A stretch of DNA of 64,000 nucleotides from an uncultured virus (IMG/VR IMGVR_UViG_3300027782_000041) (taxonomy: Duplodnaviria; Heunggongvirae; Uroviricota; Caudoviricetes), in IMG/VR virus record IMGVR_UViG_3300027782_000041; one strand, written 5' to 3'. A program made the translations under genes and the position numbers. Below the pieces are notes generated by a model. The model was not told the origin of the DNA, made no database searches, and worked only from the letters and a program-made list of their open reading frames with translations. Shown here piece after piece: positions 1-64,000 of this stretch. Every line of letters starts with the position of its first letter. Within the stretch, counting starts at the first letter, position 1.

Positions 1-1497
1 ATATGCCTGACGAATGATTGTGTCTGTTTGATTCAGCGGATAGCCAGGGGCCAGGCTTGGACTACGACGTGGGTAGTAGAAGAAGTTGTTGGTGTTGGCT
101 TGGAATACCAGTCCAACACCTTCTGTGTTGGAGTTGTTGGTATTTTGTGTGCTCACATACTCATCATTGGCAAGTGGTGTGTCGCTTTGATTCACACCCA
201 CTTGTGGAATTGTGTTGGAGCCTGTGGCATAGAACATACCAGTCATACGAACCATTGGAGATCCTGCTCCTGCGGCTGTTAGTGCAGTGGTGTTGAATTG
301 ACCACGAGCAATAGTTTGAGTACCGTTTACTGCTGTACTGATCACTGTGTGTTGTAACAATTCAACGTTGGCGCTGAGTTTTTGTATCACTGTGCCAGTG
401 ACATAGGCATTGGCAGGAGTGCTGTTGTACCAACCGCGATTGAGTTGAAGTGTGGTTCCATCAGTTACTGACTGAACTTGTGCTATTTCCAAGGTGCTGA
501 CAGGGTAAACAGGGTTGCCAATGGAGATATTGCCGGCTGCACCGTTGGTGTTGTTGGTTTGACGAACAACTGTTAGTGCGTTGCCAGAAACGTTGGTAAC
601 TGCCATTGTTTCATAAGTGTTTGCAGTGTCTGTTAGAACAATAATATAGCTGCCATCCACAATCAACGGAGCGGCTGCCACGTTGGCACAGTTGACTGTT
701 GTGGTTGCGTTACTGGTAATATTGGCAACTGCCACGGTGGTTCCGCCTGTGGTTGGACGACCAATAATCAACACAGTGTCACCGGCCGTAATGCCACTTG
801 ATGTGCTTACTGAGAATGTGCGCTCTGCTGAGCTGTTTATGTTTGCAGTGATAAAGGTACTGGTAAGTGGTGTGACGTTGCCTTGTGTTTGACTGATCAA
901 CAAAGTGTAGTCATTGGCCACCCATTGCGCTGTTCCTGGATTTTGCAATCTAACCGCGGTGTCAACGTTGGATGTGATCAAGTCATCTCCGGCCAACAAC
1001 GAAATATAACCGTTGGTGTTGTAGACTATATCTGCACCAACATCTTCGTAGAAACTGGGAATGTTGTTTGTGGTTGATACTGCTTCCCACTTGGTGTTTT
1101 GCAAACCATATTCAAAGTCAGCATCAATCAGAGATTGTGGATTCGAAACACGTTCACGGCCAATGGCATCCATGCCAAAGTCCCAGGGCATGGTTCGTAG
1201 GTCACGGTCTTCAACGTAAATTGCCAGTTTGTCAGTGGTCAACAACCCAGACGTATTGTAGTTTAGAGTAATTGTGGTCACACCAGCGTAGGCAGCAGGG
1301 AATGTGGCTGTTACTCCAGCCACCCAAGCAACTGATCCGCCCAGTGTGTTGTCAGCGAAGTTGTAGATCGCAGTGTTAGTTGTGGTATCGTAGATAGCCA
1401 GTATGTCAGCCAGGTTGTATCGGTCGGGAACCTTTACAGTACCTAAACCAGCTGTGCCTGGTGTGAACGAATACTCGTATAATCTTTTTCTTGCCAT
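1..1497 (-). CDS. Virion structural / tail-associated protein, 3' end truncated by the window edge
   Basis: Absent from the ORF track, which lists no minus-strand ORF from this ATG, consistent with no stop in the window. ATG at 1497 is 3 nt after the stop of the upstream gene and reads MARKRLYEYSFTPGTAGLGTVKVPDRYNLADILAIYDT. Thr/Ser/Val-rich like its neighbours. Confidence 0.75.
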   Translation of the reverse strand, partial: MARKRLYEYSFTPGTAGLGTVKVPDRYNLADILAIYDTTTNTAIYNFADNTLGGSVAWVAGVTATFPAAYAGVTTITLNYNTSGLLTTDKLAIYVEDRDLRTMPWDFGMDAIGRERVSNPQSLIDADFEYGLQNTKWEAVSTTNNIPSFYEDVGADIVYNTNGYISLLAGDDLITSNVDTAVRLQNPGTAQWVANDYTLLISQTQGNVTPLTSTFITANINSSAERTFSVSTSSGITAGDTVLIIGRPTTGGTTVAVANITSNATTTVNCANVAAAPLIVDGSYIIVLTDTANTYETMAVTNVSGNALTVVRQTNNTNGAAGNISIGNPVYPVSTLEIAQVQSVTDGTTLQLNRGWYNSTPANAYVTGTVIQKLSANVELLQHTVISTAVNGTQTIARGQFNTTALTAAGAGSPMVRMTGMFYATGSNTIPQVGVNQSDTPLANDEYVSTQNTNNSNTEGVGLVFQANTNNFFYYPRRSPSLAPGYPLNQTDTIIRQAY

Positions 1498-1500
1498 CTT

Positions 1501-1893
1501 TTAAACTCCAAAAATAATTTGACCTGCTGTCAAACGTGCTTGTGTATCTGTACCAAACTTTGCGTATGTGATTGCGCCAGTTGCTATTTTGCTTGTGATC
1601 ACTGTGGAATCGCTTGGTGTACCTGTATATAGCGTATCTCCGAACATCAACGCAAAGAACGGTGTGTTGAGTGCAGGTGCTACTGCAAAACTTATGGTGG
1701 CTGCATTTATGCTAAAATCCACCCCAGGATTGAGTACCACACTGTTTAGTGACACCAGCATGGCAAACGCTGTGGGGGGCGAAAAACTAACACCGCCCAC
1801 AGTGATATTGAACAAGGTTGTTACCCCGTTGAATGTCAACGAATCCATTTTGCGATACTGTCCAATTTGCGGTGTGTTGCCTACATAACTCAT
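1501..1893 (-). CDS. Small tail-fibre-associated structural protein
   Basis: 130 aa. N-terminus MSYVGNTP...TFNG resembles that of the 1080-aa fibre (MSYVGLNP...TFSGN). AAGGA SD upstream. Confidence 0.6.
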   Translation of the reverse strand: MSYVGNTPQIGQYRKMDSLTFNGVTTLFNITVGGVSFSPPTAFAMLVSLNSVVLNPGVDFSINAATISFAVAPALNTPFFALMFGDTLYTGTPSDSTVITSKIATGAITYAKFGTDTQARLTAGQIIFGV

Positions 1894-1902
1894 GTTGTTT
1901 CC

Positions 1903-2598
1903 TTAAAGTTTGCCTATGACCACTTCTATAATGCCTGTGGTGCCGTCAAAATCTTCCAGTGCTTTGCCAAGTATTGACCCCATCACAGGTTGGTTACTGG
2001 CCTGTGCATAACCATTGCCCCCAGAAACCATCATGTCTCCTTTGCGTACTGTACCAATTACTCGAGTTGGTACTCTGCCTGCCAAGGCCACTATGGTGGC
2101 ATATTCATGATCGCTGCCAGAATTCATCACGTGTGCTGGATTGGTTGATACTACACCTGCCACACGAGCATCACTAGATATGCTGGACAAAGTTACTTCA
2201 TTCGCACCACCAAAACTCAGCACTGTACCTGGCTCATATGTGGCATCCGCAACATAAAATTCTGCCAAGTCAGCGTATTGTGCGCTGGTTGATTTGGCAA
2301 ACACTGTGTTAAAATACACCGAGGCATTGCCAATGTTGCCAATGCCGTTGCCGCCTGTGTTGGTAACTCCATTTGTGGCAATTGATCCACCAGTTATCAA
2401 GTTACCGCCTGTGATGTTACCTATAGCACTTATAGTTGTGCTGCCGGTTATGGCGCCTGAACTGGCAATTGTGTTGGCTGAAATGTCACCGGCATTGCTG
2501 GTGGTCACTGTCCAAGCACCAATAGCGGTACTGTAGGTGTATATCACACCGTTGACTGTTGTTGTTTGTCCGTTTACTGGAGATACTGGAAATGCCAT
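1903..2598 (-). CDS. Short tail fibre/spike with C-terminal intramolecular-chaperone (peptidase G2-like) domain
   Basis: C-terminal YADLAEFY...GVVSTNPAHVMN...VALAGRVPTRV.G.VRKGD is typical of autocleaving trimerisation chaperones. Start overlaps the upstream stop (TAATG). Confidence 0.7.
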   Translation of the reverse strand: MAFPVSPVNGQTTTVNGVIYTYSTAIGAWTVTTSNAGDISANTIASSGAITGSTTISAIGNITGGNLITGGSIATNGVTNTGGNGIGNIGNASVYFNTVFAKSTSAQYADLAEFYVADATYEPGTVLSFGGANEVTLSSISSDARVAGVVSTNPAHVMNSGSDHEYATIVALAGRVPTRVIGTVRKGDMMVSGGNGYAQASNQPVMGSILGKALEDFDGTTGIIEVVIGKL

Positions 2599-5500
2599 TA
2601 TGTTCGCCCCACTGCTATTTCAATTAGTTCTACATGATCATGTGCAAGATCTTGCAAGCTCTTGCCCACAACACACCCTAGTTCTGCTTTGGCTGGATCG
2701 AATTTTCCAGCTATACCCGAAGCTACGTTTACCAATCTGTCTCCTTTGTTTACAGGACCTTGTACCAAGCAAGGCACACGACCGGCCAAGGCCACTGGTG
2801 TTCCATTGTGTTGTTCGCTGTTCATCAAATAAGCAGGATTGGTTGATACAACACCTGCAATACGAGTATCATGATCAATGTCACTTACTGTGATTTCATT
2901 TGCACCGCCAAATACCACAACGGTGCCTGGCTTGTATACTGCGTCTGCTTGATAGTTTTCTGCCAAGTCAGCGTAGTTTGCTGTAGTTGATACTCCACTG
3001 AATGTTGTGGCAAAAACTGTGTTGAATCTTGTGGCAGTTGCACCAATGTTGCCAACACCGTTTGCGCCAGAATTCAGCAGGCTGTTAACACTAAACGCAC
3101 CACCACTAAAAGTTATATTGGCGGCTGTTAATGTTCCGCCTACTGATAAATTGCCATTGATGGCCAGAGCCGAAATGCTTGTGGGGAAACTTTGATCAAC
3201 CCATTGATTGGTTGTACCATCGTTGATGTACTTGTACAACTTGTCTGTACCAGTAGCATACCATTCATCTCCTGCTACTGCATTGCTCGGTACTGAGGCC
3301 GAAGCAGTGTATTTGTAAACTCTAGCACCGCCTGATATCACGTTACCACCGTAAATGTTGCCAGTAATGCTTAGGCCGCCCGAACTGACCACTGCCACGT
3401 TGGCTGTGCCGTTTACTCCAACTGTGACGTTACCGCCTGAACTGACCACACGCACATTACTTGTACCATTTTGAATACTTGTGGCGTCAATGCCAGTTAG
3501 CTGACTGCCGTTGCCCAAGATATACCCGCCTGTGATGTTGGCAGTTGTGGTAATTGCTGTGATCATGCTCAGGCCTGATACTACGTTGCCACTCAGGCTC
3601 AGGCCTGCGGCATTTAAGTTTCCACCTATAATGTTACCAGAAGCACTTAATGTTGCACCCTGTACCAATGACGTAATAATTGCGTTGCCAGCCGAGACGT
3701 TGGCAATACCGTGTACTGAGTTACCTGTAGAGCTGATAACACCTGCGGTGACAATGTTACCACCTGTGACATTGCCAGAAGCTGAAACACCAGAACTGCC
3801 AGCATTGATTACTCCACTGGTAATTATGTTACCGCCTGTGACGTTGGCTGTGGCTGAAATCTGTCCAGTTGCCAACACTGCACCGCCTGTGATGATGTTG
3901 CCACCAGTTACGTTACCACTCAAGCTAGCGGTAGTACCTGTGTGTGTTGTGGCATTGACGTTGGCCCCACCTAGAATGTTACCGCCAGTGATGTTACCAG
4001 TTGCTGAGATCAAACCGCCGGTGTTGATGTTGCCACCTGTGACATTACCCGTGGCTGATACCTGTGCAGCAGTGGTTAAGTTGCCGGCAATTACGTTGCC
4101 AGATGCGCTGACAAATCCTGTTGTGATTTGACCAGTTGAAGAAAACACCACTACATTGGATACGTTGGCTATGTTAACCGTGGCGTTAGCGTTGGCTGCA
4201 ACAATTTTTATGTTGGACGAGCCGCTAGAAATACCAGTTGTGTCAATGCCAGTTAAGGCTCTACCGTTGCCCAAGAAGAAACTGCCTGTGATATTGCCCG
4301 ATGCAGTTATTTCCAGTCCGCTAGATATAGTACCTGCGGCACTGATTGTGGTTCCTGCCGAAAGGGCTCCGCCGGCAACAATGTCAGTACCTGCGTTGAT
4401 TGTGGTATCTATACTTAGAGAGTTGCCGTATATGGCTCCTGTGGCTGAAACAATGCCGCCTGTTCTTACATTACCGCCTGTGACATTGCCTGTGGCTGTG
4501 ACAAACCCTGCCGTGAGTACATTGCCACCAGTGACGTTGCCACTTGCACTCATTGCGCCAGTGATGTTTGCACCAGCACCTGCTGTGACTGATCCTGCAA
4601 CGCTGAGTAATCCGCCTGCCAACAAGTTACCGGCAGCAATGTTTGCAGCACTGGTAATATTACCAGTGGCACTTGCAATACCTGCTGTGGTTACGTTACC
4701 ACCCACAATGTTTCCAATGGCGCTGATGCCTGTTGTGGCATTTACGTTACCAGTTATGGCCAGGCCAACTGAGCTAGAAACTGTGCTGATTGTTGCACCA
4801 CCAACGTTGATAATGACGTTGCCGTTTAGGGCAGGAACAAACAACCCACTGGTGCCATTTGTGACGTTTGAAACTGTGGTAAGGATACCAGTCAACTGAC
4901 TGCCGTTGCCCAGGAAAAAGTTTCCGCTAACGTTGCCGGTCGCGCTTAGATTGGCCAAGACTAAATCTTGATATCGAAAACTAGCATCTCCGGTGTCAAC
5001 TGTTGTTGTTGGCTTTGTCAATAAGTTGCCAAATAATTTGTATCGGTTATCAGTGATATCACGGAAATAGCCTGTGTATCGATTTGCCACACCGTCGTAA
5101 AATTGAGATACAATACCAGTGTCATATGTGTCACCAGGATTGGAGTTGGCCAAAAAGACAAAAGGATCAGTAACGTCTAGACTATCAGTACCAGTTGTGG
5201 TAAAAGTTCCATTAACTGTGAAGTTGCCAACGCAAGTGATATTCTGTCCAATAGTAGCATTGCCGGCAATCCCGATGCTACCACCAACAACCAGTGCACC
5301 GGTACCAATGTTTGCACTATTTGTAGTGTTAGTGATGGTAACTATACCGCTGGTGTTGATATTGCCAGTGGCGCCGATACCACCAATGACTTGTACTGCA
5401 CCTGTTGTGTTGCTGGTTGAATTTGCATTGCCACTCACTACCAATCGAGCTGTTCCAGCCACTGTGGTTACCACACTGGTAGCATTGGACCAATAAAAAC

Positions 5501-5840
5501 CTGAGTTGTTTGCAGCAACAGAGTACACACTTGGTGCGCCGACTGTGCCAGCGCCAAAGGCGTTGGCTGTTAAATTAAGACTGTTGAGTGCGCCAGCACG
5601 ATAGGTAACAGTAATATTGTTTGTTCCACTTGCCGGGGGCGACTGAAACAGCAAAGAAACGTTTTCAGCTTCATAATCTGTAAACGGACGTTGCAGAGTT
5701 TGATCAATCATAACGTCAAGGTCAGATGCGGATGCAACTGCTCGAGACAAGGTAAATTGATATGCTACCGCATTGCCACTAAACGTTTGTGTGCTAGTGT
5801 TCAGCAGTTGCGTTTGCGGATTTAAGCCAACGTAAGACAT
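2598..5840 (-). CDS. Tail fibre protein (1080 aa) with GNxTGGN repeats and C-terminal intramolecular-chaperone domain
   Basis: Many SATGNVTGGN repeats. C-terminal YADLAENY...GVVSTNPAYLMN...VALAGRVPCLV.GPVNKGD. Confidence 0.75.
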   Translation of the reverse strand: MSYVGLNPQTQLLNTSTQTFSGNAVAYQFTLSRAVASASDLDVMIDQTLQRPFTDYEAENVSLLFQSPPASGTNNITVTYRAGALNSLNLTANAFGAGTVGAPSVYSVAANNSGFYWSNATSVVTTVAGTARLVVSGNANSTSNTTGAVQVIGGIGATGNINTSGIVTITNTTNSANIGTGALVVGGSIGIAGNATIGQNITCVGNFTVNGTFTTTGTDSLDVTDPFVFLANSNPGDTYDTGIVSQFYDGVANRYTGYFRDITDNRYKLFGNLLTKPTTTVDTGDASFRYQDLVLANLSATGNVSGNFFLGNGSQLTGILTTVSNVTNGTSGLFVPALNGNVIINVGGATISTVSSSVGLAITGNVNATTGISAIGNIVGGNVTTAGIASATGNITSAANIAAGNLLAGGLLSVAGSVTAGAGANITGAMSASGNVTGGNVLTAGFVTATGNVTGGNVRTGGIVSATGAIYGNSLSIDTTINAGTDIVAGGALSAGTTISAAGTISSGLEITASGNITGSFFLGNGRALTGIDTTGISSGSSNIKIVAANANATVNIANVSNVVVFSSTGQITTGFVSASGNVIAGNLTTAAQVSATGNVTGGNINTGGLISATGNITGGNILGGANVNATTHTGTTASLSGNVTGGNIITGGAVLATGQISATANVTGGNIITSGVINAGSSGVSASGNVTGGNIVTAGVISSTGNSVHGIANVSAGNAIITSLVQGATLSASGNIIGGNLNAAGLSLSGNVVSGLSMITAITTTANITGGYILGNGSQLTGIDATSIQNGTSNVRVVSSGGNVTVGVNGTANVAVVSSGGLSITGNIYGGNVISGGARVYKYTASASVPSNAVAGDEWYATGTDKLYKYINDGTTNQWVDQSFPTSISALAINGNLSVGGTLTAANITFSGGAFSVNSLLNSGANGVGNIGATATRFNTVFATTFSGVSTTANYADLAENYQADAVYKPGTVVVFGGANEITVSDIDHDTRIAGVVSTNPAYLMNSEQHNGTPVALAGRVPCLVQGPVNKGDRLVNVASGIAGKFDPAKAELGCVVGKSLQDLAHDHVELIEIAVGRT

Positions 5841-6175
5841 TATGTGATTTCCATTATACTCATTACAGCATCAATGCTGGTTGATGCACTGCTTTGAACT
5901 TGCAATTGATCACCTGTGATCAACACGATTTTTTGATCGCCGCCGCCTACTACCAAACTTGATCCTGCCGAAATAGGTGCGTTAACCGATAATCTTGTGG
6001 TTTGAGCCGCATTATCTAAAATAATCACGTTGGCGGCAATTGCGCTTGAAGTCACATTTGTCAACGAAAGTCCAACCACGACTGCGGTAGTACTTGCAGG
6101 AACTGTGTACGTACCAACTGTGGTAGCTGTAGTTCCTACTAGTCTGCTGAGTTTTCTTGTAAAAGTATTTGCCAT
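5840..6175 (-). CDS. Small beta-rich virion structural / fibre connector protein
   Basis: 111 aa (MANTFTRK...VMSIMEIT). Tightly packed between two fibre genes, directly after a fibre ending ALAIALG. Confidence 0.55.
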   Translation of the reverse strand: MANTFTRKLSRLVGTTATTVGTYTVPASTTAVVVGLSLTNVTSSAIAANVIILDNAAQTTRLSVNAPISAGSSLVVGGGDQKIVLITGDQLQVQSSASTSIDAVMSIMEIT

Positions 6176-6178
6176 TTT

Positions 6179-9100
6179 TTATCCTAAAGCTATTGCTAGT
6201 GCTGTTGCGTCCGCTATGGTTGCTGCCAACTGTCCTGCAATATTTATGTTACCTGTAGCCGACACGTTTCCTGCGGTTATGTTACCTGTAGTGGTGATGT
6301 TTGTGATCATATTTAGAGCACTAACCACGTTACCACTCAGGCTCAATCCTGCTGCATTCACGTTGCCGCCAGTAATGTTGCCAGTTGCTGATACCAAACC
6401 GGTAGTACGTAAGTTGCCACCTTGTACATTACCACTTGCACTGACTGTTACACCTTGTACCAGCGTGGTTCCAATCACGTTGCCACCGGTTACATTGCCA
6501 ACCATGCTTACAGTAGTACCAGTAAACAATGTAGCGTTGACGTTAGCACCACCTAATACGTTGCCGCCAGTAATGTTGCCAGTTGCACTTATTAAGCCTG
6601 CTGTGACAATATTACCACCTGTGATGTTACCAGTGGCACTTGCTGTGCCACCTGTGGCTAAGTTGCCACCTGTGATAGTTCCTGTTACTGATACAGTTGT
6701 ACCTGTATGTGTTGTTGCATTGACGTTGGCACCACCTAATATGTTGCCACCTGTGATATTGCCTGTTACTGATACAGTTGTACCTGTATGTGTTGTTGCA
6801 TTGACGTTGGCACCACCTAATATGTTGCCACCTGTGATATTGCCTGTAGCCGATATTAGGCCTGCTGTGTTGATGTTGCCACCAACCACATTGCCTGTGG
6901 CAATCACTGCGGTTGATGATAGCACATTACCAGTTGACACGTTGGCTGTGGCTGCTGTGACTACGTTACCTGTTACACTTGCACTTCCACTGACACTCAA
7001 ATTACCGCCATTGGCTGTGGCCACTGCACCACCAACTGTGAGTGCGTTGGCCGCATAATCATATATCAATCCAGAATCAGCACTAAAACTACCTAGTAGG
7101 TTGAAAATTATTTGACTGTTTGATCCTGGTGCTGCAAGATTACCAATTAGATTACCAATAAAGTTTGGTGCAGTGATGTTGCCAACAGCTGACATTGCAC
7201 CTGCTGCACTGACACTGCCAAGACTGATTACATTACCGCCAGTGATGTTGGCTGTGGCAACCACGGTACCAGTTGCACTAATCAAACCTCCTGTGGTTAT
7301 GTTGCCACCCACAATGTTGCCTGCGGCTGTGATTAAGCCACCAGACACCACGTTACCACCTGTAACATTACCAACTGCGCTGGCATAACCAGTGGCAAAC
7401 ATATTATTGGTACTGACCAAGTTTGGTGAGTTGATATTGCCACCAGTGATGTTGCCTGTGGCACTCAATGATGTTAGTGTGCCAACTGAAGTAATATTGG
7501 TCTGGGCCGCAGTGGTCAGTGTACCGATAATACTGGTACCGGACAAGTTGCCACTGGTGATGTTGCCAGTAACTGCCAACGACGTTAATGTACCAACTGA
7601 GGTAATATTGGTTTGCGCGGCTGTGATCAAAGTACCCGAAATACTGGTACCGTTCAAGTTACCACCGGTGATGTTGCCAGTTACACTTAGATTGGCTCCA
7701 GTGATAACGTTACCTGCACCTTTTGGTGACAGTGTAAGATCGACATTGGCATTGAGCAAGCTCTTTGTGGCAATGATTGCCGATGCATTGTTAGCCGATT
7801 GTATGGTGATATAGTTGTTGCCATATCCTTCAATCTTGAGTCCTGTATTGATACCTTCAGTTACACTGCCCGATCGCTGGAATAATACATTTCCGTTGCC
7901 TTGGCTGGTAAATGTCAATCCTGCTGTGGCTGAACCGTTGGCTTGAATAACTGGGTTAGTAGTATCTCCAGTCATTTCTATTCTGGTAGTGTTGTTTGTT
8001 CCAACAAACACATTCAACCCGGCATTGACATTGGAACCAACTATGTTGCCTGCAGCGGTTACTAACCCTGCTGTGACAATGTTGCCGCCTGTTACGTTAC
8101 CACTCAAACTTGCTGTGGTACCTGTATGTGTGGTAGCGTTAACATTGGCACCACCCATGATGTTGCCGCCAGTGATGTTGCCTGTGGCACTTATTAATCC
8201 TGCTGTGAGTAAGTTGCCGCCTGTGATGTTGCCTGTTACCGGCAATCCAGATATTACGTTGCCACTTAGGCTGATTGAACCTGCATTGACGTTGGCACCA
8301 ACTACGTTGCCTGTGGTGCTGATTTGTCCTGTGCTGATAACATTACCTGCACTGACATTGAAAGTAGCACTAACATTAGATGCTTCTAGTGTGCCAACAA
8401 CAAATGTTCCATATTGACTTACAGATACAACTTCGTTGGCAATACCCACATTGGCCGCTGCAAACAACTTGCCTGCTACATCGTCCCATCCAATAAATGC
8501 CTGTTTCTCTTGTGCAGATTGATAGTAGAACAGATCAATACCGCGACTCTTGCCGTCGTCGGCCACAAGAGGTGTATCGTTAGGACCACGACCCATGGAG
8601 ATGATTGGATCTTGCACTGCCAGGGTTGTGACATTCATGTAGGTCACATTGCCGTTGACAGTGAGACTGCCGTTGATTACTGCGTTGCCTGTAGCACTCA
8701 GGTTTGCAGTTTGTAGCGTACCTGTTGTGACCAAATTACCACCGCTGACATTGCCTTGTACTGTGAGCAATCCTGTGGTAATCAAATTACCACCTGTAAT
8801 GTTACCAGTAGCTGATATCAATCCGCCTGTGAACAAGTTACCGCCGGTAACGTTGCCTGTGGCAACCAAGATGCCAACAGTATTAAAATTAGCACCAACA
8901 ACATTAGCGCCTGCAGATATGATGCCAGGTGTGCTAATATTACCGCCAGCGATGTTACCGGCTGCTGTATATATATTGCCTGTTGCTAACACAGCACCAG
9001 CAGCACTGACTCTACCACCTGTATTAAAGTTACCGCCATCAATATTGCCAGTAGCTTGTACTTGTCCAAGAGTTGCAAAATTACCACCACTTACATTGCC

Positions 9101-12100
9101 TGTGGCCACAACTGCGCCGCTGGTAACAAAAGTTCCAGCAATGACATTACCTGCAACACTGGCTATGCCGCCTGTGACAAGGTTTCCTGCAATTACGTTG
9201 CCAGTTGTACTTTGAAGTCCTGACACAAACACGCCAGTATTGGCAAATACCGCTACGTTCGATGTTCCGCCAATTGAGATGTTGGCATTGCCGCCACTGA
9301 CACCAATGTTGGCTTCACTTGTGCCGTTAATAATTTTTGTGGGTACTCCGCCTGCTATACCGGATAACAAGGCACCATTGCCCAAAATATACTGCCCTGT
9401 GATATTACCAGCTGCTGATATTTGTCCAAGAGTGACCAGGTTGCCGCCAGTAATATTAGCAGTAGCAGTCATGGCCGCTGCGGTTACAGCACCAATTGCA
9501 CTGATTGCTCCTGCACTTACAACATTGCCGCCAATTACGTTGCCGGTAGCACTTATAACTCCAAGTGCAGATACTGCCCCAGCTGTGGTCAAGTTGCCAC
9601 CTGTGATGTTACCAGTGGCTGTGAGTGCGCCCAGTGTGCCCACTGATGTGATGTTGGTTTGTGCCGCTGTGGCCAATGTACCTGTGATATTGGTACCTGA
9701 TAAATTGCCACCAGTGATAGTACCAGTTGCACTTATTAAACCTGCTGTGAGCAAGTTACCACCGGTTACGTTGCCACTTAAAACAGCCGTAGTACCTGTG
9801 TGTGTGGTAGCATTGACATTGGCTCCGCCTAGTATGTTACCACCTGTAATGTTACCTGTTACACTTATTGTTGTGCCAGTAAACAATGTAGCATTGACAT
9901 TGGCACCACCCAGGATGTTGCCGCCAGTTATGTTGCCAGTTGCGCTCAGTGTTACCGCTGTGATAACGTTGGCACCTGTGATGTTGCCAAGAGATCCGCT
10001 GGTGACAATGTTGCCACCTGTGATGTTGCCTGTGGCACTTACTTGTCCAGCAGTTGTGATATTACCACCGGTTACGTTGCCAGTTGCTATAACTTGAGCA
10101 CCTGTATTAAGATTACCACCGGTGATGTTGCCAGTGGCACTTGCGGTACCGCCTGTGGCTAAGTTGCCACCTGTGATCGTTCCTGTTACTGATACTGTAG
10201 CACCTGTGTGTGTGGTAGCATTGACATTGGCACCGCCAAGTATGTTACCACCTGTGATATTGCCTGTGGCTGAAATTACACCAGTTACAAACTGTCCAGT
10301 TGTGGCAAACACTGCTACGTTTGCAGTACCGCCAACTCCAACTGTGACGTTGCCACCAGAACTAACCACGGTCACATTTGATGTTCCGTTATTGATATTA
10401 GATGATGAGGTTGATACGCCGGTCAACAGCGCACCGTTACCTAAGATGTACCCGCCTGTGATATTAGCTGTAGTTGTAATGTTTGCTGCCGAAACCAATG
10501 CACTTACAACGTTACCACTCAAGCTCAATCCTGCGGCATTCACATTGCCACCGGTGATGTTGCCAGTAACAGCTAATGTACCTAATGTACCAACACTTGT
10601 AATGTTAGTTTGTGCGGCTGTGGCCAATGTGCCTGTAATATTGGTACCTGACAGGTTACCACCGGTAATGTTACCAGTAGCCGATACCAATCCACCTGTT
10701 AGTAAATTACCACCTGTTACGTTGCCGCTTAAACTTGCTGTGGCACCTGTGTGTGTTGTGGCGTTGACATTGGCACCACCTAAAATATTACCACCAGTGA
10801 TGTTGCCTGTTACTGATACAGTGGTACCTGTGTGTGTGGTGGCATTGACGTTGGCTCCGCCTAAAATATTACCACCGGTGATGTTGCCAGTAGCACTTAT
10901 CAATCCTGCTGTGGTAATGTTGCCACCTATCACATTGCCTGTGGCGCTGACATTGCCTGTGGCGCTGACTGCACCAACTGTGGTTACATTTCCAGCAATC
11001 ACGTTGCCAGCTGCTGATACCAATCCTGCGGTTCTTAAATTGCTACCTTGAATGTTGCCCAGCACTGTGAACAAGTTTGGTCCAGCAGTATCAAACGTCA
11101 TGCCTGCTACAGCGCCAGCATTGCCAGCATTGTTGAACAATACTTGTGTGTTTGATCCAGGAACAACCAAGTTACCTGTGATGTTGCCTGCAAAGTTACC
11201 AACAAAATAACCTGCTGTTATTATGTTGCCTGCAGAACTTACAGTTCCTGTTGTTGTTAGATTGCCACCTGCTACATTGCCTGTGGCTGTCATTGTGGCT
11301 GGAGCAAATGCACCGCTTACACTTAGATTACCACCTGAAATGTTGGCTGTGGTTGTGATGTTACCAGTTGCGGTAATCAGACCACCAGTAGCAATATTGC
11401 CACCAGTGATGTTACCTGTAGCTGAAACTAGTCCAGCTGTTGTTAAGTTACCACTAGTTGCATTACCAGTAACTGCCAATGCAGTCAATGTACCAATTGA
11501 CGTGATATTTGTTTGCGCGGCTGTGGTCAGTGTACCTGCTATGCTGGTACCTGACAAGTTGCCAGCAGTAATATTACCTGTTCCACTTATTGTTCCGCCG
11601 TTGGGCAGAGTAAGATTACCAGTTATGCCAAAGTTCCATCCATACGCACCAGCATTGGTGTTGATTATAAGTGGTCTATTGGCCGCTGTACTGATTTGCA
11701 TTTCGCCCATGCCGGCATTTTGAATGAATCCAGTGCCTGCTACATCTATGTAAGCTGATGATCCTGATATTTTTAACACACCAGCAGTGGTAATATTACC
11801 ACCTGTGATATTGCCTGTTGCTGAAACTATTCCGGCTGTGGTAACGTTACCGCCAGTGACATTGCCAGCAACACTTATGGTATTGCCATATGTGACTTCT
11901 TTTGAGGTGGCATTGTAAAACATCACATTGCCAATGTTGGCCACATCATTTCTAACAGGAGCCACAGTGAATGTGTTAGCAGTGGTTTGTTCCAGGTTAG
12001 CAGCCGTGGCATTTATAATGATTGAATTATTGCCTTGATTGGTTGCCCCGGCGCCTGCACCAATCGCTACCGCTGCTAGTCCTTGCCCAGTAAGACCGGC

Positions 12101-13783
12101 ACTGTTGCCAATGGCCACTGCCAAATTGCCTTGCAGATAATTGCCAGCAAATTGTCCAACTGCCACTGCTGAGATACCTTGTGTGTAACCGCCTGAACGA
12201 TCACCAACTGCTACTGCCGAATTGCCTTGCAGATAATTGCCAGCGGCATTGCCAACGGCCACAGCATTGATACCTTGTGGGTTTTGTCCAGCACTTTGAC
12301 CAAATGTCACAGCGTTTCCAGCAGTATCTTTTATTATACTACTGTTTGTGAGTGTGATAACGCCAGTGCTGATGTTGCCGCCTGTGATGTTGCCGGTTGC
12401 TGAAATTACACCAGTTACGTATTCTCCAGTTGTGGCAAACACAGCCACGTTTGCAGTTCCGCCAACGCCAACAGAGACGTTGCCACCTGAACTGACTACG
12501 GTTACATTACTTGTACCATTGTTGATGTTTGATGAGCTTGTACTAACTCCGGTTAGCAAAGAACCATTACCAAGAATATAATTACCAGTGATGTTGCCAG
12601 TGGCTGATATCAGGCCACCTGTTAATAAATTTCCACCTGTGACGTTGCCTGCTGTGACTGTGCCTGTGGTTGATATTGTGTTTGAACCAAATGCAGCCAA
12701 GAATGTGGCCACTTCGGCGTTGCCATAACTTGCGGCAATACCTGTAAGTAATGAGCCGTTACCAACAAAATATCCCGCAGTCACGTTGCCGGTAGTAACG
12801 ACTGGGTTTGTTCCCAGAGCTGCCAAGTTAGCTACAACATTAGCGTTGCCGTATGATGCTGGCAATCCTGTTAATTGACTACCATTACCAATCAAGTAGT
12901 TTGCTGTCACGTTACCAACAACACTCATTCCAGTTGAGGCAAAAGTATAAACGTTGGTTACGCCACCAATATTACCAACCACGTTGCCGTTGGCCACAGG
13001 AATATTAAATTGTGTTGTGCCGTTTATCAACTGACTTGCGGCACCAACGTTGCCGCTGGCAACAACGCCGGTAAGTCCAGCACCGTTACCACTAAAGATA
13101 CCATTGACCACAGTGATATTGCCAGTAGCAGTCAATGATCCAACGTTGCCGTTATAAGTTGGCAAGTATGCGGCCACATTTGAGTTGCCGTATGTTGCTG
13201 GCAAGCCTGTCAGTTGTGAACCATTGCCCAGGAAATATGAACCTGTGATGTTGCCTGACGCACTCACTGTGCTGGCTGTGATCGCTGTGTTACCTGACGC
13301 TCCGGCCAATACAGTTTGCCCGCCTGCTGGGTTTGTCATCACAATTGCAGTGGCGTTGGCGCTGATGGTGGCATTGCCTAAATAAATTGTGCTGTTACTG
13401 AGATATAGGTCTTTGAATCGTTGTGATGTAGTGCCTAGATCATAGGTTATATTGGCCGCAGGCACAATGTTAGCAGCCACAGTGATGTTATTGGATGCTA
13501 TCACTGCCACGTTGGCAGTACCAGCAACACCAATGGTTACATTACCACCACTGGTACCAATGGTCACATTTGACGTTCCGTTGTTGATGTTGGATGATGT
13601 GGTTGACACACCGGTCAGCAGCGCACCGTTACCAAGAATATAGGTACCTTGCACATTTCCCACCGCTGTGACGTTACCTACTCCAACAATATCGCTACTG
13701 GTCAGTGATAAATTATCGCCAGCGGCCAATTCTTGTATCTGGCCTGAGCCTGAGTTAATAATTAACGGAATTCTATTTGCCAT
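6179..13783 (-). CDS. Giant repetitive tail fibre/appendage protein (2534 aa)
   Basis: Dozens of ATGNITGGN repeats, recurring GNG(S/A)xLTG...INNGTSNV junction motifs, and a 16-aa AVAVG repeat block. TAAATA motif upstream at 13803-13808. Confidence 0.8.
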   Translation of the reverse strand: MANRIPLIINSGSGQIQELAAGDNLSLTSSDIVGVGNVTAVGNVQGTYILGNGALLTGVSTTSSNINNGTSNVTIGTSGGNVTIGVAGTANVAVIASNNITVAANIVPAANITYDLGTTSQRFKDLYLSNSTIYLGNATISANATAIVMTNPAGGQTVLAGASGNTAITASTVSASGNITGSYFLGNGSQLTGLPATYGNSNVAAYLPTYNGNVGSLTATGNITVVNGIFSGNGAGLTGVVASGNVGAASQLINGTTQFNIPVANGNVVGNIGGVTNVYTFASTGMSVVGNVTANYLIGNGSQLTGLPASYGNANVVANLAALGTNPVVTTGNVTAGYFVGNGSLLTGIAASYGNAEVATFLAAFGSNTISTTGTVTAGNVTGGNLLTGGLISATGNITGNYILGNGSLLTGVSTSSSNINNGTSNVTVVSSGGNVSVGVGGTANVAVFATTGEYVTGVISATGNITGGNISTGVITLTNSSIIKDTAGNAVTFGQSAGQNPQGINAVAVGNAAGNYLQGNSAVAVGDRSGGYTQGISAVAVGQFAGNYLQGNLAVAIGNSAGLTGQGLAAVAIGAGAGATNQGNNSIIINATAANLEQTTANTFTVAPVRNDVANIGNVMFYNATSKEVTYGNTISVAGNVTGGNVTTAGIVSATGNITGGNITTAGVLKISGSSAYIDVAGTGFIQNAGMGEMQISTAANRPLIINTNAGAYGWNFGITGNLTLPNGGTISGTGNITAGNLSGTSIAGTLTTAAQTNITSIGTLTALAVTGNATSGNLTTAGLVSATGNITGGNIATGGLITATGNITTTANISGGNLSVSGAFAPATMTATGNVAGGNLTTTGTVSSAGNIITAGYFVGNFAGNITGNLVVPGSNTQVLFNNAGNAGAVAGMTFDTAGPNLFTVLGNIQGSNLRTAGLVSAAGNVIAGNVTTVGAVSATGNVSATGNVIGGNITTAGLISATGNITGGNILGGANVNATTHTGTTVSVTGNITGGNILGGANVNATTHTGATASLSGNVTGGNLLTGGLVSATGNITGGNLSGTNITGTLATAAQTNITSVGTLGTLAVTGNITGGNVNAAGLSLSGNVVSALVSAANITTTANITGGYILGNGALLTGVSTSSSNINNGTSNVTVVSSGGNVTVGVGGTANVAVFATTGQFVTGVISATGNITGGNILGGANVNATTHTGATVSVTGTITGGNLATGGTASATGNITGGNLNTGAQVIATGNVTGGNITTAGQVSATGNITGGNIVTSGSLGNITGANVITAVTLSATGNITGGNILGGANVNATLFTGTTISVTGNITGGNILGGANVNATTHTGTTAVLSGNVTGGNLLTAGLISATGTITGGNLSGTNITGTLATAAQTNITSVGTLGALTATGNITGGNLTTAGAVSALGVISATGNVIGGNVVSAGAISAIGAVTAAAMTATANITGGNLVTLGQISAAGNITGQYILGNGALLSGIAGGVPTKIINGTSEANIGVSGGNANISIGGTSNVAVFANTGVFVSGLQSTTGNVIAGNLVTGGIASVAGNVIAGTFVTSGAVVATGNVSGGNFATLGQVQATGNIDGGNFNTGGRVSAAGAVLATGNIYTAAGNIAGGNISTPGIISAGANVVGANFNTVGILVATGNVTGGNLFTGGLISATGNITGGNLITTGLLTVQGNVSGGNLVTTGTLQTANLSATGNAVINGSLTVNGNVTYMNVTTLAVQDPIISMGRGPNDTPLVADDGKSRGIDLFYYQSAQEKQAFIGWDDVAGKLFAAANVGIANEVVSVSQYGTFVVGTLEASNVSATFNVSAGNVISTGQISTTGNVVGANVNAGSISLSGNVISGLPVTGNITGGNLLTAGLISATGNITGGNIMGGANVNATTHTGTTASLSGNVTGGNIVTAGLVTAAGNIVGSNVNAGLNVFVGTNNTTRIEMTGDTTNPVIQANGSATAGLTFTSQGNGNVLFQRSGSVTEGINTGLKIEGYGNNYITIQSANNASAIIATKSLLNANVDLTLSPKGAGNVITGANLSVTGNITGGNLNGTSISGTLITAAQTNITSVGTLTSLAVTGNITSGNLSGTSIIGTLTTAAQTNITSVGTLTSLSATGNITGGNINSPNLVSTNNMFATGYASAVGNVTGGNVVSGGLITAAGNIVGGNITTGGLISATGTVVATANITGGNVISLGSVSAAGAMSAVGNITAPNFIGNLIGNLAAPGSNSQIIFNLLGSFSADSGLIYDYAANALTVGGAVATANGGNLSVSGSASVTGNVVTAATANVSTGNVLSSTAVIATGNVVGGNINTAGLISATGNITGGNILGGANVNATTHTGTTVSVTGNITGGNILGGANVNATTHTGTTVSVTGTITGGNLATGGTASATGNITGGNIVTAGLISATGNITGGNVLGGANVNATLFTGTTVSMVGNVTGGNVIGTTLVQGVTVSASGNVQGGNLRTTGLVSATGNITGGNVNAAGLSLSGNVVSALNMITNITTTGNITAGNVSATGNINIAGQLAATIADATALAIALG
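6681..6847. repeat. Exact 81-bp in-frame tandem duplication (27 aa, GNITGGNILGGANVNATTHTGTTVSVT) in the giant fibre gene
   Basis: 6681-6766 is identical to 6762-6847 by direct comparison. Confidence 0.85.
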
Positions 13784-13805
13784 TATTTTTTTCCAATATC
13801 TATAT

Positions 13806-14648
13806 TTATGTAGTAAACACTGTTATGTTTCCACTGCTTCTGGTGCCCACAAGAAAACTGTTGTTGCTGGCCAGGGCCACAGTGACTGGTGTGGTTCGTG
13901 TGCCTACTACCAATGTACGTGTGAACACAGTGTTACCAATGAAAATATTGCCCGTGGCTCGAAGATTGCCACCTGTGACATTGCCTACCGCAGTCAACCC
14001 AGAGGATGAGACCACAACTACATTTGATATTCCGCCAATGGACATGTTAGCATTGCCGCCCGAAGACCCAATGGTTATGTTGCTGGTTCCGTTAAAAATT
14101 GTGTTGGTATTGGTTTGAATACCTGTCAGCAGTGATCCATCACCCAGATAATAATTGCCTGCTGATACCGAAACATTGCCGGTGACAGATACGCCATTGG
14201 CTCTGAAAGTTGCTACATTGGCAGTACCATTTACACTGATTGTAACCGGGCCGTTGATGTCAGCAATTCGTACATTGCTGTTGGCATTGAGAATTTGGCT
14301 GCCGGCACTGACTGTGATTCCTGTCAGTCCTGCGCCATTGCCCTGAAAATAAGCCGCATATACTGTGTCGTATCTGTAGTTACTTGCGCCAAGATCAAAT
14401 ACTGCATCTGTAGAAGGGCGCACACTACTGTTGGTTACAACATTGCCAATTCCGTTACCTTGCAGGATCAAATTACCATTTGTACCGTTGATTGATATGG
14501 TATTATTGGCAATTACAACGTTGCTGTCAACAGGACCCGCGGCGTAGACTTCCGTAAAATTGTCATTTACGGCTTCAAATGCGGTGCGTAGTGCTTCTCC
14601 AGTGCCATCGTTGGCCACAGTGCCAACGTTGATGATCTGTTGTGTCAT
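13806..14648 (-). CDS. Fibre/baseplate protein with T4 gp9/gp10-like N-terminal attachment motif
   Basis: N-terminus QQIINVGTVANDGTGEALRTAFEAVNDNFTEVY matches the gp9/gp10-type 'INIG...DGTGD.LR.AF.KIN.NF' pattern. Confidence 0.7.
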   Translation of the reverse strand: MTQQIINVGTVANDGTGEALRTAFEAVNDNFTEVYAAGPVDSNVVIANNTISINGTNGNLILQGNGIGNVVTNSSVRPSTDAVFDLGASNYRYDTVYAAYFQGNGAGLTGITVSAGSQILNANSNVRIADINGPVTISVNGTANVATFRANGVSVTGNVSVSAGNYYLGDGSLLTGIQTNTNTIFNGTSNITIGSSGGNANMSIGGISNVVVVSSSGLTAVGNVTGGNLRATGNIFIGNTVFTRTLVVGTRTTPVTVALASNNSFLVGTRSSGNITVFTT

Positions 14649-14696
14649 AGGTAATCCGTTCCTCTGGAGTATTTACCAAAAGAACAGGATTACGCT

Positions 14697-16193
14697 TTAG
14701 CCGATTCGAGTGTAGGTGAGGTAGGATCCTGACGGCACTACCACGTTTGCAGCACTGGTTTGTGCTTGTACCGCCACGTTTGCATTGCCTGCACTGTAGA
14801 TTATGCCAGTAATTCTCACAGTTCTAGCTGTGGTTCCTGTCATGACCTGTGTGGTTCCTGTGCTGGCCGAAGTAGTAGATGTTGCCATGGCAAAACCTGC
14901 CACAGCAGTGGTCTGAGATTCTACTGTGTAACTACAGGTTCCTGCGTCAAAATAAGTGCTGAATGCTGTGGTTGTTCCTGCCGATGGCACCACTGGCATG
15001 TAGGCTTCAAACTTGTAGCTGGACCCTGCTAGTGCAAAGAATCCCAGAGAACCAACGTTGGCCATGACAGCAGAACTTATATTGGCTGCTACACTTTGCC
15101 AAACAACGTTTTCCACACCAATGCCTGTGCCAAACATGTTGCCAGTGACATTGGCATTGCCTAGTCTGGCTGTGGCTGCCAGCACCGATCCTGTGGCACT
15201 GACATTGCCCTGTGTTTCTAGTCCGCCACCTGAGTATATATTACCGGTGGCGCTGACCAGAGAATCACTGTTGATATTACCGCCACGAATATTACCCGTG
15301 GCCGAAATACCGCTGGCACTGCCACTGATCACTCCCACGCTAATGATGTTGCCGCCAGTGATGTTACCAGTGATTGAAGCGTAGCCTGTGGCTATGACAT
15401 TGGCCCCAGATACCAAGTTACCAGTGGCTGTTACCCTGCCTGCTGTGATTATGTTTCCACCTGTGATGTTGCCAATTACTTCTGTTGTGCCCGAAATATA
15501 ACTGTTGCCAGTCACAGCAAATGTGTGTAATGGGGCGAGGTTGGCTATACCCACGTTGCCAGTGGCACCCAACACAGCAATTCTAGTGGTTGAATTGGTT
15601 TGTAGCAAGATGTTGGCATTGCCGTTGACATCACTATAGACTGCTCGTAGTGCGGCTGTGGTTCTTGCGCCAAGTCCTGTGGCATCAGCAGTGACCCATT
15701 CCACTGAACCAATGTTGGCGCCCAGTGTTGTAACTGCGGTATTGGCATCTGTGAATCTAATAACTTGAGCAGTTGTTGCCCCAGATGTGTATGAAAGAAC
15801 AATGTTGCCGGTTGTGACGTTTACATTACCCCCAGTGACATTGCCAGTGGCACTTACTAGCCCTGCTGTGAGAACGTTGCCACCAATGATATTACCAGTC
15901 ACGCTGTAAGCACCAGTTAGGTTGAGTCCAGTTTGAGTGAATACTGCCACGTTGCTAACACCACCCACAGTGATGTTGGCATTTCCACTGGCAGTTTGAA
16001 TTTCAATAGACGTTGTGCCGTTGAACAACTTGTCACCCGAAATGTTACCGGTCAAGCTGGCATTGCCCGAAACACTTAGGTCGCCAGTGATAACAACATT
16101 GGCAACACCGGTGGTATTTTGAAATGTCACAGTGTTGGCCGCACCAATACTTTCAATAATGAGATTGCCAGCAACACGCTTGTAGATAGCCAT
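14697..16193 (-). CDS. Tail fibre-like structural protein (498 aa)
   Basis: Same GNxTGGN and FNGTTSI modules as the neighbouring fibres. TATAAATA upstream at 16211-16218. Confidence 0.65.
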   Translation of the reverse strand: MAIYKRVAGNLIIESIGAANTVTFQNTTGVANVVITGDLSVSGNASLTGNISGDKLFNGTTSIEIQTASGNANITVGGVSNVAVFTQTGLNLTGAYSVTGNIIGGNVLTAGLVSATGNVTGGNVNVTTGNIVLSYTSGATTAQVIRFTDANTAVTTLGANIGSVEWVTADATGLGARTTAALRAVYSDVNGNANILLQTNSTTRIAVLGATGNVGIANLAPLHTFAVTGNSYISGTTEVIGNITGGNIITAGRVTATGNLVSGANVIATGYASITGNITGGNIISVGVISGSASGISATGNIRGGNINSDSLVSATGNIYSGGGLETQGNVSATGSVLAATARLGNANVTGNMFGTGIGVENVVWQSVAANISSAVMANVGSLGFFALAGSSYKFEAYMPVVPSAGTTTAFSTYFDAGTCSYTVESQTTAVAGFAMATSTTSASTGTTQVMTGTTARTVRITGIIYSAGNANVAVQAQTSAANVVVPSGSYLTYTRIG

Positions 16194-16781
16194 TTAGAGT
16201 TCCTTTGTGTTATTTATACGGTTTTGAAAGTCTGCGACAGGCATGTGTGCCATGTTGGCTATGGACCGAAGATCTGACAGATCTGCTGTGGTGTCACCTA
16301 CCACACGAAAAAAACTAGCTTTGGGAAAATCCTTGGCTATTTGCTTGATTTGACGTACCCAATTGCCAGTAAATGTGGGATTGGCCGAACTCTTTTTGTA
16401 AAATTCTGTGTCGGCATAGATGTTGTTGAATCTGCCTGTGCGATTTGGTCCCATGTCAAATCCTATCAAATAAATTGCTCTTGCGCCATCCAGTGCTGCT
16501 TGCCCCACTGCTACCGGCCCAGAACTGTAGCCAAAATACTGCTGACTTATGCGCATTGAACCAGAATCTGGCAAGGGCTTGCGAGTATAATGGGTATGAG
16601 TTCGGCCATAGCCTTCGTGCTGAATGCGTTCGCTTATGGGCAAATCTGTGCTGATCAACACATCGGGTTCAAACTCTCGATAGATAGCATTACAGCCGTA
16701 CACACGCCCAAGCGTTTTTAGCAAGTTCAAATCAATTTGTTGACGGCTTATGCCGTTACCAAGTACAAAAGCTGGGCCCAT
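16194..16781 (-). CDS. Maf/CstII (DUF115-like) glycosyltransferase-fold protein
   Basis: AFVLGNGIS...YGCNAIY...YSSG..A...A...GARAIYLIGFD pattern recalls the Rossmann-type Maf/sialyltransferase family. Function is inferred. Confidence 0.5.
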   Translation of the reverse strand: MGPAFVLGNGISRQQIDLNLLKTLGRVYGCNAIYREFEPDVLISTDLPISERIQHEGYGRTHTHYTRKPLPDSGSMRISQQYFGYSSGPVAVGQAALDGARAIYLIGFDMGPNRTGRFNNIYADTEFYKKSSANPTFTGNWVRQIKQIAKDFPKASFFRVVGDTTADLSDLRSIANMAHMPVADFQNRINNTKEL

Positions 16782-16812
16782 AAAAAATCCTCCCAGTATG
16801 TAGCTGGGAGGA
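16782..16812 (-). terminator. Intrinsic terminator-like hairpin that also contains the SD of the downstream gene
   Basis: Minus strand TCCTCCCAG-CTACATA-CTGGGAGGA-TTTTTT-ATG: 9-bp stem, U6 tract, then directly the start codon at 16781. Confidence 0.7.
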
Positions 16813-16829
16813 CTTGGTTGCTTGATAAA

Positions 16830-17579
16830 TTAAGAAGTAACGTTCTGTATCAAAGCCACGTTGATAGTGGTTTGTGCAGTACCTGACTTGATAACCGAGC
16901 CTTCGTCAGTGAAGAAGTTGGCCACTTGACGTGTGTCAGCAACAACTTCAGCAGCAGTGAATCCATTTCCGCCCTCAAAGCCCAACAAGAATTTGTTGGA
17001 CAACTTGGAAATAAACACTTCAGATGAAGTATCATCAATGTAGCTGATGCTCATCAATCCCACTGTTGGTGTTGCAGAATTTGTCAAAATACACACACCT
17101 ACAGAGTTGGCAGTACCTGAACCTGCTCCGCCTACGGCATTGGCAGTAAACACAGTGCCTACACCAAAGTTACCGGGTGCACCAGCGGCTGTCCAGTTGG
17201 TGGTACCCACAGACACAATCATGTATGCTTGACCAACAACAAAACTTCCGTCGTTGACAGTGGTAACAGATCCCACTAGATATTTGCGAGAACCTTTTTG
17301 GCGGATGATATAGCCTTGTGCCACACCAATACCCGAGCCCGAAGGGTTGGCAATGTTCACAGTGACGTCAACACGTGGATTGGTTGCTGACGGTGTATCT
17401 GTAGGACCTGCACCGCCAACCACACCAAGATATTGAGTGCCGTCTAGAGTTTGAACTGGGCTGTTGAAGACCGGGTTTGTTAAACTATTAAAGTTAGGAA
17501 AAGCAATGTCGACACTAACGGCTGCGCCGCTGTTGCCTGATCCAGTTGATGATTTTTGTATTTTTAGAGGACGACCCAT
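16830..17579 (-). CDS. Virion structural protein (possible capsid decoration protein)
   Basis: 249 aa, MGRPLK start, Gly/Ser/Thr/Val-rich. Strong AAGGAG SD, own TAAATA motif, terminator downstream. Lies downstream of the capsid gene. Confidence 0.55.
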   Translation of the reverse strand: MGRPLKIQKSSTGSGNSGAAVSVDIAFPNFNSLTNPVFNSPVQTLDGTQYLGVVGGAGPTDTPSATNPRVDVTVNIANPSGSGIGVAQGYIIRQKGSRKYLVGSVTTVNDGSFVVGQAYMIVSVGTTNWTAAGAPGNFGVGTVFTANAVGGAGSGTANSVGVCILTNSATPTVGLMSISYIDDTSSEVFISKLSNKFLLGFEGGNGFTAAEVVADTRQVANFFTDEGSVIKSGTAQTTINVALIQNVTS

Positions 17580-17671
17580 GTTTTTTTCTCCTTAAAGAAG
17601 TCCGATGCGAGTTCTAGTCGCTACGCTGTGGGTTTTAGTCTCAGCATAAAACACCCTATTGTGTTGACAAG

Positions 17672-17715
17672 TATTTAGCGAAAATGTAAAATAGTACTCG
17701 CTAGGAGCGTAAATA
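17672..17715. promoter_or_regulatory. Back-to-back late-promoter-like TAAATA motifs
   Basis: TAAATA on minus at 17672-17677 (for the 17579 gene) and on plus at 17710-17715 (for the 17721 gene). T4 gp55 consensus is TATAAATA. Confidence 0.6.
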
Positions 17716-17720
17716 TCCTT

Positions 17721-18869
17721 ATGAATACTAATGAACTAATTGAAGCTGGTAACCAGCACAGAGCCGAAGGCAACCCTGAACAAGCATTACAATGTTATGC
17801 CATGGCATTTGTTCAAGATCCCGATTCAGCCGCGGCATTCAACAACTATGGCAATGTCGTGCGTGAATGTGGGCAACCAAAACGAGCTATACCGTTTCTA
17901 CAACATGCCACCCTGTTAGAACCAAACAATGTGACTGCACAGTTTAATTTGGCCGTGAGTTATTTGTTAAGCGGCGATTATCAGCGTGGTTGGCCTGCTT
18001 ATGAATCTCGATGGAACTATGAACATCTTGTTGGATCAGAGCCCAAATTTAGTCAACCTCGCTGGCGTGGCGAAGATCTCCGAGACAAGACTATTCTAGT
18101 AGTTGGCGAGCAAGGTCACGGTGACTGCATTCAGTTTGTGCGATTTGTTTACAATCTACACCTGATGGGTGCCCGGGTCAAACTGCAAGTCACAGACGGC
18201 TTGATTCCATTGTTGAACACCAGTGATATTGTGGAGCAAGTTGCAGGCTACAGTACCGACATGGGCGACTTTGATTACTGGGTTCCTATCATGAGTATTC
18301 CTGGCATCTTGGGTGTTACTTTAGATAACCTGCCCCGGATACAAAGTTACATGAACGCTAACCCTGTGCTGATGAAACAGTGGCAAGATCGACTGGGACA
18401 CAAATACAAAATGCGTGTGGGAATTTCCTGGAGTGGTCGTAGAGACGCCTGGCTCAATCAACACAAAGGTGTACCGTTTGATCAGGTACTGGCCATGATC
18501 CAGAGTCATCCTGAATATGAATGGATTAGCCTGCAAGTAGATGCCACACCAGATGAAGAACAGGCCCTAGCCGACGCTGGGCTTAGACTCTGGCCTGGTT
18601 CGATCAGCAGTTTTGCTGATACCGCCGCACTAATGATGCACCTAGACGTCATTGTCAGTGTGGATACCGCTATCACTCACTTGGCAGGTGCCCTGGGTCG
18701 GCCAGTATGGGTCATGCTCAATGCTTTTGCCACAGACTGGCGTTGGTTATTGGACAGAGATTCTAGTCCTTGGTATTCCAGTGCCAGGTTGTTTAGACAA
18801 CCCACAAGGGGAGATTGGACTAGTGTTACTGAAAAAATTGTAAAATATCTAGCCTGGTACAAAATCTAG
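17721..18869 (+). CDS. TPR-repeat glycosyltransferase (GT9-like C-terminal domain)
   Basis: N-terminal TPRs (AAAFNNYGNV, AQFNLAVSYLLSGDYQRGW). Motifs EQGHGDCIQFVRF, RVGISWSG, DVIVSVDTAITHLAGALGRPVW and WRW...SPWY. Confidence 0.85.
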   Translation: MNTNELIEAGNQHRAEGNPEQALQCYAMAFVQDPDSAAAFNNYGNVVRECGQPKRAIPFLQHATLLEPNNVTAQFNLAVSYLLSGDYQRGWPAYESRWNYEHLVGSEPKFSQPRWRGEDLRDKTILVVGEQGHGDCIQFVRFVYNLHLMGARVKLQVTDGLIPLLNTSDIVEQVAGYSTDMGDFDYWVPIMSIPGILGVTLDNLPRIQSYMNANPVLMKQWQDRLGHKYKMRVGISWSGRRDAWLNQHKGVPFDQVLAMIQSHPEYEWISLQVDATPDEEQALADAGLRLWPGSISSFADTAALMMHLDVIVSVDTAITHLAGALGRPVWVMLNAFATDWRWLLDRDSSPWYSSARLFRQPTRGDWTSVTEKIVKYLAWYKI

Positions 18870-18890
18870 ATCTCAAATCATTGTTAACTT

Positions 18891-19157
18891 TTAATTTAAA
18901 TCCGTCCAGGTGTTGGATATTCCGTTATAACCACGAAATTTACCTGTGGTAGTATTGTAATATATGAGTCCAGCTATACCGGTTGGATCATTTGACAGCC
19001 CAGTTAATAACATAGTGGATGTCGATGTTTTGTTAACTGCTGTAATATTTCCTGCATTGACAATGTTACTATTGCTCAAATTAAGGTTGTCTCCGGCAGG
19101 GATTTCTTCAATTTGACTGCTAGTGGGATTAATAATTAGTGGAAATCTATCAGTCAT
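18891..19157 (-). CDS. 88-aa mini-protein paralogous to the N-terminus of the giant fibre
   Basis: MTDRFPLIINPTSSQIEEIPAGDNLNLSNSNIVNAGNIT aligns without gaps to MANRIPLIINSGSGQIQELAAGDNLSLTSSDIVGVGNVT. Confidence 0.7.
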   Translation of the reverse strand: MTDRFPLIINPTSSQIEEIPAGDNLNLSNSNIVNAGNITAVNKTSTSTMLLTGLSNDPTGIAGLIYYNTTTGKFRGYNGISNTWTDLN

Positions 19158-19198
19158 CCCTTACTTATGTAAATTTTCACTGATTTTGACCCCAGAGT

Positions 19199-20077
19199 TC
19201 AATGTTTAAAAAGTAATTTCAAATGAGCTAACCAAGGCACATTGGTCATGTGCATGCCGTTGGTAGTTATTCTTGTTGGCGGCAATAGCTTTGTGATTTC
19301 TGGTTGCTGAGTCCAATGTACCCCTGGGCGATGATGATGTTCTTGATGATATCCAGCATTGAAACATAACACATTGTACCACCAGCTGTATATTCCCACT
19401 GAATCTTGTGTGGTGTTGCCTTGATAGTGATACGCACCATAATGTTCTCCATAGTGCCAACTATAATTTAAAAAATGTGCTAGGCTATAAATTACAAACA
19501 ACAGCCATAGTCCGTAGATAAAGTTAATCAGCATGACAGCCAAGAAAAACCCAACAATAGCAAACTGTTCTCTGCGCCACAATACAAAATTCATCATTGG
19601 CGTTTTGGGTTGCGTGTGTTGCCACATTTGATAAAACACATATTTCCATGGTCCTATAAAATTATGTTGGGCAAGACGATAACAAAATTTCCAAACATTT
19701 TCAACTTGTCCATTGACACCATGCCCAAATACTGAGATTCTGTCTCGGCTTGCGCCGTTTATTGGAAGATCATTCACATACTTGTGATGTATTGAATGAC
19801 TTATTCTATAAGTTTGTGGCGAAACTCCTGAGGAACCAGCAAGTAACAATTCGTATGCTTGATTCAAAAACTTTTGATTAAATGTTAGCCAGTGTGTGTG
19901 ATGATGCAAAGAAGAGTTTTGTATGCACACTATCAACATTATGTGAAAAGGTGCTGTGATCGCTAACCAACCTAGGGTTGGATCAATCACAGCCATTGCA
20001 AATGCCACTGCTATTGTCAACACAGTTTGTAGAATTAAGAACATATCTTTCCAAGAATATTTAAATATTGATTTCAT
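19199..20077 (-). CDS. Membrane fatty acid desaturase-family protein
   Basis: Three His boxes (HHHTH, HSIHH, HQEHH) plus hydrophobic transmembrane segments. Confidence 0.85.
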   Translation of the reverse strand: MKSIFKYSWKDMFLILQTVLTIAVAFAMAVIDPTLGWLAITAPFHIMLIVCIQNSSLHHHTHWLTFNQKFLNQAYELLLAGSSGVSPQTYRISHSIHHKYVNDLPINGASRDRISVFGHGVNGQVENVWKFCYRLAQHNFIGPWKYVFYQMWQHTQPKTPMMNFVLWRREQFAIVGFFLAVMLINFIYGLWLLFVIYSLAHFLNYSWHYGEHYGAYHYQGNTTQDSVGIYSWWYNVLCFNAGYHQEHHHRPGVHWTQQPEITKLLPPTRITTNGMHMTNVPWLAHLKLLFKH

Positions 20078-20091
20078 ACAATTATATATCC

Positions 20092-20117
20092 AACAAAAAA
20101 CCTGCCGAAGCAGGTTT
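20092..20117 (-). terminator. Intrinsic terminator after the major capsid gene
   Basis: Minus strand AAACCTGC-TTCG-GCAGGTTT-TTTG: C(UUCG)G loop and U tract. Confidence 0.85.
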
Positions 20118-20148
20118 CTTGCCTTCCCATCCCTGGGAGTTTCTCTGA

Positions 20149-21345
20149 TTAGGAGAATGAAAGGTTAGACACAGCGATCTCGCCAACATAGTCACCAGCA
20201 TTGCCGAAGCTTGATGCAGTGTTTGTTAACTCGATGTAACCATAACGTGTCATGAATGACACGACTGGTTCGAATGTGCTTGGATCCAACACAACGCCTG
20301 AAGACATCAATGGGATGTATGGGCAGTAGAATGCTGGAGCGTCTGCTTCTGAAGAACCTTTGTAGCCGACCAACACTGGTGTTGTGTCACTTGCATAAGA
20401 GTCAACGAACACACGCATTGCGCCGTTCAATGTACCAACAAACTTGGTGTTTGTAGGTGCTTCAAAAGTACCTTCTGTAGTACGTGCAAATGCGCTGGTT
20501 GTAGCACTTTGCAATACTGTCAAGGCAGCTGAACTAACAACAGCGTAGTTACCAGCGCCACGACGAGTACGTTGGGCGATCAAGTTAGCAACACGGTTGA
20601 TCAAAACAGCCAATGCGGCGTGTTCGTCACCAACGAATGTAGCTGTACCTGAAACGGTAGCTTGGTTGTATGTGAACTCAGTTGCAGCCAATGAACGTAG
20701 ACTCAAAAGAATCTCTTGGTCAATTTCAGCTGTAATTTCTTGAGCAAGTGCGGCCATGATTTCTGCTTCAACGTCAATACCATGCATGGCTTGTGCGTCT
20801 TGTGCAGATTCAAATGTCCAACGTGCTTGCAACTTACGTGTGCGAGCTTCAACAGCTTGCTTCAAGATCTGTACAGAAATTTGCTTACCGCCAGTACCTT
20901 CCATAGTAGCTGTAGCGCCGCCAGTGTAGTTGGTAGCTGTGCTGGTTGCAGTAGGTACTGTAGAGTATGCTGTGGCAATCGTGAATGGTGACAATGCTTC
21001 TTGACCAGCTGTTACAGAAGTAGCGGCTGCAGAAGTGTCTGTCAAACTCTGTGCATAACGTACACGTAGAGTGTGGATTTGGCCCACTGGACCGGTCATT
21101 GGTTGTACACCAACCAACTCGTTAGCAATAACGGTTGGCATAACACGGCGAATAACTGGAAGAATCACACGGTTTAATGTTGCGATGTTACCAGATGCTG
21201 TTGAACCTGCGGAAGCATTTTCCTTCAAGTACTTGCGAGTGTTTTCTAAGATAACACCCATACTGTTGCGCTTTGAGCCGTTCAAACCTTCAAGCAATGC
21301 TTCTTTGGTCTCGCCCCAGCGGCTTTCTAATAGTTCTTGTGACAT
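20149..21345 (-). CDS. gp23: Major capsid protein (T4 gp23-like)
   Basis: LPVIRRVMPTVIANELVGVQPMTGPVGQIHTLRVRY, RKLQARWTFESAQD, EITAEIDQEI, FYCPYIPL and FMTRYG motifs. Confidence 0.97.
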   Translation of the reverse strand: MSQELLESRWGETKEALLEGLNGSKRNSMGVILENTRKYLKENASAGSTASGNIATLNRVILPVIRRVMPTVIANELVGVQPMTGPVGQIHTLRVRYAQSLTDTSAAATSVTAGQEALSPFTIATAYSTVPTATSTATNYTGGATATMEGTGGKQISVQILKQAVEARTRKLQARWTFESAQDAQAMHGIDVEAEIMAALAQEITAEIDQEILLSLRSLAATEFTYNQATVSGTATFVGDEHAALAVLINRVANLIAQRTRRGAGNYAVVSSAALTVLQSATTSAFARTTEGTFEAPTNTKFVGTLNGAMRVFVDSYASDTTPVLVGYKGSSEADAPAFYCPYIPLMSSGVVLDPSTFEPVVSFMTRYGYIELTNTASSFGNAGDYVGEIAVSNLSFS

Positions 21346-21366
21346 TTAAGTCTCCTATAAAAAATT

Positions 21367-22455
21367 TTATAACCCTGCCAGGCGCTTGAGGTCAATCACG
21401 TTACCGCGATCTTCCTGTTGACTACTTGGAACAGTTTTATCCCCAGTTGCTACGGAAACGTTTTCTGTGATCACTTTAGAGGCTTTCACAGAGCGGTCTT
21501 CCAACACAGCTGGTAGATACTTTTCGAAGGCGTTTTTCAAACGAGTAGTTTGTACGCTTTCCAGCAAATTACGCATGACGTCAGCTTTTTCCTGGTTTAG
21601 AGGACTAAGCAATTCTTGCATCAGGTCTTGACGCTGATTGCTTTCTTTGATCATACGTATTTCACGTTCTTTTGACTCAACAACAACTTTGGCGTGTTGT
21701 GAGACTTCAATGGCTTTCTTCAATTGCTTATTTTTGCCTTCTAGCATAGCGTATAGCTTGCGGACTTCTGCTTTCTCATTTAGGTGAGTAGCACCAAATT
21801 CACTTGCGTATGCTTCAAAAATACGGCGACCAAAATTGTTCTCACGAGCAACTTTGATATCCTCTTGCAATTGACCCAGTTCTTCCCTGAGATGACGGCT
21901 AACAGCTTGACTCATTTTCTCTGCACTTTCTTTTACGAAACGTGTTTTGAGTGTTTCAAGTTTTGCGCGGGCTTCACGTACCAAGCGGACTTTTGTTTCC
22001 ACTACGTCACGTTTGTCTGCGGCAAACTCTTGAATTTCACGAGCTAATGCATGCACCATGAAGTTTTCTAGTTTTGCTAGTCCTTCTGTGTGCATCTTAC
22101 GGTCTTTGCGCAATTCGCCAATTTCTTCTGCAAGTTTTGTCACCAAGAAGCCGTTAAACTTCTGTGCTGACTCTTTCATCTTGCCTTGGAAACGAACGCG
22201 ATCTTCTGCAAGTGATTGCTTTTCAGCAGCCACAGCTTGAATTTCTGCGGTGAGACTTTCTGTTACCATTTTATCCAGGGCTTCAACCATTACTGACTTA
22301 TCATGTTCGTAGCGTCCTGCATACTCTTCTCTGAGTTCTGCACGAGCCTGTTCACGAGCTTCACTTAACTTGGCTTCCCAAGCTTCTGTGATCTCTTGAC
22401 GAGTTTCCTCGGTGATCAGGTTGCTATCTAACAATGGTTTGATTGCATCTAACAT
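21367..22455 (-). CDS. gp22: Prohead core/scaffold protein (T4 gp22-like)
   Basis: Glu/Lys-rich coiled coil between the protease and capsid genes. Confidence 0.8.
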   Translation of the reverse strand: MLDAIKPLLDSNLITEETRQEITEAWEAKLSEAREQARAELREEYAGRYEHDKSVMVEALDKMVTESLTAEIQAVAAEKQSLAEDRVRFQGKMKESAQKFNGFLVTKLAEEIGELRKDRKMHTEGLAKLENFMVHALAREIQEFAADKRDVVETKVRLVREARAKLETLKTRFVKESAEKMSQAVSRHLREELGQLQEDIKVARENNFGRRIFEAYASEFGATHLNEKAEVRKLYAMLEGKNKQLKKAIEVSQHAKVVVESKEREIRMIKESNQRQDLMQELLSPLNQEKADVMRNLLESVQTTRLKNAFEKYLPAVLEDRSVKASKVITENVSVATGDKTVPSSQQEDRGNVIDLKRLAGL

Positions 22456-22468
22456 TTGTAGATTCTCC

Positions 22469-23104
22469 TTAGATCTTAAGTTCTCTAATGAGTTTTACAA
22501 CTTCATTCTTGAGATACTTTTGCACTTTGTTGTCTTCGCCCGCTTCCCGTGCTACCTCTAACAGTCTATGGCCGTACTTCATGTTCATGAGACTTTCATA
22601 TATTGCTTTAGGGTATGCATTGGGTGCGCTGGGTTGAGCAACTACATCTATAGTGACAATTTCAAAGTCACTTACATGTCCTGTTCTGTCGTCAACGTTG
22701 CCGCTGCCACGACTTGAAACTCCTAATTTCACACCAGATGTCAGCAAGGTCTTGATCAACTCACCCATTGGGGTTGGTAAGATCTTCATTTTGCCACATC
22801 CAGCATCGCCATCCATCCACATACTTTCAACAGCGTGACACACACGATCTAGATTTATTTTTAAATCATCTGGGTGATCCACTTCGCCTAGCACTGAGTT
22901 ACCTTCTTTAATCTGTTGATTAATTGTGTTGACTGCTTTGCTGATTTCGTGTAATGGGTAGACACGGTCATTTGCATTGCGCTTGTTGCCTTCAATACAG
23001 ATGCCTTTTAAATAGAGATTTTTACCGTGGCCATCCGGTCCAGATTCTTCTAGAACCTGGATATTGGCCTGATTAAAGGTAAGTTGTTCTCTTAGTGTTT
23101 TCAT
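22469..23104 (-). CDS. gp21: Prohead maturation protease (T4 gp21-like)
   Basis: NANDRVYP, LGEVDHP, GVSSRGSG and DVVAQPSAPNAY motifs. Confidence 0.95.
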   Translation of the reverse strand: MKTLREQLTFNQANIQVLEESGPDGHGKNLYLKGICIEGNKRNANDRVYPLHEISKAVNTINQQIKEGNSVLGEVDHPDDLKINLDRVCHAVESMWMDGDAGCGKMKILPTPMGELIKTLLTSGVKLGVSSRGSGNVDDRTGHVSDFEIVTIDVVAQPSAPNAYPKAIYESLMNMKYGHRLLEVAREAGEDNKVQKYLKNEVVKLIRELKI

Positions 23105-23107
23105 TGA

Positions 23108-24052
23108 TTAACCGCGAGCTACTGGGCTCTTTGTGTTAACACCGCTGGCTTGACCCATCACTGGCTTGGTAGCTGGCTTTGGACTTTGTGTGCCTTGAGC
23201 TGGTGTATTACCAACTTTGCCAATCAAATCTTTTGTGCTGTTTCTGTAAGCCGGAGTGTCATGATTGCCACCCATTTCGCCACCTGCGTGTACTGGCTTG
23301 ACTGAATTACCAATTGGGCCTTTAGCGCCTGAATTTGCGACTACTGTAGACTTCTTGTTAACGCCGCCTTCTTCAGAAGTCACTGGCTTTGGGGCTGCTT
23401 TAAGCGTCACAGCTTCCATCATGCCCATTTCTTCAGTGTCGTCCATTTCAATAGCGTCGCCGCCTTCTTCTGGACCAAAACCGTCGCCGTTGCCCATGTC
23501 ATCGTTGCCCATTAGGTCTTCGAATTCGGCCATCAACTGGTCTAATTTGTCTTCAAGGTTAAGAATGTCGTCTTTGCTGGCTGGTTCAGAACCGCCTTCG
23601 TCGCCGCCCATGTCAGCTGTGTCATCGTCGCCCATTAGGTCTTCGAATTCGGCCATCAACTGGTCTAATTTGTCTTCAAGGTTAAGAATGTCGTCTTTGC
23701 TGGCTGGTTCAGAACCGCCTTCGTCGCCGCCCATGTCAGCCATGTCATCGTCGCCCATGTCATCGTCGGCCATATCTTCTTCGCCTTCCATGTTCATGTC
23801 AGACTCTTCTTCAGCTTCAACGTCGTCGATCAAGTCGTCACTAGCGTCGCCGCCCATGGCTTCTTCAAGATCTTCTTCTTCGCCTTCTTCGATGTCTTCG
23901 ACACCTTCTTCGAGATCTTCTTCAGCTTCTTCAGCCATCAAATTCTCGTAAATCTCACGACTTTTTTCCACGACGATATCATGGAAAAGCTCACGTGCTT
24001 TGCTTTCTTCATCATTGATCACGTATTCGATCAATTGTTCAAATTTGTTCAT
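23108..24052 (-). CDS. Highly acidic prohead core-like protein
   Basis: 314 aa, extremely Asp/Glu-rich, between portal and protease where T4 has gp67/gp68. TAAATA at 24082-24087. Confidence 0.6.
   Translation of the reverse strand: MNKFEQLIEYVINDEESKARELFHDIVVEKSREIYENLMAEEAEEDLEEGVEDIEEGEEEDLEEAMGGDASDDLIDDVEAEEESDMNMEGEEDMADDDMGDDDMADMGGDEGGSEPASKDDILNLEDKLDQLMAEFEDLMGDDDTADMGGDEGGSEPASKDDILNLEDKLDQLMAEFEDLMGNDDMGNGDGFGPEEGGDAIEMDDTEEMGMMEAVTLKAAPKPVTSEEGGVNKKSTVVANSGAKGPIGNSVKPVHAGGEMGGNHDTPAYRNSTKDLIGKVGNTPAQGTQSPKPATKPVMGQASGVNTKSPVARG
23497..23740. repeat. Near-perfect 123-bp tandem duplication (41 aa) within the acidic core gene
   Basis: 23497-23617 versus 23620-23740 shows one mismatch (23506/23629). 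Unit ADMGGDEGGSEPASKDDILNLEDKLDQLMAEFEDLMGDDDT. Confidence 0.9.
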
Positions 24053-24135
24053 AGAAAACTCCTGTAGGTAAAGTGTAATGTTATTTACACATCAGGAGAA
24101 AAACACGCGGTTTATGAGGCCGAAAAGGCCATAAA

Positions 24136-24357
24136 TTACATCGCCGGTGCTTCAGGGGCAGGTGCATACTGCTGACGCACCAGTTTGAGTTTTTCTTTGT
24201 ATTCTACCATACGCACATCGTTCATTTTACGCAGTTTGTTCAGCTGACGTAACGTTAGATGCGTTTTACGCAGGTCACCAATTTCTGGTTGGCTATTGTC
24301 TTGCGCAAGGTCCTGATAGGCTTCAGGTTCTTTTTTGTAGAATTCGTTAAGGATCAT
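24136..24357 (-). CDS. Small head-module protein
   Basis: 73 aa with RKTHLTLRQLNKLRK motif, directly downstream of the portal. TAAATA 5 nt before the ATG. Confidence 0.65.
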   Translation of the reverse strand: MILNEFYKKEPEAYQDLAQDNSQPEIGDLRKTHLTLRQLNKLRKMNDVRMVEYKEKLKLVRQQYAPAPEAPAM

Positions 24358-24365
24358 GTGAATAT

Positions 24366-26147
24366 TTATGCTGGCGGGGCGCCTGCGCCACCCACGCCTC
24401 CAGGTACTACAGGACCTGCTGGACCCGATCCCACTTCGGGGGCGCCTACTCCCGCTGGTTCCATTTGCCCAATTTCTTCACCTGTGGCAATGTCTGTTTC
24501 CAGTTGTCCTGGACTGATTCCTATTGAGCGTAGATCGCTGCCCGAAGGTTCTATTGTGGGTGTGTCGCGTTCTTCACGCCACATTGTTTCGTTTTCTTTG
24601 ATTTCTTCTTCAGTCAATCCCAAGAAGCGTTCAAGCAAAAACCGTTTTGACATGTACGGCAAGGGCTCCATCTGCATAAATGCTTGGATACGTGTGTTGT
24701 CTAGTTCGCTTTGACGGTAACTTGCAAAGTTTTGCGGTGCATTAAAGCCAATGCTAAACAGGCTGGAGTCAATGTTAAACCCACGCCATTTCAAGAACAT
24801 CTTGAATTCGTCGTCTAATTTCTGGGCAATTAAGGCCTGTAAACGTTCACAATACTGGTTGAATCTATACTCTTGTATCAGTGCTGTGCCTACTTTTCCG
24901 TCGCTCATTGCACGGTCTGAGTCATCAGGACCAGTGGGCAAGTAACTGCTAGGCACACGCAAACCACGGGCCATTTTGTTGTTAAAATACTTTAAATCGT
25001 CAATTTCGCCTAGGTTTGACCCGCCAGCTAATGTTTCTACTGAGCTGCCTCGGCCGTCTTGACCCTGGGGGAAGAAGTAGTCTTCGTTGATTGATAATGG
25101 ATTATAACTGCTATCCATCATGTTTTGCCCGCCACCTGTTATGGTAGGGATTCTACGCTGATGCATTTCATTCTTCACACGTTCCACAAACTGCATGGCC
25201 AAGTGTGACGGCATGTTGCCCACGTCAATTTTGAAGATTCGGCGCTCAGGAGCACGGCTCACACGATAGATAAGAATAGCATCTTCCAGCAGTTCTTTCT
25301 GTTTGTAAACTTTGTAAATTTGTTCTAGAATACTGCGTCCAAACGGCCAGAACACATCCAGGCCTTCGTTTAAACTGCAATGTACCACGTGCTTGGCATC
25401 CAAGGTGGCTTCGTTCATGGCATGCATGAATCGGCTGTTGCCTACACCGCCGCCGGCACCGCCGTTGGGCATGGTGTAGTTTGATGATCCTGATATGGTA
25501 CCTGTCACAGGATTGGTCATGTAGTCGGTGGTGGTCTTGGCGGCCACAGTCATGTTCTGGAAGTTGGGGTTGATGTCACGAATCACATACTGCTCAGGAC
25601 GCTTGCCTTCTGATTCGTTCACAATCACTCGCATGATCTTGGTCATATCCACCCACATCATTTCAAATGTTTCTGGGTCACGCACAAAAATTTGATCACC
25701 GTACTTGATGGTGTTGCGGAACAGTTTGAAGATGCGCTGGTCCAGTTTGTTCAGTTTCACCCACTGTTGCAGTTGTTTCTTGATAATACCAATCTCGTGA
25801 TCAGTGGGTTTGTCATTGTATTTGACGTCAAACGGTGTGCCGTTTGTTTCGTTCATTTGTGTGGAGAACTCAGCAATGATGTCTAAACAGGCATTGACTT
25901 CTGAGTCCATGTCCATGTTTTCATACTGATTGTAACGTTCCACACGGTTGGGATGGCCTGAATATACTTCGGGTAGTCTGCTGGCATAGTTGCGGAACAC
26001 AAAGTCTGCTTGAGATCCGTTGCTGCCATCATTGCGAGGATAGTTTGGCAAGCCAAACTGATTCTTGCCCGAGATTGGGCTCATTGCGCCTGAATTGTCT
26101 GCGACCTTGAAGTACTTGCGCCAAGAGCCTTGTTGTTTTTCTGCCAT
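24366..26147 (-). CDS. gp20: Portal protein (T4 gp20-like)
   Basis: YENMDMDSEVNACLDII, LLEDAILIYRVSRAPERRIFKIDVGNMP, EDYFFP...GRGSSVETLAGG.NLGEIDDLKYF motifs. Confidence 0.96.
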   Translation of the reverse strand: MAEKQQGSWRKYFKVADNSGAMSPISGKNQFGLPNYPRNDGSNGSQADFVFRNYASRLPEVYSGHPNRVERYNQYENMDMDSEVNACLDIIAEFSTQMNETNGTPFDVKYNDKPTDHEIGIIKKQLQQWVKLNKLDQRIFKLFRNTIKYGDQIFVRDPETFEMMWVDMTKIMRVIVNESEGKRPEQYVIRDINPNFQNMTVAAKTTTDYMTNPVTGTISGSSNYTMPNGGAGGGVGNSRFMHAMNEATLDAKHVVHCSLNEGLDVFWPFGRSILEQIYKVYKQKELLEDAILIYRVSRAPERRIFKIDVGNMPSHLAMQFVERVKNEMHQRRIPTITGGGQNMMDSSYNPLSINEDYFFPQGQDGRGSSVETLAGGSNLGEIDDLKYFNNKMARGLRVPSSYLPTGPDDSDRAMSDGKVGTALIQEYRFNQYCERLQALIAQKLDDEFKMFLKWRGFNIDSSLFSIGFNAPQNFASYRQSELDNTRIQAFMQMEPLPYMSKRFLLERFLGLTEEEIKENETMWREERDTPTIEPSGSDLRSIGISPGQLETDIATGEEIGQMEPAGVGAPEVGSGPAGPVVPGGVGGAGAPPA

Positions 26148-26166
26148 AGTAGTTTATTTACCGTGA

Positions 26167-29067
26167 TTACGACTGCGCACGTAGCATTTTGTTCTGTACG
26201 TCAACAGAGTTCTTTTGAGCACTGACCATTTGTTCCATCATAGCAGCCATGGTTGAAGTTTGTTCTGCCATGATTTTGAACAATCCCATGGCCTCATCTC
26301 CCAGCCCCATTTTGCCATTAAAGCTGACAGGAACATTGCCATCCTTGAGTGGGATCACTGCTTCAGGACCAGCTTCACCAATCATTGACAATGTGGCGTC
26401 ATCCACAAGTCCACCATTGGCAAAGGCCGGAATCTGTGCATGATAGTGGCCCCCTGTTGCTCCAGACGTAGGGTTGTTGTACTCGTCTATGGCTAGACTG
26501 GCGCCCATTTGTTTGAGATAATCTGTGACCGCTCGGCCTTCTTCCTTGGTTGGCGGTGTTGCCACAGTAAAGTCCATTGCTAGACCTTTTGTGTGCTGGC
26601 TGCTGGGTGCTTTTTCGTTATGGAACTTGTCGTTGAAACCTGTGAACATTCCAAATCCAGGAATGCCAGCCTGCACAGATTTTGCTAGTTCAATGATGTT
26701 AGGACTAATCTTAGCGCCTTCGGCTTGAACGTCGCCAGATTTAAGTCGTAATCCTAGCCCTTTAAGATCGTCTTGGCTCTTGATTTGCATGCCTTGGCCG
26801 CCGACCATGGGTGGCATGCCTGCCGCTGAAGGCATTCGCAGTCCTGTCCCTCCGCCCATGCCAGGCGCTGAAGGCATCTGTAGGCCACCGCCCATGCCAT
26901 TGCCCATGCCATTGCCCATGCCACCGCCCATGCCACCGCCCATTGATCTCATCATAGTAGCGTTTTTACGCAAGGCTTCGCCGGCTTCTTTGCCCATGGC
27001 TTTTTCCATGACCTCTACCATTTTTTCAAGTGTGTCGTTTTGCTCTTCAAGCATTTCGATCTCATCACCCATCAACTGTGTTTTCAAAGTTCTTAATCTG
27101 TCAGACAAGCGACTAAAATTTTGTGTTTTCTTTAGATCTTGATCTGTGAGCTTTTCTAGTGTTTGTGTATCTTTCAACATCTCTTTGTAGAGATTGTCGA
27201 TCTTGTCCAGTTGCTCACCACCAGCACCTGCCATACCCCCGGTGTTAAGTGTACCCATTAATTGATTTTCAGGAATCACTAGCTCATTGCCGTGAAGCAT
27301 TGCCAGGTATCCCGATTGAGGTCCACTTAAGAATCCTCCTTCTGACGCCATGGGTATGTTAGTCGTATCAACTGCTTCTACAGATCCTTGTTTGCCGGCA
27401 TCTTTGGGATCTGGCGCTTGATTTCTTCCGGCAAATAGGTAACCACCGATGCCACCAATTGCAGCGCCCACGGCACCGCCAACTGCTGTGCCAATAAGAG
27501 GAACTACACTGCCTATTGCCGCGCCAGTTAACGCACCAGCACCTGCACCAGCACCTGCCGCAGCTAGTTTTTCACCAGTTGTGGCTTTGCCGCCAACAAC
27601 ATCTGCTAGTCCGCGAGCAGCCAGTCCAGTTGCTTCGGCTAACAGTCTCATTTTTTCTTGAGCTGGAACAATTCCTTCAAAGACAAAATCTGTCATGGCC
27701 TTGTTGGCTTTGATCTGAGCTTCCACAATTGCAGTTTGACCTTTGACCAGCGGATCTGCCCCAGCTATCTGTGCTTTTTGATCTGCTTGAATCTTAGCTG
27801 AGTTAGCAACAATATCACCGTTGGCCATTTGTGCCAACTTTAATTGTTCGGATAAATTACCAAATTTGTCATTATAAGCACCAAGCTGACCTAGTGTGGT
27901 ACCCACTGTGTCAGCTGTGTTACCCATTTCTTTGCCAGTGCGTTGTGCGGCTTCTTGATAGCTAATTTGCCCGGCAATGACTTGTTGTGTGGTGCGTATC
28001 ATCTCGCCGTTGGATGCCAAGTTGGCTTTTTGTGCATCGGCATTTGACAAGTTGCCTGTTACAGATGCCTGGAAGGCAGACGCCATTTCAGGACCAGCAG
28101 CTTCATAAACGCTGTTGAGTTTTAATAAGGCTTCGGCTCCTTCTTTGTTACCAGCCAGTTGTAGCTCACGAACTTTTGCTGCAAACTGTTCTTTCTGCAA
28201 TGCACGTTCGCGTTGTTGTTCCATTTCGGCACGACTCTGACCAGTAAGCCTAGTCAACATGTCTTGTTCTTTCAAGTAGTCTTGAGCACCTTTGGCCAGT
28301 TGGGCAACACTCATTGACTGGGAATTGCCCAAACGAGTTTGCAGTTTAACATAACCGGCCATGCCTTCGTTGATGTCTTTGATTCCCAAGCCCATGTTCA
28401 TTAGGCCTGCACGAGCAGGCTCTAGGGCCGCGCCCATGTCGGCAAACTTTTTACGACCGTCGCTGACCGATCCAGCAAACAACGCAAAGTCTTTGGAATT
28501 TTCTGCAACCAAACTGACCATTTGGTCCAATTCGCCCATGGCCAAGCCGAGCTTTTGAGCATCGTTCTTCAGGCCGGTCATGCCGTCGGCTGCTGCTCCT
28601 CCAGATTTGGCTAGACCTTGATATCCTTTGTGAAGCTGATCTGCCATTTCGTTGGCGGCTTGCGTGTACTTGATATACGCAGTGGCGGCCATGGTGATGC
28701 CGGCAATCAGTCCTTTGATCAAAAAGCCGCCAGGAATCATCAACGACAGAGCTGCACCTGCGGCAGTGGCCGCAGTGCTTAATTCATCCAAACTGGAATT
28801 AAACGCTGACGCACCTTTTTTGCCGTCCAGCATGGCCTTGCCAGCTGCCATGCCAGCAGATGCCAGTGCACCTATTGCGTCTGCGCCTTTTTTGGTACCA
28901 GCAGTGAAATTTTCTATACCGTGCTTGGCTTTCATCTCCGCATCAGTTGTTTCATCTCGAGTTCGGCTGGAAACTCTGCCGTTGACAGCTAGCTCTTCGT
29001 TGAGCCGTTGCAATGTTCTAGCCAGTTCTGTTGCGGCCTGATTCGCTTCTACATTTCCATCTGTCAT
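26167..29067 (-). CDS. Tape-measure-like / baseplate-hub protein with C-terminal Zn-peptidase (M15-like) domain
   Basis: Long Ala/Gln-rich helical region, glycine-zipper segment, MLHGNELVIP and IGEAGPEAVIPL motifs. SQHTKGLAMDF...GGHYH peptidase motif. Confidence 0.7.
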   Translation of the reverse strand: MTDGNVEANQAATELARTLQRLNEELAVNGRVSSRTRDETTDAEMKAKHGIENFTAGTKKGADAIGALASAGMAAGKAMLDGKKGASAFNSSLDELSTAATAAGAALSLMIPGGFLIKGLIAGITMAATAYIKYTQAANEMADQLHKGYQGLAKSGGAAADGMTGLKNDAQKLGLAMGELDQMVSLVAENSKDFALFAGSVSDGRKKFADMGAALEPARAGLMNMGLGIKDINEGMAGYVKLQTRLGNSQSMSVAQLAKGAQDYLKEQDMLTRLTGQSRAEMEQQRERALQKEQFAAKVRELQLAGNKEGAEALLKLNSVYEAAGPEMASAFQASVTGNLSNADAQKANLASNGEMIRTTQQVIAGQISYQEAAQRTGKEMGNTADTVGTTLGQLGAYNDKFGNLSEQLKLAQMANGDIVANSAKIQADQKAQIAGADPLVKGQTAIVEAQIKANKAMTDFVFEGIVPAQEKMRLLAEATGLAARGLADVVGGKATTGEKLAAAGAGAGAGALTGAAIGSVVPLIGTAVGGAVGAAIGGIGGYLFAGRNQAPDPKDAGKQGSVEAVDTTNIPMASEGGFLSGPQSGYLAMLHGNELVIPENQLMGTLNTGGMAGAGGEQLDKIDNLYKEMLKDTQTLEKLTDQDLKKTQNFSRLSDRLRTLKTQLMGDEIEMLEEQNDTLEKMVEVMEKAMGKEAGEALRKNATMMRSMGGGMGGGMGNGMGNGMGGGLQMPSAPGMGGGTGLRMPSAAGMPPMVGGQGMQIKSQDDLKGLGLRLKSGDVQAEGAKISPNIIELAKSVQAGIPGFGMFTGFNDKFHNEKAPSSQHTKGLAMDFTVATPPTKEEGRAVTDYLKQMGASLAIDEYNNPTSGATGGHYHAQIPAFANGGLVDDATLSMIGEAGPEAVIPLKDGNVPVSFNGKMGLGDEAMGLFKIMAEQTSTMAAMMEQMVSAQKNSVDVQNKMLRAQS
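26884..26943. repeat. Five 12-bp units encoding a Met-Gly linker (MGGG/MGNG)
   Basis: GCCACCGCCCAT / GCCATTGCCCAT units in tandem. Confidence 0.8.
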
Positions 29068-29078
29068 GTTTTACCACC

Positions 29079-29100
29079 CATAAGTATTGCTATATTTATA
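29079..29100. promoter_or_regulatory. Face-to-face late-promoter-like motifs between the tape-measure-like gene and gp26
   Basis: TATAAATA on minus at 29093-29100 and the variant CATAAGTA on plus at 29079-29086. Confidence 0.55.
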
Positions 29101-29108
29101 GGTGATTT

Positions 29109-29954
29109 ATGTCCCAAACTACGAACCCACTAAAACAATTTTTTAGACAACCAGCAATTTATTTGCGTTTGCCAATGAATGGCAAATACTGGCCCGATCG
29201 GTCAATTGATCTGCCAGAAAATCAAGAGCTACCAATTTACCCCATGACTGCCATAGACGAAATTACATACCGCACCCCAGATGCGTTGTTTAACGGACAA
29301 GCTGTGGTCAACGTCATACAAAGCTGTGTTCCGGCTGTGAAAAACGCCTGGTCCATCCCAGGTGTAGATTTAAATGCAATCTTGGTTGGCATAAGAATTG
29401 CCAGCTACGGACATGATATGGAAATCAATTCCAAATGCCCGGGCTGCCAAGCAGAATCAGAGTTCAACGTAGACCTGCGCATGATCCTGGATCAAATAAA
29501 ACAGCCCGATTATGATACCCCAATCAAGCAAGGCGATCTAGAAATTACCATTTGCCCCATCACCTACAAACACCAAAATGATATCAATCTACGACAATAT
29601 GATCAACAGCGTATGATTCAGCAAATACAGATAGACGAATCTCTAAATGATGAGCAAAAAGTTGAAGCCCTGAACAAGGCATTGCATCAAATTACTGAGC
29701 TCACAATCGAAACATTAAAATACAGCATCAGCAGTATTCGTGCTCGAGGCACGTTGGTCACTGAATCAGAATTCATTGCTGAGTTTTTGACCAACTGCGA
29801 TCGTAAGATTTATCAAGAAATTCGAGAGCGTGTGATCAACCTACGTGCCGAAACTGATCTCAAACCGTTTGATATTACTTGTCCAGAATGTGCGCACAAG
29901 CATCAACAAACTCTTACCCTGGATCAAGCAGCTTTTTTCGGGGTCGCCTCCTGA
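29109..29954 (+). CDS. gp26: Baseplate hub assembly protein (T4 gp26-like)
   Basis: IYLRLP, ELPIYPMTAIDEI, DLNAILVGIRIASYG and two CPxC motifs. Ends ...AAFFGVAS. Confidence 0.8.
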   Translation: MSQTTNPLKQFFRQPAIYLRLPMNGKYWPDRSIDLPENQELPIYPMTAIDEITYRTPDALFNGQAVVNVIQSCVPAVKNAWSIPGVDLNAILVGIRIASYGHDMEINSKCPGCQAESEFNVDLRMILDQIKQPDYDTPIKQGDLEITICPITYKHQNDINLRQYDQQRMIQQIQIDESLNDEQKVEALNKALHQITELTIETLKYSISSIRARGTLVTESEFIAEFLTNCDRKIYQEIRERVINLRAETDLKPFDITCPECAHKHQQTLTLDQAAFFGVAS

Positions 29955-29980
29955 CATTGACTCCTGAAGACATATCTACC

Positions 29981-30169
29981 ATGGTAGATAACATGGACAA
30001 GGAGGCACAAAGTATTCGTCGTCAAAGTTTAAAAATGTCGTGGTACATGCGCGGAGGCGCCACATACGAAGATGTTCTACAAATGAGTACACCTGAGCGT
30101 AAAATGCTAAGTGAACTGATCAAAGAAAATCTTGACACAACCAAATCGAGCAAATTGCCTTTCTTCTAA
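29981..30169 (+). CDS. gp51-like hub assembly protein, possibly translated as a -1 frameshift extension of gp26
   Basis: WYMRGGATYEDVLQMSTPER motif and position right after gp26. The frame is open upstream through the slippery site at 29933. No clear SD before ATG 29981. Confidence 0.65.
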   Translation: MVDNMDKEAQSIRRQSLKMSWYMRGGATYEDVLQMSTPERKMLSELIKENLDTTKSSKLPFF

Positions 30170-30669
30170 TGGAACTAGAACAAGTCAAACAAGATATAGA
30201 ATCCTGGATTGAGAACTTTGTAGAAGTTCCACATCCAGCCTTGGGCGGATTTCCGCCATGTCCGTTTGCACGTCAGGCCAGAATGAAACGCACGTTTGAA
30301 GTATACCTAGGAAGCGATCCTTATTATGATCTCAAAAATCGATCACGGTGGGGCATGGGAGACCGGGAAGTTATTATCTATGCTTATGATCCTGCAGAAT
30401 GGCCTTACAAACTGTTCTCTACCAGCATTGAATCTGCCAACACCGAACACCTACTAAGAGTTGACATGTTAGCTCTGGAAGATCATCCTGCAGATGTTGA
30501 AAATGTCAACGGTGTCATAATGAATCAAGGCAAGTATGCACTAGCACTTGTGCAGTGTTTGAGTGATTTAAATACCAAGGCCCAACAAATGGCCTCCAAA
30601 GGATTTTATCATGACTGGCCAGAAGAATACTTGCAAGGTCTGTTCCATCACAGACAGGACCCCAGATGA
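30169..30669 (+). CDS. CPF-motif protein (DUF1415/DUF6875/YqcI-YcgG-like)
   Basis: WIENFVEVPHPALGGFPPCPFARQA N-terminal motif and LEDHP motif. Coupled to the upstream stop (TAATG). Confidence 0.5.
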   Translation: MELEQVKQDIESWIENFVEVPHPALGGFPPCPFARQARMKRTFEVYLGSDPYYDLKNRSRWGMGDREVIIYAYDPAEWPYKLFSTSIESANTEHLLRVDMLALEDHPADVENVNGVIMNQGKYALALVQCLSDLNTKAQQMASKGFYHDWPEEYLQGLFHHRQDPR

Positions 30670-31100
30670 CTTATCAGTTTGCTAGAATTGATCTGAGCCA
30701 AACTGACTACAAGGAATCAGTCAAGTGGGAATACTTGCGTGAGCCAGACGTTGCCAAGCTGAATACTATCTATAGAGACTACTGCAAATACAAACACTTT
30801 GCCAGTGTCATGCCCATCTTTGATAGTCGTTATACTGATCCAATGACTGATGTAATTGGTTACTATGATCAAGACAAACTGGTTGCGTTCAGTTTAATTC
30901 GACGCTACGATGACAAGAATGCTCTGTGCGATCAATTTGCATGGAACTACAACAACCCCCGATTAAGATTGGGAATAGAAACAATGAAAACAGAGTGTGC
31001 TATCTACCGAGCTCGCGGTTTTAAGTACCTGTACCTTGAGCAAGCACACCTGTACAAATCCGAAATACAAGGATTTGAAATACTAGGACCACTGGAGTAA
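30666..31100 (+). CDS. Aminoacyl-tRNA-protein transferase C-terminal (ATE/Bpt-like GNAT) domain protein
   Basis: YYDQDKLVAFS...PRLRLGIETMKTE...GFKYLYL...YK mirrors the ATE_C pattern (kLvAv...P...sLG...E....G..ylYLG...YK). Confidence 0.6.
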   Translation: MTYQFARIDLSQTDYKESVKWEYLREPDVAKLNTIYRDYCKYKHFASVMPIFDSRYTDPMTDVIGYYDQDKLVAFSLIRRYDDKNALCDQFAWNYNNPRLRLGIETMKTECAIYRARGFKYLYLEQAHLYKSEIQGFEILGPLE

Positions 31101-31102
31101 CT

Positions 31103-31438
31103 ATGGATTTATACACAATTTGGGCAGACAAAGAAGGCGACATATCAGACCTCGACTGGGTCAACGGAATGAAAAGTTTCTTTGATCATTTGATCGACGA
31201 AGGCAAGATGGAGAGCTACAGAATCACTAGATGCAAGATGGGATTCCGTTCAATTGCTGACATGCCAGAGTGGATGATCATCATGGAGTTCACGGGTATG
31301 GCTCAAATGGATAGTGCTTTCAAACGGGTAGCACCACTTGAAGGTGAACTTGAAGTCAAACACAAAAGTTTCAATCAATTTGTCTCAGGCAACATACAAC
31401 ATGCCTTGTTTAGAGATTGGCCAGATACTAATCTATGA
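31103..31438 (+). CDS. DUF6614-like protein (probable dimeric alpha+beta barrel)
   Basis: MDLYTIW...HL..EG....YRITRCKMGF...AQMDSAF...H...ALFRDWPD pattern. GGAG SD. Confidence 0.55.
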   Translation: MDLYTIWADKEGDISDLDWVNGMKSFFDHLIDEGKMESYRITRCKMGFRSIADMPEWMIIMEFTGMAQMDSAFKRVAPLEGELEVKHKSFNQFVSGNIQHALFRDWPDTNL

Positions 31439-31859
31439 CATTCAAGACTTACTACGTAAGTCTGTTGTTTTCGCTATCGCTCAACAACTGATTGTTTCTC
31501 TAACTACTTGTTTTAAGTATCATCTAGATTAATTGGTCATAATTCACCGTATGCACGGTGAATATGAAAGAGCATCATCTGAGTAGCACAGTCATCTAAT
31601 AGTAATGAGATTGTAGTTTCCTACGCGGAGGCGGTTGACCGGTACCCCCTACTCAAGCTTCACATATCAACGGAACCCTAGTAACCCGATATTAGATCCA
31701 AGTTCTACGAGCATGGGGTGTATCTTCTTCACAGAGCCCAAACCATTTGTTGCCTTAAGTTAGCAATTGCCTTTGACGCCCAAGTCTAGACCGGGTATTT
31801 CACCGTTCCTCAATGGGGGTGAGCCAATACACTCACCACGTTGTCGTAATCGCTGCCTG
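31439..31859 (-). ncRNA. Candidate large structured non-coding RNA
   Basis: The only long intergenic gap in the window (421 nt). Densely packed hairpins, a GAAA tetraloop, long-range helices and possible pseudoknots. G-U pairs favour the minus strand. Confidence 0.6.
31445..31471 (+). terminator. Hairpin plus U-rich tract ending the plus-strand gp26 to DUF6614-like unit
   Basis: AGACTTAC-TAC-GTAAGTCT followed by GTTGTTTT, 6 nt after the stop at 31438. Confidence 0.5.
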
Positions 31860-32288
31860 TTAAATTTTGTTTATAATGTGTGAGCCATGCACCCTAACTT
31901 GGATGTGGCCGTTGTAATAATCTCGTGATTCCAATACTCGTCGGGCAAATTGTTCTCTTGCTTCGACATAACTACATTCAGATTTTGATCCGCAGTAGTA
32001 AAGTATTTCTCTGGTGAAGTTTTCGGTGCCTAGTTTGATTACGTCTGCGGTTAATTCTGGGCTTGACCCGTAGTACTCTCTCCAATCACTGTCGATCTTG
32101 GAGCGTATCTTCTTCCGCTTCTTTGTGCCGTTTTTTTGTTTTACAGTCTTGTATGTTGTTTTTGCGAATTTTGCTAATTTTTTGCCTATGTACTTGCGTC
32201 CAGTGAGATTACATGTGATCAAGTAAACAAATCCCACACACTCTTCGGGCAACGTCTCAATTGGGGTATCTTGATATAGCCATGTCAT
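31860..32288 (-). CDS. GIY-YIG endonuclease-family protein (stand-alone catalytic domain)
   Basis: GFVYLIT...GRKYIGKK, YYGSS, NFTREIL, conserved E and YYN, with a Lys/Arg-rich insert. No C-terminal DNA-binding repeats. Confidence 0.85.
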   Translation of the reverse strand: MTWLYQDTPIETLPEECVGFVYLITCNLTGRKYIGKKLAKFAKTTYKTVKQKNGTKKRKKIRSKIDSDWREYYGSSPELTADVIKLGTENFTREILYYCGSKSECSYVEAREQFARRVLESRDYYNGHIQVRVHGSHIINKI

Positions 32289-32328
32289 GTGTTGTATGCG
32301 ATTTATCCTTGCTGTATAGTTATCTCCA

Positions 32329-33339
32329 TTACCACGAAGTTGCGTAATTTTTGTCTACAAGCGAACTCGAGCATTTAGACTGGCATTCCTGCCATTTAAA
32401 CGTTTGAAACTCGTTGTTCCAAAAAGGATCTGTTAGTACGTCTGTTAAAGTTTTTTTGTGTAAATTAAAATCTTCTGCCAGTTGTTGCCATTGTGAGTTG
32501 TGATTGTAACGATTTGCAACCCAACAGCAAGGGAACAATCTGCCCCTAGCGTCAATGTACAAACCTTTGTTGCCTATTTCGCATAACGGAGTTACCCCGT
32601 TACGACTTCGAGTTTGATCGTATAATTCGATATTTTTTCTATGTACAGGAGTCCATGATCCGCGATAAGTTAATTCTGAAATTTCTCTTTCAAATCTATG
32701 ACTACCGCTGACAAATTTTACACTGGGTTGCAAAGGATCGTCTATGCCGTAACTAGGATAGATACTGCCAAATTTAGTGCTTTTGGTCAACTGAAAAACA
32801 TCAATGTCCAGTTGCTTTGCCAAGTCCCGCATGTGATCTAAACGATTTTCATTGAATCGAAAAGCAATAGCGGCCCAAACAATTTGACAATCACTTGCAC
32901 CACGCAAGGCAGAGATGCCATTGACAATACTTGCAAAGTCACTGTTCACACGATACAGATTGTTGCTGGCGTTGTCCCAACCATCTATGCTGAAATGCAC
33001 AGTATCACTGCTGTCCAAAACAGATCCCAATTGTGTCCACCACTCAGATTTTTTATGTGACCCGTTTGTGATAATGACAATCTCAATAGATTTTATACTT
33101 TTAAGATAGTTAATTATTGGAATCAAATCGTGTGCATAGATAGGATCACCGTCGTCACCACAGAATGTGATCTTCTCAACATTGTTTAACACAAACTCGG
33201 GAGTGAAATTACGTTGGAAGAATTCTAAGTCTAGTTCTGTGTTCACAAGACCGTCAGGAACTTCTTGACGGGCACAACGAGGACATCGTAAGGTACACTT
33301 GCTGGATATTTCAATATGGAAATGCCAAGTGGCTAGCAT
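32329..33339 (-). CDS. Radical SAM protein with C-terminal SPASM/twitch domain
   Basis: CTLRCPRC, TNG and FSIDG motifs. C-terminal CEIG...FPCC...CQSKC. Confidence 0.9.
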   Translation of the reverse strand: MLATWHFHIEISSKCTLRCPRCARQEVPDGLVNTELDLEFFQRNFTPEFVLNNVEKITFCGDDGDPIYAHDLIPIINYLKSIKSIEIVIITNGSHKKSEWWTQLGSVLDSSDTVHFSIDGWDNASNNLYRVNSDFASIVNGISALRGASDCQIVWAAIAFRFNENRLDHMRDLAKQLDIDVFQLTKSTKFGSIYPSYGIDDPLQPSVKFVSGSHRFEREISELTYRGSWTPVHRKNIELYDQTRSRNGVTPLCEIGNKGLYIDARGRLFPCCWVANRYNHNSQWQQLAEDFNLHKKTLTDVLTDPFWNNEFQTFKWQECQSKCSSSLVDKNYATSW

Positions 33340-35102
33340 TATGCCATCTCAACGTCAGTATTGTAACTGGTAAAACCATTCTCTTTTATCACTTTAAGAA
33401 TGTTCTCCACACGCCCGGCCAGTTCATCTCTGTGTGAAACAAGCCAGATTGACTTGTGGCGTTCTCTACTCATCTTTTTCAGCAAGGCCAGTGCGTTCTC
33501 CACACCCTGTGTGTCCAAGCCGTTGTCAATCAGCTCATCAATGAACAACAAGTTGATTGGTGAATATAAACTTTCCCATACATCACGGAATGCCCATGAC
33601 ATTGACAAGATCAATCTGTTACGCTCGCCTCGACTCAAGTTATCAAAGTCTAGTTCACGTCCTAGTTCTTCAATGCTCACAGTCAGATCGTTTTGAAACT
33701 TCACAGTATGCGGCAGGCCAATGCGATCTAGATAGTGTGTGAGCCGTGAGTTTAGATAACTTAAATTCTGATCAATAATTTTCTTGCGTACAAAACTGTC
33801 TTTGCTTGTCAACAGTTTGAGCAAGAAGTCTTGATGATCTTGCAAACGAGTAAGTTCGTTCAGTGTGTCATATGACACAACTTGTAAGGCTTGGCCTTGC
33901 ATGTCTGAGATTTGTTCTTCGTAAGTATCTATGTCCGCAGAGCGTGAGGTTAGATCTTTGCGTAGTGTTTCCACGGTATTGCGATGATTCAGTGCTTGTT
34001 CTAACGAATCATAAAACACAGTGGGTGCAGTTCCCAACGCACCAACCTGAGTGATAGTATCTTCATGCCCTTGACGTTGTGTGTCGTTGGCTAAAAGTTG
34101 TAGTGCTGTTTCTTGTATCGAAGCTTGTTTGGCCTGTTTCAATTCATCCTGTTTGTCATCGTGCAAGTCTTGACCACATGAGTGACACTTATGAGCATCC
34201 AATGCTTCAATTTCTGTTTTGAGTTTATCTAACAGTCGATTTAGTTTAGCATCGTCTGCGTCAATTTGACGAATGTACCGCGTGGCATCATCGAGAGATT
34301 TTTTCTTCACATGAAATGCTTCTAGATCTCTATGTGCTTGTACTTCGGCATCAATATCAATATGTTCAAGATCCGCAATGGCCTGTTGTAGTTTGCCTAC
34401 ATCCTCGTCACGCTTGGCTGTCCACAGACGTTGACGTTTGCGCAGACTTTCAATCTGTTCTTCAATACGTTTGTTGGCTTCTTGCACAGCACGTATGCGG
34501 AACTCTTCTGCTTGAATAGCATCTTTGGTCTGCCGGTTGAGTTCTTTGATTGCATCAGCACGTTCACTCAGCAAGGTAATACCCAACAACTGCTCAATAA
34601 TAGTTCTTTGGTCATTAGCCTTCAAACTTAGGAACGGTTCTGTATAAGTGTTCAATGCCAGCACATGTCGGAACATGTCATGGCTCATGTTCATTACACG
34701 CTCGATGGCATCTTGTGTTTCCCTTGAATCGCCTTGTGCCTCGTCTTCGGCAGCCTTGTGTTCGTTGTTGACGTAGAAACGCAACACATTGGGCTTGCGC
34801 CCGCGCTCAATTCTGTATTCTTGTCCGTTGACATTAAAATCTAAACTGACCAACATGTTCTTGCCGTTGGTCTTGTTTACTAGATTGTCCTTGCGGATGT
34901 TTGATAATGCTTGCCCATACAGGGCATAACTCAAGGCATTGATGATTGTGGTCTTGCCGGTGCCGTTGCGTGAGCCATCACCGCCAAGGTCCAAGTTTTC
35001 ACCTAATACCAAGGTCAAGTCATTACGGTCAAAGTCAATGCCCTGTGTGGCCGCACCCACACTCATGAAGTTTTTAACAGTTAAATTTTTAATTTGAATC
35101 AA
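33339..35102 (-). CDS. gp46: Recombination endonuclease ATPase subunit (T4 gp46 / SbcC / Rad50-like)
   Basis: Walker A NGTGKTT, CHSC zinc hook, LSRGE signature, Walker B LLFIDE and VSH. TTG start with GGAG SD. Confidence 0.95.
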   Translation of the reverse strand: MIQIKNLTVKNFMSVGAATQGIDFDRNDLTLVLGENLDLGGDGSRNGTGKTTIINALSYALYGQALSNIRKDNLVNKTNGKNMLVSLDFNVNGQEYRIERGRKPNVLRFYVNNEHKAAEDEAQGDSRETQDAIERVMNMSHDMFRHVLALNTYTEPFLSLKANDQRTIIEQLLGITLLSERADAIKELNRQTKDAIQAEEFRIRAVQEANKRIEEQIESLRKRQRLWTAKRDEDVGKLQQAIADLEHIDIDAEVQAHRDLEAFHVKKKSLDDATRYIRQIDADDAKLNRLLDKLKTEIEALDAHKCHSCGQDLHDDKQDELKQAKQASIQETALQLLANDTQRQGHEDTITQVGALGTAPTVFYDSLEQALNHRNTVETLRKDLTSRSADIDTYEEQISDMQGQALQVVSYDTLNELTRLQDHQDFLLKLLTSKDSFVRKKIIDQNLSYLNSRLTHYLDRIGLPHTVKFQNDLTVSIEELGRELDFDNLSRGERNRLILSMSWAFRDVWESLYSPINLLFIDELIDNGLDTQGVENALALLKKMSRERHKSIWLVSHRDELAGRVENILKVIKENGFTSYNTDVEMA

Positions 35103-35126
35103 GCACTAACTCCGTGTTTATCTAAC

Positions 35127-35155
35127 ATTATAATAATATCTTTGGTATTTGTAAA
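35127..35155 (-). promoter_or_regulatory. Sigma70-type promoter for gp46
   Basis: Minus strand (G)TTTACA-N17-TATAAT. Resembles the T4 early-promoter -35 GTTTAC. Confidence 0.7.
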
Positions 35156-35171
35156 CCATTCTGAATAGTCG

Positions 35172-36311
35172 TTATGTTTCTAATTCTAAACATTGTACCA
35201 ATTCCGGGAATGTTTTCCTTACATCTAAATCGCGTCGCTGATCCAACGGTGCAAGAAAATCTAACAACATTTTTTTATTAACTGTTGCATTTCTAGTATT
35301 CAAACTACCTAATAAATTTTTAATAACCGGATGATCAATGTGCTGGATCTGTTTGCTAATCCAAGACTTTACCTGCTCATCAAAATTAAATATGTTCAAC
35401 ATCGCAGGATATTCTAACATGTTCATAAACAAATTTAAATCACGCCGCTGACAATACTCTACAATTTCATGGATGTATCCAATTGATAACACGCTGATAG
35501 TAGATATAACAGTTAACTCTAACTTGGGTACAGTTTTCTGTAAATTTTTGTAGTAGCTAATAGTCGAATCAACTGTATTCCATTTACCCGGAAATCGCAG
35601 ATATTCAAACCTATCGCCTATGCCATCAACACTGACGTTTATTTCGATAGCCTTAAATGACGACCAAAACTCTAACTGTTCGGTTGGCAATCGTGTACCG
35701 TTGGTGTTGTATTTGATTCTGATGCGTCCAGCGTACTTGTTATCGACCAACCATTTTAGCAAATTGGCTTGAGTATCAATATGCATCATAAACGGCTCGC
35801 CACCTATGAATTCTATACTACCAATAGTGTTGGCATTTTTTTTTAAATGTTCCCAAACATCGTGATCGTCGGGAATTATTGATGTTGACGTTTTAGTGGC
35901 TATGTTAAATTTTTTATTTTCACTAAGCCAGCCGGTACTTAAAGAATCATTGCAACTGGTACATCGTAAATTGCAATGGTTTCCTAATCTGAGATAGTAC
36001 TCAACAAATTTACCGTGTGGAACATCAAGATCTTTGTTCAGTAGTTGAAAAATTTTGCCGTATGTTTGGTTATCCCGTTGTCTCTTACTAATATGCCCAA
36101 CTTGTTCTTGTTTCCAACACACAGTACATTCTGAAATTTGTTCACCTGCTAACAGGCGTTTTTTGATAGATGAAAGTTCTGGACTGCTGATGTAATCATC
36201 AACTGCTTTATATTTTAACGTATTGCCAAACAAGCAACATGGATTAAATCCTTCTGTAATTTTGGTATGCAGAGATACCCATGGATTGACACAGAATGTT
36301 TTTGGATTCAT
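35172..36311 (-). CDS. Radical SAM protein with N-terminal twitch/SPASM-like Cys cluster
   Basis: CVNPW...PCC...CTVC, then CNLRCTSC, GGEP, YNTNGT and SVDG. Visibly AT-richer than its neighbours. Confidence 0.9.
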   Translation of the reverse strand: MNPKTFCVNPWVSLHTKITEGFNPCCLFGNTLKYKAVDDYISSPELSSIKKRLLAGEQISECTVCWKQEQVGHISKRQRDNQTYGKIFQLLNKDLDVPHGKFVEYYLRLGNHCNLRCTSCNDSLSTGWLSENKKFNIATKTSTSIIPDDHDVWEHLKKNANTIGSIEFIGGEPFMMHIDTQANLLKWLVDNKYAGRIRIKYNTNGTRLPTEQLEFWSSFKAIEINVSVDGIGDRFEYLRFPGKWNTVDSTISYYKNLQKTVPKLELTVISTISVLSIGYIHEIVEYCQRRDLNLFMNMLEYPAMLNIFNFDEQVKSWISKQIQHIDHPVIKNLLGSLNTRNATVNKKMLLDFLAPLDQRRDLDVRKTFPELVQCLELET

Positions 36312-37324
36312 AGAGTTTGATAAATCTTTAACAGTAATTTGTTATCGTAAAACTCAGACTCAATGTTGGTAAGCTGATCAGTAACAATCTGATCCACAGA
36401 TTCAAATTTAATTTCACCGGGTGCCATGTCTGTGTCTACTGAACTGTTTTTGTTTGGAATCAAAGCCATTTCTCTTAGGCCATACTCCTTGATATAAGTT
36501 TCCTTGATGAAGTTGGCTTCTTCGTATGAAATTTCAATGTCCAACTGCACCCGAACATGCATGTCTTTTGCAAGTAAAGCAGGTGCGTTGTCAATTATAC
36601 TGGCCAGGCCCAGCACACGATATCTTGGTTGATCTGGCCAAGCATGATATTCTGGCTCTTTGCCCCACTCTAGTATCATCATGCCACGTTCGTCGTCTCC
36701 GGCGTCAGCATAGTTGTGCGGAAAGCAATTGCCAATGTAGGTAATGTTCTTTTTGGTTTGACGTTTGTGAAAGTGTCCGGTAAACACATGCTCAAAGTTT
36801 GTGAAGTCTTCTCTACGCACTTCACCGTGATCCGGCATCTCTACCATGGCATTCATTAAATACCCGGGCAGTTCAAAGTGCCCAAACATGTACTTGCCTT
36901 TTAGTTTGGGTATGCGTTTGTGGTCATCGGCTACAAGCCAAGGAGCAATGACAACATCACCACTGCTAAACCAATCGTTACATATCTGTACGCGGGGGAG
37001 ATGCTTTGCCCATTCCACACTTTGTATGTCGCGCTTATCTCGATAATACAAATCATGATTACCAGGAATGAAATACACGCTTTCAAAATTATCATTCATG
37101 TGCTCCAGTGCCCTGAGGCTGTAGTTTAGGGTAACAATGTTTAGGCTGGCACGGTTGTTGTGCCAGTCACCAAGAAACATGCAGGTTTCGCAACCTTCGG
37201 CCTTTGCTTTGGCAGTTGCCCACTTTACAAAATTCAAGCAGTCCTCATTGTGTTGAGTGCTGTTTGATTTGAGTCCAAAGTGAATGTCTGTGAAGATCGC
37301 GGCTTTACGAAATAGATTTGTCAT
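36308..37324 (-). CDS. gp47: Recombination endonuclease nuclease subunit (T4 gp47 / SbcD / Mre11-like)
   Basis: Metallophosphoesterase motifs DIH, LGD, GNHD, GH and GHFH. Confidence 0.95.
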   Translation of the reverse strand: MTNLFRKAAIFTDIHFGLKSNSTQHNEDCLNFVKWATAKAKAEGCETCMFLGDWHNNRASLNIVTLNYSLRALEHMNDNFESVYFIPGNHDLYYRDKRDIQSVEWAKHLPRVQICNDWFSSGDVVIAPWLVADDHKRIPKLKGKYMFGHFELPGYLMNAMVEMPDHGEVRREDFTNFEHVFTGHFHKRQTKKNITYIGNCFPHNYADAGDDERGMMILEWGKEPEYHAWPDQPRYRVLGLASIIDNAPALLAKDMHVRVQLDIEISYEEANFIKETYIKEYGLREMALIPNKNSSVDTDMAPGEIKFESVDQIVTDQLTNIESEFYDNKLLLKIYQTL

Positions 37325-37336
37325 CCTACTAGTATA

Positions 37337-38233
37337 CTACTCATCGAGGCTGCTTACGACCGGTCCGGACATGGCAGCCATAGAATGTTTGCCCGAGTTC
37401 TGACGGGTCCATGAAGGATTGAGTCCGTTCATCTCTAAAATGTCATCACGTATGTTTTGATTTTTCTTTTCTATGTTCAAGATACGAGTGAAACTATTAG
37501 TGATAGCGGCAGTATAATACGCAAAAGGGTTCTGCGATTTTGACTCATCGAACTGGAGCCCGATTTGACTGAGTTGTAGCAAGGCTTGGCCTCGCATTTC
37601 TTCGTTGTATGTGTATCCACGCCAGTTACTCCTTGTAGCATATCTTTCGCATAATTTCATAAACATCAGGGCCAGTTTCTTGGTCATGTCACCGTGATCC
37701 TTGGAGAACTCTCCTGTGGCCAAATCGCCACGCCAGTGACTACGACCCACAATAAACAGTTTCTTGTCTTCATCCAGCCGAAAGTGTTCAAACGGTGGGA
37801 AGTTCACACGCACATGGTTCATATCCAGCACAGGAATGTCTATGATATCTGCCAATGAATCGTCTTCTACCACATCATCTAGATCTAAAATTTCTTCTAG
37901 CTTTCGCTTTTTTGCTTCGGCCTTGGTAATTTTTTTGGGTGCCTTGGGTATGTGATCCCAACAGGTGATACGGAACACAATTTCGGTGTTGGGAATTTTT
38001 TTAGGATCTACAATGGTACCTTCTCGCTTTAAACGGTCTGCTCGGTTGCGTCGGGCTTCGGCAATGGTACGCTGATTGATTTTGTCTATAGAAGGCAAAA
38101 TAATATCAAACTGATGATCAATTGCTCTGTCTTGATACCAACAGTAGTTGTTTTTACTGAGGTGAATTTCTTTTAAAATATCTCTGTTGTTGAGATAATT
38201 GACACGAGGTGCTGCTTTGGGTAATAAAGTCAT
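37337..38233 (-). CDS. gp55: Late-transcription sigma factor (T4 gp55-like)
   Basis: NYLNN, NWRGYTYNEEM, FDESKSQNPFAYYT...NSF.RIL..EKK motifs. Start moved to ATG 38233, which has an AGGAG SD, because the ORF-track start overlaps the promoter. Confidence 0.9.
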   Translation of the reverse strand: MTLLPKAAPRVNYLNNRDILKEIHLSKNNYCWYQDRAIDHQFDIILPSIDKINQRTIAEARRNRADRLKREGTIVDPKKIPNTEIVFRITCWDHIPKAPKKITKAEAKKRKLEEILDLDDVVEDDSLADIIDIPVLDMNHVRVNFPPFEHFRLDEDKKLFIVGRSHWRGDLATGEFSKDHGDMTKKLALMFMKLCERYATRSNWRGYTYNEEMRGQALLQLSQIGLQFDESKSQNPFAYYTAAITNSFTRILNIEKKNQNIRDDILEMNGLNPSWTRQNSGKHSMAAMSGPVVSSLDE

Positions 38234-38260
38234 GTGTGACCGGTCTCCTAATATGTACTT

Positions 38261-38288
38261 ATTGTAGCACATTTACAACAGTTGTCAA
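38261..38288 (-). promoter_or_regulatory. Sigma70-type promoter for gp55
   Basis: TTGACA-N16-TACAAT with an extended -10 TG motif. Confidence 0.7.
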
Positions 38289-38322
38289 CCTGTTTCTTAA
38301 AAGACGCCGTTTTAGAAATGGG

Positions 38323-38328
38323 TAAATA
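38323..38328 (+). promoter_or_regulatory. Late-promoter-like TAAATA for the baseplate operon
   Basis: GGTAAATAAC 18 nt upstream of ATG 38347, followed by an AGGA SD. Confidence 0.6.
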
Positions 38329-38346
38329 ACACATAGGAACACTAAT

Positions 38347-41300
38347 ATGGCAGGATACGATCCCAAAAAAGCCGCAGAATACAACCGACTGATACAGCAA
38401 GGTGTCAATCCCGAGGCCGCTATTGCACAGGCTGGAATTACCTACGAAGAACAAGGCAACTACGAAATCAATTCTGTTGGCACGTCGGCCAGCAATCGAG
38501 ATTACGGCAAGATGAGCGGGATAAGCATTGGACAAGGCAAAGTGGCTGGCGTTGACTACGACAAAGCACCAGCAGATCCGGCGCCAACTCAATCACAAAT
38601 AACACGAGTTTCTTATACTGAAACCAGTACAGAAACAGTAAGTGGTGGCGGGTCAACCACAATCACTACCGGGCCACGGTTGCCCACAGCACAAAGTCAA
38701 GAGTATGCTGCTGCCGGATCTACCAAACAGGTGGAAATTGACGAGTTTATTAAAAATAATCCCAGTAACTTTGCTCGCAAACGTCAAGGATTGCCACCGC
38801 TAACTCCTGAAGAAAATCAAGCAAGAAACTCTCAGCTAAACTCATTACAAGATCAACGCAGTCAGCTTTACAACCAACAGACGGATGCAGAAACACCAAG
38901 TGCGCCTACAATTACCAGCACACCTAATACCACCACCACCACTCAAACAGTTTCAACACAGATGTCTGCAAGCAAGGCACCGGTAAGTTTTGACCAAGAC
39001 GAGCAACTGAATCAAAGCACTGAATTACAACTTGAAAAAACAACCACTCTTGCTAATACCACTTCTTCAAGAAACAGTGGAGTTAGACCACAAAGCGACC
39101 CAAGTCAATTCCCAGCATATGATGATGAAGGTAACCTGCAACCTGGTTTTAAAATCAATGATGAAACAGGACAAACATATTATCAAGGTCAATCTCCTCC
39201 CACAAGAGACGTTGGAGTTAGACCACAAAGCGATCCAAGTCAATTCCCTGCCTATGACGATGAAGGTAACCTACAACCTGGTTTTAAAATCAATGATGAA
39301 ACAGGGCAATCATACTACGCTGGAGTTGGGCCAAACACAAGAGACACACCAGTAGGCGAAGCCAGTTGGCCCGACTACGGAACAGAATATTCAAGCCCGA
39401 CCCAAACACTATCTTATGCTGATGCAGATCAACCATTAGCTGTTAACAATCCGTACTATGGATTAAATTCCACACAATTACAAGACCTGGGCGGAGCAGA
39501 TCCCACAGATCCTTATATTCGTGCTAGACTAGGAATTCCGCAACTACCAGGATCTACACTTTTTGCCACTGGTGGCTTTGGCACAATCAAAACAGGTGTG
39601 CCGGCCATTGACTCGGCACTGGGTATTATTGGTGGCGGCATTACTTCACTGTTTTCTAACTTTTCTAGCACCATTGGCGGATTGTTTGGAGCCAAACCCA
39701 CAGCATCTGCGGTTGCCTCAACTACAGGCATGAGTGTTGCCGGACTAACAACCCCAGCAACTACTCCTCCCACAAAAGACACAGCAGTTAATCCAGCCAG
39801 TGACCCAAGTCAATTCCCGGCATATGATGATGATGGCAATCTACAACCTGGTTTTGCCATCAACGACGAAACAGGCGGAACATATTATAAAGGTGTTGGG
39901 CCAGCAACAACAGACACAGCAGTCAACCCAGCCAGTGACCCAAGTCAATTCCCGGCATATGATGATGATGGCAATCTACAACCAGGTTTTAAAATTAACG
40001 ATGAGACAGGCGGAACGTATTATGCTGGAGTTGGGCCAGGCACAACTGGTGCCAGCACTACTCTAACTACAGCAGAAACAGCAGCTCAATTTGACGGTAT
40101 ACCTCCTGGGAATGGTACCACAGTGTCGGCACTGACTGCAAAAGGCATTGACACAACTACTTTAAACGCCAATCAAGCAGATGCTTTTTACAATGGCACA
40201 GGAACATTAACTGCTGACCAACGCACAGCACAAGACCAACAAACAGCCGCAGATGCTGCAGCACTGTATCCAGGCACAAACAATACCAATCTCAAGAATA
40301 TTGATGCAGCAGGCGGAGCCATTGCCAGGAACCAAGTTGGCATTACCAATGCTGAACAAATCATTGCTGAAAACAATGCTGAACTTGCAGATCCTAATAT
40401 ATCAGACGAACGCAGAGCAGAATTAGAAGCCAACAATGCCAGTCAAGAAAATTATATTCGGTTGGCCAACGACAACACAGCAGAAAATGAACTAGTAATT
40501 GAAGCCAATGCTGATGGATATGCAGCTGGTGGCGGCAACCCTGACAGCGGACAAGGTCCTTTGGAAGTTGCAGCACTTGAAGATCCTGGGCTTGACACTC
40601 CAGTAGAAGAATCAGTAGTGGAAGTCACAGACGCAGAACTTGTTCCGTTGACTGATGAAGAAACTGCGGCGTTGGTTAAAGAAGCAGAAGAATCAGTGGT
40701 GGAAGAAACCGAAGCAGTTGATGTTGATCCTGCAGAAGATCCTGAGCTAGCTGAGCCACAAGATGAAGAGTTTGCAGTGCTAGAAGAGCCCGCTGATGTT
40801 GACCCAGAGGAAGATCCTTTTGAAGCCGCAAGACTCGAAGCAGAACAAGAACTCAATCGTCAGCAGTTGACCGAAGAAGCCACAGACGTTGAACCCGGCC
40901 TGTTTACCGGACAGACAGATGAGTTTGGTGGTGTAGATGAAGCAGTGGCTATAGAGCAAGCTGACGTTGACACACGCAACGATCCTGCGCTGTCTGAAGA
41001 AGAAATTCAAGCCGAACTTGATCAAGCTGTCGAAAGCGATGCTGCCGAAGATGTTGACCCCAATGAAGATGATGGATTGCAATTACCTCCTGGTGCAGAA
41101 GAAGATGAAGTACAAAGTGAAGAACCATTTGCGCTGAACCCCGACGAAGACCCTGCTATCGCCCAACAAGAAGGCGGCGCAGCTGAAGGGCCTAGTCCTG
41201 CAACAACCGAAGAAAGCTTCCAAGGCGCCCAAGAAGCGGCCATCAGGTCCAAAGCCGCTCAACAGGCCACGTTTCAGGCACGGTACAAACAAACAGGCAA

Positions 41301-42084
41301 TGCTGACTGGAGAGTGCGGCTGAGCCTTGGGCCCAATGCACAATACCTGTACAATGCAGGAGCTCCTGCTGGCACCAATGCAGGCATTCTTGCGCCATTG
41401 GCTGCAACAGACGGAGTAATATTCCCCTACACGCCCAATATTACCACAACATATTCAGCCAATTACGAACAGTATGATCTAGTACATTCAAACTATCGTG
41501 GCATATATTATAAAAATTCGCGAGTGGGCGACATTCAGATTCGTGGTACATTCACAGCTCAAGACACCACAGAAGCTGATTACCTGCTGGCTGTGATACA
41601 CTTCTTCCGTTCAGCAACCAAAATGTTCTATGGACAAGATGCCGAGCGCGGCACACCGCCTCCTGTGTGTTTGTTGAATGGCCTGGGACAGTATCAGTTC
41701 TCTGATCATCCAGTGGTAATATCGTCATTTAATTACACCCTGCCCAATGATGTTGACTACATACGAGCAGGCAGTCCTAACAATTACGGTGTTAATCTGT
41801 TGAATCGTCGTGCCGCAGTGGCCAGTAACCCAGGCGGTCAGAGTCTAGCAGGATTGAATAGATTGACCAATGCCTTGCTCAAGAAAGGCGCTCCGGGAAC
41901 AGGTATACCAAGCCCCAGCGCAATTCAACAAAATGTCAGCAACACTGCCGGAGCAAGTTATGTACCAACCAAGATGGAAATTGATATTACTTTGATACCT
42001 GTACAAACACGCAGCCAAGTCAGCAAACAATTCAGTCTCAAAGGCTTTGCTAACGGACAATTGCTCAAAGGAGGATTCTGGTAA
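38347..42084 (+). CDS. Baseplate/tail-tube initiator-like protein (gp48/gp54-type C-terminal domain) with a very long repetitive, acidic N-terminus
   Basis: C-terminal DWRVRLSL...GVIFPYTP...HSNY...HFFRSATKMFYG...PPP...LNG.G...VVISSFNY.LP.DVDY. About 980 aa of low-complexity sequence precede it. Confidence 0.65.
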   Translation: MAGYDPKKAAEYNRLIQQGVNPEAAIAQAGITYEEQGNYEINSVGTSASNRDYGKMSGISIGQGKVAGVDYDKAPADPAPTQSQITRVSYTETSTETVSGGGSTTITTGPRLPTAQSQEYAAAGSTKQVEIDEFIKNNPSNFARKRQGLPPLTPEENQARNSQLNSLQDQRSQLYNQQTDAETPSAPTITSTPNTTTTTQTVSTQMSASKAPVSFDQDEQLNQSTELQLEKTTTLANTTSSRNSGVRPQSDPSQFPAYDDEGNLQPGFKINDETGQTYYQGQSPPTRDVGVRPQSDPSQFPAYDDEGNLQPGFKINDETGQSYYAGVGPNTRDTPVGEASWPDYGTEYSSPTQTLSYADADQPLAVNNPYYGLNSTQLQDLGGADPTDPYIRARLGIPQLPGSTLFATGGFGTIKTGVPAIDSALGIIGGGITSLFSNFSSTIGGLFGAKPTASAVASTTGMSVAGLTTPATTPPTKDTAVNPASDPSQFPAYDDDGNLQPGFAINDETGGTYYKGVGPATTDTAVNPASDPSQFPAYDDDGNLQPGFKINDETGGTYYAGVGPGTTGASTTLTTAETAAQFDGIPPGNGTTVSALTAKGIDTTTLNANQADAFYNGTGTLTADQRTAQDQQTAADAAALYPGTNNTNLKNIDAAGGAIARNQVGITNAEQIIAENNAELADPNISDERRAELEANNASQENYIRLANDNTAENELVIEANADGYAAGGGNPDSGQGPLEVAALEDPGLDTPVEESVVEVTDAELVPLTDEETAALVKEAEESVVEETEAVDVDPAEDPELAEPQDEEFAVLEEPADVDPEEDPFEAARLEAEQELNRQQLTEEATDVEPGLFTGQTDEFGGVDEAVAIEQADVDTRNDPALSEEEIQAELDQAVESDAAEDVDPNEDDGLQLPPGAEEDEVQSEEPFALNPDEDPAIAQQEGGAAEGPSPATTEESFQGAQEAAIRSKAAQQATFQARYKQTGNADWRVRLSLGPNAQYLYNAGAPAGTNAGILAPLAATDGVIFPYTPNITTTYSANYEQYDLVHSNYRGIYYKNSRVGDIQIRGTFTAQDTTEADYLLAVIHFFRSATKMFYGQDAERGTPPPVCLLNGLGQYQFSDHPVVISSFNYTLPNDVDYIRAGSPNNYGVNLLNRRAAVASNPGGQSLAGLNRLTNALLKKGAPGTGIPSPSAIQQNVSNTAGASYVPTKMEIDITLIPVQTRSQVSKQFSLKGFANGQLLKGGFW
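39079..40037 (+). repeat. Four copies of an approximately 35-40-aa peptide repeat, in two tandem pairs with 135-nt period
   Basis: P(Q/A)SDPSQFPAYDD(E/D)GNLQPGF(K/A)INDETGxxYY starting near 39079, 39214, 39778 and 39913. Confidence 0.9.
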
Positions 42085-42383
42085 TGGCCACATACGATTC
42101 AACCAGTCCATATTATGAAACAGGATACTCGCAATTTTATCTTGATGTCCTGGTCAACAGGCCCATTCCCAAAGAGGATGACGATCAGATTTTTGTGATC
42201 AACACCACTTATCAGTATCGACCAGACATGCTGGCCTTTGACCTTTATGACAATGCCACATTGTGGTGGGTATTCTATCAGCGCAACCCCAACACCTTGC
42301 AGGCACCGCCCTTGGATTTCAAAGTTGGAACACAGATCTTTTTACCAAAAATTACCACGCTGAAATCAGTCCTGGGATTCTAA
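42084..42383 (+). CDS. gp53: Baseplate wedge LysM-like protein (T4 gp53-like)
   Basis: YQYRPDMLAFDLYDNATLWWVF...N motif. Confidence 0.8.
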   Translation: MATYDSTSPYYETGYSQFYLDVLVNRPIPKEDDDQIFVINTTYQYRPDMLAFDLYDNATLWWVFYQRNPNTLQAPPLDFKVGTQIFLPKITTLKSVLGF

Positions 42384-42386
42384 CAT

Positions 42387-45300
42387 ATGGCCTATGAAAT
42401 TAAACGCCAAGAGTCTACAGGCTTATTCATAGTCGTTGACACAGATACTGGAAAAAATATATCGCGTGCCGAGCTACCATCTGATGCAATTAACCTTGCA
42501 ATTCAAAAAGGTATGCCAGAAGAAAACAAACAAGGCCTGCTGACCGAAGCACGAGTTGTAGTTGACAAAGAAAATTCCGAGCAACAACAACCTGCGCAAA
42601 CTGCCAGTCAGGCAGCACAAGATGATGCGGCCAAGGGTCCTAATGCCCCAGAACCAGCACAAGTAAACCCCAAAGGTCGCATAGTTGCACCACCAGACAC
42701 CCCTGCTTCTAGCAATGCAGAAACACCAGTCACATCCGACACAGGTGGAGACACAGGAACCAATGACCCGGTTCGTACCACTGAACAAACACAGTCAACA
42801 TACTACGAAAACGACGGTACCAGTCCAGGTGCAGTAATAGCGGACAACAACAGCACCAGTCCCGGTGCAGTAATAGAGGGCGGAACTGCAACCAAAGATG
42901 ACGCGGCCTCTACAACCACTTCAACAAAACAAACTGAAGTCAATGCGGCCAACAACAACACAATAAAAGTAACTGCACAACCCAACATACTGGATGATTT
43001 TTACAGCTACACATATTCAGCATCAGTTTATCTACTAAAACCTGAACAGTACACTAGATTGTTAAACAGCAGCACAAAAAAGATTGATGGATATAATTTA
43101 TTATTTCGGAGTGGTGGTGCATCAACCAACGTCGGCGGAGTAAGACCTCCACCCAGTGCTGGCGGCCCAACAGAAACAGAGTATGGTGCTTTTGGTGAAG
43201 AACCAGTGACACTGCCCGACGGCGGCCGTAGTCCTTTCTTCCCTGATGATTTTTATATTGATTCTGTAATAATTGAAAATCAAATTTTAGGCAAAGGCAC
43301 CGGTGCTGCACACATGGCAACTAGTATTAAATTCACAGTGATTGAACCGCAAGGAATTACACTGCTGGACCGGTTGTACCAAGCCGTGGCCAATAATGAG
43401 CCCAAAGACGGTGCTGGAAAAGTAAATTACACAGCTGCCTTGTATCTCATGGTCATAAGATTTTATGGATACGACCAAGATGGCAATATACAGTTGCCAA
43501 TCAAGGGAGGCCTGCAATCAGCTTCTAATACCAGCGATCCCAAGGCCGCTGTGGAAAAGTTTATTCCTTTCCAACTTACCAAAGTAAATTGGAGCATTGG
43601 CTCTAAAACAGTTTCTTACGATTTTGAAGGAGCACCAGTTGGTCAGATACAAGGTGGATATACCTCAAGAGGTACTATCCCTTATGATGTGCAATTGTCT
43701 GATATGACTGTGGGAGGGTTACTAGGTGCTGATGTCAAATATGCTCCTGATGCTCCGCCAGCAGCCACCCCGGGAAAAAGCACCACAACAAATAAACCAG
43801 CAACACAGGCCAGTGTTAGAGCAGTAGACAATGCTATAGAGGCGGCGCCACCGGCACCGGCAAAGGCCAGCGCGGCACAGTCAAAGAAAGTAGTTACCCA
43901 GGGACTGATGGGAGCCATGAACCAGTTCCAACAAGATCTGGTCACTCGCGGAGTTTATGCAATTGCAGATGAGTATTCAATTGAATTTGTTGGAGTAGAA
44001 GGTCTAGCTGCTGCGGCAGATATTTCAGGAGCAAAACTTCAAACTGCCAATACAAAAATTGACAAAGGCAAAGCACCAATGCCAAAGCCTGCAACAAAAA
44101 GCGGCGGCACTGAAAATTTGAATCCAGATAAAACTCAAGTGGACAATGTGAGTCGTAGTTTTAGTATCACTGCTGGACAACAAATTTTACAAGCCATTGA
44201 ACTGGCCATTCGTAATTCTGAATACATCAGCAAACAAAGTTTGGTTACCAAAAACCCTGACGGATCGCAAGAAGTCAACAACACCAAAACCGATCCAGTA
44301 AAGTGGTTCAACATTACCATGAGTGCAGAACGTCAGCCAGGCGGCCTTGATCGCAAGCGCAATGACTACGCCTACAAAATAAAGTACACTGTGATGCCGT
44401 ATGCATTGAAAAATTTAGATAGTCAGTATTTTCCTTACAGCAAATTCAGTGGCGTACACAAGAGTTATCCGTTTTGGTTCACTGGTAAAAACACTGCGGT
44501 AAGAGATTATCAGGAAACATTGAACACAATGTTCACGGCTACCATCAGCGGTAGCGCACCAGATAACAGCTTGAATGCCATTGCCAACAGCAAGGCCACC
44601 AGTAGTATGTACGACATTGTGAGATACAATTACAGCCCTCGCAGCAATCAAAGTAGTCAGGGTGCTGATGGTGCAACATTTGAACCCAATGCCAACGCAG
44701 CCGAGGTGATATACAATGCTTCAGACTTGGCAGAAGCCAAAGTAAAAATTATCGGAGACCCTGCATGGGTTCAGCAAGGCAGCACGTTTAGACCTATTAC
44801 CGAAGGAACGATCAGTGCCAACACTGCTAGAACTGGGTTTGAACCTGACGGGACCATATCCTTTGACACTCAAGATGTGCTATTTGAAATGTTGTGGCAA
44901 CGACCAGAAGACTATAATCTTGGCACCGGCCTAGCAGATCCCTATGCTCGCACCAGCGCCAACGACGGCGGTAAACGACAACCGTTGCAAAGTAGAGTAT
45001 ATCAAGCCACCAAGGTTGTGAGTGAATTTAAGAACGGAGCATTTGAACAGACACTGAACGGTTCAATATTTAGATTTCCAATACCTGGCAAAAACAACAC
45101 TGCCAACCCATCAGCGGCAGCATCTACCGGTGCTACAGATGCTGCTGCCACAGAAGGAAGAAATCAGTCTGCAGCAGAAACAGCACGACTTGGACGTCAA
45201 AACAGTAATGGTAGATTACCAACTGGAAAAACCACAGCCGCCAATGAAGTTATTGCAGGGCGCAGTGCGTTTGCAGATAAAACTGCCGCACTCAGCGCAC

Positions 45301-45644
45301 AAGGGGCTTACAAACAAGCAACATTTGCAACAACCCCAGCCGGCGCTGCGTTTGGTAATCCAAACATCACTAGACAAGGTATCACCGCCGGAGCAACAAT
45401 ACTACCATCTGGTCCGCCATCGGTACCCACTAACGGAACTGGTGGCTCGGTGAGTCCAGGGGCGGATCCTAATTCCGCAGCACAGGCAGTTGGAGATGTT
45501 CCGCCTAAATTGCCCGGCAGACCTGTAACGCCAGGTAGTCTAAGAGCAAGGCAACTTGAACTCCAGGTTGCTCGATTAAACGCAGAAGCAGGCAATCCAA
45601 ATAGTGCCACCAACCCTGCAAATCAACAAATGGCAAAGGATTAA
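42387..45644 (+). CDS. Baseplate hub-like protein (gp27-type position)
   Basis: NILDDFYSYTY, IKFTVIEPQG and KIIGDPAW motifs. Lies between gp53 and gp5. Confidence 0.55.
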   Translation: MAYEIKRQESTGLFIVVDTDTGKNISRAELPSDAINLAIQKGMPEENKQGLLTEARVVVDKENSEQQQPAQTASQAAQDDAAKGPNAPEPAQVNPKGRIVAPPDTPASSNAETPVTSDTGGDTGTNDPVRTTEQTQSTYYENDGTSPGAVIADNNSTSPGAVIEGGTATKDDAASTTTSTKQTEVNAANNNTIKVTAQPNILDDFYSYTYSASVYLLKPEQYTRLLNSSTKKIDGYNLLFRSGGASTNVGGVRPPPSAGGPTETEYGAFGEEPVTLPDGGRSPFFPDDFYIDSVIIENQILGKGTGAAHMATSIKFTVIEPQGITLLDRLYQAVANNEPKDGAGKVNYTAALYLMVIRFYGYDQDGNIQLPIKGGLQSASNTSDPKAAVEKFIPFQLTKVNWSIGSKTVSYDFEGAPVGQIQGGYTSRGTIPYDVQLSDMTVGGLLGADVKYAPDAPPAATPGKSTTTNKPATQASVRAVDNAIEAAPPAPAKASAAQSKKVVTQGLMGAMNQFQQDLVTRGVYAIADEYSIEFVGVEGLAAAADISGAKLQTANTKIDKGKAPMPKPATKSGGTENLNPDKTQVDNVSRSFSITAGQQILQAIELAIRNSEYISKQSLVTKNPDGSQEVNNTKTDPVKWFNITMSAERQPGGLDRKRNDYAYKIKYTVMPYALKNLDSQYFPYSKFSGVHKSYPFWFTGKNTAVRDYQETLNTMFTATISGSAPDNSLNAIANSKATSSMYDIVRYNYSPRSNQSSQGADGATFEPNANAAEVIYNASDLAEAKVKIIGDPAWVQQGSTFRPITEGTISANTARTGFEPDGTISFDTQDVLFEMLWQRPEDYNLGTGLADPYARTSANDGGKRQPLQSRVYQATKVVSEFKNGAFEQTLNGSIFRFPIPGKNNTANPSAAASTGATDAAATEGRNQSAAETARLGRQNSNGRLPTGKTTAANEVIAGRSAFADKTAALSAQGAYKQATFATTPAGAAFGNPNITRQGITAGATILPSGPPSVPTNGTGGSVSPGADPNSAAQAVGDVPPKLPGRPVTPGSLRARQLELQVARLNAEAGNPNSATNPANQQMAKD

Positions 45645-45646
45645 CA

Positions 45647-47170
45647 ATGGCAGAAAATGCACCACGCAGTAAAGGTCGTCCCAGTAATTACAAACAAGAC
45701 CGCGGTGGAGTGCCCGCAGAGTTTGGTCCGTTTACCGGTGTGGTGATGAGCACTGTAGATCCCACAAGGTCTGGCCGCCTGCGTGTGTATATAGAAGCAT
45801 TTGCAGACGGTGGCGAAGGTGCCATGGATGACGATGCCAAATGGACCACAGTAAGTTATATGCCATCCTTTTATGGAAACACGCCACTAAGTGACTCCAA
45901 GGGTGCTACTGATGGTCTTGGCGCCTATCCAGGCAATCCCACCAGTTACGGCATGTGGTTTACACCTCCTGATGTGGGAGTGACGGTAATTTGTATATTT
46001 GTCAACGGTGATCGTAGCCAAGGTTTCTACATTGGCGTGATACCAGAACAAGGGCTGGGACACATGATACCCGCCAATGGGTCAGTAACCAAGGCACGAG
46101 CAGACATACAGAACCAAAATCAAGAAACTTATTTTGCTGATGCTGCCAGATTACCAGTTACAGAAATCAACGTAAACAATGATGGCGTGTTCAATGACCC
46201 AAGATTTTATGATCAAACTAAACCAGTGCAAGGATATCTTGCCCAGTCCTTGTTGCAACAAGGATTGATCACAGACCTAGAACGAGGCACCATCCAAAGC
46301 TCAAGTCAACGAGAAACACCCAGCGCAGTATTTGGAATCAGCACACCAGGCACAGCCATTTATCAAGGCGGCATGGCACCTAATGATATTAGAACCAAAC
46401 TCAATGCAGGTGAAATCAAACCCGGTGATGCCAGAGTAATTGGTCGAGTAGGCGGACACAGTCTGGTCATGGACGATGGCGACCTGGATGGAAACAATGC
46501 TATGTTACGGTTGAGAACCAGCCTTGGCCATCAAATTACCATGAGTGATACAGGCAACTTCTTTTACATTATACATGCCAATGGACAAACTTGGTTGGAG
46601 TTTGGAGTAGAAGGTACTGTGGATGTGTATGCCACAAACTCAGTAAACGTGCGCACCAAGGGAGATATCAATCTGCATGCTGACCGCGACATCAACATGT
46701 TTGCCGGCCGTTATTTAAAAATGAAAAGCAAACAAGACATGCAGATAGAGTCAGGAACGTTTTTGGCCATGCAAGCACAAGAAGATATCACTTTGTACAG
46801 TAAAAGCACAATAGGGATCAAAGCAGATGGCACACTTACACTAAACAGCGCATCGGGTTCCTGGGGTGCAGGATCTACACTGGCACTACAGGCAGGCGGC
46901 ATTGATCTCAACGGACCTGCAGCAGGCCGAGTGACCACACCACAACCTCTAACCAAAACACTCTTGGACGATACTGAATGGGATACCAGCAAAGGGTGGA
47001 TAGTCAAACCGCAGGGACTTGAAAGCATTGTGAATCGAGCAGCCACACACGAACCGTATCCTTATCACAACAAGGGTGTGGATGTTGAGATTGCTTTTGA
47101 AGAAGGCAAGCCAAGTCCGCCACCAGGCGCTGTGCCTGTGCCCGCAGGCGTAGAGATCAAGGCACAATAA
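45647..47170 (+). CDS. gp5: Baseplate central spike protein (gp5/VgrG-like OB fold plus beta-helix, no lysozyme domain seen)
   Basis: DPTRSGRLRVYI, YGMWFTPPDVG..V.CIF, GHSLVMDD, RT.LGHQI.M.D and DINLHADRDINM repeats. Confidence 0.8.
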   Translation: MAENAPRSKGRPSNYKQDRGGVPAEFGPFTGVVMSTVDPTRSGRLRVYIEAFADGGEGAMDDDAKWTTVSYMPSFYGNTPLSDSKGATDGLGAYPGNPTSYGMWFTPPDVGVTVICIFVNGDRSQGFYIGVIPEQGLGHMIPANGSVTKARADIQNQNQETYFADAARLPVTEINVNNDGVFNDPRFYDQTKPVQGYLAQSLLQQGLITDLERGTIQSSSQRETPSAVFGISTPGTAIYQGGMAPNDIRTKLNAGEIKPGDARVIGRVGGHSLVMDDGDLDGNNAMLRLRTSLGHQITMSDTGNFFYIIHANGQTWLEFGVEGTVDVYATNSVNVRTKGDINLHADRDINMFAGRYLKMKSKQDMQIESGTFLAMQAQEDITLYSKSTIGIKADGTLTLNSASGSWGAGSTLALQAGGIDLNGPAAGRVTTPQPLTKTLLDDTEWDTSKGWIVKPQGLESIVNRAATHEPYPYHNKGVDVEIAFEEGKPSPPPGAVPVPAGVEIKAQ

Positions 47171-47171
47171 C

Positions 47172-48875
47172 ATGGCAGAATTTACATTTACCAGCAGTGA
47201 CGGCAAACCATTCAGTATAAAAGGCCCTCAAGGTTTCACAAGAGAGCAAGCTGAATCTGCATTTCGAAAACAAGATGCCACAGGCGCACTAGTAGGATTC
47301 AAACCAGGCGAAAGCCTTTCTGCTGCAACACAAGCTGCTGATGGGTTAGCTTCGGCCCAGGGCCTAGTGGCACAAGCGCAGTCAGGTATAACTGGCGGCC
47401 TTAATGTAGGAAATTTTGCATCTGGGTTATCAGGTGCCGGGATAGATCTTGCGACTGGGCGCATACCATCAGTTGATGCAGCATTTGCTCAAGGCGGTGT
47501 CAGTGGCGGAGCTGGTGCGTTCAGCAGTGTACTAGGTAGTGTGGCTGGTGGCCTAGGAGCTGCCGGCGGCGCCCTTGGAGGATCGCTGTCTGGCATTGCT
47601 GCAGGACTCACAGCAGCTGTGGGCCCAGCAGTGACTTCTGTGTCTGGTGCCGGTACTGCACTAGTGAGAGCGGCCAGCATACAAGGATCAACCGCAGCCA
47701 AGAGCATTGAAACTATCAACCGGAACATAACACAGTTTCCAGTAACCAGTCCTATCAACACCGCAGACTTTACCAAAATTGCCGGCGGCCTCAATCCTGC
47801 GGGTGCCCTAGCAGGTCTAGGACCCATGAGCATACCCGAAGTCAACGGGGTACTAGCACAGGCCAAAAATCTAGTGGGCCAGGCCAGTTCAGTCTTGAGC
47901 AATACCAAAGGTCTTGGATCATTTGGATTTGACGCTGGTCAATTAGAAACAGCCGGTTATGTAAAGCCTGGTACAAAAGCATTGTTGGCAGCAGGCGCCA
48001 GCACATTTAGTGACGTCGTTAAAAGCCCAGCAGTCTGGACCGGCAAAGATGGAATCAAAAGCGCAACAGATCTGTTGGCCAACGCACCCAAACAAAGTCA
48101 AATTCAACAGGATCTTATGGCCAAGGGTGTGGCTGGCTTGGCCGCAGTTGGTATACCGGTTAAAAATTTAAGCAGTCAAGGACTTGCTGGCATGGCGCTG
48201 AATGCAGCCAAAGACTTACCCAGTGCTGAAGCATTTGCAAAAGGTCTTCCCATTCCTGGAGATGCAACAGGTGCAGTACAAGCAGAATTTTCAAGTGCGG
48301 TGCGTGATGGAGCATTTGCTGTGAACTTGGTACAGGCCAAGATTCCCGCTGAATTCAAACAAGAAGCCATACCAGAGCCAGCATCTAACACCGTAGATCG
48401 TTCCACATTAAACGCTGCAAGTTCTCGAGTTATTGGGGATGAAAAAGTTCCTGCACCCAATTATGGTCCAAGGGTTGTGGCTGAAAACCAAGCTAATGGC
48501 GAATTGTTTGTGAACAAAGCAACAACGTTGACCAATCAATACATTAATCCTGCTGGCCGGACCTACCAGGCAATAGATTCTAAATTGTCTGCACTAGAAA
48601 ACCAACAATCAATTACTTCCACGGCATGGGAGGCAATTAATAATGAATTCCAACAGGCCAAGACAGCATACGACTCTGGCGGTCCTACGTTGGCTGCCGA
48701 AGTATTCTCTTTGTATGATCGATTGTCTCCGGCACAACAACAAGTCATATTCGGGCCCTATGCCCCGGCAAAAATAAATGGACTAATCACATATATTACT
48801 TCACAGTCAACACAGATCAAGGATAGATTATATCAATTGAGTTTAAAAATTGAAGGTCCCAGGAACAGCGCCTAA
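47172..48875 (+). CDS. Baseplate-associated protein with a possible degenerate lysozyme-like domain
   Basis: GLGSFGF...QLETAGYVKPG...WTGKDGIKS...LL.N...Q segment after a Gly/Ala-rich region. Lies between gp5 and gp25. Confidence 0.45.
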   Translation: MAEFTFTSSDGKPFSIKGPQGFTREQAESAFRKQDATGALVGFKPGESLSAATQAADGLASAQGLVAQAQSGITGGLNVGNFASGLSGAGIDLATGRIPSVDAAFAQGGVSGGAGAFSSVLGSVAGGLGAAGGALGGSLSGIAAGLTAAVGPAVTSVSGAGTALVRAASIQGSTAAKSIETINRNITQFPVTSPINTADFTKIAGGLNPAGALAGLGPMSIPEVNGVLAQAKNLVGQASSVLSNTKGLGSFGFDAGQLETAGYVKPGTKALLAAGASTFSDVVKSPAVWTGKDGIKSATDLLANAPKQSQIQQDLMAKGVAGLAAVGIPVKNLSSQGLAGMALNAAKDLPSAEAFAKGLPIPGDATGAVQAEFSSAVRDGAFAVNLVQAKIPAEFKQEAIPEPASNTVDRSTLNAASSRVIGDEKVPAPNYGPRVVAENQANGELFVNKATTLTNQYINPAGRTYQAIDSKLSALENQQSITSTAWEAINNEFQQAKTAYDSGGPTLAAEVFSLYDRLSPAQQQVIFGPYAPAKINGLITYITSQSTQIKDRLYQLSLKIEGPRNSA

Positions 48876-48881
48876 AAACGC

Positions 48882-48889
48882 TATAAATA
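48882..48889 (+). promoter_or_regulatory. T4-type late promoter TATAAATA upstream of gp25
   Basis: Exact consensus 4 nt before ATG 48894. Confidence 0.75.
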
Positions 48890-48893
48890 TCAT

Positions 48894-49271
48894 ATGGCAC
48901 AAAGATTCATTGGATTTAACACACAGAACCAATTTAAAAAATTCACACTAACGGATTTTGAATTGGTCAAACGCGATCTGTTGAATGCGTTTAATATACG
49001 GCAAGGACAACTACCCGGGCGACCAGGATACGGCACTGTGCTATGGGACTACCTGTTTGAGCCACAACTGGAAGAATTGCAACAGGCCATCGAAGCAGAA
49101 GTTCAGCGAGTGGCCGGCGGCGACCCTAGACTCTACATCAGCGACATCCAAACATTTCCCCAGAACAACGGTATTTTGATACAGATAGAACTAACTGTGG
49201 TTCCCAGCACCGATGCTGAACGCTTGAGTATATTCTTTGATCTACAACAACGCAATGCCACCTATGTATAA
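48894..49271 (+). CDS. gp25: Baseplate wedge subunit (T4 gp25-like)
   Basis: LVKRDLLN.F..R.G...RPGYGT..WDYLFEP...DPRL motif. Confidence 0.9.
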   Translation: MAQRFIGFNTQNQFKKFTLTDFELVKRDLLNAFNIRQGQLPGRPGYGTVLWDYLFEPQLEELQQAIEAEVQRVAGGDPRLYISDIQTFPQNNGILIQIELTVVPSTDAERLSIFFDLQQRNATYV

Positions 49272-49319
49272 CTGAGCCGTTTTTATTGCCCATAAATAAA
49301 GTACTGAGGCACTAACAAC

Positions 49320-52300
49320 ATGGCAACCACCACAAGACAAACCGCAATATTTGGAGTTGAAGACTGGAAACAGATCTATCAAACCTATCGCGAAGCCGAC
49401 TTCCAGAGTTATGATTTTGAAACTCTGCGCAAGAGCTTTATCGACTATTTGCGTTTGTACTACCCTGAAACATTCAACGACTTTATTGAATCGTCAGAAT
49501 ACATTGCCTTGTTGGATGTGATGGCATTTATGGGCCAGGCCCTGGCCTTTCGATCAGACCTTAACACACGTGAAAACTACATGGACACGGCAGAGCGTCG
49601 TGACAGTGTGGTTCGCTTGGCCAACTTGGTCAGCTACACTGCCAAACGCAACACAGCCGCCCAGGGCTTACTCAAAGTTTTTTCAATAACCACAACAGAA
49701 AATGTAATTGACTATCAAGGTGTTAACCTATCCAATGTCACCGTGAACTGGGCTGATCCCACCAATCCCGATTGGCAAGAACAGTTTACTACCATTATCA
49801 ATGCCAGTTTGGTCAACACTCAACGAGTGGGACGCCCTGGAAACCGCCAGACTATCCTGGGTGTAAGAACAGACGAATATGGAATCAACTTGGTACCTGG
49901 ATTTTTGCCTATTGTACCTTATACAGCCACGGTAGACGGAATAACCATGCCGTTTGAAGCCATGACATCCACCTCAGTGGGTGCAGATTATTTGTATGAA
50001 CCGAGCCCACGAGCCAACCAACCATTCAATGTGTTGTTCCGCAATGATCAACTGGGATTTCAGTCGGCCAACACCGGCTACTTTTTTATGTTCAAACAAG
50101 GCGTACTTCAGAATCAAGATTTTAACTTGGCTGAAAAAGTCAGCAATCGCACTGTAAACATCAACATTGAGGGGGTCAACAACGAAGACCGTTGGTTGTA
50201 CCAACTGGACAATGTGGGCAATATCAATCGCGAATGGGAATACACAGAAAACATCTATGCAGCAGCAGCCGAACAAGTTGGTACCAGCCTGCGACCCATC
50301 TATACAGTGACATCACGCACCAATGATCAGATCACCATGGTGTTCGGTGACGGTGTGTTTTCAGAAATTCCAGTGGGCACATTCCGTGCCTATGTTCGTG
50401 CATCAAACGGATTGCAATACATTATCAATCCTGAAGAAATGCAGAGTGTGACTATTCCCATCAGTTACATCAGTCGTAACGGCAATCTTGAGACCATCAC
50501 ATTCACCTGCGGTATCACAAGACCTGTGAGCAATAGCCAGGCACGTGAGACCATTGATCAAATCAAACAACGTGCGCCTGCACAGTACTACACACAAAAC
50601 CGCATGGTCAACGGCGAAGACTACAATCTCTTTCCGTACACACAATACAATTCAATTGTAAAGAGCAAGGCATTGAACCGTGCGTCAATTGGTACCAGTC
50701 GTTATCTTGACTTGGTGGACAACACCGGCAAGTATTCCAGCACCAACAGTTTTGGTGCCGATGGTGGATTGTGGGAACAAAACATTCTTCCCACTATCTT
50801 GTTTTCCTACACCAATCGAAATGAAATAGCAGACGTGATTGCCAACCAGGTACAACCTGGCCTGGCTGAAACTACCATGAAGCAGTTTTACTATGCTAAC
50901 TTTCCCAGAGTCACTGAGTCCACCTTGCCCACATATGGTGCAACAACCTGGGTTCCGGGTGCCACCTGGAATCAAAGTACCACTCTAGCCAATGAAACCA
51001 CAGGATACTTTAGAAATGCAGTGACATCGGCCACTTGGCCTAACGGAACTCCAATCCCAGTGGGATTTACTACCACTACCGATTTTAAATATGTGGCAGT
51101 GGGCAGTTTGATAAAATTTGTACCACCTGTTGGTTACTACTTTGATGCCAACAATAGACTCAAGTCTGGCACGCCTAGTCGCGCAGATGAGACATTAGAA
51201 ATCTGGGCCAGTCCTTTGAGCATACAAGGCACAGGATACAACAATGGACTGGGAAATCTCAGTTCAGGCGCAGGTCCAATTACACTGAATAATTTTATAC
51301 CAACTGGTGCCCTGGTAGACACCATTGTGCCGTTGTTTGTGTCAGACTTGCCACTGGCACTGGAACAGGCCATGGCAGAACAAATTTTGCTCAATCGTAA
51401 TTTTGGCATTGGCTACGACAACAACGGTGATATTACTGGCGTGCCATATTCTTGGTACTTGATTACCAGCACCAATCTAGCCGCTAACAGCACATTCAGT
51501 CAGACCAATGCAGGATCCAATACTGGCACAAATCAAGATGCATCATGGTTGATTCAGTTTGTGGTTCAAAATCAAAATTACACAATCACTTTCCGTGGCT
51601 TGGCCTATTACTTTGGCTCAGTGCTGAGCACACGCTTTTTCTTCTATGATGGATCGCAAATTTACGATTCACGAACTGGCACAGTGATCAAGGACTATAT
51701 CAATGTGCTGGCGGTAAACACTAGACCTGACTCTACGGATCATTTGTCCGGAGATATTGTTATGACCATTACTGGACAGCCAGTTGAATCAGACGGCTAT
51801 GTAGACGATTTCCAAGTGCTGGTCAGCTATCGTGACAGCGACAATGACGGAGTACCTGACAACCCTGATTTCTTTGATGAAATTGTTGCTCCTTCTATAG
51901 ACCCCACACAAAAGTACATATACCTACAAAAAACTGTGGACTTTGATAACCTACAACGTTACTTGTTGGTAGCCCAAGGCGAAGTCATCAGCGACTATGC
52001 CACTCTAGATGATATTGAGTTGGTCAAGACTGAGTGGACTCCAGGACAGGTGTTCTATGCTTATACAGACGAAGAATTTTATCAGCTGAGTGTGGGAGCC
52101 ACAGGACTACGAACCTTGGTTGATGTTAGTACAGAGTGGCTGGCCAAAACAGGACGTCAAGACTTGTACTTTCAGTATCGACACAATGCACCATTGACCA
52201 CACGTATTGATCCGGGTACCACTAACATTATTGATTTATATGTGGTCACATTGTCCTATTATACTGCCTATCAAAATTGGATTCAAGATACCACAGGCAC

Positions 52301-52796
52301 TGTGGTCGAACCTGACATGCCCAGCCTTGATGAATTAACAACCACTTATCAAGGCCTACAAAATTTCAAGATGCTGAGTGATAATATTATTTTGAATAGT
52401 GTGATATTCAAACCCCTGTTTGGACAAAAAGCCGCAGCAGAATTACGTGCCACCATCAAGGTAATCAGAGCCAGCAATTCCACAGCAAGCACAAGCGAAA
52501 TTAAAAGTGCTGTGGTTGCCGCAATGAACACATATTTCAGTATTGATAAATGGAACTTTGGTGACACTTTCTACTTCAGTGAACTTGCAGCCTACTTACA
52601 TAGTGAACTAGGATCAATTATTAGTTCAGTGGTATTGGTGCCATTGAACTCACAAAAATACTTTGGAGACTTGTACGAGATACGGTCAGAACCAAATGAG
52701 ATATTTGCTAATGGTGCCACCATCAATAACATTGAAGTGATTGAAGCATTGACTAGTACCAACTTGCGTACTGCCCCCGGTAGTGGAGTAATTTAA
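49320..52796 (+). CDS. gp6: Baseplate wedge protein (T4 gp6-like)
   Basis: YDFETLR, NDFIESS, ENYMDTAERRDSV.RLA..VSY, FGDG.F, ETIDQIKQRAP..YYTQNRMV..EDY motifs. TAAATA at 49293-49298. Confidence 0.9.
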   Translation: MATTTRQTAIFGVEDWKQIYQTYREADFQSYDFETLRKSFIDYLRLYYPETFNDFIESSEYIALLDVMAFMGQALAFRSDLNTRENYMDTAERRDSVVRLANLVSYTAKRNTAAQGLLKVFSITTTENVIDYQGVNLSNVTVNWADPTNPDWQEQFTTIINASLVNTQRVGRPGNRQTILGVRTDEYGINLVPGFLPIVPYTATVDGITMPFEAMTSTSVGADYLYEPSPRANQPFNVLFRNDQLGFQSANTGYFFMFKQGVLQNQDFNLAEKVSNRTVNINIEGVNNEDRWLYQLDNVGNINREWEYTENIYAAAAEQVGTSLRPIYTVTSRTNDQITMVFGDGVFSEIPVGTFRAYVRASNGLQYIINPEEMQSVTIPISYISRNGNLETITFTCGITRPVSNSQARETIDQIKQRAPAQYYTQNRMVNGEDYNLFPYTQYNSIVKSKALNRASIGTSRYLDLVDNTGKYSSTNSFGADGGLWEQNILPTILFSYTNRNEIADVIANQVQPGLAETTMKQFYYANFPRVTESTLPTYGATTWVPGATWNQSTTLANETTGYFRNAVTSATWPNGTPIPVGFTTTTDFKYVAVGSLIKFVPPVGYYFDANNRLKSGTPSRADETLEIWASPLSIQGTGYNNGLGNLSSGAGPITLNNFIPTGALVDTIVPLFVSDLPLALEQAMAEQILLNRNFGIGYDNNGDITGVPYSWYLITSTNLAANSTFSQTNAGSNTGTNQDASWLIQFVVQNQNYTITFRGLAYYFGSVLSTRFFFYDGSQIYDSRTGTVIKDYINVLAVNTRPDSTDHLSGDIVMTITGQPVESDGYVDDFQVLVSYRDSDNDGVPDNPDFFDEIVAPSIDPTQKYIYLQKTVDFDNLQRYLLVAQGEVISDYATLDDIELVKTEWTPGQVFYAYTDEEFYQLSVGATGLRTLVDVSTEWLAKTGRQDLYFQYRHNAPLTTRIDPGTTNIIDLYVVTLSYYTAYQNWIQDTTGTVVEPDMPSLDELTTTYQGLQNFKMLSDNIILNSVIFKPLFGQKAAAELRATIKVIRASNSTASTSEIKSAVVAAMNTYFSIDKWNFGDTFYFSELAAYLHSELGSIISSVVLVPLNSQKYFGDLYEIRSEPNEIFANGATINNIEVIEALTSTNLRTAPGSGVI

Positions 52797-55700
52797 TGGC
52801 AACAGTTCGTAGTGTAGATTTTCTTCCTGAAATTTTTCAGACTGATGCTAACAAACAATTCTTGGCTGCCACACTTGATCAACTGATTCAAGAACCTAAC
52901 TTTAGAAAAACACAAGGATTCATTGGTCGCTCGGTGGGCCCAGGTGTTGACCCCAACGACAAGTATGTGGTCGAACCCACAGCGACCAGAGCCAACTATC
53001 AATTGGAACCGGGTGTGGTCAGTCTCATACCTGAGACCAGTCAGATTCGAGATGCAATCACTTATCCAGGACTAAATGATGCCATTGGATTTCAAGGTGG
53101 TAATGCCAATCGCCCAGATCGATTGTACTCAAGTGAATATTACACATGGGATCCATTTGTAGATTTTGATGCGTTTGTGAATTTTTCACAATATTTTTGG
53201 GTACCAGGCGGCCCTGACACTGTGGATGTGGCCGCAACTGGCGTGTCTACGTCTGATAATTTTGTGGTCACTAGGGCCAATGGCGTTTATACTTTTTCCG
53301 GAGTCAACGGTGATAACCCTATTATTGAACTAGTACGTGGTGGCAACTACACTTTTCAAGTGGCCCAGAACGAAACTGAAACTGTCAACTATCGAGTGAG
53401 AAATTCAGGCACGTCGGCCTATGTGATTGATTTTCAAAACAATCCTAGTCTAACATTGGCTCGAGGCAACACCTATGTGTTTAACTTGACACTGGATGGG
53501 TTGTTCCCGTTTTGGATTAAGACTCAACCTACCACCGGTACTGGAGAAACATACACCCAAGGTGTCAGCCGCAATGGTGCAGTGACTGGCCTGGTAACAT
53601 TTACAGTGCCGCAAGATGCACCCGACACCTTGTACTATGCCGCACAAAATCAAGCCAGCATGCAAGGCACATTGAATATTGTGGATGGCACCCCGGGAAC
53701 AGGACCTGGATTCTGGATTCAAACAACTCCCGGAGTGTCAGGTACTGTCACTGCTACACCTAACATATCCAGTAGAGATGTACTGGGCGTGACCAACAAC
53801 GGCGAAGATTTGGGTACCCTGGTTTTCAATGTACCCGCTAAAGATGCACAGAGTTTTTACTACAACTTGACCAGTATTGGCACAATTGATTTGGTGACAG
53901 ACATGCAGTTTGCACAAATCAACAATCAACCAGTCAGCGAATTCATCAGTCAATACAATGGCATTGACGGAATTACAAATCTTGACGGGCGCACTTTGGT
54001 TTTTACCAACCCCATTGACGATACTGAAGCAGGCGGATGGTATCGTACCAGTTTCTTTGATCCACTCTTAGATGATGCATCCAACGTGGGCGTGGCCGGC
54101 AGCTACGACAGCGTGCCTTATGATTATACTATTGATATTGCACCCGATCAACGCTATCAAAAGTATCAAATCAGCTACGTAAATATTGCAGGCACCGTGT
54201 ACATACAGGTGAACAAGATAGCTGATATTGCATCGTTGGAAAAATTTGTCATTGGTTATGGACAAACCTACAGCAACACTCAATGGTACAAGGACGCCAC
54301 CGGCGAGTTCCAGCGTATTCCACTGTTGTCCGCAGTACAAGATACCTTGTACTATCAAGATGGCACAGATCCAGAAATATTTGGACGTATCAAGCTAATA
54401 GAGCAAACACAAACCAACATTATCTATGTGGATGAAGTTCTAGGGCGCAAAACCTATACCAGTCCCAATGGCGTGGCATTCAGTAACGGACTGAGAGTTC
54501 GTTTTACAGGTGATGTATCGCCTGCCAGTTATGGTTCTGGTTCATCTGCATTTGAATACACAGCAACCGAAGCCGGCACAAACTACATTACCTACAACAA
54601 TTCCACAGACTTATACGTGGGACAACAGGTGGTATTCTCTTCACCATCCTTGGGAGGACTCAATGCAGGCCAAACCTATTATGTAAGGTCAATTGCGGCC
54701 AACGGCCTCAAATTCACAGTGAGTGCTGCCGACGGCGGCCCTGCTGTGGTGTTGGCAAACGGTACAGGAGTGGCCGCGGCCACAGCAATCAGCAGTAGAG
54801 AATACTATGTGAGTGGAGTGGGCACTGCAATTGAACTACTACCTGCTGTGAATTATGTTGTACCTGAACTGTACGTAGAAGACGCAGACGACAGCACAAT
54901 ATCCACAGAACCTGGCCAACCAGATTATTTGACTATTGATCGCGCCAGCAAAGATTTAAATGCCTGGACTAGAAGCAATCGCTGGTTCCATATTGACGTG
55001 CTCAATGCCACAGCTGATTACAACAATACCACTGCGGTGCTGGACAACAACTACCGAGCCAAGCGACCTATTGTGCAGTTTAGGCCTGGCATGCGCCTGT
55101 GGAATATGGGCACATCAGGCAAAGCACCAGTTGACATCATTGACTTTGAAGAAACAGATGCTTTTAGTAATATTGAAGGTTCCACCAGCTACACTACTGA
55201 TGGTTACACCTTTGTAGAAGGCACACGAGTTATTTTTGCAGCAGACGAAGATACTTCTGTGCGCAACAGAATCTATATTGTGAGCTTTGTCACCCCAGAT
55301 ACTATTGCTCCCTTGATACCACAACCTATTATTACTCTTACCCAGGCCAGTGACGGGCTGGTTTTACTAGACCAATCCACAGTGTGTATCAGTGGTACCA
55401 GCATTGCTGGAAAAACATTTTGGTACAACGGAATTGAATGGACAGAAGCCCAGCAAAAAACTTCAGTACAACAAGCTCCGTTGTTCAATATCTACAATCC
55501 CGATGGTGTGAGTTTTGGAGATGGCACACAGTATCAATCAACCACATTTGCAGGATCAAAACTGTTTAGTTACGCAATAAGCGACACAACCATTCTTGAT
55601 CCAGTGTTACAGTTCCCTCTCAAGTACTTGAACATCAACAACGTTGGTGACATTGTGTTTGACAACAACTTGTATGTTGACACATTCTTGTATGTGGTTG

Positions 55701-58700
55701 ACAACGTGAGTATTACATCAGACATCAGTTCAGGATCTGTGAGAGAATACGCCACTCGAACTGATTATCAAAAGTTGATAGGGTGGCAAACGGCTGCAGT
55801 AGACCAACAGCTTTATCAGCAGTTTAAATTTTCATACACAGGCGCCACACTCAAACTAGATGTGGCCGCGGTAGCTCAGACATCGTTGGCTATACCAGTG
55901 ATTAAAATATATGTAGGAAGTGTTTTTATAGATCCTGGCTCATACACCTATACCACCACCGCTGACAGTACTGTTATAACCTTACTCAATACCTATGCTC
56001 TGACAGATATCGTGGAAGTACTAGTGCTGAGCGACCAAACTAGTAAAGTTGCATTTTATCAGGTGCCTGACAACTTGCAAAGCAACCCATTGAACTCTAA
56101 TTCACAACAGTTTACCTTGGGAACTATCCGCACTCATTATCAAAGTATATGTGAAAATCTGCAGACTCTCCAAGGTCCAGTAAACGGTGCCAACAACACA
56201 CGAGATCTTGGCAACATAATTCCTTACGGTCTGGTGATCTTACAACAAAGTAGTCCATTGACTCTAGCCGGCTACTTCATGCGCAGTACTGATTACAATA
56301 TTTTTGCGTCAATGCAATACAACAGTCGCGAGTACATTAAATTCAAAGCACAAATGTTGGATTCAGTACTGACACAAAACATTGGATTTAACACCACAGC
56401 ACAAGTGCTCGACACCGCCATACAAAATGTAACCTTGGGCAAACTAGATAGCCAACCATTTTATTGGAGTGACATGATACCTGCTGGCATCACCTATGCC
56501 AGCACCCCCTACACTGTGGGTTTTATCACAACCAATGTATTTGATACTGTGCAGGTGTATGATTTTAATACTCAAAATTATCTTGGTCTTTTGGTGTATC
56601 TCAATGATCAACAGTTGACCCGGGACGTGGACTACACCGTGGCCACCGACGGCCCACGTATCACTGTGTTGGCACCACTGGCAGTGGGAGACGTGCTACT
56701 GGTCAATGAATACAACGCTACCTATGGAAATTTTGTACCAAATACACCCACTAAAGTAGGATTGTATCCTTCTTGGAAACCAGCGTTGATAACTCAGGTT
56801 ACCAGCAACGGCAACGCACAATTTGTGCTGGGTCACGACGGCAGTACCACTCCTGTGTTTGGCGACATTCGTGATGATGTGTTACTGGAATTTGAAACAC
56901 GTATCTACAACAATCTCAAACTGGATGACAACCCAGTACCACTTACCATAGACGATGTGTTGCCTGGGCAGTTCCGCGACACAGGATACACATTTGAAGA
57001 AATCAACACCATCTTCAGCAGTGACTTCTTGGCCTATTGTGGCTGGAACAAACTGGACTACAATCAACAAAATTATTTGGCCAACAATGAATTTACTTAC
57101 AACTACAGTAGCAGTAACAATCGTCTTAACAATCAACCGCTGTTGGGTGCCTGGCGCGGAATCTATCGATATTTTTACGACACAGAACAACCCAGTTTGA
57201 CACCATGGCAAATGTTAGGATTGACCAAAGAACCTGATTGGTGGCAAGACACATACGGCCCAGCTCCTTATACTTCTGACAACTTGGTGTTATGGGACGA
57301 TCTAGAAGCTGGTCTTGTGGCGGATCCTGTTGCATCATACACAGTACCAAAGTATGCACGACCAGGCCTGACTTCGGTGATCCCCACGGACAGTGAAGGT
57401 ACTTTGTTGAGCCCGCTGGAATGTGTGGTAGGGGTTACCCCCTTGAATACCAGTTTCAACAATAAATTTTCTAAGAGTTGGGCACTGGGAGATGGCGGAC
57501 CAGTAGAAGCATCTTGGTACAACAGTTCGTCATATCCATTCTCTGTGATGCATGTGCTGGCAGTCACACGCCCTGCAAAGTTTTTTGCGTTGTTTGCTGA
57601 TCGTGACAGATATCGATACAACTTGGACTATGATCAATATCTACTGGATGATCGTTATCGGTTGGATGCCAACGGCGTTGAAGTCTACGGTAACGGTGTC
57701 AGCAAAGCCAGCTATATCAACTGGATTGTGGATTACAATCGTCAAACCGGCATTGATTCAACTGACTTGTTGACTGCAGATCTACAGAACTTGGACGTGC
57801 GATTGTGCTATCGTATGGCAGCATTCTCTGACAAACAATATATCAAATTGTTTACAGAAAAATCCAGCCCTAATTCAACCAACACTGCCTTGATGATTCC
57901 TGATCAAAGCTATGACATTTTGTTGTACAAGAACCAACCGTTTGATCAGGTAAGATACAGTAGTGTGGCTGTGCAAAAAGTTGACAACGGCTATGCTGTT
58001 TTTGGATTTGGTAATCAACAACCCTACTTTAACATATTGCAAAGTCAAGCAGTGGGACGACTTGCAACCTATAGTTCAGGTGGCATAACCGTGCGTATTC
58101 CCACTTTCTATACCAACACTGTGGTACAAGTTCCATATGGATTTGTATTCAACAACGAAACGGCTGTGTGCGATTTCTTGGCCAGTTACGGTGAACTGTT
58201 AAGCACACAAGGCCTGACATTTACTAACATTGCCAATGGGTATGTGTTGGATTGGCCACGCATGATTAATGAATTTTTGTATTGGAGTCAACAAGGTTGG
58301 GGCACAGATGCAATTATAAATCTAAACCCACTGGCTGCTCGACTAGAAATTTCTAGACCTCTAGCAGTGGTTGACAGCATCAACACTGAAACCACAGAGA
58401 ATCTATTGTTGAATCAAAATTCACAAGAGATACCACCACGAGCACTCAATATAGTACGATTAGGTAACGATTTCTCCATTGAACCGTTAAACCTGGATGC
58501 TATCAGTTATGTTGACATGAGATTTACCAACTACGAACACATGATTGTGTTGAACAATCAAAGTGTGTTTGGAGACTTAATCTATGACCCCACAACAGGC
58601 GCACGACAAAGTAGATTGAGCATGGTGGCCATGACCACTGCTGACTGGAACGGGTCAGTCGACGCACCTGGATTTATCTTGAATCAAAATAACGTTCAAG

Positions 58701-61700
58701 AGTGGACTGGTTTAAAAACCTACAGCAAGGGCGAAATTGTCAAGTACAAAAATGTATATTGGTCAGCACTGACTATTGTACAGCCTACTGACAAGTTTGA
58801 TTTCAATGTGTGGACACAAAGTGATTACACTCAGATTGAACTAGGTCTGTTGCCCAACTTGGCCAACAAAGCCGACCAACTGGCCAATAGTTATAATATC
58901 AATGCGGCAAACATTGAATCAGACAATGACCTATTAGCATACGGCCTGATAGGATTCAAACCTAGACAATACATGGCGGCATTGAATCTTGATGATGTTA
59001 GTCAAGTAAACGTGTACAGACAATTCTTGGATACCAAGGGAACATTACTGGCCACAGAGCTGTTCAAACAGGCCAATCTTGGCAAAGAATCTGCTGACTA
59101 TGACGTGTATGAAAACTGGGCAGTACAACGTGCAGTATATGGTGCAAATGCCAATCGCAGTTATTTTGAACTGCGACTTGATCGTGCCTTACTCAGTAGT
59201 AATCCCGGCCTGATTCAAGTCATACAGCCGCAACAGGTCAGTGAAGCGGATCAAACCATCTTCCTAAGCAATGTATGGCGACAAAGTTTCGCGTTGACAT
59301 CAACTGACATTTTGCCAGTGACCACAGAACTACCAACTGATCTAGGATTACCTACTGCTGGTTATGTGAGTTTAGATGATGCTGACATCACAGTGTTTGA
59401 CATTGAAAATTCTGCTAGTCTTGCCGCCAATATTGATGCCATTCAAGTGGGCACTAGCGTGTGGGTGGCCAAAGTTAACTCTTATGACTGGAACATATAT
59501 CGTGCTCAAGCAGTACCGGGCACAATTCAACACGTTTGTGACAATTTAGACAACACTAGCCGAGCGATCTTTTCAACCAATCATGGCCTGTCAGTAGGCG
59601 ACAAATTGATTATCAAATTCTTTGACCCCGAAATCAACGGTGTGTATCAGGTGTTGTCTGTGCCAAATTTAACCACAGTAAATATTGCGTTTAATTTCAC
59701 TGGCGATCGTGTGGTAGCAAATGGATCAGGACTGGGATTTACCTTACAAACCATGCGTGTGGCCCAGGCCAGCGACGTGATCAATTTGCCATATGCCAAC
59801 AATATTCTACCAGGTGCTAAAGTTTGGGTAGATAACAACGGTGCAGGTCTGTGGGAAGTTTTACAAAAGAACAGTGTATTTTCTGACATTATCTCATTGA
59901 ATCCTGTGTTACTAGATGCAGGAGAACAGTATGGTGCCAGTGTGGCACAGGCCCGTAATAGACTAGCAGCCTTGGTAGGTAGTCCACGATATGGATTTGG
60001 TTCTGGTGTAGAGTACGGTGCAATTTATGTGTACGTCAAGAGCTACGGAGACCAGTACATACCAGTCAGTCCCATTGGTACGAATGATTCAATATTGACC
60101 GTGACAACCACTGGTGTAAGAGGCCTGGGCAATTCTGCTGATTTTGGCAATCAAACCTGGGCCGTGGCCGGAGCCAGTGCTAGTCAAGGCACCGGCAGTC
60201 TAGCCAATGTGGGGTATGCATTTGTAATTTTCCGTGATCCTCTTCTTGGAGAACCGGGCAGTATCCCTTACACCACATGGCAACTGTTAACCCCGCCTAC
60301 TGCCCCAGATCGTGCTGTAGCAGGCGAAATGGGATATTCAGTGGCAGTCAGCCAAGACGAGCGTTGGATGTATGTGGGCGCACCGGGTGCAAATCAAGTG
60401 CATGCCTATGGCCAAGTTGACTGGCAACAGCAAGAATTGAAAGTATTTGCTGATGGTGTGACCAAGTCTTGGGACATTAATAATTCAGTTCAAATTGACA
60501 ACATATATCAGTTAAAGGTCAGTCTGAATAGACAAGTACAGACAGTGGGAGTGGATTACACCATTACTGGTCTCAACACAGTGGCCTTTATCAACACTCC
60601 GGGACTGTTTAATGCCACTGCCATTGTGCCTGGAACAGAATACACTATTCTAAGTGTTGGTACAACAAACTTTGTTGCAATTGGTGCGGCCAGTAATACA
60701 GCGGGAGTGACCTTTACTGCCACTGGCACAGGCACAGGCACTGGTACTGTGCTAGAAGAAACCTTGATTGAGTTTGCAAGATACAACAGTTATCAAATTC
60801 CATACACCGCTGTGACACAGAACTTGGCAGATGGTCTAGATGCCAATGGTCGTAGACTGGGTCTAGCCACAGTAGAACTTGACAACATCTATTCGTTCAG
60901 TATCAAACTCAACAGCAATCTGTTGCGACCCAATATTGATTATACCCTTGCTGGAACCACAGTAACATTTTTGATATCATTTATCAGTGCAGATATCTTG
61001 GTGGTATCCGCCAAGGGATATTTTACCTACGTGTATACCATTGATTCCAGTGATGTTACAGGTGGTCTCACTGCTGGAGATAGATTTGGGCACAGCGTAT
61101 GTTGTACCACAGACGGACGTCAGGTGCTGATTGGCACACCATACAAAGCCATGGCAAATGCCATCAACACAGTGAGCAATACAGGAGTAGCGGCAGGCGC
61201 AACAACTTACAGTAATCTCAGTCAGTACAGCACCTCAGGATCGGGGTTCGGCGCCAAATTTGATGTGAGTCGTAGTGGATCATCATATGTGGTCACCGTG
61301 GTGCGTGGCGGACAAGACTATGCAGTCAATGATACAGTGACCATCCTAGGTACATCGTTGGGTGGTACCAGTGTAAATAATCTGACCATAACGGTAAACT
61401 CAGTTGAAACCATCACTGAAACTGGATCAACTTATGTGTTTGATCGCAATGTGCAAAGATTTATCTATGGTACAGACGGCAGTACAGTTGATTTCACAGT
61501 ACTTGGTTCGGTAACTGGACCAGTTAGTGTATTGGTGAACGGTCAGTTTTTGATCAATCAACAAAACAGCGTGAATGCTGGACCAGGGCTGTTCAACACA
61601 TTCACAGTGAACGGTAATATTGTTACCATAGATGCCAACTTGGCCATAGGTGACATAATTGAAATAGAGACCAATCAGTTCCAACAAGTTCAAGAAGTCG

Positions 61701-64000
61701 AACAAAACATTATTGCTGAGTTCTCAAACTTTGGTCAAGCCACAGACATTTGTAGCAACAACTGTAGTCTGTATGTGGGAGAACCACAAAGTAGTCAACA
61801 AGTTTTCAAAGGCGGCGTGGTCGAGCGTTTTGTAAACCAAAGTCGCGTGTATGGAACAATTACTGCCACAGTGGCCAATCCAGTACTCGACAACGGTGAT
61901 ACAATTCGTATTAACAATATAGATGTTGCGGTTCCAAATGCCCCAAATCAAAATGTCGCAGGCCTAGCGGCAGCAATTAATGCAGCGGTACCAAACGTGT
62001 TGGCCTCAGTTAATGCCGCTGGATACTTGACACTGAGCGTGAAGAATTCAGGTGCTGCTCCAGAGTATGACAAACTACAGGTGGCCCCTGGCAGTATTGG
62101 TACCACATTTGATGACTTGGGGTTTGAAACATTTGCTTGGACTCAAACTATTGAGAGTCCGTATGCTACAGAGATGGCAGGATTTGGTGGTAGCGTCAGT
62201 ATTGATGACTCCGCGGTCAATCTAGTGGTAGGTGCGCCTCGGGGTACCTTGTATCTTGAAACAGAATTTGACGACGGAACCACCTTCTTTGATGCTGGCA
62301 GTACTGTGTTCTTTTCGATTATTGTGCAAAGTGGAGCAGTATACACATACGATTACTTGCCTAGTTCAACGCTGTTGATAACCAATCCTGGCAAGTTTGT
62401 GTTTGGACAACAGGTCAATAATGCAGATGTTGCACCATACGATGGATTTGGCACAGTAGTAAACTATACTTCTGGTGTGCTCATGGCAGGTGCACCTAAG
62501 AACGACTACAGCGACAGCACTGCCGACTATGGCGCAGTGTTTGTGTTTGAAAACGCCACTCGCACACCTTCATGGACTGTGTTGAGAGAACAACAACCGG
62601 TGGTAGATATTCGCTTGTTGAACAGTGTGTTCTTGTACGATCGAATCACTAGCGCCAAGTCAGAATTTTTGGACTTTATCAATCCGTTGCAAGGTAGAAT
62701 ACTAGGGGCGGCCAGACAAAATCTTGACTATATTGGTGCAGTAGATCCTGCGGCCTACAATATTGGTCCTGCAAATATAACAGGAACCACCTGGGGTACA
62801 CAGCATGTGGGTGAGTTGTGGTGGAATATTAGTTCTGTAAGATTTATTGATCCCAATCAAGATTCAATAGTGTATGCGAGTCGACGCTGGGCGCAGTTGT
62901 TCCCGGGCAGTGAGATTGATGTGTACCAGTGGATAGTTAGTGATCAACCTCCAGGCAACTACACAGGCGAAGGTACTCCGTTGAACACGGTGTCTTACAC
63001 TGTCAACAGTAAACTCACTATAGACGGAACATTTGCCACTGAATATTATTTCTGGGTGCGAGGCATCACAGTCACTGCCACACAGCTGGGCAAAACATTA
63101 CCAGCCAGCACAGTGGCTTCTTATATTCAAGATCCACGTGCTAGCGGTATTGCCTATATGGCTCCTATCAATGCCAGTACCATTGCATTGTACAACAGTG
63201 CTGATTATATTGAAGCCAGTGATACTATTATCAGTATTGAGTTTGATCGTGAATTGACCACAGACAATGTTCACGTGGAATATGAACTGATTCCACAAGA
63301 TCGTGCAGACGGTTTCTTGAGTACTAACTTATATCGCAAATTCCAAGACAGCTTCTGCGGTGTTGACACTTTTGGTAATCTAGTGCCAGATCCCAATCTA
63401 AGTCCAGCCGAGCAGTATGGTGTACAGTTCCGTCCACGGCAGAGCATGTTTGTGGACCGTTTGGGCGCACTCAAGAACTATCTCACCAGAGCCAATACTG
63501 TATTAGCTCAATACCCTATTGCTGAAACAAGAATTTTCAATCTGTTAAATTCCAGTGAACCGGAGCCTAGTCAAACCGCTTTGGTAAATGGCATCACAGT
63601 AACAAATTGGAATCTGCGTGTGGCAACCCAAGAAATATTAGGGTTCCAGACACCATATTGGAGCAATCCTACTGGTTCTATACCCATTGGCTACAAATAT
63701 CTAGTGGCAACTGACAGCGCCAACCGAGGCTTATGGACAATCTACACTGTGCAAAACAGTGATGTCACAGCAGGACAACGTGTGTTGGTGCTGACCAGTG
63801 TGCAAGGATACAATACCCCAGACTACTGGAGTTACATTGTGTGGAACCGCCCGGGGTACAACACCAGTACCAAGGTAATCACAGAGGTTATAAACTATGC
63901 AGCATTGAGCGGGCTCACTGTTGACATTGGCAGCTCGGTCAAAGTAACAGCCAATGCTCAGGGCAAGTATGAAATTTATCTGCGCACCGACACTGGATAC
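52796..64000 (+). CDS. Giant baseplate/virion structural protein (>3,700 aa, gp7-type position), truncated by the window end
   Basis: Not in the ORF track. ATG overlaps the gp6 stop (TAATG) and reads MATVRSVDFLPEIFQTDANKQFLAATLDQL. The same frame gives sensible protein at 53.4, 59.9, 60.6 and 61.1 kb and at the end (GKYEIYLRTDTGY). Contains FG-GAP-like repeats. Confidence 0.85.
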   Translation, partial: MATVRSVDFLPEIFQTDANKQFLAATLDQLIQEPNFRKTQGFIGRSVGPGVDPNDKYVVEPTATRANYQLEPGVVSLIPETSQIRDAITYPGLNDAIGFQGGNANRPDRLYSSEYYTWDPFVDFDAFVNFSQYFWVPGGPDTVDVAATGVSTSDNFVVTRANGVYTFSGVNGDNPIIELVRGGNYTFQVAQNETETVNYRVRNSGTSAYVIDFQNNPSLTLARGNTYVFNLTLDGLFPFWIKTQPTTGTGETYTQGVSRNGAVTGLVTFTVPQDAPDTLYYAAQNQASMQGTLNIVDGTPGTGPGFWIQTTPGVSGTVTATPNISSRDVLGVTNNGEDLGTLVFNVPAKDAQSFYYNLTSIGTIDLVTDMQFAQINNQPVSEFISQYNGIDGITNLDGRTLVFTNPIDDTEAGGWYRTSFFDPLLDDASNVGVAGSYDSVPYDYTIDIAPDQRYQKYQISYVNIAGTVYIQVNKIADIASLEKFVIGYGQTYSNTQWYKDATGEFQRIPLLSAVQDTLYYQDGTDPEIFGRIKLIEQTQTNIIYVDEVLGRKTYTSPNGVAFSNGLRVRFTGDVSPASYGSGSSAFEYTATEAGTNYITYNNSTDLYVGQQVVFSSPSLGGLNAGQTYYVRSIAANGLKFTVSAADGGPAVVLANGTGVAAATAISSREYYVSGVGTAIELLPAVNYVVPELYVEDADDSTISTEPGQPDYLTIDRASKDLNAWTRSNRWFHIDVLNATADYNNTTAVLDNNYRAKRPIVQFRPGMRLWNMGTSGKAPVDIIDFEETDAFSNIEGSTSYTTDGYTFVEGTRVIFAADEDTSVRNRIYIVSFVTPDTIAPLIPQPIITLTQASDGLVLLDQSTVCISGTSIAGKTFWYNGIEWTEAQQKTSVQQAPLFNIYNPDGVSFGDGTQYQSTTFAGSKLFSYAISDTTILDPVLQFPLKYLNINNVGDIVFDNNLYVDTFLYVVDNVSITSDISSGSVREYATRTDYQKLIGWQTAAVDQQLYQQFKFSYTGATLKLDVAAVAQTSLAIPVIKIYVGSVFIDPGSYTYTTTADSTVITLLNTYALTDIVEVLVLSDQTSKVAFYQVPDNLQSNPLNSNSQQFTLGTIRTHYQSICENLQTLQGPVNGANNTRDLGNIIPYGLVILQQSSPLTLAGYFMRSTDYNIFASMQYNSREYIKFKAQMLDSVLTQNIGFNTTAQVLDTAIQNVTLGKLDSQPFYWSDMIPAGITYASTPYTVGFITTNVFDTVQVYDFNTQNYLGLLVYLNDQQLTRDVDYTVATDGPRITVLAPLAVGDVLLVNEYNATYGNFVPNTPTKVGLYPSWKPALITQVTSNGNAQFVLGHDGSTTPVFGDIRDDVLLEFETRIYNNLKLDDNPVPLTIDDVLPGQFRDTGYTFEEINTIFSSDFLAYCGWNKLDYNQQNYLANNEFTYNYSSSNNRLNNQPLLGAWRGIYRYFYDTEQPSLTPWQMLGLTKEPDWWQDTYGPAPYTSDNLVLWDDLEAGLVADPVASYTVPKYARPGLTSVIPTDSEGTLLSPLECVVGVTPLNTSFNNKFSKSWALGDGGPVEASWYNSSSYPFSVMHVLAVTRPAKFFALFADRDRYRYNLDYDQYLLDDRYRLDANGVEVYGNGVSKASYINWIVDYNRQTGIDSTDLLTADLQNLDVRLCYRMAAFSDKQYIKLFTEKSSPNSTNTALMIPDQSYDILLYKNQPFDQVRYSSVAVQKVDNGYAVFGFGNQQPYFNILQSQAVGRLATYSSGGITVRIPTFYTNTVVQVPYGFVFNNETAVCDFLASYGELLSTQGLTFTNIANGYVLDWPRMINEFLYWSQQGWGTDAIINLNPLAARLEISRPLAVVDSINTETTENLLLNQNSQEIPPRALNIVRLGNDFSIEPLNLDAISYVDMRFTNYEHMIVLNNQSVFGDLIYDPTTGARQSRLSMVAMTTADWNGSVDAPGFILNQNNVQEWTGLKTYSKGEIVKYKNVYWSALTIVQPTDKFDFNVWTQSDYTQIELGLLPNLANKADQLANSYNINAANIESDNDLLAYGLIGFKPRQYMAALNLDDVSQVNVYRQFLDTKGTLLATELFKQANLGKESADYDVYENWAVQRAVYGANANRSYFELRLDRALLSSNPGLIQVIQPQQVSEADQTIFLSNVWRQSFALTSTDILPVTTELPTDLGLPTAGYVSLDDADITVFDIENSASLAANIDAIQVGTSVWVAKVNSYDWNIYRAQAVPGTIQHVCDNLDNTSRAIFSTNHGLSVGDKLIIKFFDPEINGVYQVLSVPNLTTVNIAFNFTGDRVVANGSGLGFTLQTMRVAQASDVINLPYANNILPGAKVWVDNNGAGLWEVLQKNSVFSDIISLNPVLLDAGEQYGASVAQARNRLAALVGSPRYGFGSGVEYGAIYVYVKSYGDQYIPVSPIGTNDSILTVTTTGVRGLGNSADFGNQTWAVAGASASQGTGSLANVGYAFVIFRDPLLGEPGSIPYTTWQLLTPPTAPDRAVAGEMGYSVAVSQDERWMYVGAPGANQVHAYGQVDWQQQELKVFADGVTKSWDINNSVQIDNIYQLKVSLNRQVQTVGVDYTITGLNTVAFINTPGLFNATAIVPGTEYTILSVGTTNFVAIGAASNTAGVTFTATGTGTGTGTVLEETLIEFARYNSYQIPYTAVTQNLADGLDANGRRLGLATVELDNIYSFSIKLNSNLLRPNIDYTLAGTTVTFLISFISADILVVSAKGYFTYVYTIDSSDVTGGLTAGDRFGHSVCCTTDGRQVLIGTPYKAMANAINTVSNTGVAAGATTYSNLSQYSTSGSGFGAKFDVSRSGSSYVVTVVRGGQDYAVNDTVTILGTSLGGTSVNNLTITVNSVETITETGSTYVFDRNVQRFIYGTDGSTVDFTVLGSVTGPVSVLVNGQFLINQQNSVNAGPGLFNTFTVNGNIVTIDANLAIGDIIEIETNQFQQVQEVEQNIIAEFSNFGQATDICSNNCSLYVGEPQSSQQVFKGGVVERFVNQSRVYGTITATVANPVLDNGDTIRINNIDVAVPNAPNQNVAGLAAAINAAVPNVLASVNAAGYLTLSVKNSGAAPEYDKLQVAPGSIGTTFDDLGFETFAWTQTIESPYATEMAGFGGSVSIDDSAVNLVVGAPRGTLYLETEFDDGTTFFDAGSTVFFSIIVQSGAVYTYDYLPSSTLLITNPGKFVFGQQVNNADVAPYDGFGTVVNYTSGVLMAGAPKNDYSDSTADYGAVFVFENATRTPSWTVLREQQPVVDIRLLNSVFLYDRITSAKSEFLDFINPLQGRILGAARQNLDYIGAVDPAAYNIGPANITGTTWGTQHVGELWWNISSVRFIDPNQDSIVYASRRWAQLFPGSEIDVYQWIVSDQPPGNYTGEGTPLNTVSYTVNSKLTIDGTFATEYYFWVRGITVTATQLGKTLPASTVASYIQDPRASGIAYMAPINASTIALYNSADYIEASDTIISIEFDRELTTDNVHVEYELIPQDRADGFLSTNLYRKFQDSFCGVDTFGNLVPDPNLSPAEQYGVQFRPRQSMFVDRLGALKNYLTRANTVLAQYPIAETRIFNLLNSSEPEPSQTALVNGITVTNWNLRVATQEILGFQTPYWSNPTGSIPIGYKYLVATDSANRGLWTIYTVQNSDVTAGQRVLVLTSVQGYNTPDYWSYIVWNRPGYNTSTKVITEVINYAALSGLTVDIGSSVKVTANAQGKYEIYLRTDTGY

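Follow-up and report, generated by a model that had tools for sequence, protein, structure and literature searches.

A large structured RNA gene with twin sequence boxes at the end of a GIY-YIG transcription unit in giant freshwater T4-like phages

Large, highly conserved RNAs without a known function are rare, and several of them have proved to be ribozymes or parts of new molecular machines. GOLLD and ROOL RNAs lie beside tRNAs; HEARO/OMEGA RNAs (IscB, TnpB) are large structured RNAs encoded beside a small nuclease gene. ColE1 RNA II is a long multi-hairpin transcript in which a G-rich loop pairs with the downstream template, and the persistent hybrid primes replication; since an upstream segment pairs with a downstream template, the sense strand carries a direct repeat. 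For T4, R-loop origins have been described, as have direct repeats at one origin (PMC3016281, in the sections drawn on here). Polynucleobacter-1, a structured RNA of orphan status, is known from sequences of fresh water and estuaries (Weinberg et al. 2010, PMC2864571), and the alignment of that study lists a single chromosomal copy of it. The single-domain GIY-YIG nucleases of the Ssn type cleave structured ssDNA repeats (NTS) flanking their own genes (PMC11893778, in the parts used here).

The locus described here lies in a window of 64,000 nucleotides, the whole stretch of DNA analysed, which derives from an uncultured virus. The gap of 421 nt (31439-31859) that an earlier note on this DNA had pointed out is real and free of ORFs, and it separates the convergent genes for DUF6614 (plus strand) and a GIY-YIG nuclease (minus strand). 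It encodes an autonomous structured RNA gene of approximately 400 nt on the minus strand. In this T4-like phage, the RNA gene closes the transcription unit gp55-gp47-gp46-GIY-YIG, and directly after it comes the hairpin that this unit shares with the converging baseplate genes. RNA position p corresponds to window coordinate 31860 - p. The locus comprises the following elements:

31860-32288, minus strand: stand-alone GIY-YIG nuclease gene, 142 aa (PF19835 SegE_GIY-YIG, E 6.5e-33, residues 3-129)
31515-31847, minus strand: conserved pseudoknotted core (RNA positions 13-345; ~330 nt), from alignment and covariation
31775-31845, minus strand: 5′ domain, closed by GAC/GUC (positions 15-17 with 83-85); it contains the hairpin 31837-31818 and a helix CCCA/UGGG with the hairpin 31809-31788 (covariation)
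31683-31766, minus strand: three hairpins, UUGC-UAACUUAAG-GCAA (31766-31750), 31746-31707 and 31704-31683 (covariation)
31656-31678, minus strand: almost invariant hairpin GGGUUCCGUUGAUAUGUGAAGCU, the most conserved stretch (predicted fold; search motif)
31606-31655, minus strand: three-way junction with helix UGAG/CUCA (positions 205-208 with 251-254); it contains GGGGG..CCUCC (31649-31627) and a GNRA hairpin (31624-31613) (covariation)
31594-31597, minus strand: 3′ strand of a pseudoknot, UAGA, pairing with the loop AUCU (31697-31694)
31572-31583, minus strand: box 1, CUC + AGAUGAU + GC, with 7-nt core 31580-31574 (comparative)
31542-31563, minus strand: inter-box hairpin AUUCACCGU-GCAU-ACGGUGAAU, then UGACC (31539-31535)
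31517-31528, minus strand: box 2, UCU + AGAUGAU + AC, with 7-nt core 31525-31519 (comparative)
31489-31516, minus strand: variable A-rich linker (median 23 nt, range 12-43)
31464-31488, minus strand: GA-motif hairpin GUUGUU-GA-GC-GAUA-GC-GAA-AACAAC, with covarying outer stem, present in all three RNA classes
31445-31463, either strand: terminal hairpin, with a terminator score on the plus strand (for DUF6614) and forming the end of the minus-strand RNA
31103-31438, plus strand: DUF6614 gene, flanking the gap

The 3′ module thus runs in the order box 1, hairpin, UGACC, box 2, A-rich stretch, GA-motif hairpin, and terminator hairpin.

The gap had been called almost entirely foldable. Comparative evidence bears this out, whereas the folding energy of the single sequence is at chance level (z -0.92 for the minus strand, -1.44 for the plus strand); consequently, it is the comparative data that carry the claim of more than chance folding. 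Comparison of homologous downstream regions, a check that the earlier note had proposed, gave strong covariation across 32 homologs (alignment A1); pair counts were taken from a core alignment of 102 distinct sequences. Specifically, the 97 modelled pairs are paired in 97.9% of cases across the 32 homologs, and 37 pairs show changes on both sides, compared with 21.5 ± 2.1 in 500 shuffles, none of which reached 37, and with 3 to 7 pairs in slid controls. The assignment to the minus strand holds as well, with 1,022 G-U cells versus 66 A-C cells among the 102 distinct sequences. In 37 of 80 loci fetched via the GIY-YIG gene, the core is 80 to 94% identical at the nucleotide level. It is hardly credible that the region is not an RNA, i.e., that it represents a protein gene in decay or with unusual coding, or else a site acting solely as double-stranded DNA: stop-free stretches of 35 to 112 codons (median 60) do exist in some frame of the core, but no coding signature was found in it, variable columns show no three-base periodicity (44/44/46 by position modulo 3), and indel runs are mostly non-triplet (multiples of three in 86 of 569), quite apart from the 37 pairs with compensatory changes and the strong excess of G-U over A-C.

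Covariation was found along most of the fold. The helix closing the 5′ domain changes in concert (pair 15-85: GC 90, CG 10, AU 2; pair 16-84: AU 96, GC 6), and the GGUGAG/CUCACC hairpin within it (31837-31818) has both-side changes in 5 of 7 pairs (32 sequences). The same 32 sequences provide covariation support for the UUGC/GCAA, GGGGG/CCUCC, and AACUUGG/UCGGGUU stems; in the three-hairpin region, examples are pair 120-146 (UA 51, GC 37, CG 9) and pair 158-175 (CG 88, UA 13). The hairpin GGGUUCCGUUGAUAUGUGAAGCU is invariant in A1, and its pairs never vary. At the three-way junction, pair 205-254 is UA in 53, AU in 48, and AA in 1 sequence, pair 211-233 is GC in 78 and AU in 24, and the GUAG-GAAA-CUAC hairpin (31624-31613) has both-side changes in all 4 of its pairs. 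Pseudoknot pair 165-264 is likewise variable (CG 49, UA 46, UG 6, CA 1). The AUUCACCGU/ACGGUGAAU hairpin between the boxes (31563-31542) shows a both-side change in 1 of 9 pairs, the others being invariant, and in the other RNA classes a stem of different sequence occupies the same place. The linker after box 2 consists of 76% A+T and 58% A, compared with 54% A+T in both the core and the window. In the GA-motif hairpin, which combines a tandem G-A internal loop with a GNRA loop, all 6 outer and both inner pairs have both-side changes. The terminal hairpin, read on the plus strand, comprises 8 pairs followed by GTTGTTTT, was scored as an intrinsic terminator, and is covarying.

The local hairpins drawn in the earlier note are among those supported here. 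Its two long-range helices are refuted by the alignment, and three other long-range helices are supported in their stead. For GGAAC/GUUCC, the AAC covaries with a local partner (pair 55-68: CG 74, UA 14, AU 12) and GUUCC is invariant; for UGAGUAG/CUACUCA, the actual covarying pairs are 205 with 254 and 211 with 233. The proposed UCUAGA/UCUAGA pseudoknot also had to be given up, as 28 of 102 sequences have a C-A mismatch at pair 72-335, which shows no covariation. The GGUCA/UGACC candidate pairing (31640-31636 with 31539-31535) is compatible with 100 of 102 sequences, with hardly any variation in either strand; an inner stem of 3 bp competes with it, and class B RNAs have GGACA in place of GGUCA with UGACC unchanged.

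The view that this is an ornate noncoding RNA of no assignable class was upheld by the strong covariation together with searches of Rfam 15, in which the window gave no match at gathering and the region 31200-32400 none even at E ≤ 10. Neither GOLLD, ROOL, OLE, raiA, RNase P, nor tmRNA was matched in Rfam, and ARAGORN detected no tRNA or tmRNA. A group I intron carrying a GIY-YIG ORF was rejected, as there is no Rfam match, the gene preceding GIY-YIG terminates at a stop codon of its own located 40 nt ahead of the GIY-YIG start, and the downstream gene lies on the opposite strand. With GOLLD and ROOL, the RNA shares large size, many conserved junctions, and a phage context, but it is smaller (~330-400 nt), does not match their Rfam models, and occupies a fixed place in a T4-like gene order instead of a place beside tRNAs. 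A blastn search of 31000-32400 against 50,697 phage records returned no match, and an account of this RNA was not found in the open-access literature, which does not prove that there is none.

Three interchangeable RNA classes occur at the GIY-YIG locus, all of them with the same 3′ module. In nhmmer comparisons, the classes match each other partially and in the 3′ part only. The two classes other than that of the window covary too (17 of 79 and 24 of 73 predicted pairs), and class A is missing from two nearly complete genomes of class B/C. Class B begins with the Rfam motif Polynucleobacter-1 (RF01718; 122, 120, and 94 bits at loci L062, L013, and L033, respectively, the gathering cut-off being 37 bits), whereas the window RNA (31200-32400) does not match this model at gathering or at E ≤ 10. 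Both RNAs directly follow the GIY-YIG gene and lead into the twin-box module and GA-motif hairpin, and in class B Polynucleobacter-1 fills the exact place of the 5′ domain of the window RNA. Behind the RF01718 part, class B continues with GGUACCGG.CAACCGCCUC, box 1, hairpin, UGACC, box 2, GA-motif hairpin, and terminator. Unlike in Polynucleobacter-1, however, the 5′ 230 nt of the window RNA have another sequence and helix layout; the RF01718 model itself (141 nt) covers the first part of the class B RNA only and none of the common 3′ module.

The RNA family is common to many giant freshwater (lake) T4-like phages, whose complete records measure ~345 kb; a motif scan with the invariant hairpin as the query yielded at least 120 matches. 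Across loci, the gene order gp46 - GIY - RNA - DUF6614 is kept. A promoter scan found no sigma-70-like site near the RNA start on the minus strand, and the sequence TATAAACA by the GIY-YIG stop was discarded as a promoter candidate, being part of a coding region and not conserved at loci with other genes ahead of the RNA. Metatranscriptome contigs, which the earlier note had thought worth looking for, cover the GIY-YIG gene and 31587-31887, and 31439-31586 almost not at all. In two runs from different studies, contig cover ends at 31587-31626, 5′ of box 1, and over the 3′ module it is near zero in 4 of 4 runs; these contigs come from libraries that possibly hold DNA, and they define neither an expression level nor RNA ends. 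At 31587, the contig end is presumably Illumina adapter sequence. One contig (31757-31887) bridges the GIY-YIG stop codon into the RNA, and no joint skipping the inter-box segment was present among the metatranscriptome contigs.

Judged from its AF2 model (pLDDT 96.7), the neighbouring GIY-YIG protein consists of nothing more than a catalytic domain, in which the Lys/Arg-rich stretch forms a long, basic β-hairpin at residues 40-66. Both the Pfam domain and the GIY-YIG fold place it in this superfamily. Its best fold match is the catalytic domain of I-TevI (Z 8.5, rmsd 2.8 over 83 residues), with further matches to PD-T4-3 (Z 7.2), T4 EndoII (Z 5.6), and the N-terminal domain of UvrC (Z 5.4); Foldseek against the PDB gave no row at E ≤ 0.001, and the sequence search of the PDB gave a single chance-level row (E 0.41). 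The family adjoining the RNA exceeds 8,000 clusters at 90% identity and counts 486 records in cultured T4-like phages; judged by this protein, the Methylophilales phages Melnitz are the closest cultured relatives (49% identity).

The idea of an RNP formed with this nuclease, by analogy to HEARO/OMEGA-type pairs, finds no support in the GIY-YIG tree, on which the RNA class changes at least 19 times. It is distinctly unlikely that the RNA is an RNP partner, regulator, or substrate of the enzyme, whether the latter were RNA-guided or RNA-inhibited or used the hairpin and boxes as a structured single-strand target. The association is certainly close: every GIY-YIG-fetched locus with a downstream sequence of 431 nt or more, 73 in number, carries an RNA with the 3′ module (one of them, L054, has a variant module with UGAGC for UGACC, read by eye), the distance to the RNA is at most 164 nt in 57 of the 72 motif-found loci with a GIY-YIG gene upstream, and a bare catalytic domain with a basic β-hairpin as well as the precedent of the Ssn enzymes would suit such a role. 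However, identical GIY-YIG proteins (L004, L005) adjoin different RNA classes, and identical or 98.6%-identical proteins adjoin different classes, hairpins, and boxes, unlike what the Ssn/NTS pairing leads one to expect. Moreover, other genes (0.8-2.0 kb) intervene between GIY-YIG and RNA in 15 of the 72 loci, at two loci a PD-(D/E)XK nuclease is located upstream of the RNA with GIY-YIG absent within 2.5 kb, and the RNA is absent downstream of GIY-YIG homologs in the three cultured-phage records examined. The adjacency follows from the conserved gene order; the nuclease is a neighbour and does not look like a specific partner of the RNA. Membership in HEARO/OMEGA was likewise rejected. A large structured RNA is encoded beside a small nuclease gene in both cases, but here the nuclease is a GIY-YIG protein (PF19835) instead of RuvC/HNH, there is no Rfam match, the RNA lacks a variable guide of at least 16 nt, and the protein does not covary with the RNA, from which other genes can separate it, so that the two are not inherited as a unit. 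A type III toxin-antitoxin locus (ToxI-like) was dismissed, too, as there are only two partial units with differing middles and no tandem array; no ToxI-type toxin family was named among 8 neighbours (Pfam, PHROGs) or 41 other window proteins (PHROGs).

Two 7-nt boxes flank a hairpin in the 3′ module of all RNA classes. Box 1 equals box 2 in 100 of 106 distinct modules, and the other six have one mismatch, with no consistent direction; the intermediates at positions 280/335 combine an A in box 1 with a G in box 2. All classes together contain 15 box variants. On a tree built without the box columns, at least 22 changes were counted for position 280 and at least 23 for position 335, with only 23 for their joint state, whereas for control pairs on the same tree the joint count roughly equals the sum of the two single counts. 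The three bases preceding the boxes always differ, CUC in box 1 versus UCU in box 2, and the boxes are part of repeated units of ~24 nt, UGAC-N6-CUC/UCU-box, with a modal period of 55 nt. No complementary column exists inside the RNA, as mutual information of positions 280, 284, 335, and 339 with every column revealed box-to-box coupling only. An exact complement of the box 7-mer was not found at a fixed place within 2.5 kb, and matches to the box pattern show no enrichment across the 64 kb of the window (3 versus 1.84 expected; 28 of 100 shuffles reach 3). RNAduplex picks the 5′ UCUAGA as the partner of box 2 in 35 of 102 sequences; the 28 C-A mismatches and lack of covariation disqualify it. 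Third copies of the 7-mer downstream were set aside as chance matches within coding sequence. Small-ORF, stop-codon, translational-hop, CsrA-site, hammerhead, and k-turn readings of the boxes or the GA-motif hairpin, judged by eye, were dropped because some variants are without the needed codon or motif.

Among the options named in the earlier note, an origin-associated RNA is the one that the evidence leaves most alive. We tentatively prefer a device for RNA:DNA pairing resembling ColE1 RNA II, which may act via an R-loop or as a primer. The folded core would keep box 1 single-stranded; RNA polymerase would open the DNA at box 2, 55 nt downstream, and the box 1 RNA would pair with the template strand there, for which both boxes must share one sequence. 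This pairing would seed a persistent RNA:DNA hybrid (R-loop) that covers the neighbouring A+T-rich sequence, and the hybrid would prime DNA synthesis or otherwise mark the locus, with hairpins forming either on the RNA itself or on the DNA strand of the same sense that it displaces. Box identity without a complement is what RNA-to-template-DNA pairing predicts, just two sites being required to change together, and the A+T-rich stretch after box 2 counts in favour of an R-loop. As in ColE1 RNA II, an upstream RNA segment is identical to a downstream sense-strand segment, and twin boxes plus an A+T-rich stretch fit the same logic. There is, however, no sequence or family relation; ColE1 has G/C runs ~245 nt apart, whereas the phage RNA has mixed boxes of 7-9 nt at a spacing of 51-58 nt. 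Neither an RNase H site nor an antisense RNA I nor origin activity is known for the phage RNA, and its home is a large lytic phage instead of a plasmid. Further points speak against an R-loop. The RNA locus is a site of transcriptional convergence, unlike T4 origins, which are reported near transcriptional divergence (PMC3016281, in the sections drawn on here). The boxes are merely 7-9 nt long, with preceding bases that always differ, and the A/G intermediates at 280/335 would give an rA-dC mismatch. Contigs stopping 5′ of box 1 misfit a primer end at box 2, although contigs are unreliable for ends. Moreover, one cis role for three very different 5′ domains is not obviously expected, and the promoter scan gave no promoter for the RNA.

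Other explanations account for parts of these observations. It is rather doubtful, if conceivable, that the RNA acts in trans as a scaffold or regulator with the boxes as a duplicate seed or guide for one outside RNA or DNA target in phage or host. Identical boxes without an internal complement would fit, as would the A-rich linker followed by two 3′ hairpins, an arrangement found in many bacterial small RNAs, and the strongly conserved loops and junctions suggest that the RNA makes tertiary contacts or has binding partners. Among close relatives, however, three sites would need to have changed jointly on at least 22 occasions, such frequent A/G flips are not expected of a host target, no candidate partner was found, and neither box nor complement is enriched in the 64-kb window. 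An unlikely scenario is a precursor in which either ribozyme self-cleavage or an RNase acts at both repeated units. Three products would result, namely the core, a hairpin RNA of 55 nt, and a small RNA from the 3′ end, the last two each having a box at their start. The recurrence of the ~24-nt units at the modal 55 nt, contigs of two studies ending just 5′ of unit 1 (31587-31626, one end being adapter-like), and a complexity with invariant junctions resembling ribozymes are compatible with processing, but no ribozyme family in Rfam matches, cutting by one enzyme leaves the box-to-box match at neutral A/G positions unexplained, and contigs, with near-zero cover of the 3′ module in four runs, cannot define RNA ends. 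Very unlikely is a passive 3′-UTR element that stabilizes the upstream mRNA or aids termination where two units collide. The RNA is in all cases the last element of the unit, with the common terminator hairpin coming next, and the contig 31757-31887 joins it to the GIY-YIG message; yet ~330 nt of pseudoknotted, near-invariant structure in three classes go far beyond the needs of known 3′ stabilizers, and the twin boxes are left unexplained.

With class B, the orphan motif Polynucleobacter-1 is now extended into a much larger RNA with a phage home, and RNA of this kind is abundant and at a fixed place in giant lake phages. The twin-box rule provides a simple, testable handle. If RNA-to-DNA pairing is false, the rule still points to some other partner; an equally bold alternative sees in the twin boxes a programmable guide in duplicate, by which an external DNA site would be read for a nuclease. 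In the preferred reading, which we regard as possible at less than even chance, the RNA family would be a novel kind of phage device for replication or priming. Its large folded pre-primer RNA, which comes in three interchangeable versions, would be locked onto the template DNA by the matched boxes and would start an R-loop at one set position in the T4-like genome of 345 kb. If this pairing is true, T4-like phages would gain a defined, sequence-readable R-loop/origin element, such as is lacking for most T4-like phage origins going by the sections of PMC3016281 drawn on here.

The window is a portion of a T4-like phage genome in which a plus-strand series, formed by the baseplate-hub gene, three small genes, and the DUF6614 gene, converges on a minus-strand unit. 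The 421 nt separating the two (31439-31859) contain no ORF of note.

Genes around the gap
37337-38272, minus, gp55-like late sigma factor
36308-37324, minus, gp47/SbcD
35172-36311, minus, radical-SAM gene between gp47/SbcD and gp46/SbcC
33339-35102, minus, gp46/SbcC
32329-33339, minus, second of two radical-SAM/SPASM genes
31860-32288, minus, GIY-YIG protein gene (142 aa)
31103-31438, plus, DUF6614 gene
29109-29954, plus, baseplate-hub gene (T4_baseplate)

The baseplate-hub ORF overlaps a 96-aa ORF (29879-30169, plus) in a different frame. The radical-SAM/SPASM genes are interspersed among gp47, gp46, and the GIY-YIG gene; across loci L001 to L160, their presence and kind differ between phages (22-84% identity or absent), which marks this stretch as a hot spot of gene gain.

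The sole Rfam match of the entire window is a freshwater-2 RNA (17577-17666, minus; 64.3 bits, E 1.7e-07), located immediately upstream of a same-strand ORF (16830-17579). The gap itself matched no Rfam family at the gathering threshold or at E<=10, in line with the earlier note, which had proposed an RNA fitting no known class, and a tRNA/tmRNA search of the gap found none. On neither strand did its minimum free energy stand out from that of shuffled sequence (z -0.92, minus; -1.44, plus), so the hairpins listed in that note do not by themselves go beyond chance. Relatives were collected in two ways. A GIY-YIG protein search of IMG/VR gave 591 relatives, the best 80 of which (77-98% identity; L001 to L080) were retained; at 37 of them, the gap gave blastn matches of 250 nt or more with 80-94% identity, most of which begin within a few bases of the GIY-YIG stop codon. 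A scan for an invariant 21-nt motif of the gap found at least 120 stretches, 80 of which are treated as loci L081 to L160, some on contigs identical to those of the first set. Together, the searches yielded 102 distinct full-length sequences with 65-95% identity to the window. Among 185,579 species genomes, the motif occurred in only two contigs (L201 and L202; 469 and 453 bits against the profile of the window's RNA, class A), both from one MAG labelled Haliscomenobacter; their sizes, 148 and 183 kb, make it probable that phage contigs were mistakenly binned into a bacterial MAG.

For 32 sequences, RNAalifold predicted 87 pairs, with compensatory double changes in 33. The fold model was refined by mutual information over the 102 sequences and then counted on the 32-sequence alignment, where its 97 pairs in 19 helices were 97.9% paired (90.3% in shuffles). 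Both-sided changes occurred in 37 of the 97 pairs versus 21.5 +/- 2.1 in shuffles, none of 500 reaching 37; when the 3' partners were slid by 1-3 columns, such pairs fell to 3-7 and pairing to about 40%. G-U cells numbered 1022 versus 66 A-C cells, which fixes the minus strand as the RNA strand, as had been proposed. A coding signature was not found in the RNA: indel runs in multiples of three made up 86 of 569, and variable columns were distributed 44/44/46 over the three codon phases. The comparative data bear out the local hairpins of the earlier note, whereas its long-range architecture fared differently. Mutual information and pair counts contradict the GGAAC/GUUCC and UGAGUAG/CUACUCA helices, and the UCUAGA/UCUAGA contact shows C-A mismatches in 28 of 102 sequences and no covariation; GGUCA/UGACC, compatible with pairing but nearly invariant, is a candidate contact. 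Three supported long-range contacts were absent from its list.

Long-range contacts supported by covariation (RNA position = 31860 minus window coordinate)
15-17 with 83-85, GAC/GUC helix; pair 15-85: GC 90, CG 10, AU 2
205-208 with 251-254, UGAG/CUCA helix closing a three-way junction; pair 205-254: UA 53, AU 48
163-166 with 263-266, pseudoknot of hairpin loop AUCU with UAGA; pair 165-264: CG 49, UA 46, UG 6

At many GIY-YIG loci, the class A sequence profile matched the 3' part only, and reading these loci revealed three kinds of RNA behind the same GIY-YIG gene. By manual labelling of the 80 loci (five unclassed, being too short downstream), class A occurs in 37 and in 6 further divergent ones, class B, which has sequence in common with class A from GGUACCGG.CAACCGCCUC onwards, in 18, and class C, sharing only the final part, in 14. 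Compensatory changes were found in 24 of 73 predicted pairs of class B and 17 of 79 of class C. The class A RNA is present once in its own 346,856-bp virus record (terminal repeats, 100% complete); four other long records, two each of classes B and C and two of the four 95-99% complete, gave no class A match. The classes thus act as alternative occupants of one locus. Some class C loci have an additional 88-aa ORF separating the RNA from the GIY-YIG gene (L001, 3426-3689; also in L003, L039, L025, L041, and L042); it carries a CxxC motif, had no Pfam match, and is missing from other class C loci such as L007. The first 140 nt of class B correspond to Polynucleobacter-1 (Rfam RF01718; 122, 120, and 94 bits in L062, L013, and L033), an orphan motif from Burkholderiales and fresh water or estuary, for which the supplement gives 16 sequences, one in RefSeq (PMC2864571). 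A 141-nt piece of class B was already known. Class A belongs to no Rfam family, and no description of it was found in the literature searched; the candidate viral RNAs of PMC10690425, searched in part, may include it. What the present analysis adds is how far the RNA extends, its occurrence in phages, its division into three classes, its pseudoknotted fold, and the rule described below.

In all three classes, the 3' module presents its parts in one order.

Parts of the 3' module, 5' to 3'
Part 1: UGRCUR, 5-6 nt, CUC, 7-nt box (box 1)
Part 2: 8-12 nt, then a 7-10-bp hairpin of class-specific sequence
Part 3: UGAC(C/U)A, 5 nt, UCU, then the 7-nt box repeated (box 2)
Part 4: A-rich linker, median 23 nt, 76% A+T versus 54% in the core
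Part 5: hairpin with covarying outer stem, tandem G-A internal loop, and GNRA loop
Part 6: last hairpin, scoring as a plus-strand terminator

A pattern search for the module gave 108 distinct matches, 106 of them real modules; the other two, in coding sequence and with two mismatches each, were dropped as chance. The boxes, 51-58 nt apart, were identical in 100 of the 106 modules and differed by one base in 6, with 15 different box sequences in all. Changes were counted on a tree for which the box regions of the alignment had been masked: at least 22 at position 280, at least 23 at position 335, and only 23 in their joint state; for positions 284 and 339, the counts were 10 and 11, and 11 jointly. 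For control purine pairs of equal variability, one of them between the boxes, the joint count was about the sum of both. No RNA columns covaried as a complement of the boxes, no exact complement lay at a constant place within 2.5 kb, and the box pattern was not enriched in the window. Consequently, two sites must carry the same letters without a pairing partner in the RNA, and their identity extends to positions at which either purine, A or G, seems to be tolerated equally well.

Sixteen RNA-library runs, mostly labelled fresh water or lake, contained 8-19% of sampled words from a 2.1-kb stretch around the gap. In four runs, contigs span the GIY-YIG gene as well as 31587-31887 of the RNA region, one (31757-31887) spanning the GIY-YIG stop codon into the RNA. 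In runs of two studies, RNA cover ends at 31587 and 31626. The contig of run X2 (depth 23, mismatch-free over 31587-31768) stops at 31587, RNA position 273, between UGACUGUG and CUACUC-box 1, and continues in adapter-like letters, which we take to be Illumina adapter sequence. These data, being contigs from libraries that may contain DNA, establish no more than presence, with a weak hint that an RNA end lies immediately 5' of box 1.

The GIY-YIG protein is a bare domain (Pfam PF19835, residues 3-129), and an AlphaFold model (63-sequence alignment, pLDDT 96.7) folds its Lys/Arg-rich stretch into a long β-hairpin. Structural matches were the I-TevI catalytic domain (Z 8.5) and a GIY-YIG restriction enzyme (Z 7.2), followed by T4 endonuclease II (Z 5.6) and UvrC (Z 5.4); neither Foldseek nor a PDB sequence search produced a clear match. 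The family is very widespread: scoring took in more than 8000 clusters at 90% identity, and at 50% identity 2025 representatives matched at E<=0.001; almost all of the 150 matches listed measure 72-190 aa. Records of cultured phages, most of them cyanophages, contain homologs of less than 60% identity in 486 cases. Methylophilales phage Melnitz and phage C48C1 carry the homolog after ribonucleotide reductase genes, and the RNA profile had no match downstream of it in these two or in Acidovorax phage ACP17.

Within the window's clade, the association of RNA and GIY-YIG gene is complete: of the 80 protein-fetched loci, 73 have 431 nt or more of sequence downstream of the gene, and every one of these possesses an RNA bearing the 3' module (in L054 a variant, read by eye, with UGAGC for UGACC). 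Among the 80 motif-found loci, GIY-YIG lies upstream on the same strand in 72, 6 have less than 500 nt of upstream sequence, and 2 (L141 and L155) have 2.5 kb upstream without it. In these two divergent phages, the converging baseplate-hub gene is retained and a PD-(D/E)XK endonuclease gene precedes the RNA. The gene-to-RNA distance is at most 164 nt in 57 of the 72 loci; 15 contain 0.8-2.0 kb of inserted genes, for which a Pfam search gave no matches. The inserted ORFs of 200-356 aa occur in a minority of phages only, and the N termini of some appear, by reading, to resemble SGNH/GDSL hydrolases.

Genes upstream of the RNA at individual loci
L141 2690-3202, minus, PD-(D/E)XK endonuclease (PF24608; phrog_244, RusA-like resolvase label)
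L155 3492-3998, minus, PD-(D/E)XK endonuclease (PF24608; phrog_244, RusA-like resolvase label)
L008 3440-4453, inserted ORF
L056 3365-4435, inserted ORF
L085 1412-2302, inserted ORF
L090 1475-2329, inserted ORF
L105 1541-2317, inserted ORF
L118 1500-2330, inserted ORF
L157 700-1305, inserted ORF

In L006, an ORF on the RNA strand, about 170-540 nt downstream of the terminal hairpin and before DUF6614, has a start resembling that of classical GIY-YIG homing endonucleases (YVYAY...YYIGKGKG); L108 contains a comparable ORF, there upstream of the GIY-YIG gene.

Since the flanks keep one order across loci (gp46, variable genes, GIY-YIG, variable genes, RNA, variable genes, DUF6614), adjacency of RNA and nuclease gene is expected from synteny alone. 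Mapped onto the GIY-YIG tree, the RNA switches class no fewer than 19 times, compared with a mean of 34.4 and a minimum of 29 when labels are shuffled, and the GIY-YIG proteins of L004 (class A) and L005 (class C) are 100% identical. The previously suggested RNP with the nuclease is therefore very unlikely if built on the variable 5' domain; a common binding site could lie only in the shared 3' module, whose boxes and hairpin also differ beside near-identical proteins.

The gap thus holds an autonomous, strongly constrained RNA that ends a transcription unit and exists in three exchangeable versions, whose common 3' module obeys the twin-box rule. A single protein reading both boxes does not explain this rule, as matching at apparently neutral positions would be left unaccounted for, and with an outside nucleic-acid partner pairing with both boxes, three sites would have had to change together about 22 times. 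Template-jumping by a polymerase would keep the boxes identical at the price of a reverse transcriptase, and none was named among 8 neighbouring proteins (Pfam and PHROGs) and 41 other window proteins (PHROGs). If box 1 RNA paired with the template strand of the DNA at box 2, nothing beyond the two sites themselves would be required. In ColE1, RNA II forms a persistent hybrid by pairing with downstream template DNA, the same logic as would apply to box 1 and the template of box 2. Some T4 origins use R-loops to start replication, and 12-nt direct repeats are present at one T4 origin (PMC3016281). On these grounds, we tentatively favour, as a possibility still short of even odds, that box 1 pairing would give rise to a persistent hybrid, with the RNA of these phages serving as an R-loop or pre-primer device.
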